Assembly: GCA_023667055.1 (NCBI GenBank)
Contig: JAMPAV010000004.1
Coordinates: forward strand, 15,132 to 79,131
Direction of reading: 5' to 3'
Length of the DNA stretch: 64,000 nucleotides
Origin: Muribaculum sp.
GTDB taxonomy: Bacteria; Bacteroidota; Bacteroidia; Bacteroidales; Muribaculaceae
Part shown: positions 1-64,000 of the stretch, in pieces
Layout of the letters: each line of letters begins with the position of its first letter
Position numbering within the stretch: position 1 is the stretch's first letter
Translations under genes and position numbers: made by a program
Notes under the pieces: generated by a model
The model's input: only the letters and a program-made list of their open reading frames with translations
What the model was told of the DNA's origin: nothing
Database searches by the model: none

Positions 1-139
1 TTAATTTGAAAAACATCCTGATAGCCTTGATGAGTGGCATTGTTATTTTCGTACCCCTATATAAAAAATATTTCAGGGGGGATAACTAAGGCTAACTATG
101 AAACAGGATTCATCAGAAAATTCGACAATACACAACAAA

Positions 140-2038
140 ATGTCCGGATATGGACTTTTAGACGACATTGTTTCTCCGGCAGATGTCAGACACCTATCTT
201 TGGAACAACTTCCTCTGTTATGTTCTGATATTCGTCGCTATATCATCGATAATCTTTCGGTCAATCCGGGACATTTTGCCTCAAGTATGGGGGCCGTAGA
301 GATAATTGTGGCTCTACATTACGTATATGACACACCCTCTGATCATCTTTTTTGGGATGTAGGGCATCAGGCATACGCTCATAAACTACTTACCGGCAGG
401 AAAGAGGCTTTTGCAAAACAACGCACCAAAGGCGGTATCAGCGGTTTCCCATCCCCTTTGGAGTCTGAGTATGACACTTTTGTCACAGGTCATGCATCTA
501 ATTCCATCTCAGCCGCACTTGGCAGAGCCATTGCTGACCGTAATACTCCGGGAATGGAGAAATCAAAGACTGTAGCCGTTATTGGCGACGCTTCAATTGG
601 TGGTGGACTCGCATTCGAAGGCCTTAACAACGTTGCCAACTATCCCAATAATCTGCTCATTATACTCAATGATAACGATATGAGTATTGATGCGAATGTG
701 GGAGGACTTCATAGATACCTTTCTGAATTATCTACATCGGCTCGCTACAACAGATGGCGTGCTAAACTCTACAACGCCTTCCGACGCGAAGGGTTTGTCA
801 CGGAGGAGAGTAAAGGACGTATCCAACGCTTCGCAAATTCGCTCAAAAGTCTTGTAAGTGGCAAGCAAAATATCTTCGAGGGTCTGAATATTAGATATTT
901 CGGACCCTTCGATGGGCATGATGTGGTGAAACTCGTCAAGATTCTTCGCGACCTAAAGGATATGCAGACTCCACGACTGCTACATCTTCACACTGTAAAG
1001 GGTAAGGGCTACAAGAAAGCTGAAGACGACCCGGCCTCTTGGCATGCTCCCGGTAAATTTAATGCGCTTACAGGTGAAAAAATTTGTGGCGACAATAAAG
1101 ATTGTCCTCTGAATTGGCAGGAAGTATTCGGTCGCACTCTTGTGGAGCTTGCAAATAGTGATGATCGCGTGATGGCCGTCACTGCGGCCATGCCAAGCGG
1201 AACATCCGTCAGTCGCATGATGGAGGCGTATCCTAACCGTACCTTCGATGTCGGAATCTCGGAAGGTCATGCTGTAACGTTCTCTGCAGGACTCGCAACC
1301 GGTGGAAAACGCCCTTTCACAGCTATATATTCATCATTCCTCCAACGTGCATACGACAATATCGTAAATGATGTCTGCATTCAGGGTCTCCCTGTCACTT
1401 TTTGCATAGATCGCGCCGGAATCGTAGGTGAGGATGGTGTCACTCATCATGGTTTGCTCGACATTGCTTATCTTAGATGCATCCCAGGCATGAGAGTAGC
1501 CTCCCCTGCAGATGAGGAGACTCTGCGCAACCTTCTGTTTACGTCGCTTAAAACCAATGGCCCGCTTGCAATTCGCTATCCGCGAGGTAAAGCCACCACG
1601 CTCAACTGGCACACTCCAATGAAGGAAATTCCTGTGGGCAAAGGTCGCATTATCATTGAAAATGACAATACTAAGATAGCAATTCTCACTCTTGGTCCGG
1701 CTCTCCACGATGCAATGAAGGCAAGAGAAGAACTTGTAAAGAAAGGTATAGTGGTAGATATCTACGATATGATATGGGTAAAACCTCTTGACAGTGAACT
1801 TCTGCGTCATATCGTTGTTAATCACAATGTGATAGTGACAGTGGAAGATGGTGTCATCAACGGAGGGTTTGGAAGTGCAGTCACTGAATGGTGCCGTGAC
1901 AACTCATCGGGAATCGCTGTCCGCACTCTTGGGGCACCGGATTCTTGGGTTTCACACGGAAGCGTAGCAGAGCTAAAGAATGAATGTGGTTTTGACTCCG
2001 AAGGTATCATCTCCGCCGTTCTCTCCCTTAACTCTTAA
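140..2038 (+). CDS. dxs: 1-deoxy-D-xylulose-5-phosphate synthase
   Basis: Long ORF (track 98..2038). Transketolase-like TPP enzyme layout with GHQAYAHKLLTGR and IGDASIGGGLAFEGLNN motifs typical of Dxs. ATG at 140 (MSGYGLLDDI...) fits Dxs N-termini better than ATG at 98. The last codons and stop lie inside a CTTAACT heptamer repeat. Confidence 0.9.
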   Translation: MSGYGLLDDIVSPADVRHLSLEQLPLLCSDIRRYIIDNLSVNPGHFASSMGAVEIIVALHYVYDTPSDHLFWDVGHQAYAHKLLTGRKEAFAKQRTKGGISGFPSPLESEYDTFVTGHASNSISAALGRAIADRNTPGMEKSKTVAVIGDASIGGGLAFEGLNNVANYPNNLLIILNDNDMSIDANVGGLHRYLSELSTSARYNRWRAKLYNAFRREGFVTEESKGRIQRFANSLKSLVSGKQNIFEGLNIRYFGPFDGHDVVKLVKILRDLKDMQTPRLLHLHTVKGKGYKKAEDDPASWHAPGKFNALTGEKICGDNKDCPLNWQEVFGRTLVELANSDDRVMAVTAAMPSGTSVSRMMEAYPNRTFDVGISEGHAVTFSAGLATGGKRPFTAIYSSFLQRAYDNIVNDVCIQGLPVTFCIDRAGIVGEDGVTHHGLLDIAYLRCIPGMRVASPADEETLRNLLFTSLKTNGPLAIRYPRGKATTLNWHTPMKEIPVGKGRIIIENDNTKIAILTLGPALHDAMKAREELVKKGIVVDIYDMIWVKPLDSELLRHIVVNHNVIVTVEDGVINGGFGSAVTEWCRDNSSGIAVRTLGAPDSWVSHGSVAELKNECGFDSEGIISAVLSLNS

Positions 2039-2049
2039 CCCTTAACTCT

Positions 2050-2139
2050 AATGTCACTAAATTAATCACCGAAATCATCGGTTTTCCTCCTGTGTAAGGG
2101 GCTTCAAGCCCCCTAATACAATGCTAATTTAGAGACATT
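2050..2139. repeat. ~90 nt hairpin element with 15 nt terminal inverted repeats, sitting inside the heptamer array
   Basis: AATGTCACTAAATTA (2050-2064) pairs with TAATTTAGAGACATT (2125-2139) at 14 of 15 positions. Internal hairpins are ACCGA/TCGGT and AGGGGC-TTCAA-GCCCCT. It contains the dispersed motif copy at 2075-2112. Confidence 0.5.
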
Positions 2140-2140
2140 G

Positions 2141-2184
2141 CTCTTAACTCTTAACTCTTAACTCTTAACTCTTAACTCTTAACT
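2141..2184. repeat. Tandem heptamer array (CTCTTAA / TTAACTC) x6
   Basis: Six perfect 7 nt units read directly at 2141-2182. Three more units (CTTAACT, CTTAACC, CTTAACT) lie at 2027-2047 on the other side of the 90 nt element and overlap the dxs stop codon. Confidence 0.9.
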
Positions 2185-2215
2185 ATCAAGTTTCGTTTGT
2201 GAAATTTGAATAAGT

Positions 2216-3550
2216 ATGAAAATTATAATTGCCGGGGCAGGTGAAGTCGGTTCGCATCTTGCCAAGATGCTGAGTAATGAGAACCAGGACATTATCGTTA
2301 TCGATAGTGACCAGGATAAACTTGACATTCTTGATTCCCACTATAATCTTATGACTCTCAATGGCTCTACGTCCTCGTTTGAGGCCATGAGAAGTGCGGG
2401 TATTAACAATGCCGACTTGTATATTGCCGTGACACCTTACGAAACAAGGAATATAGCCTCTTGTTGCATAGCTAAGAAACTCGGTGTAAAAAAGACTGTG
2501 GCCCGTATTGATAATTATGAGTTCATGAGACCGGAAAATCGCCAGATTATCCGTGCTATGGGCATCGACACTCTTATATATCCTGAATTTGTAGCCTCCC
2601 AAGCCATCGACCTTTCACTTTCTCACAATTGGGCAAGGTATTGGGCCGAGCTTGGCAACGGACAGTTAAATCTTATTGGGGTCAAGATTCGAGACAACTC
2701 AAAGTTGTGCGGAGTGAAATTGAAGGATATGCCTGTCTCGGCACATCATTTCCATGTGTCGGCTATAAAGCGTAACGCTGAGACTGTGATTCCCGGTGGT
2801 AACGACACTATAGAAAACAACGATATTGTGTATTTCATCACGACTCCTGAATATGTAGAGGAAGTGCGTGAACTTTGTGGCAAGCGTTCAAAGATCATAA
2901 AGAAGGTAATGATAATGGGCGGAAGCCAGATCGCCTTGCGTTTCTGCAAGGATTTCCACGATAAATATCAGATTCTTATTCTCGACATAAATCGCGACCG
3001 TTGCGAGTTTCTCGCCGCAGAGTTGCCGGATGTGGAGGTCATAAATGGCGATGGTCGTGATGTGGAGGTGCTTCGTGACAACAATGTGTATCAGTATGAC
3101 GCATTCGTAGCGCTCACAAATCAGTCTGAGACAAACATACTTTCATGTCTTACTGCCAAGGATTTCGGTGTGGTCAAAACTATAGCGGATGTCGAGAATC
3201 TTCAGTTTTTCAGCCTTGCTGAGAATTTAAACATCGGCCATGCCATCAACAAGAAACTTATGGCGTCTTCAAGCATATTCCAGATCATGCTTGATTCCGA
3301 TGAGTCCAATTCCAAGTTTCTTGCCCTCGCTGATGCTGAGGTCTGTGAGATGGAGGTTAAACCTAAGGCAAAGATCACTCGCCATCCGGTCAAAGACCTG
3401 AATCTCCCATGGGGGATGACACTTGCCGCTCTCATTCGTGATGGTAAGGCTGAACTTATCAGCGGTATGACTCACATAGTGGAAGGTGACCACGTCGTGG
3501 TATTCTGCCTGACCGGTACAATTTCAAAAATAGAAAAGTGGTTCAACTGA
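2216..3550 (+). CDS. trkA: Trk potassium uptake system, NAD-binding subunit TrkA
   Basis: 444 aa with two Rossmann GxGxxG segments (IIIAGAGEVGSHLA and VMIMGGSQIALRF), each followed by an RCK C-terminal-like region. Adjacent to and overlapping trkH. Confidence 0.9.
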   Translation: MKIIIAGAGEVGSHLAKMLSNENQDIIVIDSDQDKLDILDSHYNLMTLNGSTSSFEAMRSAGINNADLYIAVTPYETRNIASCCIAKKLGVKKTVARIDNYEFMRPENRQIIRAMGIDTLIYPEFVASQAIDLSLSHNWARYWAELGNGQLNLIGVKIRDNSKLCGVKLKDMPVSAHHFHVSAIKRNAETVIPGGNDTIENNDIVYFITTPEYVEEVRELCGKRSKIIKKVMIMGGSQIALRFCKDFHDKYQILILDINRDRCEFLAAELPDVEVINGDGRDVEVLRDNNVYQYDAFVALTNQSETNILSCLTAKDFGVVKTIADVENLQFFSLAENLNIGHAINKKLMASSSIFQIMLDSDESNSKFLALADAEVCEMEVKPKAKITRHPVKDLNLPWGMTLAALIRDGKAELISGMTHIVEGDHVVVFCLTGTISKIEKWFN

Positions 3551-5019
3551 CAGTTAGAAAACGGGCATACATTAACCTGCGTATGCTCCTGCGCGTTATT
3601 GGCTGGTTGCTCATGGTGCTCGCCTGCTTCATGACCCTCCCGCTCATCACATCATTCATTTATGATGACTCGCTCGCTATGCCCATGCTGATTTCGATGG
3701 GTGTCACATTTGCCGCCGCATTTTCTCTTATGAGTCTCCGCACACGGAGTCATGACATGGGAAAACGCGAGGCCATTCTTCTCACATCTCTTATCTGGGT
3801 CATCCTGTCGCTGTTTGCGATGCTGCCGTTTCTTCTTTATGGCTCGCATCCCAGTGTGACAGATGCATTTTTTGAGACCATGAGCGGATTCACCACGACC
3901 GGGACCTCTGTGCTTAGCAGTGTTTCCACTCTTCCTCACTCTCTTCTTCTCTGGCGCTGTCTGATGCAGTGGATAGGCGGCCTTGGTATCATTCTATTCA
4001 CCCTGGCTGTCATCCCCATGCTTAACAATAAAGGTGGAATGCTCATGTTTAATGAGGAAGTCACCGGCATAACTCATGATAAGATACGTCCTCGTGTGAG
4101 CAACACAGCAAAATCTCTTTGGCTCATATATATCACCCTTACGCTTCTTTGCATCGTATCTTTATGGCTCACCAAGATGAATCTATTTGAAGCCATCTGC
4201 CACGGGCTCTCCACTATGTCAACAGGTGGATTCTCTACAAACGACATGCACATTCATGAATGGAACAGTCCCTACATTATCATTATCCTTACGGTGTTTA
4301 TGTTCATAGGGGGTGTAAATTTCAATCTTATTTTCGCCGCCGTATGTGGAAATGTGAAACGTCTTTTCAAAAACGATGCTTTCATCTGGTTCTGTATTGT
4401 GATTGGAATAGGATATATGGTGTTCCTGATTTCTATGTGGCGCAATGGTCTCATAAATTCTTGGGAAGATGCCACTATCACGCCTCTTTTTCAGAGTGTG
4501 GCTGTGCTCTCCTCCACAGGTATCATGGTGCCTGACTTTGTGAAATGGGGACCTCTCGCCTATCTTGTGCTTATCATATTCATGGCCATAGGAGGATGCG
4601 CCGGGAGTACCTCTGGTGGTGCCAAACTTGACAGATTCATTATTATGTACCGCTTCCTTCGCAACGAGATGTATTGCACCATGAATCCATCCGCAGTGAA
4701 AGCTGTGAAACTAAACGGCAAAGGCATTAGCTATGACCGCACCATGAAGGTGCTGGCTTTCATTGCCATCTATTTTATGGTGGTTTTGGCTGGCGGCACA
4801 GCTCTCGCAATGCTTGGTGTGCCTCTTGCCGATAGTTTCTTCTATGCCCTGTCGTCAATCTCCAACTGCGGGATTGGCATAGATGTGGAAGGAGGAGGAA
4901 GCTGTTTCGCAATGATTCCTGACCTTGCAAAATGGATACTTAGCTTCATAATGCTAGTAGGGCGTCTTGAACTTTATACTGTCCTCCTCCTTTTCACCAA
5001 ATCTTTCTGGTTGAAATAA
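3538..5019 (+). CDS. trkH: Trk-type potassium transporter membrane subunit TrkH
   Basis: 493 aa polytopic membrane protein with repeated MSGFTTTG, STGGFST and SSTG selectivity-filter-like motifs. GTG start at 3538 overlaps the trkA end by 13 nt. The INLR..IG N-terminus argues against the later ATG at 3583. Confidence 0.85.
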   Translation: MVQLTVRKRAYINLRMLLRVIGWLLMVLACFMTLPLITSFIYDDSLAMPMLISMGVTFAAAFSLMSLRTRSHDMGKREAILLTSLIWVILSLFAMLPFLLYGSHPSVTDAFFETMSGFTTTGTSVLSSVSTLPHSLLLWRCLMQWIGGLGIILFTLAVIPMLNNKGGMLMFNEEVTGITHDKIRPRVSNTAKSLWLIYITLTLLCIVSLWLTKMNLFEAICHGLSTMSTGGFSTNDMHIHEWNSPYIIIILTVFMFIGGVNFNLIFAAVCGNVKRLFKNDAFIWFCIVIGIGYMVFLISMWRNGLINSWEDATITPLFQSVAVLSSTGIMVPDFVKWGPLAYLVLIIFMAIGGCAGSTSGGAKLDRFIIMYRFLRNEMYCTMNPSAVKAVKLNGKGISYDRTMKVLAFIAIYFMVVLAGGTALAMLGVPLADSFFYALSSISNCGIGIDVEGGGSCFAMIPDLAKWILSFIMLVGRLELYTVLLLFTKSFWLK

Positions 5020-5034
5020 GGCTCCTCAAGCCTT
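5018..5034. terminator. Short hairpin between convergent trkH and the alcohol dehydrogenase gene
   Basis: AAGGCT-CCTCA-AGCCTT stem-loop overlaps the trkH stop and is followed by AAAATTTT. The stem is weak (6 bp). Confidence 0.35.
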
Positions 5035-5058
5035 AAAATTTTATGAAAGTGGGTCTAA

Positions 5059-6222
5059 TCATTCTGCCATGCGGTAGATTGCTTCTGCCACTTCCTTATT
5101 CACCTTGATATAATTGCCGAAAACATTTCCCTTGTTTTCTACAACCTTTGAAGATAATAATGCAAAATCCGGATTCTCTATGCCGAGTTCCCTCATGTTG
5201 ACTGGCATGCCGATAGCTGAGAGAAATTTCTTCAAAGCCTCAATTCCGGCAATGGCTGCTTTTTTATCGTCTTTCTCGTCTATGTCAAACACGCGGCGTG
5301 CAAACTGGGCAATTTTCCATGGATTCTCTTCTGTTGCGTAGGTCATCCATGCCGGAAACATTACGGCAAGTCCTGCACCGTGCGTCACATCATACACCGC
5401 GCTTAATTCATGCTCCAGTCCATGTGTAGCCCAGTCATCGATACGCCCACATCCTGTCAGTCCGTTGTGTGCCATGGTTCCTGACCACATTATGTTGGCT
5501 CTTGCATCGTAGTCCTCCGGATTCTTTAACACCTTCGGGACCTCTTCTATAATGGCCTTCATTACTCCCTCGCCAAGACGGTCGGTCAGTTCCACACCCT
5601 TTGTATTGCTAAAATAACGTTCCATAAGGTGTGCCAACATGTCGGTTATACCGGCTGCAGTCTGATATGGCGGCAAAGAGAATGTAAGTTCGGGATTCAA
5701 GAGCGAGAATCTTGGACGAAGACAATCGCTTCCCATGCCGCGCTTGTGAAGCCCATCAAGTTTGGTTATCACGGTGTTACCACTACCCTCGCTGCCGGCT
5801 GCCGGAATCGTCAGAATCACACCTACGGGTAATGCCTTATTCACGGGAGTTCCACAATAGAAGTCCCAGAAATCTCCATCATAGCACATTGCAGCTGCAA
5901 TTGCCTTGGCCGTGTCTATGGTGCTACCTCCTCCTATTGCCAATAGCGAATCCACTCCTGCTTTCTTTGCAAGTTCGATGCCTTCATACACCTTTGTATC
6001 CACAGGATTGGGCTGTACGCCTCCAAGCTCGGCAAATTCTATGCCTGCATCTTTCAGGCTTTTTTTCACTCGGTCGAGTAGTCCGGATTTTATCACCGAC
6101 CCCTTGCCATATACGATAAGTGGCTTTTTCATACCAAATTCTGCAAGTTGCTCGGCAACCTGACATTCCACACTGCGGCCAAACACATATTTGGTGCGGG
6201 GATAAAAGACGAAATTTTCCAT
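5059..6222 (-). CDS. Iron-containing (group III) alcohol dehydrogenase, butanol dehydrogenase-like
   Basis: 387 aa with the GGGS.ID.AK motif (AIGGGSTIDTAKAIA) and His-rich metal site region (HGLEHELS, THGAG) typical of Fe-ADH. Confidence 0.85.
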   Translation of the reverse strand: MENFVFYPRTKYVFGRSVECQVAEQLAEFGMKKPLIVYGKGSVIKSGLLDRVKKSLKDAGIEFAELGGVQPNPVDTKVYEGIELAKKAGVDSLLAIGGGSTIDTAKAIAAAMCYDGDFWDFYCGTPVNKALPVGVILTIPAAGSEGSGNTVITKLDGLHKRGMGSDCLRPRFSLLNPELTFSLPPYQTAAGITDMLAHLMERYFSNTKGVELTDRLGEGVMKAIIEEVPKVLKNPEDYDARANIMWSGTMAHNGLTGCGRIDDWATHGLEHELSAVYDVTHGAGLAVMFPAWMTYATEENPWKIAQFARRVFDIDEKDDKKAAIAGIEALKKFLSAIGMPVNMRELGIENPDFALLSSKVVENKGNVFGNYIKVNKEVAEAIYRMAE

Positions 6223-6227
6223 TTTTT

Positions 6228-6758
6228 TTATTGTTTGATCATTTTAGTGAATAAGTGGGTGAAGAATTGGATGGGGCCTGAATCGCGAAAACCCAGTTGA
6301 CCATAGTAATCATGTAGCTGTGGTTTGTCAACATCTACAATAAGTGCAAATCTGTCGCAACCCATGGCTTTGCCATTTTGAATTGCAGCCATCATCAGAT
6401 TCTTTCCAATTGACTTGCCTCTAAATTTAGGTAGTATGGCCATTGAATCGAGATAATATTCGCCGGGAAGCGTTTCGTAAGGCGTATTATTCATCAAATC
6501 AGGGTCTATGTCTGTCCATAATTTTGGCCATGTATATTCTCTGAACTGTAAATACTTGTCGCCGGGATATGAAATGATGCAGCCGATTGGTTTCCCATCT
6601 TCTTCAGCTATCAATGCATTCTTCCAGGAGTACAAGCCAAAGTCGTCGGTACATACATCTGTCGCTTTTTCCAAATCTGAGGTATCCATATCGAGGGCTG
6701 TCAGCACTGTCCATGCCATAAATGCCGCATCTTCCAGCTTCGCTTTTCTTATTTCCAT
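6228..6758 (-). CDS. GNAT family N-acetyltransferase
   Basis: 176 aa with an acetyl-CoA binding R-x-x-G-x-G/A-like motif (FRGKSIGKNLM). The stop is 5 nt upstream of the ADH start, so the two are probably co-transcribed. Confidence 0.75.
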   Translation of the reverse strand: MEIRKAKLEDAAFMAWTVLTALDMDTSDLEKATDVCTDDFGLYSWKNALIAEEDGKPIGCIISYPGDKYLQFREYTWPKLWTDIDPDLMNNTPYETLPGEYYLDSMAILPKFRGKSIGKNLMMAAIQNGKAMGCDRFALIVDVDKPQLHDYYGQLGFRDSGPIQFFTHLFTKMIKQ

Positions 6759-7003
6759 CGTCGTTCTTATTTTCTCGCTAAATTAACAAAATTTCCCGAT
6801 ATTACAAAATTTAGATCCCATTTTTTTAACCAAATCGCTCAACTTTCTGATTTGGTAATTTGTCAATAAGATATAATATAACATTTTGGATAGTAAAAAT
6901 TTACCTCAATGCGAATCCGGCGAAGGCCGATTAGTGCGCGGATGGTTGAGGATTATTTTTATTAAAATTTTCTTTCCGACTTCAGTTGAATAAATATAAT
7001 TTT

Positions 7004-7041
7004 ATGCCGTTTGACGAGAAATATTTCTCGTCAAACGGCAT
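7004..7041. repeat. Perfect 38 bp palindrome
   Basis: ATGCCGTTTGACGAGAAAT followed by ATTTCTCGTCAAACGGCAT. The halves are exact reverse complements. It lies in the 400 bp divergent region between the GNAT and Rpn-like genes. Confidence 0.9.
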
Positions 7042-7158
7042 CCTATATGTCGGAACCACACAATTGAAAAATTAATGAATGAACAAAAAACATGATTAAT
7101 TTTTTGATAATTCAAATTTTATTGCTAATTTAGCGAAATAAAATAATCTCAAAGAATA

Positions 7159-8100
7159 ATGGAACATCATAATGATATTTTCATGAATTTGATGACCGAT
7201 TTCGGATTCAAGCGACTATTCGGTACGGAGAAATTCAAACATATATTGATAAGATTCCTCAACATTCTATTCAAAGAGGATGGAATACATGTGGATGATG
7301 TGATCTATCACGACAAGGAGGTGCTTCCTCCGGATTCCAACGGCAAGAGGATTGTCTATGACGTGTATTGCACAACAGTCAAAGACAAAGACCGCGAGCA
7401 TTTTATTGTGGAGATGCAACAAGTGTATCACTCCAACTTTGAGAAAAGAGTTATGTATTATCTCTCGAACGCCCTTACAGCCCAGGGCAAGAAAGGGAGA
7501 ATGTACGACCTTGACCCGGTGTTTGGAATTTTCATCGTTGATTTCAATTTCAAACATCTCTACAATAAACTTGTACAAGACTTCCGCATAATGGAAACGG
7601 AAACACATCAAGTGTTCTCAAACATTATGAGACTTCTGATTGTTTCCCTTGAAGAAGTGAAATCCACATGGAAAGAATGTGAAACAGAACTGGAACAGAT
7701 TACTTACATTATAAAAAACATGCATCTTATGGACAAGAATTCAGAAGCCTACAAAAGCAAAAAATACGAAGACATGTTTGATGCTGCCGAAATAAGCAGC
7801 ATGGCAGCTGAGGATGTAGTGACTTATGGTCAGTCGCAAAGGAAACTCGAGGATATGCAATTGGCTTACGACTGGGCAAGAAACGAAGGATATATCCAAG
7901 GAATGGAGCAAGGAATAGAACAAGGTATAGAACAAGGTATAAAGAAAGGTATAAAGAAAGGTATCGAACGTGGTATAAATCAAGGAAAAGTAGAAGGTAG
8001 AGAAGAAGGCATACGTATTACAGCCAGAAAACTATTTGACAATGGTATTGACCCAGATTTCATTTTTCAAGTCACCGGTCTAAATCTTGGTCAATATTGA
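7159..8100 (+). CDS. Rpn/YhgA-like PD-(D/E)XK nuclease family protein (putative recombination-promoting nuclease)
   Basis: 313 aa. The N-terminus FMNLMTDFGFKRLFG and D...EMQ..Y core (YDVYCTT...HFIVEMQQVYH) are typical of this family. The C-terminal tract has periodic G-I-E/K-Q/K-G repeats. Confidence 0.75.
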   Translation: MEHHNDIFMNLMTDFGFKRLFGTEKFKHILIRFLNILFKEDGIHVDDVIYHDKEVLPPDSNGKRIVYDVYCTTVKDKDREHFIVEMQQVYHSNFEKRVMYYLSNALTAQGKKGRMYDLDPVFGIFIVDFNFKHLYNKLVQDFRIMETETHQVFSNIMRLLIVSLEEVKSTWKECETELEQITYIIKNMHLMDKNSEAYKSKKYEDMFDAAEISSMAAEDVVTYGQSQRKLEDMQLAYDWARNEGYIQGMEQGIEQGIEQGIKKGIKKGIERGINQGKVEGREEGIRITARKLFDNGIDPDFIFQVTGLNLGQY

Positions 8101-8213
8101 TTCACATAGAAGCGGAGCCTAACAAAATAACAAAGTCTAACCAAGACTACAAAATTTTGAGTATATTTACGTAAACAAACGAATATATACAAAAATATAT
8201 CCTACCGACATTC

Positions 8214-10628
8214 ATGAACAAAAAACGGACTAAAATTATAGCACTGGTGTTAGTGTACCTGGTTCTCAGCACGACCAACTCAGCCGGCAAGCCCATCATT
8301 GCCAATGGAATTGAATTCAATATTGACCAAAACACCATTTTGCTCGACAGAGAAGGCATATATGGTGATCCATTGGCATTCATTGATCCCATAGCTGCTT
8401 TTGACAAAATAAATGAAATTGGCAAAGATGCCACATTGCTTGTGGCCCCATCCGTCTATTGGCTTGACGACCCAGATGACCCTTCCGTCAGAACTGACAA
8501 GGATGGCACTCCCTTTGGCATAAGAATCAAGTGCGACAATCTTAAGATTATCGGCCTGAGCGAGAATCCGCAGGATGTGGTATTTGCCGTCAACAGAGGT
8601 CAGACTCAAGGTGCTGTCGGCAACTACACAATGTTTGAATTCAAGGGCAATAGCCTTGAAGCGGACAACATTACATTTGGCAACTATTGCAACATAGATC
8701 TTGACTATCCAAGAAACCCGGAACTTAACAGGCCTCGCCGCAAGGATGCAATTGTACAAGCTCAGATTGGAATCTGCAACGGCACTGATAAGTTATTTGC
8801 CCGGAATTGCCAATTCCTAAGCCGCCTGAATCTCTGCCCCTTTGTAGGGGCTCGCCGGAGTCTTTACGACAACTGCTATTTTGAAAGCACAGACGATGCC
8901 CTCTCCGGAAGTGCTGTTTATCTCGATTGTCGCTTCCTCTTCTGCAGCAGCAAACCTTTCTACAGCACAGACCAGACCGGAGCCGTCTTCCTCAACTGCG
9001 ACATAAAGAGTCTTTGTGACGGCCCGCAATATTTCACTAAAGTTCCGGGACAGATCACCGCCATTGACACACGTTTCTCCGGAAATGACAATCTGACTGT
9101 GCTATGGACCCGCGATGCATCCGATAAAAAATGCTTCCAACACAATATTTTGGTAAATGGGAAACCTTACACTATAGATTCCAGCCGAAATGAACTTTGG
9201 ATGGAACTTGCCGGCAAGAATCTCATGGATGCATATGTATTTGAATATAATGGCAAGAAATATTATAACTTGTCCAACCTTCTCAACGGTGACGATGGCT
9301 GGGATCCTAAGGGTATGAATGTTTTGGTGAAGGAGGCTGAAATAAAACTCGGGAAAAAACTGACAGGCATTCCGGTTACTATGATCATGAGGACCGACAA
9401 GGCATCTCTTGCTGCAAGAAACGATACCGCTATCATCACCGCCACTCCACTATTATGGGGAGGATACCCTACAGATAAAACCAAAGATATTGTCATTGTG
9501 TCTGACAATAATATTCCTGAAACCAAACAAAAGATTGTATCTCTTTCTCTCCCCAACGGATTGACTGCGTGTCAGACCATAACTATGTTGCCCTTGCTTA
9601 GAAAGGCTCCCAAAATCAAAAAACAGCCAAAAGTGAAATATGATGCGTCCAATGGTCTATACTATGTAGATTACAAACTGAATGGGAAAGGCATTGATAA
9701 TTCCATGATATACTGGGCCAGAATAATCCTTGAAGAGGATGGAAAAAAGGTCTTAATGGTCAAAAAGGGTGCTCGACATAAAGACTATCTTTATAGACCG
9801 ACCTCCGGAGATTTCGGCAATAAGCTGATGGCAATTGTAATGCCTAAATTCAGTGATTCAGAGCAGGGCGAGATGGTATTATCTGATGAAATTGAGGTAT
9901 CCAACCTTGATTATATAAAAGACTTTCCTGAGTCGGAATTAAACACTGATTTTTCAGATATTCCTATATCTGAAATAAATGGCAATTTCCCTGGTATATG
10001 GAACTTTGACATATATAAGCCATTGGATACAAACCATGTCACCAATTGGAAAGCGGTAAAGGGTGCAGGCTGGTACTATGGAAAAGGTTTTGACGCTTCC
10101 GTAAGCGAAGGACTCGTGCAGAGTGAACGAGGGGCGCGTCTTTCTTATATTCCCACACGTGATGTTTGCAAAAATATGAAGGTTCGGCTTACGGTGGAGC
10201 CGGCCAAAAGTGGTGGACAAGGTTTTGGAAGTGCCACAGCACAATACATGGACGTTTGTCTGAAGTTTGATCCGGAAAATCTTGACGGGTACGCTCTGAG
10301 AATCGAGAGAACACCGGATTATGACAGTGCGGTCAGGTTCTCACTTATCAAATATGAAAAAGGAAACACCTCTGTAATAAATGAAGGTGTTGTGAGCAAC
10401 TGCTATCGTACGGCCTGCCATATCAATGCTGAAATCCGGAATGGAGTCTTGACTGCTACCGCTCATACAGATGCGCCTCAAAAAGAAGCAAAATCAGGGA
10501 TAGTGTCAAATGTGAGCATCTCATCTCCGGTGGATGATTCAGGATTGACTGGATTCTGCATTCAGCATACGGGTTCAACCGGTCCTTCATCGACTCTTAT
10601 AAAAAATCTTTCTCTCCAGTGGGACTGA
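8214..10628 (+). CDS. Secreted beta-helix protein with CE8 (pectin methylesterase)-like core and a long uncharacterised C-terminal region
   Basis: 804 aa with a signal peptide. By hand, residues ~180-241 align to the CE8 QAVAL...QDTL...DFIFG block (IVQAQIG ... FLSRLNL ... STDDALSG). Confidence 0.55.
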   Translation: MNKKRTKIIALVLVYLVLSTTNSAGKPIIANGIEFNIDQNTILLDREGIYGDPLAFIDPIAAFDKINEIGKDATLLVAPSVYWLDDPDDPSVRTDKDGTPFGIRIKCDNLKIIGLSENPQDVVFAVNRGQTQGAVGNYTMFEFKGNSLEADNITFGNYCNIDLDYPRNPELNRPRRKDAIVQAQIGICNGTDKLFARNCQFLSRLNLCPFVGARRSLYDNCYFESTDDALSGSAVYLDCRFLFCSSKPFYSTDQTGAVFLNCDIKSLCDGPQYFTKVPGQITAIDTRFSGNDNLTVLWTRDASDKKCFQHNILVNGKPYTIDSSRNELWMELAGKNLMDAYVFEYNGKKYYNLSNLLNGDDGWDPKGMNVLVKEAEIKLGKKLTGIPVTMIMRTDKASLAARNDTAIITATPLLWGGYPTDKTKDIVIVSDNNIPETKQKIVSLSLPNGLTACQTITMLPLLRKAPKIKKQPKVKYDASNGLYYVDYKLNGKGIDNSMIYWARIILEEDGKKVLMVKKGARHKDYLYRPTSGDFGNKLMAIVMPKFSDSEQGEMVLSDEIEVSNLDYIKDFPESELNTDFSDIPISEINGNFPGIWNFDIYKPLDTNHVTNWKAVKGAGWYYGKGFDASVSEGLVQSERGARLSYIPTRDVCKNMKVRLTVEPAKSGGQGFGSATAQYMDVCLKFDPENLDGYALRIERTPDYDSAVRFSLIKYEKGNTSVINEGVVSNCYRTACHINAEIRNGVLTATAHTDAPQKEAKSGIVSNVSISSPVDDSGLTGFCIQHTGSTGPSSTLIKNLSLQWD

Positions 10629-10738
10629 AAAATATCATTAGACTCCTAATTCCTTAGTGACCTTGGAGTCCTTACATTCTTTAAAGACCTTATACCCTAA
10701 CAATTAAACTACAAATAAGAACTTAATAGCAACATAAC

Positions 10739-12412
10739 ATGAAAAAGACAACTCTAATTCTGACAACTGCCGCGCTTCTTTCATCGGCTTCGATGATGGC
10801 GGATATTTCTAAGGCATACGTTTCAGACTTGGGCAACGGCAAATATCAGAATCCGGTGATAAATGCCGATTATTCCGACCCTGACGTGATTCGCGTTGGC
10901 AATGACTATTACATGACTTCTTCAAGTTTTGCCAATTTGCCTGCATTGCAGATACTGCATTCCAACGATCTTGTCAATTGGACCATAGTTGGTGCTGTAG
11001 CCGACAAATACCCCGCTCCTGAGTTTGACGGTGTAAGCCATGGCAATGGCGTCTGGGCTCCAGCGATTCGTTACCACAACGGTATGTACTATGTAATGTA
11101 TGGTGATCCCGATAGAGGTATATATGTGGCCAAGACCGACAATCCCCGTGGCCGTTGGAGCGATCTCGAACTGATATATCCGGCAGTGGGTGTAATTGAC
11201 CCATGTCCATTCTGGGACGAGGATGGCAAGGCATACATTGCTCACGGATATGCGGGTAGCCGTGCCGGAAACAAAAGTATCATAGGAATGATTGAGATGA
11301 AACCCGATGCTTCCGGTGTAATAGGTATGGATCGTGTGATATACGATGGTCATCTCGAAAATGAGACCATCGAAGGTGCCAAGATGTACAAACGCGGCGA
11401 CTGGTACTACATTTTCTCTCCTGCCGGCGGCGTATCTACCGGCTGGCAAGTCGTGATGCGCAGTAAGAATCCATGGGGGCCATACGAGCAACGAAATGTC
11501 ATGGAACAGGGTAACACGGACATCAACGGACCTCACCAAGGTGCATGGATCGACACGCCTGACGGCAAGGAAGACTGGTTTATCCATTTTCAGGACAAGG
11601 GTCCGTACGGACGTGTCATCAACCTTGAACCCATGCAGTGGAAGGAAGACGGCTGGCCGGTGATAGGCGTTGACAAGGACGGCGATGGTCGCGGTATTCC
11701 GGTAAGTACATACAAGAAACCCAATGTCGGCAAAACATATCCAATCGCCACTCCGCAAGACAGCGACGATTTTGACTCCAACACTCTCGGTCTGCAATGG
11801 CAATGGAACGGTAATCCGCAACCGCTTTGGTATTTCTGCGATGCTGCCAATTCTACACTCCGACTTTTCTCCCACAATACTCCGGATGCCAAGACTCTAT
11901 ATGATATGCCGAATGTGCTGATGCAGAAATTTCCAAATGAAAACTTTACCGCCACTGCAAAAGTTTCATTCCATCCAAGAGTTAAAAACGGCAAAGTGGA
12001 AGTGGGCGAACGTGGCGGACTTTCGGTGATGGGCTACAACTTTGCCACTCTTGAACTCGAAAGCCGTGCCGACGGGATATATCTCGTTCAGACCGACTGC
12101 ATCGATTGCAACAAAGGCAATACCGATGTCAAAGAAAATGCTGCAGTGAAACTTGAGACCGGCGGTCCGATATGGCTTCGTGCGGTAGTGAAAATGACCG
12201 GAAAGAAAACACCCAAGGCCAAGGAAGACTACAAATGCGAAGTCTCATTCAAATACAGCCTTGACGGAAAGAAATACATGGACTTCGGCAAACCGATGAA
12301 TGTGCGTGAAGGACACTGGATCGGAGCCAAGGTAGGCGTTTTCTGTGTGCGTCCTTGGAAGAGCAACGACAGCGGTTGGCTTGATGTTGATTCTTTTGTC
12401 ATTGACAAATAA
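10739..12412 (+). CDS. Glycoside hydrolase family 43 (beta-xylosidase / alpha-L-arabinofuranosidase type) with C-terminal beta-sandwich domain
   Basis: 557 aa with a signal peptide. NPVINADYSDPDVIRVGNDYYMTSSSF and WAPAIRYHNGMYY are typical GH43 five-bladed propeller motifs. The C-terminal ~200 aa resemble a concanavalin-like GH43 C-terminal domain. Confidence 0.85.
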   Translation: MKKTTLILTTAALLSSASMMADISKAYVSDLGNGKYQNPVINADYSDPDVIRVGNDYYMTSSSFANLPALQILHSNDLVNWTIVGAVADKYPAPEFDGVSHGNGVWAPAIRYHNGMYYVMYGDPDRGIYVAKTDNPRGRWSDLELIYPAVGVIDPCPFWDEDGKAYIAHGYAGSRAGNKSIIGMIEMKPDASGVIGMDRVIYDGHLENETIEGAKMYKRGDWYYIFSPAGGVSTGWQVVMRSKNPWGPYEQRNVMEQGNTDINGPHQGAWIDTPDGKEDWFIHFQDKGPYGRVINLEPMQWKEDGWPVIGVDKDGDGRGIPVSTYKKPNVGKTYPIATPQDSDDFDSNTLGLQWQWNGNPQPLWYFCDAANSTLRLFSHNTPDAKTLYDMPNVLMQKFPNENFTATAKVSFHPRVKNGKVEVGERGGLSVMGYNFATLELESRADGIYLVQTDCIDCNKGNTDVKENAAVKLETGGPIWLRAVVKMTGKKTPKAKEDYKCEVSFKYSLDGKKYMDFGKPMNVREGHWIGAKVGVFCVRPWKSNDSGWLDVDSFVIDK

Positions 12413-12499
12413 ATTATTCAACTAAAAATCAGAAAAGTTTTTAAATGTTTCCCAAATCAAACTATAATATTACTGATTTTTAATCTTTTATAAATTTAC

Positions 12500-12558
12500 A
12501 TCTCCCTAAAAGTTTTCTAAAATAAAAATTGTAGAAAACTTTTAGGGAGATTTATTTG
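12500..12558 (+). terminator. Intrinsic terminator after GH43
   Basis: 19 bp perfect stem (ATCTCCCTAAAAGTTTTCT / AGAAAACTTTTAGGGAGAT) with a 14 nt loop, followed by TTATTTGT. Confidence 0.7.
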
Positions 12559-12577
12559 TCATTATTGATATAATTTG

Positions 12578-12585
12578 TAACTTTG
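12578..12585 (+). promoter_or_regulatory. Bacteroidetes-type -7 promoter box TAACTTTG upstream of nrdD
   Basis: Matches the TAnnTTTG consensus known for Bacteroides primary-sigma promoters. Lies 91 nt upstream of the nrdD ATG. Confidence 0.45.
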
Positions 12586-12640
12586 CAATCTCAATAAAAG
12601 AACTTAATGGGATAGATTATTTTGTCGTCAAAACATCGAT

Positions 12641-12671
12641 AACCTAAACCCTAAACAATAAAACCCTAAAC
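12641..12671. repeat. CCTAAAC heptamer-type repeats directly upstream of the nrdD start
   Basis: AACCTAAACCCTAAACAATAAAACCCTAAAC read directly, ending 5 nt before the ATG at 12676. Confidence 0.7.
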
Positions 12672-12675
12672 AAGA

Positions 12676-14880
12676 ATGATACAGATTGTAGAAAAGCGCG
12701 ATGGCCGCGTGGTAGGATATAATGAAGAAAAAATCAAGGCTGCAATCCGCAAGGCCATGATGATGACCGAACAGGGGGAGGATGAAGCACTGATTCAACG
12801 GATCTCCGACCGTATCGGCATGACGGGAAAGGAACGCATGACTGTGGAGGAGATACAGGATAAGGTTGAAATAGAACTCATGAAATCCTCGCGAAAGGAT
12901 GTGGCAAAGCGTTATATCGCATATCGCGACAAACGCTCTGTGGCAAGACGCGGCAAAACACGTGATATTTTTTTGGAAATCATTGAAACAAAAAACAACG
13001 ACATCACACGTGAGAATGCCAATATGAATGCCGACACCCCGGCCGGCATGATGATGAAATTTGCATCAGAGACCACCAAGCCATTCGTGGATGACTATCT
13101 TCTTGATCCGGATGTGAAACAGGCAGTCCGCAACAATTATATACATATCCACGATAAGGACTACTACCCCACCAAGAGTCTGACTTGCGTGCAGCATCCT
13201 CTTGATCACTTGCTCGACAACGGCTTTGTGGCCGGTCATGCCGAAAGCCGCGCTCCTAAGCGTATAGAGACTGCGGGAGTGATAGCCTGCATCTCACTGG
13301 AGACGGCACAAAATGAAATGCACGGCGGACAGGCAATACCTGCTTTTGACTTCTATCTTGCCCCTTTTGTTAGAATAACATATAAAGAGGAATTGAAGAA
13401 CCTTGAAAACCTGACGGGCAGAGATCTTTCAGCTCTCTACGACCGCGAGATTGACGATTATATCAAGAAAGACCTTGATGGTCTTGACGGTGACGAGAGA
13501 CTTTTCCAACACGCAGTAAATCGCACCGTTAGCCGTGTACATCAGTCGATGGAGGCTTTCATTCACAATATGAACACAATCCATTCACGTGGCGGAAACC
13601 AGGTGGTGTTCAGCAGCATCAACTATGGCACGGATACCTCTGCGGAAGGACGCTGTGTGATTCGCGAGATTCTCAATTGCACTTATGAGGGAGTTGGCAA
13701 CGGTGCCACTGCAATTTTCCCAATACAGATATGGAAAAAGAAACGTGGTGTCAGCTATCTACCGGAAGACCGTAACTATGACCTATATCGTCTCGCCTGT
13801 AAAGTAGCCGCACGCAGGTTCTTCCCCAACTTCCTCAATCTTGATGCAACCTACAATCATCATGAACTATGGCGTGCAGACGACCCTCGCCGTTTTGAAT
13901 ATGAAGTGGCAACCATGGGATGCCGCACACGTGTGTTTGAAAACCGGTTTGGCAAGAAAACATCTGTGGGACGCGGCAACATATCATTCTCCACTATTAA
14001 TATAGTGCGCCTTGCCATCGAGTGCATGAATATTCAGAATCAGGAAGAGAGAATCGACCGTTTCTTCCAGCGTCTCAACGACATCCTGGAACTTACCGCC
14101 AAGCAGCTCGACGACCGTTTCCAGTTTCAGAAGACAGCACTCGCCAAGCAATTCCCGCTTGTTATGAGCGCACTATGGATTGACGGTGACAAACTGGATC
14201 CCAATGATACAATTGAGAGTGTAATAAATCAGGGCACACTCGGCATTGGTTTCATTGGACTGGCTGAATGCCTTATCGCCCTTACAGGAAAACACCATGG
14301 CGAAAGCGAGGAAGCTCAGCAGCTTGGTCTGCGCATAGTAAAATACATGCGGTCAAAGGTCAATGAGTTCTCTGAGCGTTATAAGCACAACTATTCTGTG
14401 CTTGCCACTCCCGCTGAGGGTCTGAGCGGAAGATTCACAAAAATTGATCGTAAAACCTTCGGTGAAATCAAGGGCATCACCGACAAGGACTATTACACCA
14501 ATTCCAATCATGTTCCGGTATATTACCATTGCTCACCTCGCCACAAGGCGAAAATCGAGGCTCCATACCATGAGCTTACAGGCGGCGGACATATCTTCTA
14601 TGTTGAGATTGACGGAGATGCCACCCACAATGAGGAGTGCATCATGCAGATAGTGGATATGCTCGATAAGTACAACATGGGTTATGGCTCTGTCAACCAC
14701 AATCGTAACCACTGCCCGAAGTGTGGCTACGAAAATGCCGAGAAAGACGTAACCAACTGTCCGAAATGTGACACCAAGTTTGAGACCATCCAGCGCATCA
14801 CAGGCTATCTTGTCGGCACCACCGACCGCTGGAACTCCGGAAAACTTGCCGAACTCAAAGACAGGGTTGTCCACAAATAA
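12676..14880 (+). CDS. nrdD: Anaerobic ribonucleoside-triphosphate reductase
   Basis: 734 aa with an N-terminal ATP-cone (VEKRDGRVVGYNEEKI), a C-terminal Zn ribbon (CPKCGY...CPKCD) and a glycyl-radical motif RITGYLVG. Followed by nrdG. Confidence 0.95.
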   Translation: MIQIVEKRDGRVVGYNEEKIKAAIRKAMMMTEQGEDEALIQRISDRIGMTGKERMTVEEIQDKVEIELMKSSRKDVAKRYIAYRDKRSVARRGKTRDIFLEIIETKNNDITRENANMNADTPAGMMMKFASETTKPFVDDYLLDPDVKQAVRNNYIHIHDKDYYPTKSLTCVQHPLDHLLDNGFVAGHAESRAPKRIETAGVIACISLETAQNEMHGGQAIPAFDFYLAPFVRITYKEELKNLENLTGRDLSALYDREIDDYIKKDLDGLDGDERLFQHAVNRTVSRVHQSMEAFIHNMNTIHSRGGNQVVFSSINYGTDTSAEGRCVIREILNCTYEGVGNGATAIFPIQIWKKKRGVSYLPEDRNYDLYRLACKVAARRFFPNFLNLDATYNHHELWRADDPRRFEYEVATMGCRTRVFENRFGKKTSVGRGNISFSTINIVRLAIECMNIQNQEERIDRFFQRLNDILELTAKQLDDRFQFQKTALAKQFPLVMSALWIDGDKLDPNDTIESVINQGTLGIGFIGLAECLIALTGKHHGESEEAQQLGLRIVKYMRSKVNEFSERYKHNYSVLATPAEGLSGRFTKIDRKTFGEIKGITDKDYYTNSNHVPVYYHCSPRHKAKIEAPYHELTGGGHIFYVEIDGDATHNEECIMQIVDMLDKYNMGYGSVNHNRNHCPKCGYENAEKDVTNCPKCDTKFETIQRITGYLVGTTDRWNSGKLAELKDRVVHK

Positions 14881-14912
14881 TTTTGAATGTGGAATTTTGA
14901 ATTTTGAATAAC

Positions 14913-15440
14913 ATGTCAATTGATGCAAGATACAAAGCGGACAAAGATTCATTGAATAATATCACATTCAGGGTTCTTGATATAGTAAGAGGCACTACAG
15001 TTGACGGTCCGGGATTCCGGACCGCCATCTATTTTGCCGGCTGCCGTCATAAGTGTCCCGGTTGCCATAATCCGCAGTCGTGGGACTTTGGTGGGGGAAA
15101 CGAGATGACACTTGCTGAGATAATGGATATAGTAGAGGAGGAGGACTTCGATGTGACTTTGACAGGTGGGGATCCTCTGTATAATGCTAAGGACATAGCA
15201 TTGCTTGCGAAGGCCATCAAACAAGCCGGACACTCCGTCTGGCTTTACACAGGTTTCACAATTGAGCAAATCAGAGAATCAGAAGAGTTGTCTGAACCAC
15301 TTCCCTATATAGATGCAATTGTGGAAGGGCCTTTCATTCTATCGCTCCGGAACCCCGACCTGCAGTTTCGCGGTTCTTCCAACCAGCGAATCATCAAATC
15401 GCAAGACTTCAATATCCCAAAATTGGCACAAAATTTGTAA
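14913..15440 (+). CDS. nrdG: Anaerobic ribonucleotide reductase activating protein (radical SAM)
   Basis: CRHKCPGCHNPQSW cluster motif, small size, position after nrdD. ATG at 14913 is preferred over the track's TTG at 14904, which lies in the repeat spacer. Confidence 0.9.
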   Translation: MSIDARYKADKDSLNNITFRVLDIVRGTTVDGPGFRTAIYFAGCRHKCPGCHNPQSWDFGGGNEMTLAEIMDIVEEEDFDVTLTGGDPLYNAKDIALLAKAIKQAGHSVWLYTGFTIEQIRESEELSEPLPYIDAIVEGPFILSLRNPDLQFRGSSNQRIIKSQDFNIPKLAQNL

Positions 15441-15457
15441 AAACGAATAAAAATAAT

Positions 15458-15465
15458 TAATTTTG
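15458..15465 (+). promoter_or_regulatory. -7 promoter box TAATTTTG upstream of ftsY
   Basis: Matches TAnnTTTG, 24 nt upstream of the ftsY ATG. Confidence 0.4.
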
Positions 15466-15488
15466 TAGTCTAAATAGCGCTATAAATT

Positions 15489-16463
15489 ATGGGATTCTTC
15501 AAAAAACTGTTCTCGCGAGAGAAAAAAGAGCAACTCGATTCAGGTCTCGAAAAAACCAAACAAGGTGTATGGGACAAGATAACCCGTGCCGTGGCAGGTA
15601 AATCAAAAGTTGACGATGAAGTTCTTGACAACCTCGAGGAAGTATTCATCACTTCCGATATGGGTGTGGACACATCGCTAAAGATTATAGAACGCCTCGA
15701 ACAACGAGTAGCTCGCGATAAATATGTCAGTTCCTCAGAACTAAACAGAATCCTCTGTGAGGAAATCACCGACCTCCTTTCCAAGTCAAGCAACGAAGAG
15801 GATGGTCTCGGCGATTTTGAAATTCCGGAGGATAAGAAACCTTACGTTATAATGGTGGTTGGAGTTAACGGTGTCGGCAAAACCACCACCATCGGCAAAC
15901 TTGCGCACCAATACAAGGCTGCCGGCAACAAAGTCGTACTTGGAGCCGCTGATACATTCCGGGCCGCCGCAATTGAACAACTCGACATCTGGGGTGAACG
16001 AGTTGGCGTACCTGTGGTAAAACAGAAGATGGGTAGTGACCCCGCCGCTGTGGCTTTTGACACCCTCAGCAGTGCAAAGGCTCAGGGAGCTGACGTAGTC
16101 ATCATCGACACCGCCGGCCGTCTTCACAACAAGGTTGGACTAATGAACGAGCTAACCAAAATCAAGAAAGTCATGCAGAAGGTTGTGCCTGATGCGCCAC
16201 AGGAAATTTTGCTCGTTCTTGACGGTAGCACCGGTCAAAATGCCTACGAACAGGCAAAGCAGTTTGTGGCTGCTACTGAAGTAAATGCCCTCGCCATAAC
16301 AAAACTTGATGGCACAGCAAAAGGTGGTGTGGTGATTGGCATTAGCGATCAATTCAAGATTCCTGTCAAATATATCGGCATTGGCGAAAAAATGGAGGAT
16401 CTCCAGATATTCCGTAGCGATGAATTTGTCAAATCCCTCTTCGGAAACGCAGCATCAAAATAA
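15489..16463 (+). CDS. ftsY: Signal recognition particle receptor FtsY
   Basis: 324 aa with SRP GTPase motifs GVNGVGKTTTIGKLA, DTAGR and TKLDG. Confidence 0.95.
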   Translation: MGFFKKLFSREKKEQLDSGLEKTKQGVWDKITRAVAGKSKVDDEVLDNLEEVFITSDMGVDTSLKIIERLEQRVARDKYVSSSELNRILCEEITDLLSKSSNEEDGLGDFEIPEDKKPYVIMVVGVNGVGKTTTIGKLAHQYKAAGNKVVLGAADTFRAAAIEQLDIWGERVGVPVVKQKMGSDPAAVAFDTLSSAKAQGADVVIIDTAGRLHNKVGLMNELTKIKKVMQKVVPDAPQEILLVLDGSTGQNAYEQAKQFVAATEVNALAITKLDGTAKGGVVIGISDQFKIPVKYIGIGEKMEDLQIFRSDEFVKSLFGNAASK

Positions 16464-16466
16464 TTT

Positions 16467-16487
16467 TGAATGCTGAATGTTGAAATC
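16467..16487. repeat. TGAATGY heptamer x3 directly after the ftsY stop
   Basis: TGAATGC TGAATGT TGAAATC read directly. Confidence 0.7.
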
Positions 16488-16518
16488 TTTTAGGGTCAAA
16501 TCATATTGAATTGAAATA

Positions 16519-17820
16519 ATGAGAAAGGGACAGATTGATGTCATATCTATGGGATGTAGCAAGAATCTTATCGACAGCGAAAGACTCCTGCGGCGTCTCG
16601 CCGAAAAAGGATATAAGGTGACTCACGATTCTGAAAATCCCTCAGGCGAATGGGTGGTGGTCAACACCTGTGGTTTCATACAGGATGCCAAAGAAGAATC
16701 AATTGACCTTATTCTTCAACTTGGTCAACTTAAAAAGAAACGTAAAATCGGGAAACTGGCAGTGATGGGTTGTCTTTCACAACGCTACATGGACGACCTG
16801 AAAGACGAAATACCTGAGGTTGACATCTGGTATGGCAAATATGACTGGAACTCATTCATCTCTTCACTGCCAGACAGCAAAGAAAAGGTAAACCTACCAA
16901 AAGATTGGGAAAGAACTCTTACCACTCCTCCATATAGCACTTATCTGAAAATTTCTGAAGGTTGCAACCGCTTCTGCGCCTTTTGCGCAATCCCGATCAT
17001 AACCGGTCGTCACACATCGCGACCGATAAAGGAGATTCTTGAAGAAGTAAGGGATCTTGTCAGCAAGGGAGTAAAAGAATTTAATGTCATTGCACAGGAT
17101 CTCAGCAGCTATGGCACTGATATTTACGGCAAGCATTCTCTTGCTGAGCTGATTGACAGGATGGCCGGCATAGAGGGTGTGGAATGGATACGCCTTCATT
17201 ACGCATATCCTTCAGATTTTCCAATGGATATCCTTGATGTCATGGCGCGACGCGACAATGTCTGCAAATATCTTGACATAGCTTTGCAACACATTGCCGA
17301 TCCGGTGCTTGAAAACATGCGCCGCCACATTGATGGGGATAAGACGCGACAGTTGCTCGATGAAATGAGAAAACGCGTGCCGGGATTGAAAATCAGGACC
17401 ACACTGATGGTTGGTTTCCCCGGCGAGGGTGAAGAAGAATTCCGGCAACTGCTCGACTTCGTTAAGCAACAAAAGTTTGAGCGCATGGGAGCCTTCGCAT
17501 ATAGTGAGGAAGACGATACCTGGGCTGCCAAAAATTTAAGCGATGATATATCCGACGAAGTAAAGCAGCGACGTCTTGACACTCTCATGCAACTTCAGGA
17601 GGAGATAGCCCTGAAGCGTAACGAGGAAATGATTGGACAGACAGTCCGTGTTCTGATCGACCGCATCGAAGGTAACACTCGGATTGGCCGAACTCAGTGG
17701 GACTCGCCGGAAGTGGATCCGGAGGTTTATGTATCCGGCTCTGATGCCCAACCGGGTGATTTTATAAATGTAAAAATTACAGGGGCTGAACCCTTTGAAT
17801 TGTTTGGTGAACTGGTTTAA
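16519..17820 (+). CDS. rimO: Ribosomal protein S12 methylthiotransferase RimO
   Basis: 433 aa with an MTTase N-terminal domain, a radical SAM CNRFCAFCAIP motif and a C-terminal TRAM domain. Confidence 0.9.
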   Translation: MRKGQIDVISMGCSKNLIDSERLLRRLAEKGYKVTHDSENPSGEWVVVNTCGFIQDAKEESIDLILQLGQLKKKRKIGKLAVMGCLSQRYMDDLKDEIPEVDIWYGKYDWNSFISSLPDSKEKVNLPKDWERTLTTPPYSTYLKISEGCNRFCAFCAIPIITGRHTSRPIKEILEEVRDLVSKGVKEFNVIAQDLSSYGTDIYGKHSLAELIDRMAGIEGVEWIRLHYAYPSDFPMDILDVMARRDNVCKYLDIALQHIADPVLENMRRHIDGDKTRQLLDEMRKRVPGLKIRTTLMVGFPGEGEEEFRQLLDFVKQQKFERMGAFAYSEEDDTWAAKNLSDDISDEVKQRRLDTLMQLQEEIALKRNEEMIGQTVRVLIDRIEGNTRIGRTQWDSPEVDPEVYVSGSDAQPGDFINVKITGAEPFELFGELV

Positions 17821-18790
17821 ATATAGACTGCCCAACTCCACTGAAATTTTCAGTGGTGCTTCTGAAGTCATCGTTGATGGTTTCAGTGATGGTTTCGTGA
17901 TAGCTCCATTCAGAGATCCTTCCATAGGAATGAAGACGATACCTTTTGATATCATTCCGGATGAATCGGTATTTTTCCCAATAGAATCGAAAGTGGCCGG
18001 CAGCACTTCTAAAGAAGAATATCTGAATGAAGTTAAGACCATAATAAACACCTTGGGCGACAAAAGAGGAAAGATTGTGGCTGCCAGAACAATAAGAGTA
18101 GAAACGAAGATTGACCTCAATGAAACCTTCACAGAGTTGTGCAGTTCATATCCGGATGCATTCGTTTTTATGTTCTCTACGGCGGATACCGGCACCTGGA
18201 TAGGCGCATCTCCTGAATTGCTGATGAAAAAATCCGGTGATTCATATACCACTATGGCTCTCGCTGGAACTCGTTTGGCCGGCTCCGGAATTGAATGGGA
18301 CACGAAAAATATGGAGGAACAGATGATGGTCAGTTCCTTCATCTTGTCTTGCATGTTCAGACATTTTGTCGTTGTCTCTCATACTTGCCCAACTACACGG
18401 ACTGCCGGATCTGTCGAACACCTTTGCACTGAAATTAGCGGGCGAAGTTCCGTTTTAAGAAAAGATCAGACGGATGAATTGTTTCTCAAGGAACTTTTAT
18501 GTGAGTTGTCACCAACACCGGCTTTGTGTGGGAGCAACAGGAATTTGTCGCTCTGCTTGATACAAAAACTTGAGAAATTTGACCGTGAAATGTACGGCGG
18601 ATTCTGCGGTCCCAACAATATAAACAATACCATCGCTTTTTATGTGAATCTCAGGTCGGCAAAATGCTCTACAGATGCTATTTCAGTTTTTGCCGGCGGT
18701 GGAATCACACCATTGTCAGACCCAAATGAGGAATGGCAAGAAACTGAAATAAAATCAAAAACCATAATAACAAAATTAAAACACAAATGA
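17795..18790 (+). CDS. Isochorismate synthase-like chorismate-binding enzyme
   Basis: 331 aa with chorismate-binding motifs (LAGT, SPTPALCG, YGGFCGP, AGGGI). The start is uncertain: TTG at 17795 overlaps rimO by 26 nt, and the first ATG is 45 codons in. Confidence 0.7.
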   Translation: MNCLVNWFKYRLPNSTEIFSGASEVIVDGFSDGFVIAPFRDPSIGMKTIPFDIIPDESVFFPIESKVAGSTSKEEYLNEVKTIINTLGDKRGKIVAARTIRVETKIDLNETFTELCSSYPDAFVFMFSTADTGTWIGASPELLMKKSGDSYTTMALAGTRLAGSGIEWDTKNMEEQMMVSSFILSCMFRHFVVVSHTCPTTRTAGSVEHLCTEISGRSSVLRKDQTDELFLKELLCELSPTPALCGSNRNLSLCLIQKLEKFDREMYGGFCGPNNINNTIAFYVNLRSAKCSTDAISVFAGGGITPLSDPNEEWQETEIKSKTIITKLKHK

Positions 18791-20823
18791 AACTCAGAAG
18801 TTTATTTTTGGCTGCCGCTGCAACGTCATTCGTTGCCATGCAGGCCGATCATCTAAAGAGTCTCGACCCAAAGGGTATCGACCCCAACACTCCGGCCACG
18901 GAGGATTTCTATCGTCATGTCAACAAGGGTTGGATGGATTCCCATCCCCTGACTCCTGAATACTCCCGCTATGGAGCATTCAATATCCTTAATGACTCAA
19001 GCAACAATCGTGTGCGTCGCATTGTGACCGGTCTCGCCGCAACAAATCCGCAGCCGGGCACCAATGCCTACAAAGTCAGCACTCTATATCAGCAGGGAAT
19101 GGATTCCATTGGCCGCAACAAACTTGGGGCAGCTCCAATCAAACCTCTTCTTGCAAAAATAGAAGGAACCGACCATGACGGAATGACCGACCTTCACCTG
19201 TGGATGCAGAAAAACTATAGCAGCCCGCTTTTCTCAGGTGGTCCGCAGGAAGACCTCGCCAACTCTCAGGTGTATGCCATGTATCTTGGTAGCAACAGCC
19301 TCGGTCTTGGCGACCGCGACTACTATCTGCTCAACGACAAACGCAACAAAGAGGTGCGCGCGGCTTACGAAAAACTCATAGAGAAATATATGACTCTTGC
19401 CGGCTATTCAAAGAAAGATGCCAAGAGAATAGTGAAAAGTGTGATGAAGATAGAGACAGCTCTTGCCGACTCCGCTCTCACACGCGAGGAAAGCCGCAAT
19501 ATCCCGGCCCTATACAATCCTTATAAGTATGAAGATATAAAAACCACTTGGAGCAATCTCCCGCTCGACAGGTTCTTTAAAGAGACCATGGATATCGACG
19601 CTCCGGAGATTATAATAGTCACTGAACCACGATCACTGAATGCTGCAAACAAACTTGCAGCAGAACTTACCGACCGTGAACTGAAAGACTACTATGCTTG
19701 GCTTCTCGTGGATGACTATGGTTCATATCTGAGCGATGATTTCGCTGATGCCGCGTTTGAGTTCAACAAGGTGATGAGCGGCGTGCAGCAGCAGCGTCCT
19801 CGCTGGAAAAAAGCTCTTGGCGTGACTGAGGGATTCCTTGGCGAAGCTATTGGCGAACTTTATGTGGAGCAATATTTCCCACAGAGTTCTAAAGACTACA
19901 TGATTGGTCTTGTAGAAAACCTCCGCAATGCCCTTGGCAAACATATCATACATCTCGAATGGATGAGTGATGACACCAAGGTGCAGGCGCTTAAGAAGCT
20001 CAACAACTTCACAGTAAAGATTGGTTATCCCGACAAATGGAAGGATTATTCAGAGCTTATCATCGACCCGAATCTGAGTTATGCAGAAAACATTCAGAAC
20101 GCGAGAATGTGGGCGCAGAAAGAATACCTCAAGAAATGGGGTAAGCCAGTGGATAGAACAGAATGGGGAATGACACCTCAGACCATCAATGCATATTACA
20201 ATCCGCTCAACAATGAAATCGTATTTCCTGCCGGTATCCTCCAGGCTCCTTTCTTTGATCCAGAGGCAAGTGATGCTGAAAACTATGGTGGCATTGGCGT
20301 AGTGATTGGTCATGAAATGACTCACGGATTCGACGACCAAGGACGTAATTTTGACGCCAACGGCAATATGGTCAATTGGTGGCAGGATGTGGATGCTGAG
20401 GAATTCGGCAAGCTGACACAGGGTCTTGTTGATCAGTTCAATGCGGTGGAAGTTCTTCCCGGTCTTAATGCCAATGGAGCATATACCCTTGGGGAAAACA
20501 TCGCAGACCAGGGAGGCCTCCGTGTGGCTATGACTGCTTTCCTCGATAGCCAGAAGAAGAAAGGTGTTGACGTGGAAAGCGAAGCTGCCCTCATAGAAGG
20601 TCTCACTCCGGCACAGGTTTTCTATATGAACTATGCCAATCTCTGGGCTCAGAACATACGTGAGGCTGAGATGCGCAATCTCACCACTGGCGATGTGCAC
20701 TCACTCGGCGAGAACCGCGTGAATGTAACTCTGAAAAATATCGAGCCCTTCATGAAGGCCTTCGGAATCAAAGCCGGCGACAAGATGTATCGTCCGGCCG
20801 AAGAAATGGTCGTTATTTGGTAA
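18787..20823 (+). CDS. M13 family zinc metallopeptidase (PepO / endothelin-converting enzyme-like)
   Basis: 678 aa with a signal peptide, HEMTHGFD (HExxH) and GENIADQGG motifs. ATGA overlap with the upstream gene. Confidence 0.9.
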   Translation: MKLRSLFLAAAATSFVAMQADHLKSLDPKGIDPNTPATEDFYRHVNKGWMDSHPLTPEYSRYGAFNILNDSSNNRVRRIVTGLAATNPQPGTNAYKVSTLYQQGMDSIGRNKLGAAPIKPLLAKIEGTDHDGMTDLHLWMQKNYSSPLFSGGPQEDLANSQVYAMYLGSNSLGLGDRDYYLLNDKRNKEVRAAYEKLIEKYMTLAGYSKKDAKRIVKSVMKIETALADSALTREESRNIPALYNPYKYEDIKTTWSNLPLDRFFKETMDIDAPEIIIVTEPRSLNAANKLAAELTDRELKDYYAWLLVDDYGSYLSDDFADAAFEFNKVMSGVQQQRPRWKKALGVTEGFLGEAIGELYVEQYFPQSSKDYMIGLVENLRNALGKHIIHLEWMSDDTKVQALKKLNNFTVKIGYPDKWKDYSELIIDPNLSYAENIQNARMWAQKEYLKKWGKPVDRTEWGMTPQTINAYYNPLNNEIVFPAGILQAPFFDPEASDAENYGGIGVVIGHEMTHGFDDQGRNFDANGNMVNWWQDVDAEEFGKLTQGLVDQFNAVEVLPGLNANGAYTLGENIADQGGLRVAMTAFLDSQKKKGVDVESEAALIEGLTPAQVFYMNYANLWAQNIREAEMRNLTTGDVHSLGENRVNVTLKNIEPFMKAFGIKAGDKMYRPAEEMVVIW

Positions 20824-20894
20824 TCAACCGATTTTGTCATATTGTCTAAATGACAATATGACATATCGACATAACAACAATTTGAGAAATAAAA

Positions 20895-20923
20895 AGAGTG
20901 GAAAATAAATTCCACTCTTTTTT
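20895..20923 (+). terminator. Intrinsic terminator after the M13 peptidase gene
   Basis: AGAGTGGA / TCCACTCT stem with an 8 nt loop and a T5 run. A 12 bp perfect hairpin without a T run lies upstream at 20835-20863. Confidence 0.7.
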
Positions 20924-20944
20924 GCTACATTGGAAAATTATGAT

Positions 20945-20952
20945 TAATTTTG
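20945..20952 (+). promoter_or_regulatory. -7 promoter box TAATTTTG upstream of prs
   Basis: Matches TAnnTTTG, 49 nt upstream of the prs ATG. A 14 bp perfect palindrome GTCTCTATAGAGAC (20967-20980) follows in the predicted leader. Confidence 0.4.
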
Positions 20953-21000
20953 CATAAGAAATAGAAGTCTCTATAGAGACACTAAACTTTTTTATCAATC

Positions 21001-21948
21001 ATGAGCAATACCCTTCCGCCCATCAAGGTATTCGCAGGCACCAAGAGCCATTATCTTGGTGAAGGCATTTGCAAAGACCTGGGCATTGAACTTGGCAAGA
21101 TGAATATCGAGCATTTTGCCGATGGTGAGTTTGAAGTATGTTTCGACGAGTCTATCCGCGGCGCCGAAGTATATCTTGTGCAATCCACTTTCCCAAATTC
21201 CGACAATCTGATGGAGCTCCTTCTGATGATTGATGCGGCCAAGCGTGCATCTGCAGCAAGTATCAATGCAGTTATCCCCTACTTCGGTTGGGCGCGTCAA
21301 GATCGCAAGGATAAGCCAAGAGTGTCGATCGCCGCAAAACTCGTGGCTGATCTTCTGAGTGTGGCTGGAATCGACCGCCTCGTCACTATGGATCTTCATG
21401 CTGATCAGATTCAAGGTTTCTTCAATGTGCCGGTCGATCATCTTTATGCATCTTCCGTTTTCATTCCATATCTGGAAAGTCTGCACATCGACAATCTTGT
21501 TATAGCATCACCCGATGTGGGTGGGGCAAAGCGAGCTAACTCTTATGCCAAATACTTCGATGTCCCTTTGGTGCTTTGCCACAAACAGAGGGCGAAAGCA
21601 AATGTTGTGGCCAAGATGCAGGTGATTGGCGATGTAAAAGGAAAGAATGTGGTGCTTGTGGATGACATAGCAGACACTGCCGGCACTATCACCAAAGCCT
21701 GCGATCTGATGCTTGCCGAAGGGGCCAACTCTGTCAGGGCATTGATTACACATCCGGTGATGAGCGATCCGGCTACCGAAAGAGTTATGGGTAGTGGCCT
21801 TTCTGAGATTATTTTCACAGACTCTATACCCTACACCAAAGAAAATCCGAAAGCGACAATACTCACCGTCACTAAATTATTCGCCGACACAATCAGGCGG
21901 ATACACAACAATCAGTCAATTTCAAGCCAATATCTGTTCAAACCATGA
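21001..21948 (+). CDS. prs: Ribose-phosphate pyrophosphokinase
   Basis: 315 aa with DLHADQIQGFF and the PRPP-binding loop VLVDDIADTAGT. Confidence 0.95.
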   Translation: MSNTLPPIKVFAGTKSHYLGEGICKDLGIELGKMNIEHFADGEFEVCFDESIRGAEVYLVQSTFPNSDNLMELLLMIDAAKRASAASINAVIPYFGWARQDRKDKPRVSIAAKLVADLLSVAGIDRLVTMDLHADQIQGFFNVPVDHLYASSVFIPYLESLHIDNLVIASPDVGGAKRANSYAKYFDVPLVLCHKQRAKANVVAKMQVIGDVKGKNVVLVDDIADTAGTITKACDLMLAEGANSVRALITHPVMSDPATERVMGSGLSEIIFTDSIPYTKENPKATILTVTKLFADTIRRIHNNQSISSQYLFKP

Positions 21949-22001
21949 TAGACTGTTGAAATCCTTGATTACATTCATTACTGAACTTCAAATATTAAAA
22001 T

Positions 22002-22034
22002 AAAAAAACTACGGCATTGTTGTCGTAGTTTTTT
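22002..22034. terminator. Bidirectional terminator between convergent prs and GH13
   Basis: A7 run, ACTACG / CGTAGT stem with a 10 nt loop, then a T6 run. Confidence 0.6.
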
Positions 22035-22062
22035 ATCTTACATGCCCTTCAAATGCATACAA

Positions 22063-23754
22063 CTACTTTATTCTTAATACAGTTGCATCTTTTGGATTCA
22101 AAAAGACGTGAGTCTCGGCATCCGGTTTCATGTTTAGAAATACGGTTCGTTCACACAGCAAGTCATCTGCAACTATATTGCCTTCAGGAATATTTGCCAT
22201 TTCGTATGCTAATCTTGGAATTTTTACGTTGATATCCGAAGCCACCGTGTCAAAATTGGCAATTATGAGCAAGACAGAGTCCGATGTATAGCGGAGAAAT
22301 GCAAAATGTCGGTGAGGATTAAAACCTGCATGTTGAAGATTTACATACATAAGATCGAAAAAATTCCCATCACGCAATGCGGGTTCCGCATTACACATTG
22401 TTAATGTTTTCTTGTATATCTTTCTGAGCCATTTTTCCTGAGGCGTAAGATTTTTCTCCGTTGGGTTTCCATTGTTCCACCACCTGCGGATTGTGTCATA
22501 ACTCCAGTAGTCGAATATTGTACTTCTGTTGTTGTCACCTGCAAATCCCTCATTGTCATGTGCAGACTCACCGAGCTCCTGTCCATAATATATCATGAAT
22601 GGACCTCTCGATATCATCGAACTTACCACCAGCGATGGTAGAACTTTGGCTGGATTCCCCGCGTATGCCTTTGATCCAAAACGAACTTCATCATGATTCT
22701 CAAGAAAATTCAACATTGAGTCTCCGATTCCATCTACTGTCTGCCATGCTCCGGTGAGTGTGGCTGCTGAATGATTGTGAATCTCAATATCCACAAGAGT
22801 ATCATATAGGTTTACCTTATCGTAAAGATAATCGAAACATCCATATTCAAGAAATGGCCTATATTGCGACACATCATAAATCTCTCCTATGAATTTTATG
22901 TCGGGATAATCTTTTTTTACTTGTGGTATCACCCAATTCCAGAATTGTATGGGTACCATGAAACACATGTCACATCTAAATCCATCCACACCCTTCGATG
23001 CCCAGAATCGAAGTATTGAAAGCATCTTTATCCATGTGTCTGGCACCGGATGGAAATGATCTGACCAGTCACCATAATCGTGACCATAATTTAATTTCAC
23101 CGTCTCATACCAATCATTCTTACTGCAAAAAGCCGTAAAGCAGTCGTTGCCTGTAGCTTTCGCCGGAAACTCAACGTAGGGCGTGTCTCCTTCGGCATCC
23201 AAAGGAAAACTTGGTGAGAATTGCTGAAATGGGATATAGTAGTAATTGTTGGTTGGTGAAAACCCCTTGGTGATGTCATCGTCTGCACCAAAATCCTTTA
23301 CTCCTTTGGGAGCTGAATCGGAATGATAGCGTCGGGCTGTATGATTCGGTACAAAATCGATTATTACCTTCATATCCTGCCGGTGTATCCTTTCTACACA
23401 ATCCTCAAACTCCCTCATTCGGTCAGTCACATTGTCAGCTATAGCAGGATCCACATCGTAATAATCCTTGATAGCGTAGGGACTCCCAGCCTCCCCTTTG
23501 ACTACGTTGGGATTGTCCAACGGAATTAGGTATTTTGTAAAATCTGATTTGGTGGCATGCTCGATGACTCCTGTCAACCAAATGCAATTCACCCCCAATT
23601 CCTTGATAGATTTGATGGCCTTGGGTGTGAAATCTTTTAATTTCCCCGATCCATTGCGGTCAATTGTTCCCCATGGCTCCGGATTCTCTACAGTGTTGCT
23701 GAAAATTCTGGGAAAAACTTGGTATATTATCAATCTTTCCATATTTGTTGTCAT
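22063..23754 (-). CDS. GH13 alpha-amylase family enzyme
   Basis: 563 aa. All four GH13 conserved regions are visible: DFVPNHTA, DGFRCDMCFMV, FIGEIYD, FLENHDEVR. Confidence 0.85.
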   Translation of the reverse strand: MTTNMERLIIYQVFPRIFSNTVENPEPWGTIDRNGSGKLKDFTPKAIKSIKELGVNCIWLTGVIEHATKSDFTKYLIPLDNPNVVKGEAGSPYAIKDYYDVDPAIADNVTDRMREFEDCVERIHRQDMKVIIDFVPNHTARRYHSDSAPKGVKDFGADDDITKGFSPTNNYYYIPFQQFSPSFPLDAEGDTPYVEFPAKATGNDCFTAFCSKNDWYETVKLNYGHDYGDWSDHFHPVPDTWIKMLSILRFWASKGVDGFRCDMCFMVPIQFWNWVIPQVKKDYPDIKFIGEIYDVSQYRPFLEYGCFDYLYDKVNLYDTLVDIEIHNHSAATLTGAWQTVDGIGDSMLNFLENHDEVRFGSKAYAGNPAKVLPSLVVSSMISRGPFMIYYGQELGESAHDNEGFAGDNNRSTIFDYWSYDTIRRWWNNGNPTEKNLTPQEKWLRKIYKKTLTMCNAEPALRDGNFFDLMYVNLQHAGFNPHRHFAFLRYTSDSVLLIIANFDTVASDINVKIPRLAYEMANIPEGNIVADDLLCERTVFLNMKPDAETHVFLNPKDATVLRIK

Positions 23755-24566
23755 TAATTTTTTAGCTTTTTGTCAAGTACCCTACATGCTGTCTCATAGC
23801 CAAGTTGAACTGACTTGTCAAACTTCGAGACATCAAATGTACCTATTTCATGTGCTCCTCGTAGATTTATCAACACATCACAAAGTTTTGCATCATTCAC
23901 CATGTTTGTCTTCGACATTAGATGATATGTTCGCAGGGCCACCTCGATTATGTTATGTTTTAGTGGATTCTCCCATATTGTATTGAGTGGTGAACAATTT
24001 ATTCCATAAAGCACCTTACAATATTTTCTCACTGCCCATGCAGGTAAATTTCTCAGTACTCCTCCATCGACATAGATTCCATCGTTTATTTTCACAGGCT
24101 CAAACACTATGGGTATTGCGCATGAGGCCATGACCCTTGGGGCTATCTCTCCCTTTCCCCATCCTATCGACTTGCAATGTTGAAAATCAGTGGCACATAC
24201 TATTGTCGGTATCTCAAGTTCCTCAAGATATCTCACAGGCAACCAAGATTCTATCAGTTTCCCCATTTTATCTATCTTCATCAGGGAATTGTCAGGAACT
24301 TTCCATGATACGAACGACGATATCTTTGACATATCTTTGAAGCAGTTCACCATATCATCCGGACTAAGCCCGGCGCCATACATCACAGCTGCAACACTTC
24401 CGGCTGACACTCCTGACATTACATTCGGTTTGATTCCGAATCGCTCTAACGCCTTAAGTACCCCTATGTGTGAAAAACCTCGCGCCCCTCCTCCACTGAA
24501 CGCATACCCCACTGAATTTGAGACAATGCCTATTTTCTCAAGAATTTCTCCTATGCTCCAAATCAT
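23754..24566 (-). CDS. Patatin-like phospholipase
   Basis: 270 aa with a GGGARG oxyanion motif, GVSAGS (GxSxG) and DGG catalytic Asp. Its stop overlaps the GH13 start by 1 nt. Confidence 0.85.
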   Translation of the reverse strand: MIWSIGEILEKIGIVSNSVGYAFSGGGARGFSHIGVLKALERFGIKPNVMSGVSAGSVAAVMYGAGLSPDDMVNCFKDMSKISSFVSWKVPDNSLMKIDKMGKLIESWLPVRYLEELEIPTIVCATDFQHCKSIGWGKGEIAPRVMASCAIPIVFEPVKINDGIYVDGGVLRNLPAWAVRKYCKVLYGINCSPLNTIWENPLKHNIIEVALRTYHLMSKTNMVNDAKLCDVLINLRGAHEIGTFDVSKFDKSVQLGYETACRVLDKKLKN

Positions 24567-24581
24567 TTCATTGTATCATTT

Positions 24582-27500
24582 TTAATTTGAACTGCCACTT
24601 GCTATACTATCCCTTTGCAGAGAATCCAAAGGATGCTTTTCTTTTCTTCTTCTGAAATTAAACAGATGGTCAAAGTCTTTTCGATACACCACACCCACTC
24701 CTTGTGTGGTCAGCGCCGACTTAAGATAGTAACTTTGGTCATTAAAGTGGTTATATGCCTTTAGCCGTAGATTCCCACTTCTGTTAAGCAAATATTCAAT
24801 ATCGAAATCACCTATAAATTGAGTGTTGGTTGTCTCTTTTTTATCTCGGTATCCGAAGTTGCCATTGATCAGAAGCCTGTTGTTAAGTAATCTTGACGAC
24901 AATGCAAGGTCAAATTCCATGTCTGTGAAGTCACCTTTGTCACTTCTGAATGATGGGGCAACTGCAAGTTTGTCGGTCATGTTGCTGAGTATGTTGCTTA
25001 GCTGAGACGAAAGGGTTGATGAAGCCATGCTCGACATTTCTGCAGCTCCTCCACTTGAACCCGAACTTGCTGTATTCCCACTCTTGATATATTCCGGCGT
25101 ATAAAAACGGTTTAAGGCTAAAAGATAGATTATCTGTCTGCTCATCATGTCATTAGTGGACACAATGCTTTTTACTTTCCGCTCTACATCCGATGTCAAC
25201 GTTGGCAATTCAATGTCAAAATCTATATCTGGATGTGTCATCGGTCCATTCACAAGTAGAATCGCATCCACCGGCACACTCGTACGGCTAACTTCCTTGT
25301 CAGTGGCAAAGGTTTCGTCAAGATCTGTAAGATTGGTGTTCACCCTGTAGGTAGCTGCTATGTCAAGATTGGCATCCATTGGATCTCCGTTAAACTTAAT
25401 TTTGCTACCCGGTTTTATATTGAAATTCTTTATTATTATGTCTTGAAGGGTAAAGAAGTATTTTCCTTCATCAAGTGTATAGGTGCCAATCATTCTTAGA
25501 TCATTGGAATCCATATTGTAATCCATCTGCAGTGCACCTTCTCCTCGTGCTGTAATCTTGTCTCCGGCTATGGGATCCATAATTAGAGTCAATTCGGCAT
25601 CATTCGTCACGGTGCCTTTAAGTGAAAGCACCACATTGGAGCTTCTCTCCTCCATTTCTTTATTCTTTTTCATAAATTCTTGAAGATATGCCGGAATGGT
25701 GTCTGATGTTATTCTCTTTTCTTGCTCTTTCCGTCTGTCAGTGAAAGAGAGAAACGAGTATTTGTCTGTATCCATTGCATCACTTATCACATAGAAGAAT
25801 TTGGAATGCTCCTCAGTTTGCATATTCATGTCAATCTCCACAAGCCCCGGCCTGCCTGATATCTGACCGGTGCCGGACCCATATATTGTGCCATACCATA
25901 AGGGATTGTTTTTATCATTCGTGTCATAGCAAAGAATTGATTTGGCATCCCTTATTTTGAAATTAAACTCTGGTTCATGGAAATATTTATGACGAAGCCA
26001 TCCACTGAATTCTGCAGTGTGGCCTTCACTGTCGTATAGTGTCAATGGTTTGACTTCTATTATGCCTTTTCTCATAAACACCGAGTCTCCACCAGCGTGA
26101 TACCATGTGTTTGTGAAATCTACCTTCATTGATATCGTATCTGTGCACAAGTCCCCTACAAGGTCTATGTCGCTGAATGTTCCATACAACTTGCATTTTC
26201 CGGATCCATTACCCCGCAAGTCTGAACAAAATGCCGACATAAAAGGCTTCATTAATTGCAAGTTAACCTTATTAGCGTCAAATGAAAAGCTTAATGAATC
26301 TCTTTTTATCCAGATGCCGCCGTCTATGCTTGCCCTGCGCTCTCGTGTCAATGGATCGTTTATCACTGCATATATACCCACTTTCTGTTGCTGAGGATTA
26401 TAAGAAGAAGCAAGATTGCCATTTCCCAAAACTGCTCCATTATAGCTTAGATTGTTGACACGCAAATATTGGGTTTTTGCCATCGGCTCCTTCGTGAATA
26501 GCTGGCTTCCTTCTATTTCGCCTGTGGCCATTCCTCCAAAAGTAACATAATTGATATTTAAAATACTGAAAATATAATCAAGGTCTATGTCTTTTAGCTT
26601 TACACGTAAAATATCTTCAGGTTTTTCAGATGCTTTGCCATCTATTTTCACATATTGATTGTCATGTTCAATTATGAAATTACTCACTGCTACATTTTTA
26701 CCAATATAATTGATATGTCCTTTTGACACATCCCATGTTAGGCCATTGATTGCCAATGATGATGGAAGAATATCAACCGTGATAGAAAGTTTTTCATCAT
26801 CCTTCATTGGATCAGGAATCCTTGAAAACGTTGTCTCCATCGTCACTACCCCTTTAAGCGAACTCGTCAGCGTTGGATTTAGTTGTAATGCTGCGTTTAG
26901 CTTGTCAGAGAAACCATACACGTCAAGTGCCAGTTGCACGTCTCCTTTTTTTGCCGGATAGATAGTGGTAGCAAATACTTTCGATATGCCTAAGAATGAG
27001 TCAAGTGAAATATTCACCTTTGTGTCTCTTATCAGTTTGTTTTTTCCTTGCCTGAGATGTGGAGTGGAAAGTGAGAATTCAAATTTTCCGGAGGTCGTAT
27101 CAAGCATTCCGTTCACAGGTATTTCTGTTAATGGACATATCGGTAGGCCAAGATACTCATATACATCAGGCCTACCCTTGATTTCAAAATCAAAAGTAAA
27201 ATTATTTTCCCCTTCATGATACTCACTGAAAGATCCTCGATATTTAGTCAATGATGGCAATACTTTAGCAACCATTCCTTTTACTTCAGATACAAGTGAT
27301 GTAGGATTAATTAGCCCTTTCATGTTAGCGTCCAACCAATCACTACGCAGTCTCAAACTACGCTGATGATTTTCTAAATCCTCATTGTCATAAATCAATG
27401 GATCTACATTTACCGACAGATTATTCAAATGCAACGATTTACCATTAAGATTCAACAAATCAAAATTTGTGATGTTTAAGAATCCCGTCAAATTGTCAGG

Positions 27501-29177
27501 CGAGTTTCCCGTAGTGTGCACATCCATGTCAAAACCAATCAGCGAATCCTCAAATTTACCCCCAAGCCCGAATAAATAGGTATTCACTCCCGACATATCC
27601 AAAAACGCATCAAATGTTGAGTCTTCTCCGTCTATGTGGTAATCTGCTTCCATATTCAACTGGACATCTGTGTCATTCACGCTTACTGCTGCATAAATGT
27701 CTTTTGTGTGTTTTTTTATATTGCAGTCCAGATCATAAAAATTTTTTCCATTTATTGTGACATAATCCACATTCAATTGCACTTCTCCATCTGCATTCTT
27801 GTCTTTGCCTCTCATTTCTGCATTTATTGAGAATGATGATGGACCTAATCCTTTGATACCGGTCAATTCACCTATCAACAGATTGTCTGCCAAAACTTCA
27901 GCTTTGAATAGTGGACGCATTGCATCCAAGAATTTCGCATTCCCTTTAAATTCTATGTCCCCGGCAAGTGTGCTTATTTTACCTTGCGACCTTACTTCTT
28001 TTCCATCCGCCAGTTTCCCTGTCAGATCTAATTGTATGTTCCCGGCTCTTTGCACGGCATTCTTGAATTTATTACTGCTGCCTGGTATGAGTCTCAGTAT
28101 GGATTCTGTAAGATTTGACGATATGGTCGCCTTTAGCTCTTTCAAATACAGGTCAATGTTCTTTGTGGATCGAAAATTTTTGGCTTCCCCTTGTATCACC
28201 AAATGTGAATTGTCTGATGCATTGTCAAGTCTGAATGTGTTTATCTCTATGCTTTCCTTTGCCAGAGATAAGTCAATGTCAATATCCCATGGGGTGTCAA
28301 AGGTAACTATGTCGGGCAATATACCTGAAAAGTCTGAGGGAGTGAGAAACCCTGCTATCGACAGACCCATCTGTCGATTCTCAAAAAAATCGTATTGAAG
28401 ATTGCCAAACGACAGTTTTGATTCGGGTAGCTCCATCTTCAGATTTAAGATTGACAATGTTTTGATTTTGTCATCTTTATTTTTCTTTAGGTCTAATATG
28501 GCTGACAGCCCTCGCAGTTCCACTCCGGGGCTTACTTCGCATTGCATGTTCCTAACATCAAATCTGAATTCACTGTTGTTTAATTTTGGAATGCTAAGGT
28601 CGATCCTCAAATTGTTCAAAAATATATCCGCAAGCAAAGAATCCTTGTCTTTTGCCTCTGACAACCACGGACGGTGCAGTCTTGCACTGGAATTTCGGAC
28701 CACTACATTTCGGAGTTTGACATCAAATTTTGCAGGCGACTCATTTTTATCTTTTTTGGAGAGTGCTTCTATAAGAAAATCTATATTGTATGGACCATTC
28801 TTTTCCGGCTGCACAATGCTTGCTTCAAGTCCGGATATTTCAGCATAATTGATTACGATTCTTTTTTTTGAAATCAACGACCACAGATCGATCCCCGCCG
28901 CGACTTTCTCTATTTTTGCAATATTTTCATTACTTGGAGAAGTAAGCGATACGCCTTTGAGCTTTATCTCACTAAATGGAGTCACCGACAGTCTGTCTAT
29001 TTTCAATTTGCCTCCAAGCAATGTAGATAATTCTTTGCATGCTAAGTTATTTATCTTTTCTTGCACAGAGGGTAATGACAAAATTACATATAATCCTGAA
29101 TATACAAAGACTATTAGCACTATCACACACATGATAATGCTTCTGACTATTTTGTATATAGGCTTTAATACATTCAT
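24582..29177 (-). CDS. tamB: Translocation and assembly module protein TamB-like (DUF490 C-terminus)
   Basis: 1531 aa with an N-terminal membrane anchor, long beta-rich repetitive body and a C-terminal region (INGNFGYRD...LKAYNHF...GVGVVYRKDF) resembling the TamB family. Confidence 0.7.
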   Translation of the reverse strand: MNVLKPIYKIVRSIIMCVIVLIVFVYSGLYVILSLPSVQEKINNLACKELSTLLGGKLKIDRLSVTPFSEIKLKGVSLTSPSNENIAKIEKVAAGIDLWSLISKKRIVINYAEISGLEASIVQPEKNGPYNIDFLIEALSKKDKNESPAKFDVKLRNVVVRNSSARLHRPWLSEAKDKDSLLADIFLNNLRIDLSIPKLNNSEFRFDVRNMQCEVSPGVELRGLSAILDLKKNKDDKIKTLSILNLKMELPESKLSFGNLQYDFFENRQMGLSIAGFLTPSDFSGILPDIVTFDTPWDIDIDLSLAKESIEINTFRLDNASDNSHLVIQGEAKNFRSTKNIDLYLKELKATISSNLTESILRLIPGSSNKFKNAVQRAGNIQLDLTGKLADGKEVRSQGKISTLAGDIEFKGNAKFLDAMRPLFKAEVLADNLLIGELTGIKGLGPSSFSINAEMRGKDKNADGEVQLNVDYVTINGKNFYDLDCNIKKHTKDIYAAVSVNDTDVQLNMEADYHIDGEDSTFDAFLDMSGVNTYLFGLGGKFEDSLIGFDMDVHTTGNSPDNLTGFLNITNFDLLNLNGKSLHLNNLSVNVDPLIYDNEDLENHQRSLRLRSDWLDANMKGLINPTSLVSEVKGMVAKVLPSLTKYRGSFSEYHEGENNFTFDFEIKGRPDVYEYLGLPICPLTEIPVNGMLDTTSGKFEFSLSTPHLRQGKNKLIRDTKVNISLDSFLGISKVFATTIYPAKKGDVQLALDVYGFSDKLNAALQLNPTLTSSLKGVVTMETTFSRIPDPMKDDEKLSITVDILPSSLAINGLTWDVSKGHINYIGKNVAVSNFIIEHDNQYVKIDGKASEKPEDILRVKLKDIDLDYIFSILNINYVTFGGMATGEIEGSQLFTKEPMAKTQYLRVNNLSYNGAVLGNGNLASSYNPQQQKVGIYAVINDPLTRERRASIDGGIWIKRDSLSFSFDANKVNLQLMKPFMSAFCSDLRGNGSGKCKLYGTFSDIDLVGDLCTDTISMKVDFTNTWYHAGGDSVFMRKGIIEVKPLTLYDSEGHTAEFSGWLRHKYFHEPEFNFKIRDAKSILCYDTNDKNNPLWYGTIYGSGTGQISGRPGLVEIDMNMQTEEHSKFFYVISDAMDTDKYSFLSFTDRRKEQEKRITSDTIPAYLQEFMKKNKEMEERSSNVVLSLKGTVTNDAELTLIMDPIAGDKITARGEGALQMDYNMDSNDLRMIGTYTLDEGKYFFTLQDIIIKNFNIKPGSKIKFNGDPMDANLDIAATYRVNTNLTDLDETFATDKEVSRTSVPVDAILLVNGPMTHPDIDFDIELPTLTSDVERKVKSIVSTNDMMSRQIIYLLALNRFYTPEYIKSGNTASSGSSGGAAEMSSMASSTLSSQLSNILSNMTDKLAVAPSFRSDKGDFTDMEFDLALSSRLLNNRLLINGNFGYRDKKETTNTQFIGDFDIEYLLNRSGNLRLKAYNHFNDQSYYLKSALTTQGVGVVYRKDFDHLFNFRRRKEKHPLDSLQRDSIASGSSN

Positions 29178-29327
29178 CTACACAAATATGGCAATCTCCA
29201 AATATTCTATATCTATATAATTGGAATTTGTCGGTAATTATCAACTACAAAATTAATAAAAAATCGTCTGACGGCAAAATAAAAAATATGTTTTGACCGC
29301 CTATTTGCTGTTTTGAAAAAAATGTGT

Positions 29328-29335
29328 TAACTTTG
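29328..29335 (+). promoter_or_regulatory. -7 promoter box TAACTTTG upstream of tsaD
   Basis: Matches TAnnTTTG, 44 nt upstream of the ATG. Confidence 0.4.
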
Positions 29336-29378
29336 CATTGCGCAAAACGCATCTAAATAACTATAGAAACAATCTTAA

Positions 29379-30395
29379 ATGAGTATCACAATACTTGGAA
29401 TAGAATCCAGCTGCGACGACACTTCGGCTGCTGTCATTACCGATGGCGTGCTTCGAAGCAATGTCATTGCAAGCCAAAAGGTACATGAACTGTTCGGGGG
29501 CGTTGTCCCTGAACTTGCAAGCCGTGCTCACCAGCAAAACATTCTTCCGGTGGTCAGTGAGGCTCTCCGGCAAGCCGGAATAGACAAACGGGATCTCGAT
29601 GCAATTGCTTTCACAAGAGGTCCCGGACTTCTGGGTTCATTGCTTGTCGGTACTTCTTTCGCAAAGGGTATGGCTATTGGTCTTGGTATTCCTCTTGTGG
29701 ATGTCAATCACCTTCATGGTCACGTCTTGAGTCACTTCATCAAAGAAACATCCGCACAAGAGGTTCCTGAGTTCCCTTATATATGTCTGTTGATTTCAGG
29801 CGGCAACTCACAACTGATTTTGGTAAAATCCCAATTTGAAATGATAATGTTGGGAAGCACAATAGATGATGCTGCCGGAGAAGCATTCGACAAATGTGCC
29901 AAAATAATGGGACTTCCATATCCCGGTGGTCCTCACATTGACCGACTCGCCTCCGAAGGTTACCCTCTTGCCTTTAAATTTGCAAAACCACGCATCCCTC
30001 GTTATGATTATTCTTTCAGTGGTCTCAAAACTTCATTTCTATATACTGTCCGGGACCATTTGAAGTCTGATCCGGATTTTATTAAGAAAAGACAGGCCGA
30101 CCTTGCCGCTTCACTGCAAAAAACAATTATTGATATTTTGCTCGATAAGCTCTCTTCGGTCGTTAAGGAATACAACGTGAAGCAAGTCGCAATCGGAGGT
30201 GGTGTCTCTGCCAATAGCGGAGTTAGATTGGCTATTGAGAACTTCTGTTCTAACAGACACATAAAGGCTTGGATACCTAAAAGATCCTACACCACCGACA
30301 ATGCCGCTATGGTGGCCATTGCAGGTTATTTCAAATATCTGCAAAAAGATTTCTGCAAACTGGATTTACCCCCGTATTCTAAAGTTCAGGTTTAA
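29379..30395 (+). CDS. tsaD: tRNA N6-adenosine threonylcarbamoyltransferase
   Basis: 338 aa. N-terminus ILGIESSCDDTSAA, metal motif NHLHGH, and the overall Kae1/TsaD pattern. Confidence 0.95.
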   Translation: MSITILGIESSCDDTSAAVITDGVLRSNVIASQKVHELFGGVVPELASRAHQQNILPVVSEALRQAGIDKRDLDAIAFTRGPGLLGSLLVGTSFAKGMAIGLGIPLVDVNHLHGHVLSHFIKETSAQEVPEFPYICLLISGGNSQLILVKSQFEMIMLGSTIDDAAGEAFDKCAKIMGLPYPGGPHIDRLASEGYPLAFKFAKPRIPRYDYSFSGLKTSFLYTVRDHLKSDPDFIKKRQADLAASLQKTIIDILLDKLSSVVKEYNVKQVAIGGGVSANSGVRLAIENFCSNRHIKAWIPKRSYTTDNAAMVAIAGYFKYLQKDFCKLDLPPYSKVQV

Positions 30396-30400
30396 CAACT

Positions 30401-31162
30401 ATGAAAGCAACATCAAATACCGAAAAAAGACATGTCATTGTCTATGGCTACACACGTAAGGAAATTGCCGGTGTGCTTAAGCATTTCATAAGGCACCTCC
30501 CTGAATACATCAGGATGAGTATCGAATCAAATCTTCTCGTCTCTAAGATCATTCTTATTGGCAAACATGATGGCATAGCACTCTTGCGCTTTAATCTAAA
30601 CAGATACCAGCAAAACCTGCGCGATATTTTCACTAAGGATGTGATTTCAAGTGAAGACAAATCCCTTGCTGAAGTTCTTGGCGATCTGCTCAAGGAAAGG
30701 GAACTGACAGTTGCGTGTGCTGAAAGCTGCACAGGCGGGAACATTGCTCACCGCATAACGCAACAGCCTGGCAGTAGCAATTATTTCCTCGGAAGTGTAG
30801 TCAGCTACGCCAATGATGTAAAAACGAATGTACTCGGTGTTCCTCAGACTTTCATCGACCAATATGGTGCAGTAAGCCGACAAGTGGTGGAATCAATGGC
30901 GGAAGGCGTTTGCCGACTCATGAGAAGCGACTGTGCGATTTCTACATCCGGCATTGCCGGCCCAGACGGTGGCACTAAACTGAAACCTGTGGGAACCGTG
31001 TGGATAGGTGCTAAATATGGTAGCAAGATAGTGAGTGAATGCCGACATTTCGAGGGAGACCGTAATGATGTAATCGAGTCTGCCACCGCTCATGGTATTG
31101 TAATGCTCATCAACCTTCTCAGAGATACTTACGAGGAAGAAGACGATCTTGCCGATGAATGA
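30401..31162 (+). CDS. CinA-family protein with C-terminal nicotinamide-nucleotide amidohydrolase (PncC-like) domain, lacking the MoCF domain
   Basis: 253 aa. CAESCTGGNIAHRITQQPGSSNYFLGSVVSYAN is the CinA C-terminal signature. It is preceded by ~95 aa of non-MoCF sequence. Confidence 0.8.
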   Translation: MKATSNTEKRHVIVYGYTRKEIAGVLKHFIRHLPEYIRMSIESNLLVSKIILIGKHDGIALLRFNLNRYQQNLRDIFTKDVISSEDKSLAEVLGDLLKERELTVACAESCTGGNIAHRITQQPGSSNYFLGSVVSYANDVKTNVLGVPQTFIDQYGAVSRQVVESMAEGVCRLMRSDCAISTSGIAGPDGGTKLKPVGTVWIGAKYGSKIVSECRHFEGDRNDVIESATAHGIVMLINLLRDTYEEEDDLADE

Positions 31163-31217
31163 TTTCTATAATTGAAACGTCTGCTTTTGAGTCGGAGACT
31201 TATCTCCTTTGGCTATC

Positions 31218-32405
31218 CTATGCAAGCGCGAGTATGATTGTATCAGATATCAGTATGGATTGCTCAGAGAGTGAAAGATGATTTCCTGCCAAGATGAGAC
31301 TGCCTTCGTTTATATAGTTTTCGCTTCTTTTTAAAAGCCTTATATATTCCGCGTCTCCAAATCTTTGTATAAATTCATTAAGGTTGATACCCTCTTTTGT
31401 GCGTAATCCTATCATGATGTATTCTTCGCGCAGTTCCTCATCGGTAAGATATTCACGTTGTATCATGCCAGTGTGTGTCGGAAGATAAATCCCGGTCTCT
31501 TCTTCACCTATAGGTTCAGTCCCTACCCCGCTGTCTTTCCAATAGCGGATATATTCTCCGACATCAGCCTTGTTGGCACTGCGGCAGCTATGTCCGTCAT
31601 AGCTGTGGGCTGAAGGTCCGAGACCAAGATAAGGGATTCCTTGCCAATATGATGAATTGTGACGGCTTCGGAAACCTGGCAGTGCAAAATTGCTTATCTC
31701 ATAGTGCTCATAACCGGCATTTTTAAGTTCCGTGAGCATAATCTTCATCATTTCTTCTGAAGTTTCATCCGGGGTCTCAGCCACAATTCCTCTGTCGCGC
31801 AAGAATGTGAGTGCGGTCCCCTCCTCATACATTAGGGAATATGATGAAATATGAGCTGGGTGCATTTCTATGGCCTGCTGTATATCTCTCCGCCACATTT
31901 CGACAGTTTGGCCGGGAATGCCGAAAATCAAATCAATGGAGACATTGCCAAATACCTGTTTGGCCATTTCAAAAGCGCTTTTTGCTTTCTCAGATGTATG
32001 TCTTCTTTTTATGGTTCTCAATAAATTGTCATCGAAACTTTGTATCCCGATACTTAATCTGTTGACACCTCCACGTTTCCATATCTGCAGCATTTCGGGA
32101 GTGACATCATCAGGATTCACCTCAATGGTGAACTCTTCCACTTCTTGCATATATTGACTTAACGCCCGGCAAAGACGCATGAAATCTTCACCGGGCATTA
32201 ATGAAGGCGTTCCACCCCCGATATACACGGTTTTCAGAGGGGATGGAAGTTCGGTAATCCTATGATTTAGTTCAGATATTAGGGCATCCACGTAGGCCGT
32301 CCAGTCTGCTATGCGGGAGCCTACACTATAGAAGTCACAATATATACACTTCATGCGGCAATATGCCGCATGAATATATAGACCTCCAGGTATTTCAACG
32401 CCCAT
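31218..32405 (-). CDS. hemW: Radical SAM family heme chaperone HemW / HemN-like
   Basis: 395 aa with LYIHAAYCRMKCIYCDFY (CxxxCxxC), GGGTPS, and a HemN C-terminal-like domain. Confidence 0.85.
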   Translation of the reverse strand: MGVEIPGGLYIHAAYCRMKCIYCDFYSVGSRIADWTAYVDALISELNHRITELPSPLKTVYIGGGTPSLMPGEDFMRLCRALSQYMQEVEEFTIEVNPDDVTPEMLQIWKRGGVNRLSIGIQSFDDNLLRTIKRRHTSEKAKSAFEMAKQVFGNVSIDLIFGIPGQTVEMWRRDIQQAIEMHPAHISSYSLMYEEGTALTFLRDRGIVAETPDETSEEMMKIMLTELKNAGYEHYEISNFALPGFRSRHNSSYWQGIPYLGLGPSAHSYDGHSCRSANKADVGEYIRYWKDSGVGTEPIGEEETGIYLPTHTGMIQREYLTDEELREEYIMIGLRTKEGINLNEFIQRFGDAEYIRLLKRSENYINEGSLILAGNHLSLSEQSILISDTIILALA

Positions 32406-32462
32406 ATAATCTAAACTTATAAATTCATAAATCCAAAATTCCGCAAGGCGCGGATTTTGCCT

Positions 32463-35087
32463 TTACAAATCAAGTAGTTCATATATCTTGTCGCGGGCTG
32501 CTGAGAGTCCTTCCGGATCTTTTCCACCGGCCTGTGCGAAGAAAGGTTGTCCGCCCCCTCCACCCTTGATCAGTTTGGCTGCTTCCCTTACGATCTGACC
32601 CGCATTTGCGCCAGTCTTTACTATGTCATCACTCAACATTACTGTGAGAAGCGGCTTCTTTTCAGGCGACACAGTGGCTCCGACGAATACTGTGTGCTCC
32701 GGACATTCCTTACGTATGGTAAATGCGAGGTTCTTAACCACCTCCGGCATCCTGACACCAACGAAATCTATAACCTTGACGCCATTCACATCCTTTGCGT
32801 CCTTTATCAGTTTGTCAGAAAGAGACTTGATTCTTTCAGCCATTGCCTCATCAAGCTGCTTGTGAAGTTCGGCATTTTCTTTCACGGATTTCTCCACAGC
32901 CGCCCTGAGGTTGCCGGTAGAGCCAAGCAATGAGGAAAGGCCAAGCATCATATCCTGCATCTCGTCGAGCATCTTCTCGACACCGGCCCCGGTCACGGCC
33001 TCTATACGCCGTATGCCGGCAGCGATGCTGCTCTCCGATACTATTCGCACCATTCCGATGTTGCCGGTATTGCATACGTGTGTGCCGCCGCAAAGTTCAA
33101 CCGACTCGCCAAATTTCACCACGCGCACCTTGTCGCCATACTTCTCGCCGAAAAGTGCCATTGCACCAAGATTTCTGGCCTCTGCTATAGGCATTTCGCG
33201 GTGTTCCTCAAGAGGCATTGCCCTGCGGATACGTGAATTCACTATATGCTCCACCTTGCGTATTTCTTCCGGGGTCACTTTTTGGAAATGGGAGAAGTCG
33301 AAGCGAAGCACAGATGGCGAAACGTATGAACCCTTTTGCTCCACATGAGTGCCAAGCACCTCCCGCAGTGCCTCATGTATAAGGTGGGTCGCTGAGTGGT
33401 TGGCTGCTGTGGCATCGCGTGCTTCAGTATTTATGACTGCCGTGAATGTGTCGGCTGGATTTTCAGGCATCTTATATGTGAGATGCACACTTACGTTGTT
33501 TTCTCTTTTCGTGTCGAATATATCTGTCTCTTTTCCTTCGGAATCAATAAGTTTTCCGGAATCGCCTACCTGTCCGCCCATCTCGCCGTAAAATGGAGTC
33601 TGGTCAAGTATTATCTGGAAATATTCCTTTCCCTTTTGTTTTACTTTGCGATAACGCAGAATCCTCGACTCCGATTCTGTGAAGTCATATCCCACGAATC
33701 TCTGTTCGCCTTCATGCACATTCACCCAGTCGCCGGTCTCGATAGCGGCCGCATTCCGTGCTCGCTCTTTTTGACGGTTCATCTCTTCTTCATAACCCTT
33801 GTGGTCAAGCGTCATTCCCTGTTCACGCAGGATGAGCTCTGTAAGGTCGAGAGGAAATCCGTAGGTATCATAGAGGGTGAAAGCCTCTTTTCCGCTGATT
33901 TCAGTCTTACCTTCTTTTTTGGCGTTGGCCACAAGTGTGTCAAGCAAACCGATACCTTTGTCAAGAGTGCGAAGGAAAGATTCCTCTTCTTCCTTAATTA
34001 CTTTCTTGATAAGATCCCTCTGGGCCACGAGTTCCGGATATGCCTCGCCCATTTGATCCACAAGCACATCCACAAGCTGATAGATAAACGGCGTCTTCTG
34101 GCCGAGGAATGTATAGGCATAGCGCACGGCTCGACGCAATATTCTGCGGATTACATAGCCGGCTTTGGCATTGCTCGGCAACTGCGAGTCGGCTATGGAA
34201 AATGCTATCGTGCGGCAATGGTCGGAACAAACACGCATGGCTACATCGGTCATCTTGTCCTTGCCATATTCCTTGCCAGAAATCTCACTTATCTTGGCTA
34301 TGAATGGAGTAAACACATCGGTGTCATAGTTTGACTTCTTGCCCTGGAGAGCCATGCAAAGTCGCTCGAAACCCATACCGGTATCAATAACCTTGGCGGG
34401 AAGCGGCTCAAGATGTCCGTCGGCCTTACGCTCATACTGCATGAAGACAAGATTCCATATCTCTATCACAAGAGGATTGTCTTTGTTGACAAGTGTGGCT
34501 CCATCCACTTCTGCCCTCTCTTCATCGCTGCGGAGGTCTATGTGGATTTCAGAGCAAGGACCGCAAGGGCCAGTATCTCCCATTTCCCAGAAATTGTCGT
34601 GACGGTTGCCATTGATTATATGGCTCTTGGGAAGATGCTGCTCCCAATATCCGGCAGCCTCATTGTCGCGCTCCAGTCCCTCAGGGGCATATCCCTCAAA
34701 TACTGTGGCATAAAGACGGTCCGGATTCAGTTTAAGCACATCCACGAGATATTCCCATGCCCAGTCAATGGCCTCTTTCTTGAAGTAATCGCCAAACGAC
34801 CAGTTACCCAGCATCTCAAACATCGTATGATGGTATGTGTCGTGGCCGACCTCCTCAAGGTCGTTGTGCTTTCCGCTTACTCGAAGACATTTCTGCGAGT
34901 CCGCGACTCGGGTATATTTTGCCGGACGGTTACCAAGGATGATATCCTTAAACTGGTTCATTCCGGCATTTGTAAACATAAGTGTGGGGTCATCCTTGAT
35001 GACCATAGGAGCAGAAGGCACTATATGGTGGCCTTTGCTTTCAAAAAATCGTTTGAACGACTCTCTGATTTCCTTGGAAGTAGGCAT
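32463..35087 (-). CDS. alaS: Alanine--tRNA ligase
   Basis: 874 aa with [18 protein letters not shown], an editing domain HxxxH region ([12 protein letters not shown]) and a C-terminal DHHA1-like domain. Confidence 0.97.
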
Positions 35088-35156
35088 AATGTATTATAGT
35101 ATGAATTATTTTGCGTATTAGACTGCAAAATTAGTCATTTTTTGCAAGATACGCAA

Positions 35157-35197
35157 ATAAAAAGAGATGCCGGTGGCAATTCACACGGGCATCCCTT
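35157..35197 (-). terminator. Intrinsic terminator after the acyl-CoA dehydrogenase gene
   Basis: On the minus strand: GGGATGCCCG ... CCGGCATCTC imperfect stem followed by TTTTTATTTG. Confidence 0.55.
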
Positions 35198-35220
35198 TCT
35201 ATTAGTGAGTAACTTTTGTC

Positions 35221-36921
35221 TTAGTAGGTGTAGGCTGCAAGCTGGGTTGGCTGGAAGTTGCTGATGAACTCGGCGTGCTTGGTGCATTCTGCCTGACCAT
35301 ACTTCACATAGACTTCAAGCGACTTGTCAAATGCGTCGCTGCGGCTTGCCTCCTCGAGAAGCAGACACCCCATCACTGTATGTCCAGCCATCTCCACTAA
35401 GCGACGCGCCATGAAGTCGGTATATGCCTGATCCTTTACATTGAGCACATTTTTCACTGCTGCTTCATATTGCTCTGTCATCACCTCAAGGTTCTTCTTC
35501 ACGTCGGCATATTTGTCAGCCACTTCAGTGCTGAGGGCTTCCTTGATAAAGTTGAGATATGTGCCGGTGGCGACGTGGCGGATTGCAGCAACTACCTGTA
35601 GCTGGGTTGTTCCCTCATAGATGCTCGTGATGCGTGCATCGCGGTAGAGGCGCTCACACTTGTAGTCCTTCATGAATCCGCTGCCGCCATGAATCTGGAT
35701 GCAGTCGTAGGTGTTCTGGTTGCAGAATTCGGATCCCATTCCCTTGGCAAGAGGAGTGAATGCATCTGCAAGTTTGCTATAGAATTTTGCCTCGAGTTTT
35801 TCTTCTTTGGTAAGTGGACGTTCCTTTGCAATATCATCGTAAATTTTATAGATATCCACAAAACGTGCACAAGCATAGAGAAGGGCGCGACTTGCATCAA
35901 GCTTTGCCTTCATCACGCTGAGAATCTCTGCCACAGCAGGAAACTCTATGATGGCTTTGCCAAACTGCTTGCGATCCTTTGCATAGTCAAGTGCCTCGCG
36001 ATATGCAGCCTCGGAAAGCCCTACGCTCTGAGCTGCTATGCCAAGACGGGCACCATTCATAAGTGCCATCACATACTTGATCAGTCCAAGCTTACGGCTT
36101 CCACACAACTCAGCAGGAGCATCTTTATATACGAGCTCACATGTTGGGCTCCCCTTGATACCCATTTTGTTTTCAATGCGACGTACATTGACACCTCCAT
36201 TACGTTTGTCATAAATAAACATCGAGAGGCCACGGCCGTCGTGGGTACCCTCCTCACTGCGTGCAAGCACAAGGTGAATGTCAGAGTCACCGTTGGTGAT
36301 GAAGCGTTTCACTCCGTTGAGCACCCAGCTGCCATCTTCCTTTTGCGAAGCCTTGAGCATGACGCTCTGCAGATCTGAGCCGGCATCGGGTTCGGTGAGG
36401 TCCATACTCATAGTTTCACCCTCGCAGACTCGCTTGATGTAGCGCTGCTTCTGGTCCTCGTCGGCAAATTCATAGATGGTCTCTGCACAGTCCTGAAGAC
36501 CCCAGAGGTTTTCAAAACCGGCATCGGCACGACTGACGATATCTGCTGCCATGATATAGGGGGTGATCGGGAAGTTAAGACCACCAAGACGGCGTGGCAT
36601 TGACATACCCATCAGGCCTGCTTTGCGGCATGCCTCAAGATTCTTCTTAGTGCCTTCGGCATAGTTGACACGGTTGTTTTCTACACGTGGCCCCTCGTGG
36701 TCAACATTTTCAGCATTTTCAGCGATAACATCTCCACATATTTCGCCCACTACCTCAAGCACCTTGTCGTATGAATCCATGGCATCCTCAAAATCAAGGG
36801 GTGCATAGTCATATTTGTCGGCATCGGCAAAATTTCTCTCCTTAAGTTCCACGATCTTCTTCATCAACGGATGCTGAAGATGTGCCTTTAAATTCGGATT
36901 GTCTGTATAAAAATTAGCCAT
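35221..36921 (-). CDS. Acyl-CoA dehydrogenase (long form)
   Basis: Acyl-CoA dehydrogenase N-terminal, middle and C-terminal domain pattern, and genomic linkage to etfBA. ATG at 36921 (MANFYTDNP...) is preferred over the track's TTG at 36939. Confidence 0.85.
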   Translation of the reverse strand: MANFYTDNPNLKAHLQHPLMKKIVELKERNFADADKYDYAPLDFEDAMDSYDKVLEVVGEICGDVIAENAENVDHEGPRVENNRVNYAEGTKKNLEACRKAGLMGMSMPRRLGGLNFPITPYIMAADIVSRADAGFENLWGLQDCAETIYEFADEDQKQRYIKRVCEGETMSMDLTEPDAGSDLQSVMLKASQKEDGSWVLNGVKRFITNGDSDIHLVLARSEEGTHDGRGLSMFIYDKRNGGVNVRRIENKMGIKGSPTCELVYKDAPAELCGSRKLGLIKYVMALMNGARLGIAAQSVGLSEAAYREALDYAKDRKQFGKAIIEFPAVAEILSVMKAKLDASRALLYACARFVDIYKIYDDIAKERPLTKEEKLEAKFYSKLADAFTPLAKGMGSEFCNQNTYDCIQIHGGSGFMKDYKCERLYRDARITSIYEGTTQLQVVAAIRHVATGTYLNFIKEALSTEVADKYADVKKNLEVMTEQYEAAVKNVLNVKDQAYTDFMARRLVEMAGHTVMGCLLLEEASRSDAFDKSLEVYVKYGQAECTKHAEFISNFQPTQLAAYTY

Positions 36922-36951
36922 AATATTTAAGCTTCGCAAGCTCCGCTTAAA

Positions 36952-37111
36952 GTTTAGGGTTTAGAGTTTAGAGTTTAGTTTAATGGCAAATTGCAGATAA
37001 AATACAAATTGCAGATAAAATACAAATTGCAGATAAAATACAAATTGCAGATAAAATAAACCTATAAACCTATAAACCTATAAACTTCAAATTTCGCTTA
37101 CGCGAAATTTG
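36952..37111. repeat. Composite tandem repeat spacer: GTTTAGR x4, an 18-mer x4, AACCTATA x3, then a 10 bp stem hairpin
   Basis: Read directly. GTTTAGG GTTTAGA GTTTAGA GTTTAGT at 36952-36979. CAAATTGCAGATAAAATA x4 perfect at 36987-37058. AACCTATA x3 at 37059-37082. CAAATTTCGC-TTAC-GCGAAATTTG at 37088-37111. Confidence 0.95.
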
Positions 37112-37113
37112 AT

Positions 37114-38142
37114 TTATTTCGAATTCTTTTTGTAGTATTTAATTAACTTGGGCACGACATCTTCCATCTTGCCTGTTATCACGATGTCGGCGATGCTATT
37201 GATCGGTGCGTCGGGATCGGAATTGATAGATATAATGAGGCTCGATTCCTGCATTCCGGCGATGTGCTGGATTTGTCCCGATATGCCACAAGCTATGTAG
37301 AGTTTCGGACGTACGGTGACTCCGGTTTGTCCAATCTGGCGGTCGTGTTCAACCCAACCGGCATCTACTGCTGCACGACTTGCACCCACTTCTGCACCAA
37401 GTACATCGGCGAGTTGCTGAAGCATGTCGAAGTTTTCCTTCGAACCAACTCCGTAGCCGCCGGCTACGATAATCGGGCTGCCTTTCAGATTGACCTTGGA
37501 TTTTTCGACATGGCGGTCTATGATCTCAACCACAAAGTCCGTGTTATTGGTGTATTTGTTTACATCAAGGTCCACAACGTCTCCTTTGTAGTTGGAGTCA
37601 CGCATTTCTTTCTTCATTACGCCCTCTCTCACGGTAGCCATTTGCGGACGGCACTCCGGGTTGACAATTGTAGCCACGATGTTGCCGCCAAAAGCCGGAC
37701 GTATCTGATATAGGAGATCTTTATATTCCTTACCACTCTTAGCATCTGTATAATCACCAATTTCAAGAGAAGTGCAGTCTGCGGTCAGTCCGCTATGGAG
37801 TGCACTTGACACTCTCGGACCGAGATCGCGACCTATTGATGTTGCCCCCATAAAAGCGATACGAGGTTCGATTTCCTTGAATAGATTGATGAGTATTGAG
37901 CTGTGGGGAAGTGAAGTGTAGGGATATAGTCGCTTGTCTTCGACTTTATAAAGTGTATCCACACCATAAGGCATCACTTGCTTCTCGATGTCCTTGAGAT
38001 TGTCGCCTGCCACAACTGCTTCAAGCTTAATACCGAGTTTGTCGGCCAACTGACGACCTTTTGTGAGCAATTCCAGGCTCACATCAGCGACTTTGCCGTC
38101 TTCGTATTCGAGATATACGATAAGATTGTTTTTGTCTGCCAT
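37114..38142 (-). CDS. etfA: Electron transfer flavoprotein alpha subunit
   Basis: 342 aa with the C-terminal FAD-binding signature region (YIACGISGQIQHIAGM). Confidence 0.92.
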   Translation of the reverse strand: MADKNNLIVYLEYEDGKVADVSLELLTKGRQLADKLGIKLEAVVAGDNLKDIEKQVMPYGVDTLYKVEDKRLYPYTSLPHSSILINLFKEIEPRIAFMGATSIGRDLGPRVSSALHSGLTADCTSLEIGDYTDAKSGKEYKDLLYQIRPAFGGNIVATIVNPECRPQMATVREGVMKKEMRDSNYKGDVVDLDVNKYTNNTDFVVEIIDRHVEKSKVNLKGSPIIVAGGYGVGSKENFDMLQQLADVLGAEVGASRAAVDAGWVEHDRQIGQTGVTVRPKLYIACGISGQIQHIAGMQESSLIISINSDPDAPINSIADIVITGKMEDVVPKLIKYYKKNSK

Positions 38143-38167
38143 AATTGTAATGTTTTATCAGCCCGGA

Positions 38168-39037
38168 TTAGCCGATTGTATGGTTAGCAAATAATTCTTT
38201 GATAAGACCCTCAATTGCATCGTCGGTGGCTTCAACCTTGCGTGCCTCCTTGGCTGTGAAGACTACGTTTTCGATGCTCTTCACCTTTGTAGGGCTGCCG
38301 GCAAGACCACACTGTGCAAGGTCGGCGTCAACAGCGGCTGCTGTCCACTCTCCGATACTCAGATAGGGACGCTTTTCGATGAGAGCTTTCTTCTTTTCAT
38401 CGTTGGCTGCTTCTGAAGGCACGGCGGCATATTTATATTTCTGAAGACATTTTGCATTGCGCGGACGGCAATTGGCTGCGCTACCGTTGACTGTGACAAC
38501 CAATGGCATTGGTGCTTTCACTGTCTCAACACCTGATTCGATGCGGCGTTTCACCACAACCTTGCCATCTTCGGCACTTACAATTTCTTCAGCGTATGTC
38601 ACTGTGGGAAGCCCAAGTTTCTCTGCAACCTGGGGGCCGACCTGGGCTGTATCGCCATCGATAGCCTGACGACCACCTATGATAAGATCATAATCTCCTA
38701 ATTTTCTTACTGCTGCGCTTAAAGCGTAAGAAGTGGCAAGGGTATCGCTGCCGGCAAATGCTCGGTCGGAAAGAACCACACCGTTGTCGGCGCCTCGGTA
38801 GAGACCTTCACGGATAATTTCGGCAGCGCGTGCCGGACCCATAGTGAGAAGAGTCACTTTTGTGCCGGGATACATGTCCTTAAGGCGTAGTGCCTGTTCA
38901 AGCGCGTTGAGGTCTTCGGGGTTGAAGATGGCTGGAAGAGCGGCGCGGTTGACTGTGCCGTCTTCTTTCATTGCATCCTTTCCGACGTTTCGCGTATCAG
39001 GCACTTGCTTTGCAAGCACAATGATATTTAAACTCAT
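38168..39037 (-). CDS. etfB: Electron transfer flavoprotein beta subunit
   Basis: 289 aa. N-terminus IIVLAKQVPDT and overall EtfB pattern. Lies directly upstream of etfA. Confidence 0.92.
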   Translation of the reverse strand: MSLNIIVLAKQVPDTRNVGKDAMKEDGTVNRAALPAIFNPEDLNALEQALRLKDMYPGTKVTLLTMGPARAAEIIREGLYRGADNGVVLSDRAFAGSDTLATSYALSAAVRKLGDYDLIIGGRQAIDGDTAQVGPQVAEKLGLPTVTYAEEIVSAEDGKVVVKRRIESGVETVKAPMPLVVTVNGSAANCRPRNAKCLQKYKYAAVPSEAANDEKKKALIEKRPYLSIGEWTAAAVDADLAQCGLAGSPTKVKSIENVVFTAKEARKVEATDDAIEGLIKELFANHTIG

Positions 39038-39156
39038 AATTATATATTTATTTGTAAATAATTTTCAGTTCAAAAGTATTCTTCGCCACCCTCCCCTTTT
39101 GTCACAACATTCAAAATGCACATATTTGCATTTTTCGTGCAAGGCAAAATCTTGTG

Positions 39157-39164
39157 CAAAATTA
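39157..39164 (-). promoter_or_regulatory. -7 promoter box TAATTTTG for the etfB operon
   Basis: The minus strand reads TAATTTTG ~120 nt upstream of the etfB ATG. The predicted leader carries the inverted repeat AAAATGCA-N6-TGCATTTT (39113-39134). Confidence 0.4.
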
Positions 39165-39328
39165 ATAAAAAATATTTAAATTATGCAATTTTTAACCGAC
39201 ATTTTCATTAATGTTTCATTAATAATGATCTACAAAGGCTTTCAAATCGGGAATTCACTCGAAGCATAATAGAACGCATGTCGCAGTCAAAAACTTGTTG
39301 AGATTTCCGGTACTCACAGCTACTTAAT

Positions 39329-39375
39329 AAAAAAAGCGTGCAGACACACTATTGGCAATAGTGAAATCTGCACGC
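39329..39375 (-). terminator. Strong intrinsic terminator for a minus-strand transcript
   Basis: GCGTGCAGA (39336-39344) pairs with TCTGCACGC (39367-39375). Inner palindrome CACTATTG / CAATAGTG extends the stem. On the minus strand it is followed by T7 (A7 at 39329-39335 on plus). Confidence 0.75.
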
Positions 39376-39599
39376 ATTACATTGATGAACAATATAATAA
39401 TCCAAGACCTTTCTTGAATAGAGTATAGGACGGCGGATACGTTCATGCCGCGGTCGTCAGGGTCGATACTCCGGACATCTATTTGATGGATAGATGGTTG
39501 TGACAGTATGTCATGGTTCTCTTTTCCGGCGCTCCCTATTGGCATCGGCAAGCAGCGGGCAACGTGTGGGCCTCATTTCTGCAAGAGGAAACTTGCTTC

Positions 39600-39630
39600 A
39601 ATTCACAATGCACAATTCACAATGCACAAT
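39600..39630. repeat. AATKCAC heptad repeat (AATTCACAATGCAC x2 plus AAT)
   Basis: The 31 nt string AATTCACAATGCACAATTCACAATGCACAAT is identical to 50196-50226. Confidence 0.9.
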
Positions 39631-39773
39631 TAGAACTGCCTTTTGCAATCTTAGACCCTTGATGCGGATGAACTGAGAATTGATTCTTGATTATCGTTTC
39701 CGGGTGCAAAGTTACAACACGAGAAAGTGGGCTGCCCCTTATCCATGTAAGTTAACTTAAGTTTCGGATTCAG

Positions 39774-39862
39774 GCATTTTGTTGATGCCAAACAAATTAT
39801 ATCAATCACAGAACAATCACGGAACTGATTTCACAGAATTTTCACAAAACTTTTTTCACAGA
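39774..39862. repeat. Left arm of the long inverted repeat flanking the surface-protein island
   Basis: Core 39804-39862 matches the reverse complement of 48431-48490 at 56 of 60 aligned positions. The outer 30 nt are ~70% similar. It contains five same-orientation CACAGAA-like heptamers starting at 39807, 39818, 39832, 39843 and 39857. Confidence 0.85.
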
Positions 39863-40021
39863 TCGCTGTTTCCTTACCACAAATCTTCTTTGATTCAACT
39901 ATAATTGCCGTAGTCATCGGTTTTCCTACTGTGTAGGAGGCCTCCGGCCCCTTTTGCCGACATCGCTCAATTTTTTTTGTTAAAAATGAGTGAGAAATTT
40001 TGTGGAGTGACGGAAAAGTAG

Positions 40022-40029
40022 TAACTTTG
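40022..40029 (+). promoter_or_regulatory. -7 promoter box TAACTTTG upstream of the LRR surface protein gene
   Basis: Matches TAnnTTTG, 97 nt upstream of the ATG at 40126. Confidence 0.4.
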
Positions 40030-40125
40030 CCGATGCCTACCGCTAAGCATACCCCACCGCATAGCGTGGCAAAAGAAGCATATTTCACTTCTTTCTCATT
40101 ATCAACCATAACAACTTACAACATT

Positions 40126-43100
40126 ATGAAATTGTCGCATCGCAGTTTTGGAGGAACTTTTCTTCACATAGCAATCTTATTAGTCCTGGCATTTTTCCCA
40201 TTCAAAACTGTTCATGCCTTAGAGTCTTACGAGATTAACTCAAAGATTCTTTCCAAAGACTCAAATATATTTCCCGAATGGATCAACGATGAGGAAAACC
40301 CCTGGATATTCAGCAATGACAGCACTTATATCTCTACACCTGCGCACACCGGCACAAATTTTATCACGACGATAAGCATTAAATTCTATTCCGAATATGA
40401 AGTTTATGTAAGCTACAATGAGAGCCATTGGAGTTACACTGGTTTTTCAGTGAGATTTGATGGAGAAGAAGATTATCCGGTTGTGTATAACGGTTATAAA
40501 CTACCCGCCGGTGAACATCAAATTGATTTTGAAGCCAATTTAGGTTATACGGATCACTGGGCTCGTATAAATAGTATCACCTTAAGGGAATTTAAACCAC
40601 TTGAAAGCACTTGTCTTGCAGAGGATTCAATGCCGTTGACATTTGAAAATGACCCTGATAATCCATGGATGGCATACGATGGATATATTCGTTCCATGTG
40701 TAATACTGCTGACCATAGATCTTTTATTTCCACTACATTTACAATTGATGAATTATCGATATTTTCGTGGGAATTCTTAAATAGATGGAGTGGCACATGG
40801 CCTTCAGCATTAGTTTATATAAACGATGAATTATACCAAGATGTACATGATAGGAATCAAAAAGATTGGTATAATAATTCAGTTGTTCTATATCCCGGAA
40901 CATATACCATAAAATTTGGAAACTGGCATCAATACAAGGAAGACTCTTACACTCAAATCCGCAATGTTCGCTTAAGCCAAAACTGGATTGAGGCAAACCT
41001 TTCGGCTCCCGGAGAACTTGGGGTCCGGTTACTTCATTCGCTTAACGGAAAGAATCTGCAGGATGCAGAGCTTGTAAAAATCAAAGGTTCTCTTAATGCG
41101 GATGACTGGAAAACGATAGGACAACTCACGAATATTAAAGCTGTTGACTTCACCGAAACCGATATAACCTCAATTCCCGCAAACGCATTCCAAAACACCA
41201 GTTTAAGTACTGTAATGATGCCGGAAACCGTCAGCGAAATTGGAGACGGCGCATTCATTGGAACAAAATGCTATGAAATAAACATACCCGCTTCGGTGGA
41301 AACAATTGGAAATCAAGCATGGGAAAGAACGCCTATTGCACATATTAATTTTGCCGAAAACTCAAAATTAAAAAAAATTGGAAAAAATGCTTTTTATCAG
41401 ACAAAATTAATTGAATTTATAATGCCCAACACAGTGAAAGACAGTTATAGTGTCACTGACGAGTGGCGTATATTATATGATTGCGATGAGCTTATAAAAG
41501 TTCATCTTTCAGATAGTCTCACAACAGTACCACGGGAAACTGTTTGGGGGTGTGATAAATTAGCTGAGGCCAACATCCCTGCATGTGCCACAAGTATAGG
41601 GTATGAAGCATATGCAGGAAATAACATGGAAACAATTATAATTCCAGAGTTGATTTCTTCCATTGGACAACAAGCTTTTTATAACAGTCACAGAGTAAAA
41701 AAGGTAGTACTAAATTCTAATGTCAATAATATAGATGGGACTTTTAATGGCTGTACTACTATTGACACTATAATTGTAGCATCACCTACACCTCCTACGA
41801 TAAAAAGCGATCCATTCAATAAAGCAGACAAAACCAATGTAACGCTGATTGTTCCGGACTTTGCCATCGACTCATACCGCACCGACAGCTATTGGTATAA
41901 TTTCACAAATACAGTGGCTGGCGACGAGGCTTCCTTGCGCGATTACTGGACTCTAAGAGGCAAACTCACACTCGACAACAACCATCTGATGCAGGGCTCC
42001 CCATCTGTAGAGATGATGACGGGATCAACATTGACCATACTTGACGATGCTGCTCAAAATTTCAATGAGTTTACCTATCAAACACAAGAATCCTCACCCG
42101 CCTCTTTCCTAAGCAGAAGCAACAATCTAAATGCCAATAGTCTGACAACAAAATTTTATGTAGCAGAAGCCAACAAATGGTTTTTCTTCTCGCCGGTTTG
42201 CGACATCAATATGGCCGACATAAGTTATCCATCATCCGATTCATGGGTGATCCGATATTACGACGGCGCTCGACGTGCATCTGAAGACACAAGTTCCGGC
42301 AACTGGATAAATGTGTCCGCTGACGGCAAACTGATGCGCGGACAGGGTTACATCATACAAGCCACCGCCGCCGGTTGGCTCAACATGCCCGTCACACCTG
42401 AAAATCATACAGATTTCTTCGGATCCAATGAGGCCACTCTGCCATTGGTCGACAACGTATGTGAAAATCAGGCAAACACCGGCTGGAATTTCGTGGCCAA
42501 TACATATCCATGCTATTATGACGCCTACTATATGGATGTCCAGTCTCCGCTGACCGTATGGACAGGCTCTACCTACCGTGCATACGTTCCAAATGATGGC
42601 GACAACCTCATGCTGCGTCCCATGCAGCCTTTCTTTGTGCAGAAAACGGCTGCTGACATGACCGCCACAATGCCTCTGGCCGGAAGATCCGTAAACTCCT
42701 CCACTTCACGCGCTCCTCGCGTGGAAAGATACGCAGCAAATCCAAACCGGAATATTCTCAATCTTGAACTCAAGAAGGTCGGTAAGGAAGAGGCTGACGA
42801 CTACACCCGAATCGTCATCAATGAAGATGCCTCTTTCGGTTATGAACTCAATTGCGATGCCTCAAAGTTCATGAGCATGGATGCAGAAATTGCACAGATG
42901 TTCTCATTTGGACTTGAAAACCAACCGATGGCAATCAACGAGCGACCATACGGCGACGGCAATGTGGCTCTTGGGTTCTATTTTCCAAAGAGCGGGGAGA
43001 CTTTCTCCATCACAGCCACCCGAAGCGACCGGCAGGCCTGGATATATGATGCCCATACAGGCCTTGAGCAGGACCTGACCGAAGGAGACTATGTCTTCAC

Positions 43101-43371
43101 TGCCGCAAAGACCGGATATGACTACAATCGCTTCTCAATCAGATTCTCTCCATCGGCAAGTGGTGTTGACTGCATCGACAATACTCCGACACAGGTCTCA
43201 TCCGGCAAGGGCTTCATATCCATAAAAGCTCCGGAATCTGCTTCGGTGGCAGTTTATGCTTCAGACGGCACCGTGGTTGCCAATATGGTGGGCGCATCGG
43301 TAATCAATGTGTCCGCCGGAGTATATGTGGTGAAGGTCAATGAGGAATCTTTCAAGACGATTGTAAAATAA
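40126..43371 (+). CDS. T9SS-sorted cell-surface protein with BspA-type leucine-rich repeats
   Basis: ATG at 40126 gives a signal peptide (MKLSHRSFGGTFLHIAILLVLAFFPFKTVHA). Two tandem ~150 aa N-terminal domains are followed by repeated IP.SV..IG..AF LRR units. The C-terminal ~70 aa (..VAVYASDGTVVANM..GVYVVKVNEESFKTIVK) match the T9SS C-terminal sorting domain pattern. Confidence 0.8.
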   Translation: MKLSHRSFGGTFLHIAILLVLAFFPFKTVHALESYEINSKILSKDSNIFPEWINDEENPWIFSNDSTYISTPAHTGTNFITTISIKFYSEYEVYVSYNESHWSYTGFSVRFDGEEDYPVVYNGYKLPAGEHQIDFEANLGYTDHWARINSITLREFKPLESTCLAEDSMPLTFENDPDNPWMAYDGYIRSMCNTADHRSFISTTFTIDELSIFSWEFLNRWSGTWPSALVYINDELYQDVHDRNQKDWYNNSVVLYPGTYTIKFGNWHQYKEDSYTQIRNVRLSQNWIEANLSAPGELGVRLLHSLNGKNLQDAELVKIKGSLNADDWKTIGQLTNIKAVDFTETDITSIPANAFQNTSLSTVMMPETVSEIGDGAFIGTKCYEINIPASVETIGNQAWERTPIAHINFAENSKLKKIGKNAFYQTKLIEFIMPNTVKDSYSVTDEWRILYDCDELIKVHLSDSLTTVPRETVWGCDKLAEANIPACATSIGYEAYAGNNMETIIIPELISSIGQQAFYNSHRVKKVVLNSNVNNIDGTFNGCTTIDTIIVASPTPPTIKSDPFNKADKTNVTLIVPDFAIDSYRTDSYWYNFTNTVAGDEASLRDYWTLRGKLTLDNNHLMQGSPSVEMMTGSTLTILDDAAQNFNEFTYQTQESSPASFLSRSNNLNANSLTTKFYVAEANKWFFFSPVCDINMADISYPSSDSWVIRYYDGARRASEDTSSGNWINVSADGKLMRGQGYIIQATAAGWLNMPVTPENHTDFFGSNEATLPLVDNVCENQANTGWNFVANTYPCYYDAYYMDVQSPLTVWTGSTYRAYVPNDGDNLMLRPMQPFFVQKTAADMTATMPLAGRSVNSSTSRAPRVERYAANPNRNILNLELKKVGKEEADDYTRIVINEDASFGYELNCDASKFMSMDAEIAQMFSFGLENQPMAINERPYGDGNVALGFYFPKSGETFSITATRSDRQAWIYDAHTGLEQDLTEGDYVFTAAKTGYDYNRFSIRFSPSASGVDCIDNTPTQVSSGKGFISIKAPESASVAVYASDGTVVANMVGASVINVSAGVYVVKVNEESFKTIVK

Positions 43372-43379
43372 AAGTTGCA

Positions 43380-46300
43380 ATGCGTCGGTTTTTCCAAATA
43401 CTGCTGCCTCTGATGGCACTCCTTTCCTGGGGTGTCACAGCCGTTGCCGACTATGACCCTGCAAATCCGCCTGAACCACAGGTGACATACAGCCTGACTG
43501 CAGGCTGTATCCCCGCCGGTGGTGGCCGCGACATTTCAGGTGCGGGTAAATATGCGGCGGGCACATCTGTCCAGATGAACGTCGGGGTCAACACCGGCTT
43601 CCGTTTTTTGCATTGGGAGGATGAGGAAGGCAACATAGTATCCACGGCCACACGTTTCAATTTCGTCATTCCGCAGCGAGACGTAAATCTCACCGCTCGT
43701 TTTGAATATGTCCCTTCCAATCCGTCAGAACCGGAAACGCCGGTTATAAAACAGTACTCCGCGATACATCTTAAGTCGGTGCCGTCGGAGGGGGGAACTT
43801 TCAATAAAACGTCCGGACAAACATACGAGGTAGGGACCTCTCAGGAATTCCGCGCCACGGCCAGGACAAACTATCGGTTTGTCAACTGGACCTTGGACGA
43901 TGATGTCGTATCGGAGTCAAGCACGTTGCAGTTTACTATTCCTTCTGAGGACAAGACTTTGGTGGCAAATTTCGATTATAATCCCGGCAGTCCCGCAGAA
44001 CCGGAAATGACCAAATTCTCAAGAACCCTGACACTCGTCTCAAACCCGCCCGAAGCCGCAACTCTTTCCGGAGGTGGAAGCTATGTGGAAGGCACTGTCA
44101 AAAAAGTATCTGCATCTGTAAACAGATATTATACATTCATCAACTGGACTGCGGAAAACGGGGATACGGTTTCTACGGTGAAAGATTTCGAATTTACCAT
44201 GCCCGACCACGATGTTACCCTTACAGCCAATTTCTCCAGATACTACAATCCCTTGAATCCGGAGGAGCCCGGAAGTGAGGATTCTTCATCGGCAACTATT
44301 GTGCAAAATCCACGTTTTGCCATGTATGACGATTTCCATGTAATGATTCTGTGCGCCACACAAGGTTCTTCAATCCACTACACCATCGATGGCAGCGAAC
44401 CCTCCCGGGTCTTGACCGATGAATGCATGCTATATACCGAGCCATTCTTCGTGCCATCCAACCTGCTTGTAAAGGCCATTGCTTTCAAGGACGGTATGGA
44501 AGATTCGCCGGTGATAAGTTATCAGGTGATGACATATAAGGCAGCGCAACCCTCTTTTTCTTTTTCCGGAAGAAAACTGCATATTACGAGCGATACGGAG
44601 GACACCACTGTCAGATATACCTTAAACGAGTATGATCCAAACGAATCAAGCTCCATATACACAGAGCCGTTTCTGCCCGAGACAAATTGTCTTGTCAAGG
44701 CATACGCTTCCAAAGAGGGTCTCGTGGATTCTCCGATAACGGAATTTCTTTATAAAAAAGAAAACTATACGCTGCCCGCTCCTGCCATGACAAACGACTA
44801 TCGCAATAGCCGGATTGCCATTGAGTCGGAAGACTGCGATTTGGCGGTCACTATCGACGGCGACTACAAGGAATATCATTCGCCGGTCGTCCTTGAAGTG
44901 GATTCGTCCATGCACTCAGTCAGTGCTGTTGCAATCGACAAGACTGAAAATTTCTTTGATTCCCCGCAAATGGATGAGACTTTGGTGTTTCATCTCCCTC
45001 CTGTGGTGACGTATGATGGTCATCAAATTGTGTCGGTGGTGGCTGATGAGGACCCTGATGTGGATTCTGCTGAAATAAACGTACACTTCAATGGTGATGA
45101 AATAGAGGCATCGCATATTTTTGACGATTTTGGCAACTATGAGGCATACGTGGCCTCTGACAACATCTTCCGCTCGGCTTCATATACTTGCCCGATAGAC
45201 TACTTCAACAACGGAAGCAAAGCAGGAGTCAGGAACGGACATAAACTGGCTGAGGCGTTTGAGGACTGGAAAAATGATGAGGGCTATCCTGAATTGACCA
45301 TCACGGGCGACATTGCAAAAGAGGATCTTGAGTTTCTGGTAAATCTTGATGAATTGTCAACCCTTCAGCTTGAGTCTGTAAGGATGGGGGATTCGTCATA
45401 TATTGGGGCAATGAAGGAAAGTAAAATCAAGACAGTGTTGCTCTCGCAAACTGCTGATGGATTGTTGGATGAAATGTCAAGACTCACCTCGGTGGTGTGG
45501 CTAAACCGAAAAGAAAAAATGCCGAAGGAAATATTCGGGGAGAAGGTCAATCCCAATCTTCTTGTATGGGTCTCAGACAAGATTCTTGCTCCTGACAGTG
45601 TCGGAAACATCATAATATATGGATTGAATGAAGATGGCACTCCCAAATATGCCGAAGGCCGGGCCGACAGTATTTCGCTTGTCGCCGGATTCCCTTATAA
45701 TGCGTATGCTCCTTTAGATGTGGATTACATACAGTTTTGCAAAAACTTCACGCAACCGACCGAAATAGATGTATGCCGGGGGTGGGAAACCATCGCACTG
45801 CCGTTTGCTCCTGACACCATCTTTCATAAGATGCAAGGGGAGATATGGCCATATTCCAGATGGAAGGATGCTTACACGAAAGGAGAATTCGGTGAAGAAG
45901 GTCCCAAGCCATTCTGGATTTATAAGGCCACTCCGGAAGGTTGGTCGCTTGCTGACACTATAGAATCCGGTGTGCCATACATTATCTCAATGCCCAACAG
46001 CAAAGACTATAAAAAGGCGTTCAATCTGAAGGGTGAATCGGTTTTCGCTGCCCATAATGTGAGAATCGGGGAGTCTGAGGATGATGGTTTCCCTTATGAG
46101 TGTGATTGGATCAACGGGACCAAACTCCATGCCACATTCATGCCGGTCGATACGGATCATCTTTCGCTCAACAATGAATGGACTGATGCTGTTGGTGACG
46201 TATTGCCCGGATCGGTATTCATCGATGATGCCGAGACATTGCCGTTTGAGGCTTATGTCACCGGAAACGGCAAGCTGCAGAGAATTCCATTGTTTGGAAC

Positions 46301-46526
46301 GAGCAAGGTTCATTCGCAGTTTGATGACAATTGCCCTGACATCTCAATTTCAGTGTTGGGGAATGGCTCGATCCGGATTTCATCCTCCACGACGTGTTCA
46401 ATAGACATTTACACACCAACCGGCTTGAAAATACAATCTGTCCTTATCGGCAATGGCGAGGAATTGGTGGATAATCTTTGTCCCGGCATATATATAATTG
46501 CAGGACAAAAAATCATAATAAAGTAA
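43380..46526 (+). CDS. T9SS-sorted surface protein with three divergent InlB B-repeat domains and two chitobiase/hexosaminidase C-terminal-like domains
   Basis: 1048 aa with a signal peptide. Three ~70 aa units (GGG..SG.G.Y..GT.V...A....Y.F..W...) are separated by NPxxPxEPE linkers. Two units have the form IHYTIDGSEPS...YTEPF. The C-terminus ..IDIYTPTGLKIQSV...GIYIIAGQKIIIK is T9SS CTD-like. Confidence 0.8.
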   Translation: MRRFFQILLPLMALLSWGVTAVADYDPANPPEPQVTYSLTAGCIPAGGGRDISGAGKYAAGTSVQMNVGVNTGFRFLHWEDEEGNIVSTATRFNFVIPQRDVNLTARFEYVPSNPSEPETPVIKQYSAIHLKSVPSEGGTFNKTSGQTYEVGTSQEFRATARTNYRFVNWTLDDDVVSESSTLQFTIPSEDKTLVANFDYNPGSPAEPEMTKFSRTLTLVSNPPEAATLSGGGSYVEGTVKKVSASVNRYYTFINWTAENGDTVSTVKDFEFTMPDHDVTLTANFSRYYNPLNPEEPGSEDSSSATIVQNPRFAMYDDFHVMILCATQGSSIHYTIDGSEPSRVLTDECMLYTEPFFVPSNLLVKAIAFKDGMEDSPVISYQVMTYKAAQPSFSFSGRKLHITSDTEDTTVRYTLNEYDPNESSSIYTEPFLPETNCLVKAYASKEGLVDSPITEFLYKKENYTLPAPAMTNDYRNSRIAIESEDCDLAVTIDGDYKEYHSPVVLEVDSSMHSVSAVAIDKTENFFDSPQMDETLVFHLPPVVTYDGHQIVSVVADEDPDVDSAEINVHFNGDEIEASHIFDDFGNYEAYVASDNIFRSASYTCPIDYFNNGSKAGVRNGHKLAEAFEDWKNDEGYPELTITGDIAKEDLEFLVNLDELSTLQLESVRMGDSSYIGAMKESKIKTVLLSQTADGLLDEMSRLTSVVWLNRKEKMPKEIFGEKVNPNLLVWVSDKILAPDSVGNIIIYGLNEDGTPKYAEGRADSISLVAGFPYNAYAPLDVDYIQFCKNFTQPTEIDVCRGWETIALPFAPDTIFHKMQGEIWPYSRWKDAYTKGEFGEEGPKPFWIYKATPEGWSLADTIESGVPYIISMPNSKDYKKAFNLKGESVFAAHNVRIGESEDDGFPYECDWINGTKLHATFMPVDTDHLSLNNEWTDAVGDVLPGSVFIDDAETLPFEAYVTGNGKLQRIPLFGTSKVHSQFDDNCPDISISVLGNGSIRISSSTTCSIDIYTPTGLKIQSVLIGNGEELVDNLCPGIYIIAGQKIIIK

Positions 46527-46783
46527 TGATAATGGAAATTATAAAAACAGCAATAACGCTGACGTTCCTTTTGAATGCTTCGATGTCGATTGCCCAAAAG
46601 CTTGAGACCAGGGACTTCACTGCCACCAATGAAGTCACGGCAAGGCTTAAGGATACGGAAATGATTGATTCCAACAATGGCAAAGGTGCCGCCCTTATCA
46701 AGATATATACACCCTTTCCGGATGAGATGCTCGGTTTCGACCTTGGTTTCAGAGCCGCTGTCGGCGTGTCAGTATCACTTTAA
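46526..46783 (+). CDS. Small signal-peptide ORF, possibly an N-terminal remnant of a larger surface protein
   Basis: 85 aa from the ATG that overlaps the upstream stop (TAATG). It has a signal peptide ending SIAQ and a segment NGKGAALIKIYTPFP..GFDLG resembling the N-termini of larger Bacteroidales proteins. It ends abruptly. Confidence 0.35.
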   Translation: MIMEIIKTAITLTFLLNASMSIAQKLETRDFTATNEVTARLKDTEMIDSNNGKGAALIKIYTPFPDEMLGFDLGFRAAVGVSVSL

Positions 46784-46795
46784 ACGGAATGTAAG

Positions 46796-48220
46796 ATGAA
46801 CAAAACCATATATCAATCAATCGCAGCACTTTTTATCGCATTTGTCGCCACCGGATGCGGCGACAACTACGATGCTGTATATGAACCGGTGAAGAGCATA
46901 AAGGTCCTGACAGTCACTCCGAGTTCGATCAACTATTCTCCTGAAAGGAACGAGCTGACCCTGGCTTCCACCTCTTCCACCACCACCATCGTCGTGGAGA
47001 GCAATACGAGGTGGAGCGTCGAAGTCAGTTATCCGGCGGATTCTGAATCCCGCGGATGGCTTGATGCTTCCGTCTATAACGGGAGCGGCAACGATATGTT
47101 CGACATCAGTGTGCTTGAGAATATCGGCGACCCACGGAAATGCAGCATATCCGTCAGCGCCATTGACGCAGAGGGCAACGTAATCAGTGGATCAGACGGG
47201 GCTTTTTATACCATCAATGTGGTTCAAAACAACAGCAACGTACGTCTGACTCCAACCTCAGTGCAACCTTTTGTCGCGGTAAATCCACAGTCGCAAGACT
47301 TCAACATTATAGCCGACGATGGAATAGAATGGGATCTGACATTGACATGTGAGGAGACCAATGATGTGAAGAATGCTGAATTCATGAAGATAAGACATGG
47401 TGAGGATATACAGGAAATTTCATCCACTCACTTTGCAGGAAAAGGAAATTCAAGTTTTACACTTTCTTTGGAAACCAACAGAATTTCTGCCGACCGCATT
47501 GGTTTTGTGACTCTCGAAAGTGGTCTTGGATCATATACTGTGGAAATCAGGCAACTTGCCACTGAATTTACATTTGACGTGTCGCTCGACGACATGAAGG
47601 ATCTGCCGGCGGAGGGTGGCTCTTTGCAGTTTGGTGTGTATTCTCCTCAGATAGCATGGGAGATTCAAGGTGTGCCGTCGTGGGCATCATTTGATGTGCT
47701 GAAGGGAGATGCTCTTGGCTCAAGGGTCGTTGTAATGGCAAACATAGAGTCCAACCCCTCCAGTGTAGAGCGGTCGGCAATGATATCCTTTGTGCCTGTG
47801 GGTGAAAATGCTGATTTGTATCAGAAATATAATGTCACGATTTCACAGGCGGCAAGTCCGAGACCAGTGCTAAGCACCCCATGGATTTTGAATTTCACCA
47901 ATAGTGAGGTTGAAATTGAATATAATTATTATTCGCCAATAAGGAGAATAGAATCGGCTTACCTGATGTGGTGTCTTTATGATGAACAAGATCCTTCGGA
48001 CAAAGACTGGAACATAAACGAAGTTGAGGACTTTGAGAAAGATCAGACAAGTGGATCTGTAAGAATGAAGATTGATGGTCTTAAGACGGCCACAACTTAC
48101 TTGTTTCGTGGAAGGTTGATAACTTCCGATGGGGAAATAATAGATGGAAACATCACCGAACCATTCACGACTGCAGGTGTTCTTCCGGGGGAATCCGACA
48201 ATCCAACGCCCGGCTCATAG
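46796..48220 (+). CDS. Lipoprotein with multiple BACON-like domains
   Basis: 474 aa with a lipobox (FVATGC). Repeated units of the form LTVTPSSINYSPE...TTIVVESNTRWSVEV...WLDAS...GSGNDMFDISV..N....R.CSISVSA are typical of BACON domains. Confidence 0.75.
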   Translation: MNKTIYQSIAALFIAFVATGCGDNYDAVYEPVKSIKVLTVTPSSINYSPERNELTLASTSSTTTIVVESNTRWSVEVSYPADSESRGWLDASVYNGSGNDMFDISVLENIGDPRKCSISVSAIDAEGNVISGSDGAFYTINVVQNNSNVRLTPTSVQPFVAVNPQSQDFNIIADDGIEWDLTLTCEETNDVKNAEFMKIRHGEDIQEISSTHFAGKGNSSFTLSLETNRISADRIGFVTLESGLGSYTVEIRQLATEFTFDVSLDDMKDLPAEGGSLQFGVYSPQIAWEIQGVPSWASFDVLKGDALGSRVVVMANIESNPSSVERSAMISFVPVGENADLYQKYNVTISQAASPRPVLSTPWILNFTNSEVEIEYNYYSPIRRIESAYLMWCLYDEQDPSDKDWNINEVEDFEKDQTSGSVRMKIDGLKTATTYLFRGRLITSDGEIIDGNITEPFTTAGVLPGESDNPTPGS

Positions 48221-48430
48221 CGTCACGCGTGGTCGCAAAGCTGTTCCGCCACTCAGGGCTTGCCATGACGTCACCGAATCCAACCCCCAGCTGCCTCAGC
48301 CATCTTATTTCACCCCTTCCCCTCCTTCCAAATTTTCGGACTCTGGGCTTACATAGGCCCCTTACCGACAAAACAACCCACCTCTACAAGCGTTCAGTGA
48401 TAGTTCCGGTTTCTGCAAGGAAACCGGTAG

Positions 48431-48520
48431 TCTGTGAAAAAAAGTTTTGTGAAAATTCTGTGAAATGTGTTCCGTGATTGTTCTGTGAATAAAATAACAT
48501 CTTTGGTCTCAACGAAATGC
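48431..48520. repeat. Right arm of the long inverted repeat flanking the surface-protein island
   Basis: Reverse complement of the left arm (see 39774-39862). The five heptamers have the same order and spacing, inverted. Confidence 0.85.
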
Positions 48521-48620
48521 AAAGAATAAGAACTTGTGTTTTTTGTTAAATGAGCATTTTGTCGTAAGAAAAAATATCGGAAATAAGACGTTTTTATTTG
48601 CACATGTGGATAAAAAATGG

Positions 48621-48628
48621 TATTTTTG
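48621..48628 (+). promoter_or_regulatory. -7 promoter box TATTTTTG upstream of uxaB
   Basis: Matches TAnnTTTG, 86 nt upstream of the ATG. Confidence 0.35.
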
Positions 48629-48713
48629 CATATTGAAGAAAATAAACTTCAGATAGAATAACTAACCTATTTGAACAATCTAATACGAAAATATACATAA
48701 TCTCATAACAATC

Positions 48714-50195
48714 ATGAAAGTTTTAAACAAACTGACCGCCCCCAAGGCGACTGCTCCCGAGAGAATCATCCAGTTTGGCGAAGGCAACTTCCTTCGCGCA
48801 TTCGTTGACTGGATTGTGAAAAACATGAATGAGGCCACCGATTTCAATTCATCTGTGGTTCTGCTCCAGGGCACTCCCGATGACTTTGCAATGAAATTGC
48901 TCTCATCGCAAGACTTCCTCTACCATGTAAATCTTCAAGGACGCCTAAACGGCGAAATCGTAAACTCTTTCAAAAGAGTCGATGTCATAAGCCGAGGCCT
49001 TAGCCCATGGGGTCAGCACGACGCTGTACTCGGTCTGGCAGTTCAGCCGGAAATCAGGTTTGTAATCTCAAACACCACAGAAGCCGGCATCGCATTCGAC
49101 CCGGAATGCAAACTTACCGATACCCCACCGGCATCTTATCCCGCAAAACTCACCCAGATTCTTTATACCCGCTATAAGGCATTCAACGGTGATCCCAAGA
49201 AGGGCCTCATCATCATGCCTTGCGAGCTGATTTTCGAAAACGGACATCACCTGAAGAAATTCATCAACGACTATATCGATCTCTGGAAAGAAGCTCTCGG
49301 TGATGACTATGAAGGTTTCAAAAACTGGTTTAACACTTACAATTACGTTTGTGCCACTCTCGTTGACCGTATCGTACCCGGTTTCCCACGCAAGGATATA
49401 GCAAATATTCAGGAGAAACTTGGCTATAAGGACAATGTTGTGGTGCAAGGAGAAGCTTTCCATGTTTGGGTCATCGAACGTCCGGAAAACATGAGCATTG
49501 AAGAACTTAAAGCTGAATTCCCGGCTGAAAAGGCGGGTCTGAATGTCATCATTACCGATAGCGAAGCCCCATACCATGAAAGAAAGGTTACTCTTCTCAA
49601 TGGTCCGCACACAGTGCTTTCTCCGGTCAGCTATCTCAGCGGTGTTGATATTGTACGCGACGCATGCAACCACCCCGTAATTGGCAAGTATATCCACAAG
49701 GTACAGTTTGATGAACTCATGCAGACCCTCAACCTACCGATGGACGAGCTTAAGGCATACGGTGAGAGTGTGCTTGAACGTTTCAACAACCCATTCGTGG
49801 ATCATCAGGTGACTTCCATCATGCTCAACTCATTCCCGAAATATCAGACTCGCGACCTTCCGGGCGTGAAGACATATCTCGAGCGTAAGGGAGAACTTCC
49901 CAAGGGTCTCGTGCTTGGTCTTGCTGCCATTATCACCTATTATAAAGGTGGAAAACGTGCCGATGGTGCGCCAATCCAGCCAAAGGACGACCAGAAAATC
50001 ATGGATCTTCTCACCAACCTTTGGGCTACCGGCGATACACGCAAGGTGGCGGAAGGTGTGCTCGCTGCTGATGAACTCATCTGGAAAGAGCATGGCGACC
50101 TCAACAAGATTCCCGGACTGACCGACCTCGTGGTTGAATATCTCGACAGCATTCAAGACAAGGGTATGCTCGCCACGGTGGAAAGCATCCTTTAA
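48714..50195 (+). CDS. uxaB: Tagaturonate reductase (altronate oxidoreductase)
   Basis: 493 aa. ERIIQFGEGNFLRAFVDW and later blocks (ISNTTEAGI, YPAKLT, CSTLVDRIV-like ATLVDRIVPG, KVTLLNGPHT) match E. coli UxaB as I recall it. Confidence 0.9.
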   Translation: MKVLNKLTAPKATAPERIIQFGEGNFLRAFVDWIVKNMNEATDFNSSVVLLQGTPDDFAMKLLSSQDFLYHVNLQGRLNGEIVNSFKRVDVISRGLSPWGQHDAVLGLAVQPEIRFVISNTTEAGIAFDPECKLTDTPPASYPAKLTQILYTRYKAFNGDPKKGLIIMPCELIFENGHHLKKFINDYIDLWKEALGDDYEGFKNWFNTYNYVCATLVDRIVPGFPRKDIANIQEKLGYKDNVVVQGEAFHVWVIERPENMSIEELKAEFPAEKAGLNVIITDSEAPYHERKVTLLNGPHTVLSPVSYLSGVDIVRDACNHPVIGKYIHKVQFDELMQTLNLPMDELKAYGESVLERFNNPFVDHQVTSIMLNSFPKYQTRDLPGVKTYLERKGELPKGLVLGLAAIITYYKGGKRADGAPIQPKDDQKIMDLLTNLWATGDTRKVAEGVLAADELIWKEHGDLNKIPGLTDLVVEYLDSIQDKGMLATVESIL

Positions 50196-50239
50196 AATTC
50201 ACAATGCACAATTCACAATGCACAATCACAAAGCATTGT
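50196..50239. repeat. AATKCAC heptad repeat directly after the uxaB stop
   Basis: AATTCACAATGCAC x2 then AATCACAAAGCATTGTGTG. The tail can pair as CACAATGC / GCATTGTG. Confidence 0.9.
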
Positions 50240-50340
50240 GTGAAGAATATAATTAATGCATAAATTACATTCATAATCATTTAATACATGATGCATAGTG
50301 CACGAAAAAAGTGCATTATGCATTGTGTGTATTGAAAAAG

Positions 50341-51840
50341 ATGAAAGATTATATAAAGATCAACCCGGCTGACAATGTGGCGGTGGCCATCAATCCACTC
50401 AAAACAGGACAGACTGTTGATGTGGAGGGGCAGGTTTTTGACCTTGTATCCGACATCCCGGCCGGACATAAATTTGCCCTTAAAGATCTTAAGGAAGGCG
50501 AGAATATCATCAAGTATGGTTTTCCTATAGGCCATGCCAAACATGATATCTCTCTCGGATCATTCCTCGATGACCACGACATAAAGACCAACCTTGCCGG
50601 CCAGCTGGATTATTCCGACATCAAGCGGAAACCGGTGGAAAAATGTCACTGCGAAGGTGGCGAACGCACTTTCGAAGGATTCCTGCGTGCCAATGGTGAA
50701 GTGGGCGTAAGAAACGAAATCTGGGTGATTCCCACAGTTGGATGTGTCAACGGTATAGTGAAGCAAATCGTTGACCAACTTAATGCGGAGACCGGTGCTG
50801 AAGGCGTTGACGGAATTTTCGGATTTCCGCACAACTACGGATGCTCTCAGCTCGGCGATGACCATGAGAACACCAAGAAAATTCTTCGCGACATGGTGCA
50901 TCATCCTAATGCCGGAGGCATTCTCGTTGTAGGGCTGGGATGTGAAAACAATCAGCCTAAGGTCTTTGAAGAATTCTGTGGTGACTACGACCACAGCAGA
51001 GTAAAATTCATGGTTTGTCAGGAAGTGGAAGGCAATGAAGTGGAGTGTGGTGTCAAGGTGCTTCGCGAACTATATGAGAACGCCAAGAAAGATGTGCGCA
51101 CCACTCAACCTACTTCAAAACTTAGGATCGGGCTCAAATGCGGCGGTAGCGATGGTTTCTCGGGCATCACGGCCAATCCGCTGCTTGGCGAATTCTCCGA
51201 TTTCCTATGCGACTGCCAGGGTGGCACAACCGTTCTGACAGAAGTTCCTGAAATGTTTGGAGCTGAGACAATCCTCATGCAAAGATGTGCCGATGATGAA
51301 TTGCTCGACGAGACAATTACACTTATCAATGACTTCAAGGAGTATTTCTTGAGTCATGGAGAACCAGTCGGAGAGAATCCATCACCGGGCAACAAAGCCG
51401 GTGGCATCTCAACTTTGGAAGAGAAAGCTCTCGGTTGCACGCAGAAAAGTGGTAAGAGTGAAGTCAAAGGCGTTTTGGCATACGGTGACAGAATAAAGAA
51501 CCATGGTCTTAATCTTCTTTCTGCTCCCGGCAATGATCTTGTGGCTTCCACAGCACTTGCAGCAGCCGGATGTCAGATAGTACTATTCACCACAGGCCGT
51601 GGCACCCCATTCGGGACATTCGTGCCAACAGCAAAAATCTCCACCAACAGCGGTCTTGCAAAAAGGAAACCTACATGGATTGATTTCAATGCCGGAGTCT
51701 TGGTAGAAGACGCAGACATGAAGGAAGTAGCGGCCAAATTCGCCGATTTCGTTCTCGATGTTGCAAGCGGCAAGAAAGTGCACAGCGAAATTGCCGGAAT
51801 CCACGAAATCGCCATCTTCAAAAATGGAGTGACACTGTAA
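50341..51840 (+). CDS. uxaA: Altronate dehydratase
   Basis: ATG at 50341 (MKDYIKINPADNVAVA...). SAF domain plus GVRNEIWVIPTVGCVNG, YGCSQLGDDH, GLGCENNQ, CGGSDG.SGITANP and NPSPGNKAGGI match E. coli UxaA. Confidence 0.92.
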   Translation: MKDYIKINPADNVAVAINPLKTGQTVDVEGQVFDLVSDIPAGHKFALKDLKEGENIIKYGFPIGHAKHDISLGSFLDDHDIKTNLAGQLDYSDIKRKPVEKCHCEGGERTFEGFLRANGEVGVRNEIWVIPTVGCVNGIVKQIVDQLNAETGAEGVDGIFGFPHNYGCSQLGDDHENTKKILRDMVHHPNAGGILVVGLGCENNQPKVFEEFCGDYDHSRVKFMVCQEVEGNEVECGVKVLRELYENAKKDVRTTQPTSKLRIGLKCGGSDGFSGITANPLLGEFSDFLCDCQGGTTVLTEVPEMFGAETILMQRCADDELLDETITLINDFKEYFLSHGEPVGENPSPGNKAGGISTLEEKALGCTQKSGKSEVKGVLAYGDRIKNHGLNLLSAPGNDLVASTALAAAGCQIVLFTTGRGTPFGTFVPTAKISTNSGLAKRKPTWIDFNAGVLVEDADMKEVAAKFADFVLDVASGKKVHSEIAGIHEIAIFKNGVTL

Positions 51841-51875
51841 TAAATGCACAATGCATAAATGCACAATTCACAATA
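51841..51875. repeat. Variant AATGCAC / AATTCAC heptad repeat directly after the uxaA stop
   Basis: TAAATGCACAATGCATAAATGCACAATTCACAATA read directly. Confidence 0.8.
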
Positions 51876-51941
51876 AATTGTATTTGGAATATCTGCAAAG
51901 TATAAATAATTTTAGAAAAACAATTTAATACCATAATAGAT

Positions 51942-53357
51942 ATGAAACCATTCATGGACGAAAATTTTCTGCTCCAGACTGAGACTGCGCAGAAACTCTA
52001 TCACGAGCATGCGGCTAAAATGCCCATCATCGATTATCACTGCCACCTTATTCCTAAAATGGTGGCCGACGACCACAGATTTTCATCTATAACTGAAATC
52101 TGGCTCGGTGGAGACCACTACAAGTGGCGTGCAATGCGAAGCAACGGTGTTGACGAGCGTTTCTGCACAGGTAAGGATACTTCCGACTGGGAGAAATTTG
52201 AAAAATGGGCGGAGACTGTGCCTTACACTTTCCGCAACCCTCTTTATCACTGGACTCATCTCGAGCTCAAGACTGCATTTGGAATCGACAAACTTCTAAA
52301 TCCCGAGACTGCAAAGGAAATATTCGACGAGTGCAACGACAAACTCCGCAATGACCCCAACATGACAGCTCGCGGATTGATGCGACGCTACAACGTAGAA
52401 ACTGTCTGCACCACCGACGATCCCGCTGACTCTCTTGAATATCACAAACAGGTCAAGGATTCAGGCTTTGAAATCAAGATGCTACCTACATGGCGTCCCG
52501 ACAAGGCAATGGCTGTTGACAAACCTGCGGAGTACCGCGAATATATCGCAAAACTCGGAGAGGCTGCCGGCATTGAGATACGCACATTCAGTGACCTCGT
52601 TGACGCTCTTCAGAAACGCCACGACTTCTTTGAGGAAATGGGATGCCGTCTTTCCGACCATGGCATCGAGGAATTCTATGCCGAAGAATATACCCAGCCT
52701 GAAATCGATGCAATGTTTGCCAAGATAATGGATGGCGGTTCTCTCACTCCGGAAGAAGTTGACAAGTTCAAGAGTGCTATGATGATAGTATTCGGGGAAA
52801 TGGACTACGAAAGCGGTTGGACACAGCAGTTCCACTATGGCGCAATCCGCGACAACAATTCCAAGATGTTCAAACTTCTCGGTCCAGACACAGGCTTCGA
52901 TTCCATCGGCGAATTCAATACTGCCAAGAAGTGTGCAAAATATCTCGACAAATTAAACAGCCGTGGTAAACTCACAAAGACAATACTCTACAATCTTAAC
53001 CCATGTGCCAATGAAGTTATGGCCACTATGCTGGGCAACTTCCAGGACGGCAGCGTGGCAGGCAAGATTCAGCTTGGCTCCGGCTGGTGGTTCCTTGATC
53101 AGAAAGACGGTATGCAGAAGCAGATGAATGCTCTCTCTCTTCTCGGTTTGCTCAGCCGCTTTGTGGGTATGCTGACCGACAGCCGCTCATTCCTTTCCTA
53201 TCCCCGTCATGAGTATTTCCGCCGCACTCTCTGCAACCTTGTGGGTACAGACATCGAAAACGGCGAAATTCCCTACACCGGTTATGAGGAAAAACGTGTC
53301 AACCAGATGATTGAGGATATTTGCTACAACAACGCTAAAAACTACTTCAAGTTCTGA
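51942..53357 (+). CDS. uxaC: Glucuronate isomerase
   Basis: 471 aa. FMDENFLL, IIDYHCHL, GDHYKWRAMR, NPLYHWTHLEL and MLTDSRSFLSYPRHEYFRR match UxaC. Confidence 0.95.
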   Translation: MKPFMDENFLLQTETAQKLYHEHAAKMPIIDYHCHLIPKMVADDHRFSSITEIWLGGDHYKWRAMRSNGVDERFCTGKDTSDWEKFEKWAETVPYTFRNPLYHWTHLELKTAFGIDKLLNPETAKEIFDECNDKLRNDPNMTARGLMRRYNVETVCTTDDPADSLEYHKQVKDSGFEIKMLPTWRPDKAMAVDKPAEYREYIAKLGEAAGIEIRTFSDLVDALQKRHDFFEEMGCRLSDHGIEEFYAEEYTQPEIDAMFAKIMDGGSLTPEEVDKFKSAMMIVFGEMDYESGWTQQFHYGAIRDNNSKMFKLLGPDTGFDSIGEFNTAKKCAKYLDKLNSRGKLTKTILYNLNPCANEVMATMLGNFQDGSVAGKIQLGSGWWFLDQKDGMQKQMNALSLLGLLSRFVGMLTDSRSFLSYPRHEYFRRTLCNLVGTDIENGEIPYTGYEEKRVNQMIEDICYNNAKNYFKF

Positions 53358-53359
53358 TT

Positions 53360-54877
53360 ATGGCAAATACCTCAAGACTTGCACAGGCAAACCAGAAGAT
53401 GACTAATTTCCGCTGGACTATATGTCTTCTTCTCTTTCTTGCCACAACGGTCAACTATATGGACCGTCAGGTGCTTTCGCTCACCTGGAAGGAGTTTATC
53501 TCGCCTGAATTCCACTGGACTGATGCCAACTATGGCCTTATCACAGCGGTTTTCTCCATAGTTTATGCTATTGCCAACTTGATAGCCGGTCGTTTCATCG
53601 ACTGGATGGGCACAAAGAAAGGTTATCTTTGGGCCATCGGTGTCTGGTCGGCAGGTGCGTGTCTCCACGCTGCCTGCGGAATAGGTACTGAAAAATATTT
53701 CGAATGGTTCAAGGGCATTGACATGGAAAACGCGCACGCTCTTGTAGAAGCTACCGGTGACATCGCCGTGGCCATTGCCACAGTATCTGTATGGTTCTTC
53801 CTTGCTGCCCGTACTGTCCTTGCTCTTGGTGAGGCCGGCAACTTCCCGGCAGCCATCAAGGTTACAGCTGAATATTTCCCGAAACGCGACCGCGCTTACG
53901 CCACCTCCATCTTCAATGCCGGTTCGGCAGTGGGTGCCCTCATCGCCCCGTTCTCAATTGGCCCTCTTGCCAAGTTCTTCCAAAGTATTGGCTGGGGCAA
54001 TGGTTGGGAAATGGCATTTATTGTCATTGGAGCCCTCGGTTTTGTATGGATGGGATTCTGGGTATTCCTTTATAAGGAACCAGCTAAGAACCCACGTGTC
54101 AACGAAGCTGAACTTGCCTACATCGAGCAAGATAACGATGCCGATGAATCCGCTAAGGAGAAAGCAGAGGTTGAGGACAGCGAGACTGCAACAATACCTT
54201 TCTGGCAGTGCTTCAAATATCCTCAGACATGGGCTGTGTTCTTTGGTAAGTTCCTTACCGACGGCGTTTGGTGGTTCTTCCTTTTCTGGACTCCGGCATA
54301 CATTGTCGATGTGTTCAAACTCTCCACCTCAGAAGGTGAAGGTATGATGATGATTTTCGTGCTGTATCTTATCACTATGTTGTCTATCTATGGTGGCAAA
54401 CTCCCATCTATTTTCATCGACAACGCAGCCAAGAAAGGTATCACAATCGACCCCTATAAGGCTCGCATGAAAGCAATGTTCATCTTCGCTTTGTTCCCAC
54501 TTCTCGCCATACTCGCACAGCCATTGAGTTCCATATCCAACTGGGTGCCCATCATCATTATCGGTATTGCCGGTGCTGCCCACCAGTCCTGGAGTGCCAA
54601 CATCTATTCAGTGGTAGGCGACATGTTCCCGAAGAGCACCATCGCCACTATCATTGGTATTGGTGGCATGGCCGGTGGTATCGGTTCATTCCTTATCAAT
54701 CTTTGCTCGGGCACACTCTTCGACTATGCAGCCCAGACCAATATGTCGTTCATGAGTTTTGAAGGCAAACCGGCAGGTTACTTCATAGTATTCTGTATCT
54801 GTGGTGTGGCTTATTTGCTCGGTTGGTGCATCATGAAACTTCTCGTGCCTCGCTACAAGAAAATTGAAGTGGCTTAA
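53360..54877 (+). CDS. exuT: MFS transporter, hexuronate (ExuT)-like
   Basis: 505 aa with ~12 TM segments. ACS-family-like motifs and position 2 nt after uxaC. The substrate is inferred from context only. Confidence 0.6.
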   Translation: MANTSRLAQANQKMTNFRWTICLLLFLATTVNYMDRQVLSLTWKEFISPEFHWTDANYGLITAVFSIVYAIANLIAGRFIDWMGTKKGYLWAIGVWSAGACLHAACGIGTEKYFEWFKGIDMENAHALVEATGDIAVAIATVSVWFFLAARTVLALGEAGNFPAAIKVTAEYFPKRDRAYATSIFNAGSAVGALIAPFSIGPLAKFFQSIGWGNGWEMAFIVIGALGFVWMGFWVFLYKEPAKNPRVNEAELAYIEQDNDADESAKEKAEVEDSETATIPFWQCFKYPQTWAVFFGKFLTDGVWWFFLFWTPAYIVDVFKLSTSEGEGMMMIFVLYLITMLSIYGGKLPSIFIDNAAKKGITIDPYKARMKAMFIFALFPLLAILAQPLSSISNWVPIIIIGIAGAAHQSWSANIYSVVGDMFPKSTIATIIGIGGMAGGIGSFLINLCSGTLFDYAAQTNMSFMSFEGKPAGYFIVFCICGVAYLLGWCIMKLLVPRYKKIEVA

Positions 54878-54903
54878 TCTAACTTTCATTCGCAAGATAT
54901 AAA

Positions 54904-57009
54904 ATGAAAAAAATATCTTTATTCCTACTCGCGCTGGCAGCATTGCTGCCAACGCGAGTTGTTGCCCAAGAAAAGGCCGACACCATCACTATATGGATGG
55001 CCGGGGACTCCACTATGGCCAACAAACCTATAGACGATGAGAAGCAGGAACGCGGATGGGGACAGATGCTGCAGATGATGCTGCAAGGTCCTGTAAAAGT
55101 CAGCAACCATGCTCTCAACGGACGCAGTTCCAAGTCTTTTATCGACGAAGGTCACTGGGACAAGATGATGACCGGTGTCAAGAAAGGCGACTATGTCATC
55201 ATTCAATTCGGACACAACGATGAAAAGGTGAACAAACCCGACCGTGGCACTTACCCCGGAGGCTCTTTCGACGAGATCCTGACACGGATGGTGAAAGAAG
55301 TCAAGAAAAAGGGTGCCAATCCCATTCTGATGAACTCCATCGTGCGCCGTAATTTCCCCTCACAGGAAATTGACAATACGAAAGACGTAAGTGATGAACC
55401 GAAAGAAAAGACCGGTCCAAAGAATGTTGACCCCAATAAGGAAGGCGACATTTTGGTGGATACACACGGTGACTATCTGCTTTCTCCAAAAAATGTCGCT
55501 AAAAAACAGAAAGTGACATTCATTGACTTGAATGCAGGAACTCACAATCTTGTGCAATACCTCGGCCCGCAAAAGTCAAAGTCAATCTACATGTGGATAC
55601 CTGAAGGCAAATACAAATTCTGCCCCAAAGGGAAAATCGACAATACGCATCTCAACATATATGGTGCAAGTGTGATAGCACGCATGGCTGCCGATTCACT
55701 TGCCAAGAGAGTGCCGGGACTCGCGCCATACGTGATTCCCCAGTCGGATGCACGCGAAATGGAATATAAGGTCACAGACTTGGCTGTGTATGCCAACGAC
55801 AGCACCGCTCTCCAGACAGCAGCCATCCAGAATGTGATTGACATAGCTGAAGCAAATGGTGGCGGCAAGATTGTATTCCCTGCCGGTACGTATCTTACAG
55901 GTGCTCTGTTCTTCAAGCCCGGCACTCGCCTTGTGCTTGAAAAAGGTGCTAAAATCAAAGGATCCGACGACATTGAGAACTTTCCTCTTATTCCTTCGCG
56001 TATGGAAGGCAAAAGCATATATTATTATGCCGCCCTTATAAACGCCTACTATGTTAAGGACTTTGAGATTACTGGTGAAGGTTCAATAGATGGCAACGGA
56101 TACTTGTATTGGAGAGACTTCTGGACAAATCGCGACCGTGCTGTGGTAGCAGGGCGTGAATGGACCAACCTTGAGGCTCACCGTCCGCGACTTGTGTTCC
56201 TATGGGGATGCGACAATCTGAAGATCTCAGGTGTCAATTTGCAAAATTCACCCTTCTGGACCACACACCTGTATAATTGCAACGACGTGCTGATTGAAAA
56301 TTGCCGTATCACAGCCCCGCGCGATGGAGACCTTCGCGCACCGAGCAGTGATGCCCTCGACCTTGATGCATGCAAAAGAGTGGTAGTTCGCAATTGCTAT
56401 CTCAACTGCGACGACGATGGCGTTTGTCTCAAAGGCGGCAAGGGAGTTTATTCAAATCGCACGATGGACAATGGTATCTGCGAGGACATTCTTGTTGAAA
56501 ACTGTGAATTTGGCAGAAACCTTCACGGTGTGCTTACACTCGGAAGCGAATGTGTCCATGCCAAAAACGTCACTGTGAGAAACTGCAAGATTGACATCAA
56601 TGCCTCAATCCTACGGCTCAAGATGCGTCCCGACACATGGCAGACATACGAGGATATCGTGATTGAGAATATCACCGGCAACTGCGGTACTGTGGTAGAT
56701 ATGAAACCCTGGAAGCAATTCTTTACTCTTGACGGAAGCAACGAGGAGCCTTACGGAATCGTCCGCAACATCAGGATTGAGAACCTTGACGTGAACTGCA
56801 ATACGTTCTGCCACATTCAGGGCAATCCCGGTGATAAGGTCGATAACTTCCTGTTCAAGAATGTCAATGTAAAAGCCCTTGACCCATCGCTTACAGTAGT
56901 TGCTTATCCTTCCATAAAATTTGAAAACTGCACTATGGACGGAAAACCATTCTCGCCAAAAGCAGAACGTCTGAATCTGCCGGAAGAAAACGAATATGAT
57001 AAATATTAA
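54904..57009 (+). CDS. Fusion protein: CE12/SGNH rhamnogalacturonan acetylesterase-like N-domain plus GH28 C-domain
   Basis: 701 aa with a signal peptide. The N-domain has IWMAGDSTMAN, ALNGRSS and QFGHNDE (SGNH blocks). The C-domain is a beta-helix with SSDALDLD, CDDDGVCLKGG, HGVLTLGSE and RLKMR (GH28-like blocks). Confidence 0.75.
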   Translation: MKKISLFLLALAALLPTRVVAQEKADTITIWMAGDSTMANKPIDDEKQERGWGQMLQMMLQGPVKVSNHALNGRSSKSFIDEGHWDKMMTGVKKGDYVIIQFGHNDEKVNKPDRGTYPGGSFDEILTRMVKEVKKKGANPILMNSIVRRNFPSQEIDNTKDVSDEPKEKTGPKNVDPNKEGDILVDTHGDYLLSPKNVAKKQKVTFIDLNAGTHNLVQYLGPQKSKSIYMWIPEGKYKFCPKGKIDNTHLNIYGASVIARMAADSLAKRVPGLAPYVIPQSDAREMEYKVTDLAVYANDSTALQTAAIQNVIDIAEANGGGKIVFPAGTYLTGALFFKPGTRLVLEKGAKIKGSDDIENFPLIPSRMEGKSIYYYAALINAYYVKDFEITGEGSIDGNGYLYWRDFWTNRDRAVVAGREWTNLEAHRPRLVFLWGCDNLKISGVNLQNSPFWTTHLYNCNDVLIENCRITAPRDGDLRAPSSDALDLDACKRVVVRNCYLNCDDDGVCLKGGKGVYSNRTMDNGICEDILVENCEFGRNLHGVLTLGSECVHAKNVTVRNCKIDINASILRLKMRPDTWQTYEDIVIENITGNCGTVVDMKPWKQFFTLDGSNEEPYGIVRNIRIENLDVNCNTFCHIQGNPGDKVDNFLFKNVNVKALDPSLTVVAYPSIKFENCTMDGKPFSPKAERLNLPEENEYDKY

Positions 57010-57015
57010 AACATC

Positions 57016-59577
57016 ATGAAAAAAACTATTTTTACACTATTGGCGGCATGTGTTTGCTCCATGGCCGCTAATGCGGAAGGAATAGCCGAAAGAGCACAGA
57101 AGGCTTGGACCGATGTGTATCCGCAGGTGGAAGCCCGTATCAAGGCTCCCACATTCCGCGACAAGGATTACAACATACTTGATTTCGACAAGACAAAAAA
57201 GAAAAAAGGAAATAAGGATGCAGCAAAAAGTGCCGATTTCCTTTACACCGACATGATCAACGATGCCATCAAAAAATGTAATGCAGATGGTGGCGGTCGT
57301 GTGATTGTGCCTGCCGGTACTTATCTTACAGGTCCTGTTCATTTGCTCAGCAATGTGAACCTGCACCTCGAAGAGGGCGCAACACTCCTTTTCACTACCG
57401 ACCTCTCCAAATATTATCCCATGGTACTTACCCGCTGGGAGGGAATGGACTGCTACAACTATTCTCCGATGATTTATGCCTACAAGCAAGAAAATATCGC
57501 AATTACCGGCAAGGGTACTATCGATGGCGGTGCGAGCCGCGACAACTGGTGGGGTATGGTAGGCAATGAACGCTGGGGTTGGAAAGAAGGCCAGGAATCA
57601 CAGCGCAGAGGTCGCCGCATTCTCATGGAATGGAACGAAAGCGGTGTTGATGTGTTCGAACGTCGAATGGGCCAGGGCTATGGTATGCGTGTTCAGCTTG
57701 TCAATCCTGTGGATTGCAAGAACGTGTTGATTGAAGATGTGACCATGCTCCGTGCCGCATTTTGGGTGATGCACCCTCTGCGTTGTCAGAACGTAACAGT
57801 GCGTGGCGTGCATGTACAGAATGATGGTCCCAATGGTGACGGTTGCGATCCGGAATCATGCAAGGACGTGCTGATCGAAAGATGCTACTTTGACACAGGC
57901 GACGACTGCATCGCCATCAAGAGTGGCCGTAACCGCGACGGGCAGCGTTGGAATCTGCCAAGCGAGAATATAATCGTCCGCGACTGCTACATGAAGAATG
58001 GTCACGGAGGCGTGGTTGTAGGCAGTGAAATTTCAGGTGGCTACAAGACTCTATTCGTTGAAAACTGCAAGATGGACAGCCCTGAACTCGAACGTGTGAT
58101 CCGCATCAAGACCAATCCTTGCCGTGGCGGCGTAATTGAGGATATTTATGTGCGCAATGTTGAAGTCGGCCAGTGCAAGGAAGCAGTGCTGAAAATCAAC
58201 CTTGACTATGAACCCAAGGAAATTTGCAAGCGCGCATATCCACCGACAGTGAGAAACGTATATCTTGAGAATGTCAACTGCAACAAGAGCAAATATGGCG
58301 TCTATATCATTGGTCTTCCCGACAAATGCAATGTTTATGATATAGAAGTTAAGGATTGCAACTTCAATGGTGTGGCCGAAGGCAACAAGATGACCGGTGA
58401 ATTCAAGGACGTAGTATTCGACAACCTCAAAATCAATGGTGTTCCGGCTTTATATGGCAAACCACTCGCTTACAAGATGGCTCTGTCTGAAATGACTCGC
58501 ATTCCTGAAAGCCAGACAATCGACGTAAACGGTGTGAAGTGGAGTTATGCAGCAGCCGTAGAAATTGAAGGTATTTTGGCGGCAGCTCAAAAATATAATG
58601 ACAAGGATCTCCTCAATTATGCTCTCAACTATGCTGATTTCTTTGTGAATCCCGACGGATCGATCAAAGCCTTCAAGAAGGATTCCTACAACATCGACAA
58701 CGTCAAAGGTGGTACGGTAATTCTCAAGGCCCTTGACATAACAGGCGACCAGAAATATAAGGCCGCTGCCGACACTATCTACGGACAACTCCTCCAGCAA
58801 CCTCGCACCAAGTCGAAAAACTTCTGGCACAAGCAGATTTATCCTTGGCAGGTATGGCTCGATGGTCTTTACATGGGACAGCCGTTCTATGCTGAGTATG
58901 TCAACAGATATCTCAACGGTGACAAGAAACTTTGGGATGACATTGCCAATCAGTTCCTCACTGTAGGCAAGAAGACTTACGACAAGAACACAGGTCTCTA
59001 TCGCCACGCTTGGGATGAGAAGAAAAAGATGTTCTGGGCCGACAAGAAGACCGGACAGTCACAACATGCATGGGGACGCGCAATGGGCTGGTACATCTGG
59101 GCTCTTACAGACGTGCTCGAGCAAATGCCGGCAGATCATCCCAAAAGAGCTGAAATGCTGAAACTGCTACAGAGTGTTGCCGATGGAATAGTGAAATATC
59201 AGGATCCCAAGACCGGGGTATGGTATCAGGTAATGGATGAACCGGGCAAGGAAGGCAATTATCTCGAAGCTACCGCTTCCTCGATGTTCGTATATAATCT
59301 TCTTCGTGCTGTACGTCTCGGACTTCTCGACCAGAAGTATCTTGCACCGGCCAAGAAAGGTTATGAAGGCATCGTGGATACTTTCATCAAGGAGAATCCC
59401 GATGGAACTATTTCTCTGACCAACTGCTGTGCTGTGGCCGGACTTGGTCCCGACAAGAGTCCACGCCGCGACGGTTCGTTTGAATATTATCTGAGCGAAC
59501 CTATACGCGACAATGACTCCAAAGGTGTAGGTCCGTTCATTCTCGGAAGTCTTGAATACGAAAATCTTTCCAAATAA
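57016..59577 (+). CDS. Fusion protein: GH28 polygalacturonase-type N-domain plus GH105 (unsaturated rhamnogalacturonyl hydrolase, YteR-like) C-domain
   Basis: 853 aa with a signal peptide. GH28 blocks are NGDGCDP, GDDCIAIKSG, GHGGVVVGSE and IRIKT. The C-terminal alpha/alpha region has WLDGLYMGQPFYAEY, WGRAMGW and NCCAVAGLG, typical of GH105/GH88-type enzymes. Confidence 0.75.
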   Translation: MKKTIFTLLAACVCSMAANAEGIAERAQKAWTDVYPQVEARIKAPTFRDKDYNILDFDKTKKKKGNKDAAKSADFLYTDMINDAIKKCNADGGGRVIVPAGTYLTGPVHLLSNVNLHLEEGATLLFTTDLSKYYPMVLTRWEGMDCYNYSPMIYAYKQENIAITGKGTIDGGASRDNWWGMVGNERWGWKEGQESQRRGRRILMEWNESGVDVFERRMGQGYGMRVQLVNPVDCKNVLIEDVTMLRAAFWVMHPLRCQNVTVRGVHVQNDGPNGDGCDPESCKDVLIERCYFDTGDDCIAIKSGRNRDGQRWNLPSENIIVRDCYMKNGHGGVVVGSEISGGYKTLFVENCKMDSPELERVIRIKTNPCRGGVIEDIYVRNVEVGQCKEAVLKINLDYEPKEICKRAYPPTVRNVYLENVNCNKSKYGVYIIGLPDKCNVYDIEVKDCNFNGVAEGNKMTGEFKDVVFDNLKINGVPALYGKPLAYKMALSEMTRIPESQTIDVNGVKWSYAAAVEIEGILAAAQKYNDKDLLNYALNYADFFVNPDGSIKAFKKDSYNIDNVKGGTVILKALDITGDQKYKAAADTIYGQLLQQPRTKSKNFWHKQIYPWQVWLDGLYMGQPFYAEYVNRYLNGDKKLWDDIANQFLTVGKKTYDKNTGLYRHAWDEKKKMFWADKKTGQSQHAWGRAMGWYIWALTDVLEQMPADHPKRAEMLKLLQSVADGIVKYQDPKTGVWYQVMDEPGKEGNYLEATASSMFVYNLLRAVRLGLLDQKYLAPAKKGYEGIVDTFIKENPDGTISLTNCCAVAGLGPDKSPRRDGSFEYYLSEPIRDNDSKGVGPFILGSLEYENLSK

Positions 59578-61706
59578 TGAGAATTTCCAATATAATAATC
59601 ATAAACAGTGCTATCGTCGCGACGGGATGTCTCGCCGCGACGACACTGCTTCCATCTTGCACGGAAGCAAGCGCCAAAATTGACCGCCAGGCTCTCGTCA
59701 GCCGCAACAATCCACACCTCACATCCGTTGATACGCTGGCATCCCTGACTGTCGGGAATGGTGGGTTTGCTTTCACGGCCGATGTAACCGGTCTCCAGAC
59801 ATTCCCTGACGAGTATGCCAACGGAGTGCCACTCGGCACCATGAGCGACTGGGGGTGGCACAGTTTTCCCAATACCGAAAATTTCAGCTTTGACGAGACT
59901 CTCAAGGAATATGACTTCGGACGTGGAAGAACCGAACTATACTCAACCCAGATAAAAGATGACGAGCGTAAGAAAGCTGCCTGCGACTATTATCGAGTTA
60001 ATCCCCATCGGCTGCACCTCGGAGCCCTCGGATTCCACAATATGAATCTTGATGCCATTGATGGTATCGACCAGACTCTCGATATGTGGAATGGTGTGAT
60101 CAACTCCAAATTCTCGGTAGAGGGCAAAGAAGTCAGTGTGCAGACTTCCGTTGATCCGGAACTTGACCTTGTGGCCGCAAAGATTTCCGACAAAGGCCGA
60201 CATGCAATTTCGCTGCGATTGCCATATCCCACCGGCAAACACAGTGATGCCGCTTCTAATTGGAACGCAGACTCTCTCCATTCTTCAGAAATAGTACTTT
60301 CAGAACCGGGTAAGGCAATCGTGAAGCATACTCTCGACACCACATCCTACTTTATCACCCTAAACTGGGATGGGAAATCAGAAGCTGAGAAAAATGAAGC
60401 CAATTCCATAGTGATTACTCCCGATGCCGACAATTGGAGCGTGACAGCTCAATTTACAGAGAAAATCACCGACGGCAACAATCCTGTGGCAGACAACGCC
60501 ATTAAGACTGCTTCCGACTATTGGCAAAGTTTCTGGAAAAACGGTGGCGTCGTGGATTTCAGCGAATGCACCGATCCAAGGGCCAAGGAACTCGAACGCC
60601 GGGTGGTGCTGTCGCAATATCTTCTGGCTACCAACTGTGCCGGCAACACACCTCCGCAGGAAACAGGACTAACCTACAACTCCTGGTTTGGCAAGTTCCA
60701 TCTGGAAATGATATGGTGGCATCAGGCCCAGTTTGCCCTATACGGACATGAAGATCTTCTCGCAAGAACTCTTCCCTGGTATGCCACTGCGCGCGACAAT
60801 GCAAAGGCCATTGCAGAGCGTCAAGGTTTTGAAGGTGTACGCTGGATGAAGATGACCGACCCCTCCTCCATCGAGGCTCCGTCGAGCGTCGGAAGTTTCC
60901 TTATCTGGCAGCAACCTCACCTCATATATCTTGCCGAACTCCTCTATCGTGCAAACCCGAACGACAGCGTATTGAAACAATACTATCCTCTTATCGACGA
61001 GACTGCTCAGTTTATGGCTTCCTTTGCCGACCGCGATGAAGAAAACGACCGATATATCCTGAAAGGAATAATCCCGGCTCAGGAAACTCTCCGTGCGTCA
61101 GAGACAGTCAATCCTCCATTCGAATTGTCTTACTGGCATTTCGGACTCAACACAGCTCAGAAATGGCGCGAGAGAATGGGACTGGAAAGAAATGCCGACT
61201 GGGATAAGATTATCAATGGCCTTTCGCATCTTGCTGCTAAAGATTCATTGTATCTTGCCGCTGAGACTGCTCCCCAGACCTACGAAGACATACGTTTCAC
61301 TTCCGACCACATGGCAGTGCTTGGTGCTCAAGGTATCCTCCCGGCTTCACCTCTCGCCGAACCGGAAATACTCAACAATACCTTCGACTGGATTTATGAC
61401 AACTGGAACTGGGACAAGACATGGGGATGGGATTATCCCACAACTGCCATGTGCGCTGCAAGAGTGGGAGAACCTGAAAAGGCTGTCAATGCACTTATGA
61501 TGGATAAACGCACCAACACCTACCTACCCAACGGCCACAATTTCCAGGACAACCGACTAAGATGTTATCTGCCGGGCAACGGTGGACTGCTGACAGCCAT
61601 TGCTCTGATGACTGCCGGATGGGACGGCTGCGAGATAGAGAATCCGGGATTCCCCAAAGATGGCACTTGGAATGTGAAATGGGAAGGCATCAAGCCTCTC
61701 CCCTAA
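59577..61706 (+). CDS. Uncharacterised secreted or lipoprotein, probable alpha/alpha-toroid glycoside hydrolase-like protein
   Basis: 709 aa. The start overlaps the upstream stop (TAATG). Possible lipobox (LLPSC). I recognise no family signature. Function is inferred only from position in the pectin block. Confidence 0.6.
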   Translation: MRISNIIIINSAIVATGCLAATTLLPSCTEASAKIDRQALVSRNNPHLTSVDTLASLTVGNGGFAFTADVTGLQTFPDEYANGVPLGTMSDWGWHSFPNTENFSFDETLKEYDFGRGRTELYSTQIKDDERKKAACDYYRVNPHRLHLGALGFHNMNLDAIDGIDQTLDMWNGVINSKFSVEGKEVSVQTSVDPELDLVAAKISDKGRHAISLRLPYPTGKHSDAASNWNADSLHSSEIVLSEPGKAIVKHTLDTTSYFITLNWDGKSEAEKNEANSIVITPDADNWSVTAQFTEKITDGNNPVADNAIKTASDYWQSFWKNGGVVDFSECTDPRAKELERRVVLSQYLLATNCAGNTPPQETGLTYNSWFGKFHLEMIWWHQAQFALYGHEDLLARTLPWYATARDNAKAIAERQGFEGVRWMKMTDPSSIEAPSSVGSFLIWQQPHLIYLAELLYRANPNDSVLKQYYPLIDETAQFMASFADRDEENDRYILKGIIPAQETLRASETVNPPFELSYWHFGLNTAQKWRERMGLERNADWDKIINGLSHLAAKDSLYLAAETAPQTYEDIRFTSDHMAVLGAQGILPASPLAEPEILNNTFDWIYDNWNWDKTWGWDYPTTAMCAARVGEPEKAVNALMMDKRTNTYLPNGHNFQDNRLRCYLPGNGGLLTAIALMTAGWDGCEIENPGFPKDGTWNVKWEGIKPLP

Positions 61707-61732
61707 ACATATTTGAACCTCTACCTAATATC

Positions 61733-64000
61733 ATGAACACAAAAATCAAATCTACACTTTTAGCGCTGGCGACTCTCGGTCTCTTCTTTGAGACTGAGGC
61801 CGCCGGCCTGCATTATACACCATACGGCAATTCGGTGATATCTACCAATGGAACTGTTAAATTCAACAGAGGTCTGTATGGTGCGCATACCGGCTTCCGC
61901 GTGGATTGTTCCGACTTCCCCGAGTTTGGAATTTATATGCCAAACATGGGCGGCAACATTCGCTTCAATCTCCCCCAAGGTGATTGCAAAGCCATTTATA
62001 CTCCGGGGCGCATGGATTATGACCAGGGAGGCGTTGACCTTCAGGTCCAGGTCGGAAGATCCGACGACATGATAATCTGGAGATTCACCAACTCCTCTAA
62101 AGAAAAGAAAGAAGTGTCATTCCGCTACGGAGGGGCTTCAGGCAAACGATTCTCACGCGAGGGAGACCTCGGCGTGGATAAACCTGACTGCTTCGATTTC
62201 AAAGAAGAGAACTGCAATGGGAATGTCTATCGAAAGGAAAAAGACAGAACCATAGTGGAATTTGGCACAAAAAACCATTACACCGCCACTCTAATCACCG
62301 GCGATGCAAATGTCAAAATTACGAACACACCTTGTCTTGAGGGTTCTTTCACCCTTAGCCCCCGACAGACAAAATATATAGCGTTTATACCTTCTGATTC
62401 AAAAATCGCTTACAAGCATCTTGCATCTCTCTTTGACAAAGCCGAGAAAGACAGATCGGAACTCGCATCTTCCGTTATGTTTGAAGCCCCTGATGAATGG
62501 CTCATGCCGGTGGGTGGTGCCCTTGCAATTGCAGGCGATGCCATCTGGAGCGGAGAGGCATGGCTTCACGGCTCTATAGGCTGGCGCACTCCTCATCTTG
62601 GTTGGCGTGGCGCCTATACCGGAGACGCCATAGGTCGCCACGACAGGGCCAAGACACATTTCTACAACTATGCAAAGAATCAGATTGATTCCATACCTGC
62701 CATATATCAACATCCCCAGCAAGACACTGCCTTGAATCTTGCAAGGGCTCGCAAAGTGTGGGGCACTCCGATGTATAGCGACGGTTATATCTGCCGTCGT
62801 CCCGGACATAAGAATGAAATGTCGCACTACGACATGAATCTTGTATATGTCGATGCCATGCTCCGACATTTCCGCCACACCGGCGACAAAGAGGCAATGC
62901 GACACCTCTTCCCCACTCTGAAGCGTCATCTCGAATGGGAGAAAAAGAATTTTGATCCGGATGGTGATGGCCTTTATGATGCCTATTGCTGCATCTGGGC
63001 AAGTGATGCCCTTTACTATAATGGAGGCAAGGTGACACATTCTTCGGCCTACAACGCATTTGCCAATCGACTTGCCGCCCAGGTGGCCCGTCAGATAGGT
63101 GAAGATCCAACTCCATTTGAACTGGAGGCTGCAAAGATCACCCATTCCATCGACTCCGCACTGTGGCTCGATGACAAGGGACATTGGGCAGAGTTTCAGG
63201 ATGTGATGGGGCTGGCTCGTATTCACGACAAACCCGCCGTATGGACCATATACCATGCCGTGGATTCCGAAATCACTGATCCTCTAAAGGCATACGCTGC
63301 CACTGTGTATGTGGATCAGAATATCCCTCATATTCCTGTATCTGTGGAAAATGGCAAACAGCTTTACACCATTTCCACCACTAACTGGAAACCATATTCC
63401 TGGAGCATCAACAATGTTGCCATAGCGGAAGTCATGCACACCGCCCTTGCCTATTGGCAAGCCGGCAGACCTGACGAGGCTTACGCACTCATGAAGGGTG
63501 TGGCATACGACAACATGCTCGGCGGAGCATCTCCTCTGAATTTCGGACAAATCAGTCGTTTTGATGCGGCCAGAGGGGAATGCTACCGTGATTTTGCCGA
63601 CCCAATCGGTGTGTGGAGCCGTGCCCTGACTGAAGGTCTTTATGGAATCCGCCCGGATCTGTTGTCGGAAAAGCCTCATATCGATATCATCCCCGGATTC
63701 CCTTCCGATTGGAATGACGCATCAGTGAAACTCCCCGATCTGTCTTATTCTTTCAAAAGGGTTGGCAACAAGACTTACTATAATATTGAAAACAACTATA
63801 CCGGATATCCGGAAGTTATCCTCCAAATTAACGGTAAGGGCCTAAAACAAGCTACAGTCAATGGTAAACCTGTGTCATGGCATCCCATCGGGTATTCTGT
63901 GGGATATCCGCGTGTAGCCATCGACGTCGATTTCGACAAGAGCAATTCTGCTGAAATTGCTCTCGAGTATGGAGCAGAATCATCCGAATATCCTACAGGA
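61733..64000 (+). CDS. Uncharacterised secreted protein, partial (continues past the window end)
   Basis: Not in the ORF track because no stop is reached. I translated by hand from the ATG at 61733 (MNTKIKSTLLALATLGLFFETEAAGLHYTPYG...) and found 756 codons without a stop to position 64000. A signal peptide is present. Confidence 0.7.
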   Translation, partial: MNTKIKSTLLALATLGLFFETEAAGLHYTPYGNSVISTNGTVKFNRGLYGAHTGFRVDCSDFPEFGIYMPNMGGNIRFNLPQGDCKAIYTPGRMDYDQGGVDLQVQVGRSDDMIIWRFTNSSKEKKEVSFRYGGASGKRFSREGDLGVDKPDCFDFKEENCNGNVYRKEKDRTIVEFGTKNHYTATLITGDANVKITNTPCLEGSFTLSPRQTKYIAFIPSDSKIAYKHLASLFDKAEKDRSELASSVMFEAPDEWLMPVGGALAIAGDAIWSGEAWLHGSIGWRTPHLGWRGAYTGDAIGRHDRAKTHFYNYAKNQIDSIPAIYQHPQQDTALNLARARKVWGTPMYSDGYICRRPGHKNEMSHYDMNLVYVDAMLRHFRHTGDKEAMRHLFPTLKRHLEWEKKNFDPDGDGLYDAYCCIWASDALYYNGGKVTHSSAYNAFANRLAAQVARQIGEDPTPFELEAAKITHSIDSALWLDDKGHWAEFQDVMGLARIHDKPAVWTIYHAVDSEITDPLKAYAATVYVDQNIPHIPVSVENGKQLYTISTTNWKPYSWSINNVAIAEVMHTALAYWQAGRPDEAYALMKGVAYDNMLGGASPLNFGQISRFDAARGECYRDFADPIGVWSRALTEGLYGIRPDLLSEKPHIDIIPGFPSDWNDASVKLPDLSYSFKRVGNKTYYNIENNYTGYPEVILQINGKGLKQATVNGKPVSWHPIGYSVGYPRVAIDVDFDKSNSAEIALEYGAESSEYPTG

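Follow-up and report, generated by a model that had tools for sequence, protein, structure and literature searches.

Introduction

Winged-helix response regulators of the PhoB and ArcA type have tandem direct-repeat operators. Several transposase-binding sites are found at the ends of Tn7 (TnsB sites), Mu (MuA sites), IS21 and Tn5053; in ends of the Tn7, Mu and IS21 type the outermost of them abuts the cleaved terminus, and a DDE transposase with an AAA+ partner is encoded within the element. Clusters of arm-type sites for tyrosine integrases are located at the ends of integrated elements, as in the P and P' arms of lambda, Tn916 and CTnDOT. The centromere parC of plasmid R1 consists of five 11-bp iterons on each side of a single promoter, the two sets being in direct orientation and separated by 39 bp. 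In Bacteroides, the operators predicted for the AraC-type HTCS and SusR-like regulators consist of two directly repeated sites whose distance averages ~21 bp (PMC3878776). Inverted repeats near surface-protein genes are common in gut Bacteroidales, and those of invertons typically measure 10-40 nt (PMC11892184).

We have analyzed a window of 64,000 nt from a Muribaculaceae bacterium, Muribaculum sp. (assembly GCA_023667055.1, contig JAMPAV010000004.1, positions 15,132-79,131 of the forward strand), in which two inverted copies of a non-coding module bracket an operon of adhesin-type genes. It resembles the PhoB/ArcA and HTCS/SusR-like operators in its direct repeats with centres ~11 bp apart in sets of two to five, in a two-site composite that recurs at ~20-25 bp and in its promoter-bearing intergenic location. 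It differs from them in the spacing (11 and 14-15 nt), in the distance of at least 66-136 nt to the -33 elements, in the absence of the arrays from orthologous promoters and in being an inverted pair 8.6 kb apart. Like the ends of Tn7, Mu and IS21, and like mobile insertion cassettes of the MIC231 type, the locus has inverted ends of ~90-150 bp with several same-orientation sites and cargo without a transposase; unlike them, it has no target-site duplication, conserved tips or sharp edge, conservation is lowest in its terminal part, and neither transposition genes nor further copies were found in the sequences searched. With the Bacteroidales invertons and shufflons (PMC11892184) it shares inverted repeats beside genes for surface proteins in a genome of the gut Bacteroidales, but here the repeats are imperfect and 90 nt long, the 8.6-kb segment carries a promoter of its own, there is no invertase in the vicinity and a single orientation has been seen. 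Short direct repeats just within both ends of an accessory block recall the arm-type clusters of integrases, although here the arms are mutually homologous over their full length and there is no shared core, integrase or tRNA target. Finally, sets of five phased short repeats are also found in R1 parC, where they are bound cooperatively by a small DNA-binding protein; the sets described here are inverted, 8.6 kb apart and chromosomal.

Results

The island lies between etfB, etfA and acd on its left and uxaB, uxaA and uxaC on its right, and the separation of etfBA-acd from uxaBAC that a first-pass annotation had described was confirmed by the gene content. The arms and the genes between them are the following:

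39774-39863, plus strand: left arm of the inverted repeat, from the repeat search and alignment
40126-43371, plus strand: g1, BspA-type LRR protein (LRR_5), 1081 aa
43380-46526, plus strand: g2, InlB-B-repeat / Fn3-associated / CHB_HEX_C protein, 1048 aa
46535-46783, plus strand: g3, internally deleted remnant, 82-83 aa
46796-48220, plus strand: g4, BACON-domain protein, 474 aa
48430-48520, minus strand: right arm, which reads as the left arm on this strand

Only these four adhesin-type genes are found between the arms, with no DDE transposase and no AAA+ partner. The C terminus of g1 shows a weak, sub-threshold T9SS type-A sorting tail. The first-pass annotation had counted four surface-protein genes, which holds for the content, while the third is not intact: g3 corresponds to the two ends, N- and C-terminal, of a gene of 509 aa that is present in full in a homologous island (L047). 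Pfam annotation covered the ORFs of the window of at least 150 aa that were not nested inside a longer one, and revealed among them no recombinase, integrase or invertase gene. The earlier claim that the window has no transposase is not quite accurate, given an Rpn-family PD-(D/E)XK nuclease/putative transposase gene at 7159-8100, 32 kb from the island.

The repeat search delimited arms of 83 nt (39774-39856 and 48438-48520), 87% complementary and separated by 8581 nt, and when 39774-39863 was aligned globally to the reverse complement of 48430-48520, 78 of the 91 columns were identical. Overall, the arms extend over 83-91 nt at 86-87% identity, with perfect stretches of 20 and 23 nt. Alignment bore out the core match reported at 39804-39862, with three substitutions and one indel, as well as the roughly 70% similarity outward of it: the outer 32 nt are identical at 23 of 32 positions (72%) against 93% in the core, and homology fades beyond them. 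Nine of the differences fall in these 32 outer columns and four in the 59 core columns (p = 0.010). A single further assembly of the strain was available, from a second sample (L046, SRR18716857). Its right junction is identical, and a comparison of its right arm with the left arm gave 84.6% identity along 104 nt (E = 5.6e-25). The arms are non-coding; the only two ORFs that overlap them are unconserved and have no family match. The inverted repeat is real: a single non-coding module of ~90 bp was duplicated in inverted orientation within this lineage, and its two copies have diverged. The similarity reaches 32 nt past the sites described below, indicating a segmental duplication and not a convergence of sites.

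Each arm contains an array of five sites:

39806-39863, plus strand: left array, TCACAGAA, TCACGGAA, TCACAGAA, TCACAAAA, TCACAGAT
48430-48488, minus strand: right array, five sites in the order of the left one, the fifth being TCACAGAC

All the sites conform to TCACRRA, with one orientation within an arm and the opposite one in the other arm, and the order of the variants is identical in both. The left sites start at 39806, 39817, 39831, 39842 and 39856 (spacing 11/14/11/14), equivalent to 2.3 repeats of a 25-nt two-site unit. On the minus strand the right ones start at 48488, 48477, 48463, 48452 and 48437 (11/14/11/15), the last spacing being 15 nt because of one extra T. Hence, the five heptamers at 11/14/11/14 first proposed for each arm are correct for the left one only, the right one ending in CACAGAC after a 15-nt step. 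The sites are paired 11 nt apart, one helical turn, with 14-15 nt between pairs and the fifth site alone, and given this alternation the five cannot all lie on one face of the helix. The composite TCACRRAA-N3-TCACRRAA occurs exactly four times, always inside the arms, compared to 0.01 in shuffles, and neither the intergenic regions of the window nor the related Muribaculaceae loci contain a further site pair. Within the core, none of the 35 TCACRRA positions differs between arms vs 4 of the 24 other columns (p = 0.023, from two sequences only); scored with 8-mers the same comparison gives p = 0.09, and the site-constraint statistics rest on 13 differences in total. In an unrelated Bacteroides MAG, four TCACATAA sites with similar spacing are located 64-105 nt upstream of a SusC-like operon.

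Both arms are located in spacers that carry Bacteroidetes-type promoter candidates, and other elements are found around them:

39325-39714, minus strand: outward-facing unit beside the left arm, a candidate small RNA with a -7 box and a terminator
39946-39962, plus strand: short direct repeat with a partner at 48356-48370, at chance level and left out of the feature
39999-40029, plus strand: candidate Bacteroidetes-type promoter of the island operon (TTTG, 19 nt, TAACTTTG)
48406-48427, no strand: hairpin bordering the right arm on its inner side, with a perfect 8-bp stem (CCGGTTTC-TGCAAG-GAAACCGG)
48597-48628, plus strand: predicted uxaB promoter (TTTG, 20 nt, TATTTTTG), kept in relatives

The left arm has the leftward -7 box (39714) on one side and the promoter of the island (40022) on the other; the right arm is flanked by the island end and by the uxaB promoter (48621). 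The island promoter candidate lies between the two arms, at 159 nt from the left array. The minimum distance to a -33 position is 66 nt for the left array on its outward side, 136 nt for the left array towards the island promoter, and 108 nt for the right array, which lies upstream of the uxaB element. No inward-facing TAnnTTTG was found outside the segment. Nor was there any canonical promoter able to transcribe either arm, which makes a role at the DNA level likelier than one at the RNA level. The outward-facing unit begins with a -7 box, TAACTTTG, at 39714-39707, followed by ~370 nt without a convincing ORF, and ends at a strong intrinsic terminator (39373-39335 plus a T-run). It is a candidate lineage-specific small RNA; a (CACAAT)x4 run lies within it at 39599-39635. 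The hairpin has a decayed copy as its left counterpart (39864-39885), with GTTTCCTT common to both, and is not a canonical terminator because no T-run follows it on either strand. As for the direct repeat GGCCCCTT(TTG/A)CCGACA that had been noticed just inside the arms, it is present, but at chance level: between the inner spacers the highest-scoring direct local alignment had a score of 19, reached by 196 of 1000 shuffles, and the pair itself scored about 18 in our own scheme, reached by 328 of 1000.

Comparison with the closest relatives recovered delimits a larger block without counterpart beside etfB or uxaB:

39194-48583, no strand: the small-RNA-like unit, both arms and the island

In every relative recovered a divergent nhaA precedes etfB, upstream of uxaB there are either PAP2 and lipid-A deacylase genes or a GNAT gene, and both island borders coincide with synteny breaks. 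The arm and the array are absent from the orthologous etfB and uxaB promoter regions. The empty site for which the first-pass annotation had suggested looking, etf adjoining uxa, was never seen among these relatives, and its idea of an insertion into a once-palindromic etf/uxa spacer is not supported. The homologous operon (L047) is at a different locus of another Muribaculaceae genome, where no repeat flanks it and the array is missing too.

Discussion

We tentatively read this locus as an operator array that binds a protein, was duplicated in inverted orientation and has been kept on either side of the island, in spacers that carry promoters; we regard this reading as quite possible, if short of probable. 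The working part of the module would be the five phased TCACRRA sites, operator-like, occupied by a DNA-binding protein whose gene would be located in another part of the genome. From the site pattern we infer that this protein may sit head-to-tail on the direct repeats, like winged-helix response regulators or AraC-type regulators, on two site pairs at 11-bp spacing and then on the lone fifth site. Both copies have been retained beside an adhesin-type operon that is specific to this lineage, one at each border, and, being inverted, each presents the same face to its outward-facing promoter. Binding would then affect transcription at the borders, possibly by bridging both arrays.

Several observations were counted in favor: a repeat far beyond chance that is the same in the second sample, a five-site order kept with differences that avoid the sites and pairs one helical turn apart, the location of the arms in promoter-bearing spacers, the mobility signatures tested and found absent, and the direct-repeat operators of the Bacteroides HTCS/SusR-like regulators together with the site array of the Bacteroides MAG. 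Counted against it were the distance of the arrays from promoters (66, 136 and 108 nt), the alternating spacing, the lack of the array in orthologous promoters and in island L047, the absence of any other site pair in the window or related loci, the similarity that continues 32 nt past the sites and a constraint test based on 13 differences. Classical activators bind nearer to the promoter than these arrays do. Paired arrays for a direct-repeat binder had been among the initial proposals and are the best fit to the anatomy, to the sites spared by differences and to the promoter-bearing spacers, although Pfam annotation of the ORFs revealed no regulator gene within the window and the promoters are far.

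A doubtful alternative is a relic non-autonomous mobile cassette, in which the arms would be what is left of transposon ends, each with several sites for a transposase, and the adhesin genes would be cargo moved in trans by an enzyme encoded elsewhere. The inverted arms around accessory genes, the several direct-repeat sites at each end, a block missing from relatives and an island family that occupies different loci in different genomes are all as expected from it. However, no target-site duplication was detected at any equivalent boundary pair, even allowing a slip of up to 3 nt, the best candidate being a 5-mer 47 nt outside the repeat, about what chance would give. Neither a sharp end of homology nor TG...CA tips are present at the outer edges of the arms; the similarity declines little by little and is lowest in the outermost part, and the outermost site begins 32 nt inside the repeat boundary. 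No transposase adjoins the block, and the arms are 210-240 nt from the only part shared with L047, which is itself without a flanking repeat. Further copies of the arm were looked for in the rest of the window and in 476 kb of related loci, as well as in GTDB representatives, JGI metagenomes, IMG/VR, PLSDB plasmids and phage records, and none was found. In addition, no att-like direct core was found outside the arms (the best was a 9-mer reached in 282 of 500 shuffles) and no tRNA or tmRNA in the window. Nothing tested shows that the 8.6-kb block moves or flips, and the mobile or invertible cassette of the first-pass annotation gained no positive support.

It is also rather unlikely that the arms are a functionless rearrangement scar, that is, an inverted segmental duplication in which the core only looks better kept, through a patch of local gene conversion at a later stage or by chance. 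Borders that coincide with synteny breaks against every relative recovered, the similarity between arms in sequence outside the sites, the lack of significance of the within-core test with 8-mers (p = 0.09) and the absence of any homologue or regulon partner in all the searches would agree with such a scar. The differences are nonetheless uneven, 9/32 in outer vs 4/59 in core columns (p = 0.010) and 0/35 at TCACRRA positions, a gene-conversion patch would not confine them to the long spacers, and a regular phased five-site array is unlikely to have been meaningless to begin with.

We consider very improbable the more elaborate version of the operator reading in which one oligomerising direct-repeat binder would bridge the arrays, looping out the 8.6-kb operon and silencing or insulating it from the etf-side and uxa promoters. 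The bridged arrays would then be a bacterial boundary or loop element made of duplicated operator arrays, to which we give equally little credence. An invertible 8.6-kb segment, flipped by a recombinase encoded elsewhere for phase variation of the adhesin operon, is hardly credible in spite of the perfect 20- and 23-nt stretches common to both arms and of the frequency of inverted repeats around surface-protein genes in gut Bacteroidales, since inversion would not switch expression with the promoter candidate inside the segment and no inward one outside, the arms (90 nt, 86% identical) differ from the typical 10-40 nt of inverton repeats (PMC11892184), no invertase gene is in the window and the right junction is the same in both available assemblies.

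A caution that follows from this locus is that an inverted repeat around surface-protein genes does not by itself prove mobility or phase variation. The defined 60-nt core is usable as a pull-down probe, with modest practical value. If the arms were relic transposon ends, they would belong to an undescribed element with multi-site ends in Bacteroidales. If, as we tentatively prefer, the arrays are operators, they would provide a rare instance of one operator array retained at both borders of an operon, and would mark a regulator of a T9SS-type adhesin operon in the Muribaculaceae, a major yet little-studied gut family.

Inverted arms and their site arrays

The four-gene island (g1 to g4) of this Muribaculaceae bacterium, whose UxaB and EtfB have their best relatives in Muribaculaceae MAGs, lies between two inverted copies of one non-coding module of ~90 bp, the left and the right arm.

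Features of the repeat-bounded segment and its flanks (window positions)
Left of the arms, minus strand: etfB, etfA, acyl-CoA dehydrogenase gene
39157-39164: etfB promoter, Bacteroidetes-type promoter motif
39714-39707, minus strand: leftward -7 box TAACTTTG
39774-39863, plus strand: left arm, with sites starting at 39806, 39817, 39831, 39842 and 39856 (spacing 11/14/11/14)
39999-40029: island promoter candidate, Bacteroidetes-type promoter motif, inside the repeat-bounded segment
40126-43371: g1, between the arms, BspA-type LRR protein with a weak, sub-threshold T9SS sorting tail
43380-46526: g2, between the arms, InlB-B-repeat / Fn3-associated protein
46535-46783: g3, between the arms, 82-83-aa remnant of a 509-aa gene
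46796-48220: g4, between the arms, BACON protein
48430-48520, minus strand: right arm
48597-48628: uxaB promoter, Bacteroidetes-type promoter motif
Right of the arms: uxaB, uxaA, uxaC, then MFS, GH28 and GH88 genes
Sites in each arm (five, same orientation, in order): TCACAGAA, TCACGGAA, TCACAGAA, TCACAAAA, TCACAGA(T/C)

Repeat finding in the window placed the arms at 39774-39856 and 48438-48520 (83 nt, 87% complementary, gap of 8581 nt). In a global alignment, 39774-39863 and the reverse complement of 48430-48520 agreed in 78 of 91 columns, with 12 substitutions and one 1-nt indel, and the left arm was matched by the right arm of an independent assembly with E = 5.6e-25. The inverted repeat described in the first-pass annotation is therefore real. 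An assembly artefact could be ruled out, since there are 13 differences between the arms and the independent assembly shows the very same right arm. Weak similarity continues past the arms, outward to ~39757 and 48537 and inward to ~39885 and 48406; the inner stretch beyond the right arm is a perfect hairpin with an 8-bp stem, of which the left counterpart is a decayed copy. The short direct repeat that had also been pointed out inside the arms (39946-39962 and 48356-48370) is present in the sequence, but at chance level. When the window was searched with a profile of the arms, nothing beyond these two copies emerged.

The regular 11/14/11/14 spacing noticed earlier holds for the left arm; in the right arm the last spacing is 15, owing to one extra T. 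The two-site pattern TCACRRAA-N3-TCACRRAA occurs exactly four times in the window (0.01 expected), always within the arms. Taken singly, the site shows no enrichment across the window (14 seen versus 13.4 expected); 8 of the 14 are inside the arms.

The arms differ unevenly along their length: of the 13 differences, 9 fall in the outer 32 columns versus 4 in the 59 columns of the core, the part that holds the site array (p = 0.010). Within the core, none affects the 35 TCACRRA positions, versus 4 in the remaining 24 columns (p = 0.023; p = 0.09 when 8-mers are taken). The order of the site variants (AG, GG, AG, AA, AG) is the same in both arms, indicating that the whole array was copied. The pattern of differences is suggestive of constraint on the sites, with the limit that two sequences and few events do not amount to proof.

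A possible operator-like array

The reading we favour, though tentatively, is that a protein-binding module, in the form of an operator-like array, exists here in two inverted copies, the arms. The binder would be a protein that attaches to direct repeats head-to-tail, for which the array would offer two pairs of sites spaced by 11 bp plus a lone fifth site. Such an architecture is that of winged-helix response-regulator operators. Direct-repeat motifs have been predicted for the HTCS and SusR-like regulators of Bacteroides (PMC3878776), and the arrays of the arms resemble them. Both arms are located in promoter-bearing spacers and have the same orientation toward the outward promoters. Against an operator stand the distance of the sites from the nearest -33 positions (66-136 nt), their alternating spacing, the absence of the array from orthologous promoters and the lack of a regulator gene in the window. 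The two arrays might, as pure conjecture, act either separately or bridged.

The region in relatives

The strain is hardly represented in sequence collections: exact look-ups of EtfB, UxaB, g1 and g4 gave no match. Only g2 had one, a Logan contig of 7980 nt (L046, from SRR18716857) that corresponds to window 40659-48638 except for four substitutions, each of them in a coding sequence; its right arm is identical to that of the window and the junction to the uxaB promoter is the same. The nearest other genomes belong to a different species (UxaB 96% identical in amino acids and only 80% in nucleotides; EtfB 90-92% in amino acids). In the nearest relatives, what lies ahead of uxaB is either a GNAT gene or PAP2 and lipid-A deacylase genes, and similarity to the window begins only at ~48584, at the uxaB promoter. 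On the left side, etfB is preceded by a divergent nhaA in five relatives (EtfB 90-92%), and similarity ends at ~39193, at the etfB promoter. The stretch 39194-48583 is thus without counterpart beside either operon in relatives. The empty site (etf next to uxa) that the first-pass annotation suggested looking for did not appear among the relatives recovered: the neighbours are different on both sides, so there is no such site to compare. A search for remains of the ancestral nhaA neighbour, by which the left breakpoint might have been placed, was negative. Synteny around the etf and uxa operons is poorly kept in Muribaculaceae (L017, L050-L054, L008-L013, loci from other genomes). The gene downstream of the etf-acd operon varies as well, being gcvT in L050 and L051 and alaS in the window, and one relative (L016 2562-2942) carries a gene for a four-helix bundle (23S_rRNA_IVP / bAvd family) between etfA and the acyl-CoA dehydrogenase gene.

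A homologous island (L047; g2 60% identical in amino acids, 67% in nucleotides) was found in the MAG GCA_037193585.1, where its neighbours are an ABC-ATPase gene and rsmF. It comprises two genes more than the window's, it shares with the window only 40104-48220, i.e. the coding part, and neither a flanking inverted repeat nor a site array was found there. The arms, 210-240 nt outside the shared part, are hence not a feature of this operon family. At L047 13162-14691 there is an intact 509-aa PEGA/CarboxypepD_reg-like gene; g3 retains only the first ~80 codons of this gene and its last ~13, which indicates an internal deletion in the window's island. Also missing from the latter is the 639-aa fifth gene of L047.

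Mobility, inversion and other readings

That the segment is the relic of a non-autonomous cassette with multi-site ends seems unlikely. No target-site duplication was found at any pair of equivalent boundaries, and outside the arms there is no att-like direct core, the direct-repeat pairs there being at chance level. Conservation of the inverted repeat is lowest at its outer edge, where the similarity fades gradually, and the outermost site lies 32 nt inside this edge. The window contains no tRNA, integrase or invertase gene. The statement of the first-pass annotation that it has no transposase does not hold strictly: at 7159-8100 there is a gene of the Rpn family (PF12784, TIGR01784), for a PD-(D/E)XK recombination-promoting nuclease or putative transposase. 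We regard it as similarly doubtful that the arms are an inverted duplication without function, left behind when rearrangements built the region. An invertible segment is highly improbable: inversion would carry the island promoter candidate along with the operon and would not switch it, and invertons typically have repeats of 10-40 nt (PMC11892184), shorter and more perfect than the arms. A single orientation has been seen, with one extra contig (L046) for comparison.

No Rfam family reached the gathering score in the window, nor E up to 10 around either arm. A stem pairing the 5' and 3' ends of an mRNA was ruled out on two grounds: the island promoter lies downstream of the left arm, and where the arms differ, the changes do not compensate each other. 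A coding reading was also rejected: the ORFs at 39831-40109 (minus) and 48229-48477 (plus) cross the arms in different frames and match no family. No canonical promoter that would transcribe either arm was found, and no intrinsic terminator between g4 and uxaB.

Beside the left arm, the -7 box is followed on the minus strand by ~370 nt without convincing ORF and then by a strong intrinsic terminator at ~39335-39373. This unit (39325-39714) folds better than its shuffles (MFE -106.5 kcal/mol, z = -3.2); it has no Rfam match and was not found upstream of etfB in relatives. It is a candidate lineage-specific small RNA. Inside it, ~170 nt outside the left arm, there is a run with a period of 7 nt (39599-39635, TTCACAATGCACAATTCACAATGCACAATT) with four CACAAT motifs oriented like the left-arm sites, whose matches are chance ones, in enterobacterial plasmids only. 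The spacer of the uxaB promoter holds a perfect DnaA-box-like 9-mer (48607-48615, TGTGGATAA), probably by chance because it is not kept in relatives.

Search for further copies

Other copies of the arm, for which the first-pass annotation proposed a search, did not turn up in the collections covered. A loose four-site pattern gave 7 matches in 185,579 GTDB species representatives, 28 in JGI metagenomes and 1 in IMG/VR, and a three-site pattern gave 2 in IMG/VR, both unrelated arrays. All were rejected as arm copies, being unrelated 11-nt tandem arrays, one set of them coding. The GTDB scan did not return the window's own arms, so the host genome is either not in that set or masked there; within the host genome the search covered the window. 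With blastn of 39190-40130 against plasmid and phage records only a simple repeat was matched and nothing for the arm, nhmmer with the arm profile, run over 476 kb, brought no third copy to light, and the literature yielded nothing relevant on the site sequence. Two of the unrelated phased arrays have four sites each: one of TCACATAA in a Bacteroides MAG (L007 7439-7480), 64-105 nt upstream of an fn3 and SusC-like operon, and one of TCACGGAAA in a Prevotellaceae MAG (L001 7577-7618), ~2 kb downstream of a Peptidase_M15 (endolysin-type) gene.

The sequence of the feature has no detectable relative. Its structure is genuine and tidy and its function only putative, the data not separating the readings; whichever of them holds, the feature belongs to a type of system already described, be it operator arrays or multi-site transposon ends.
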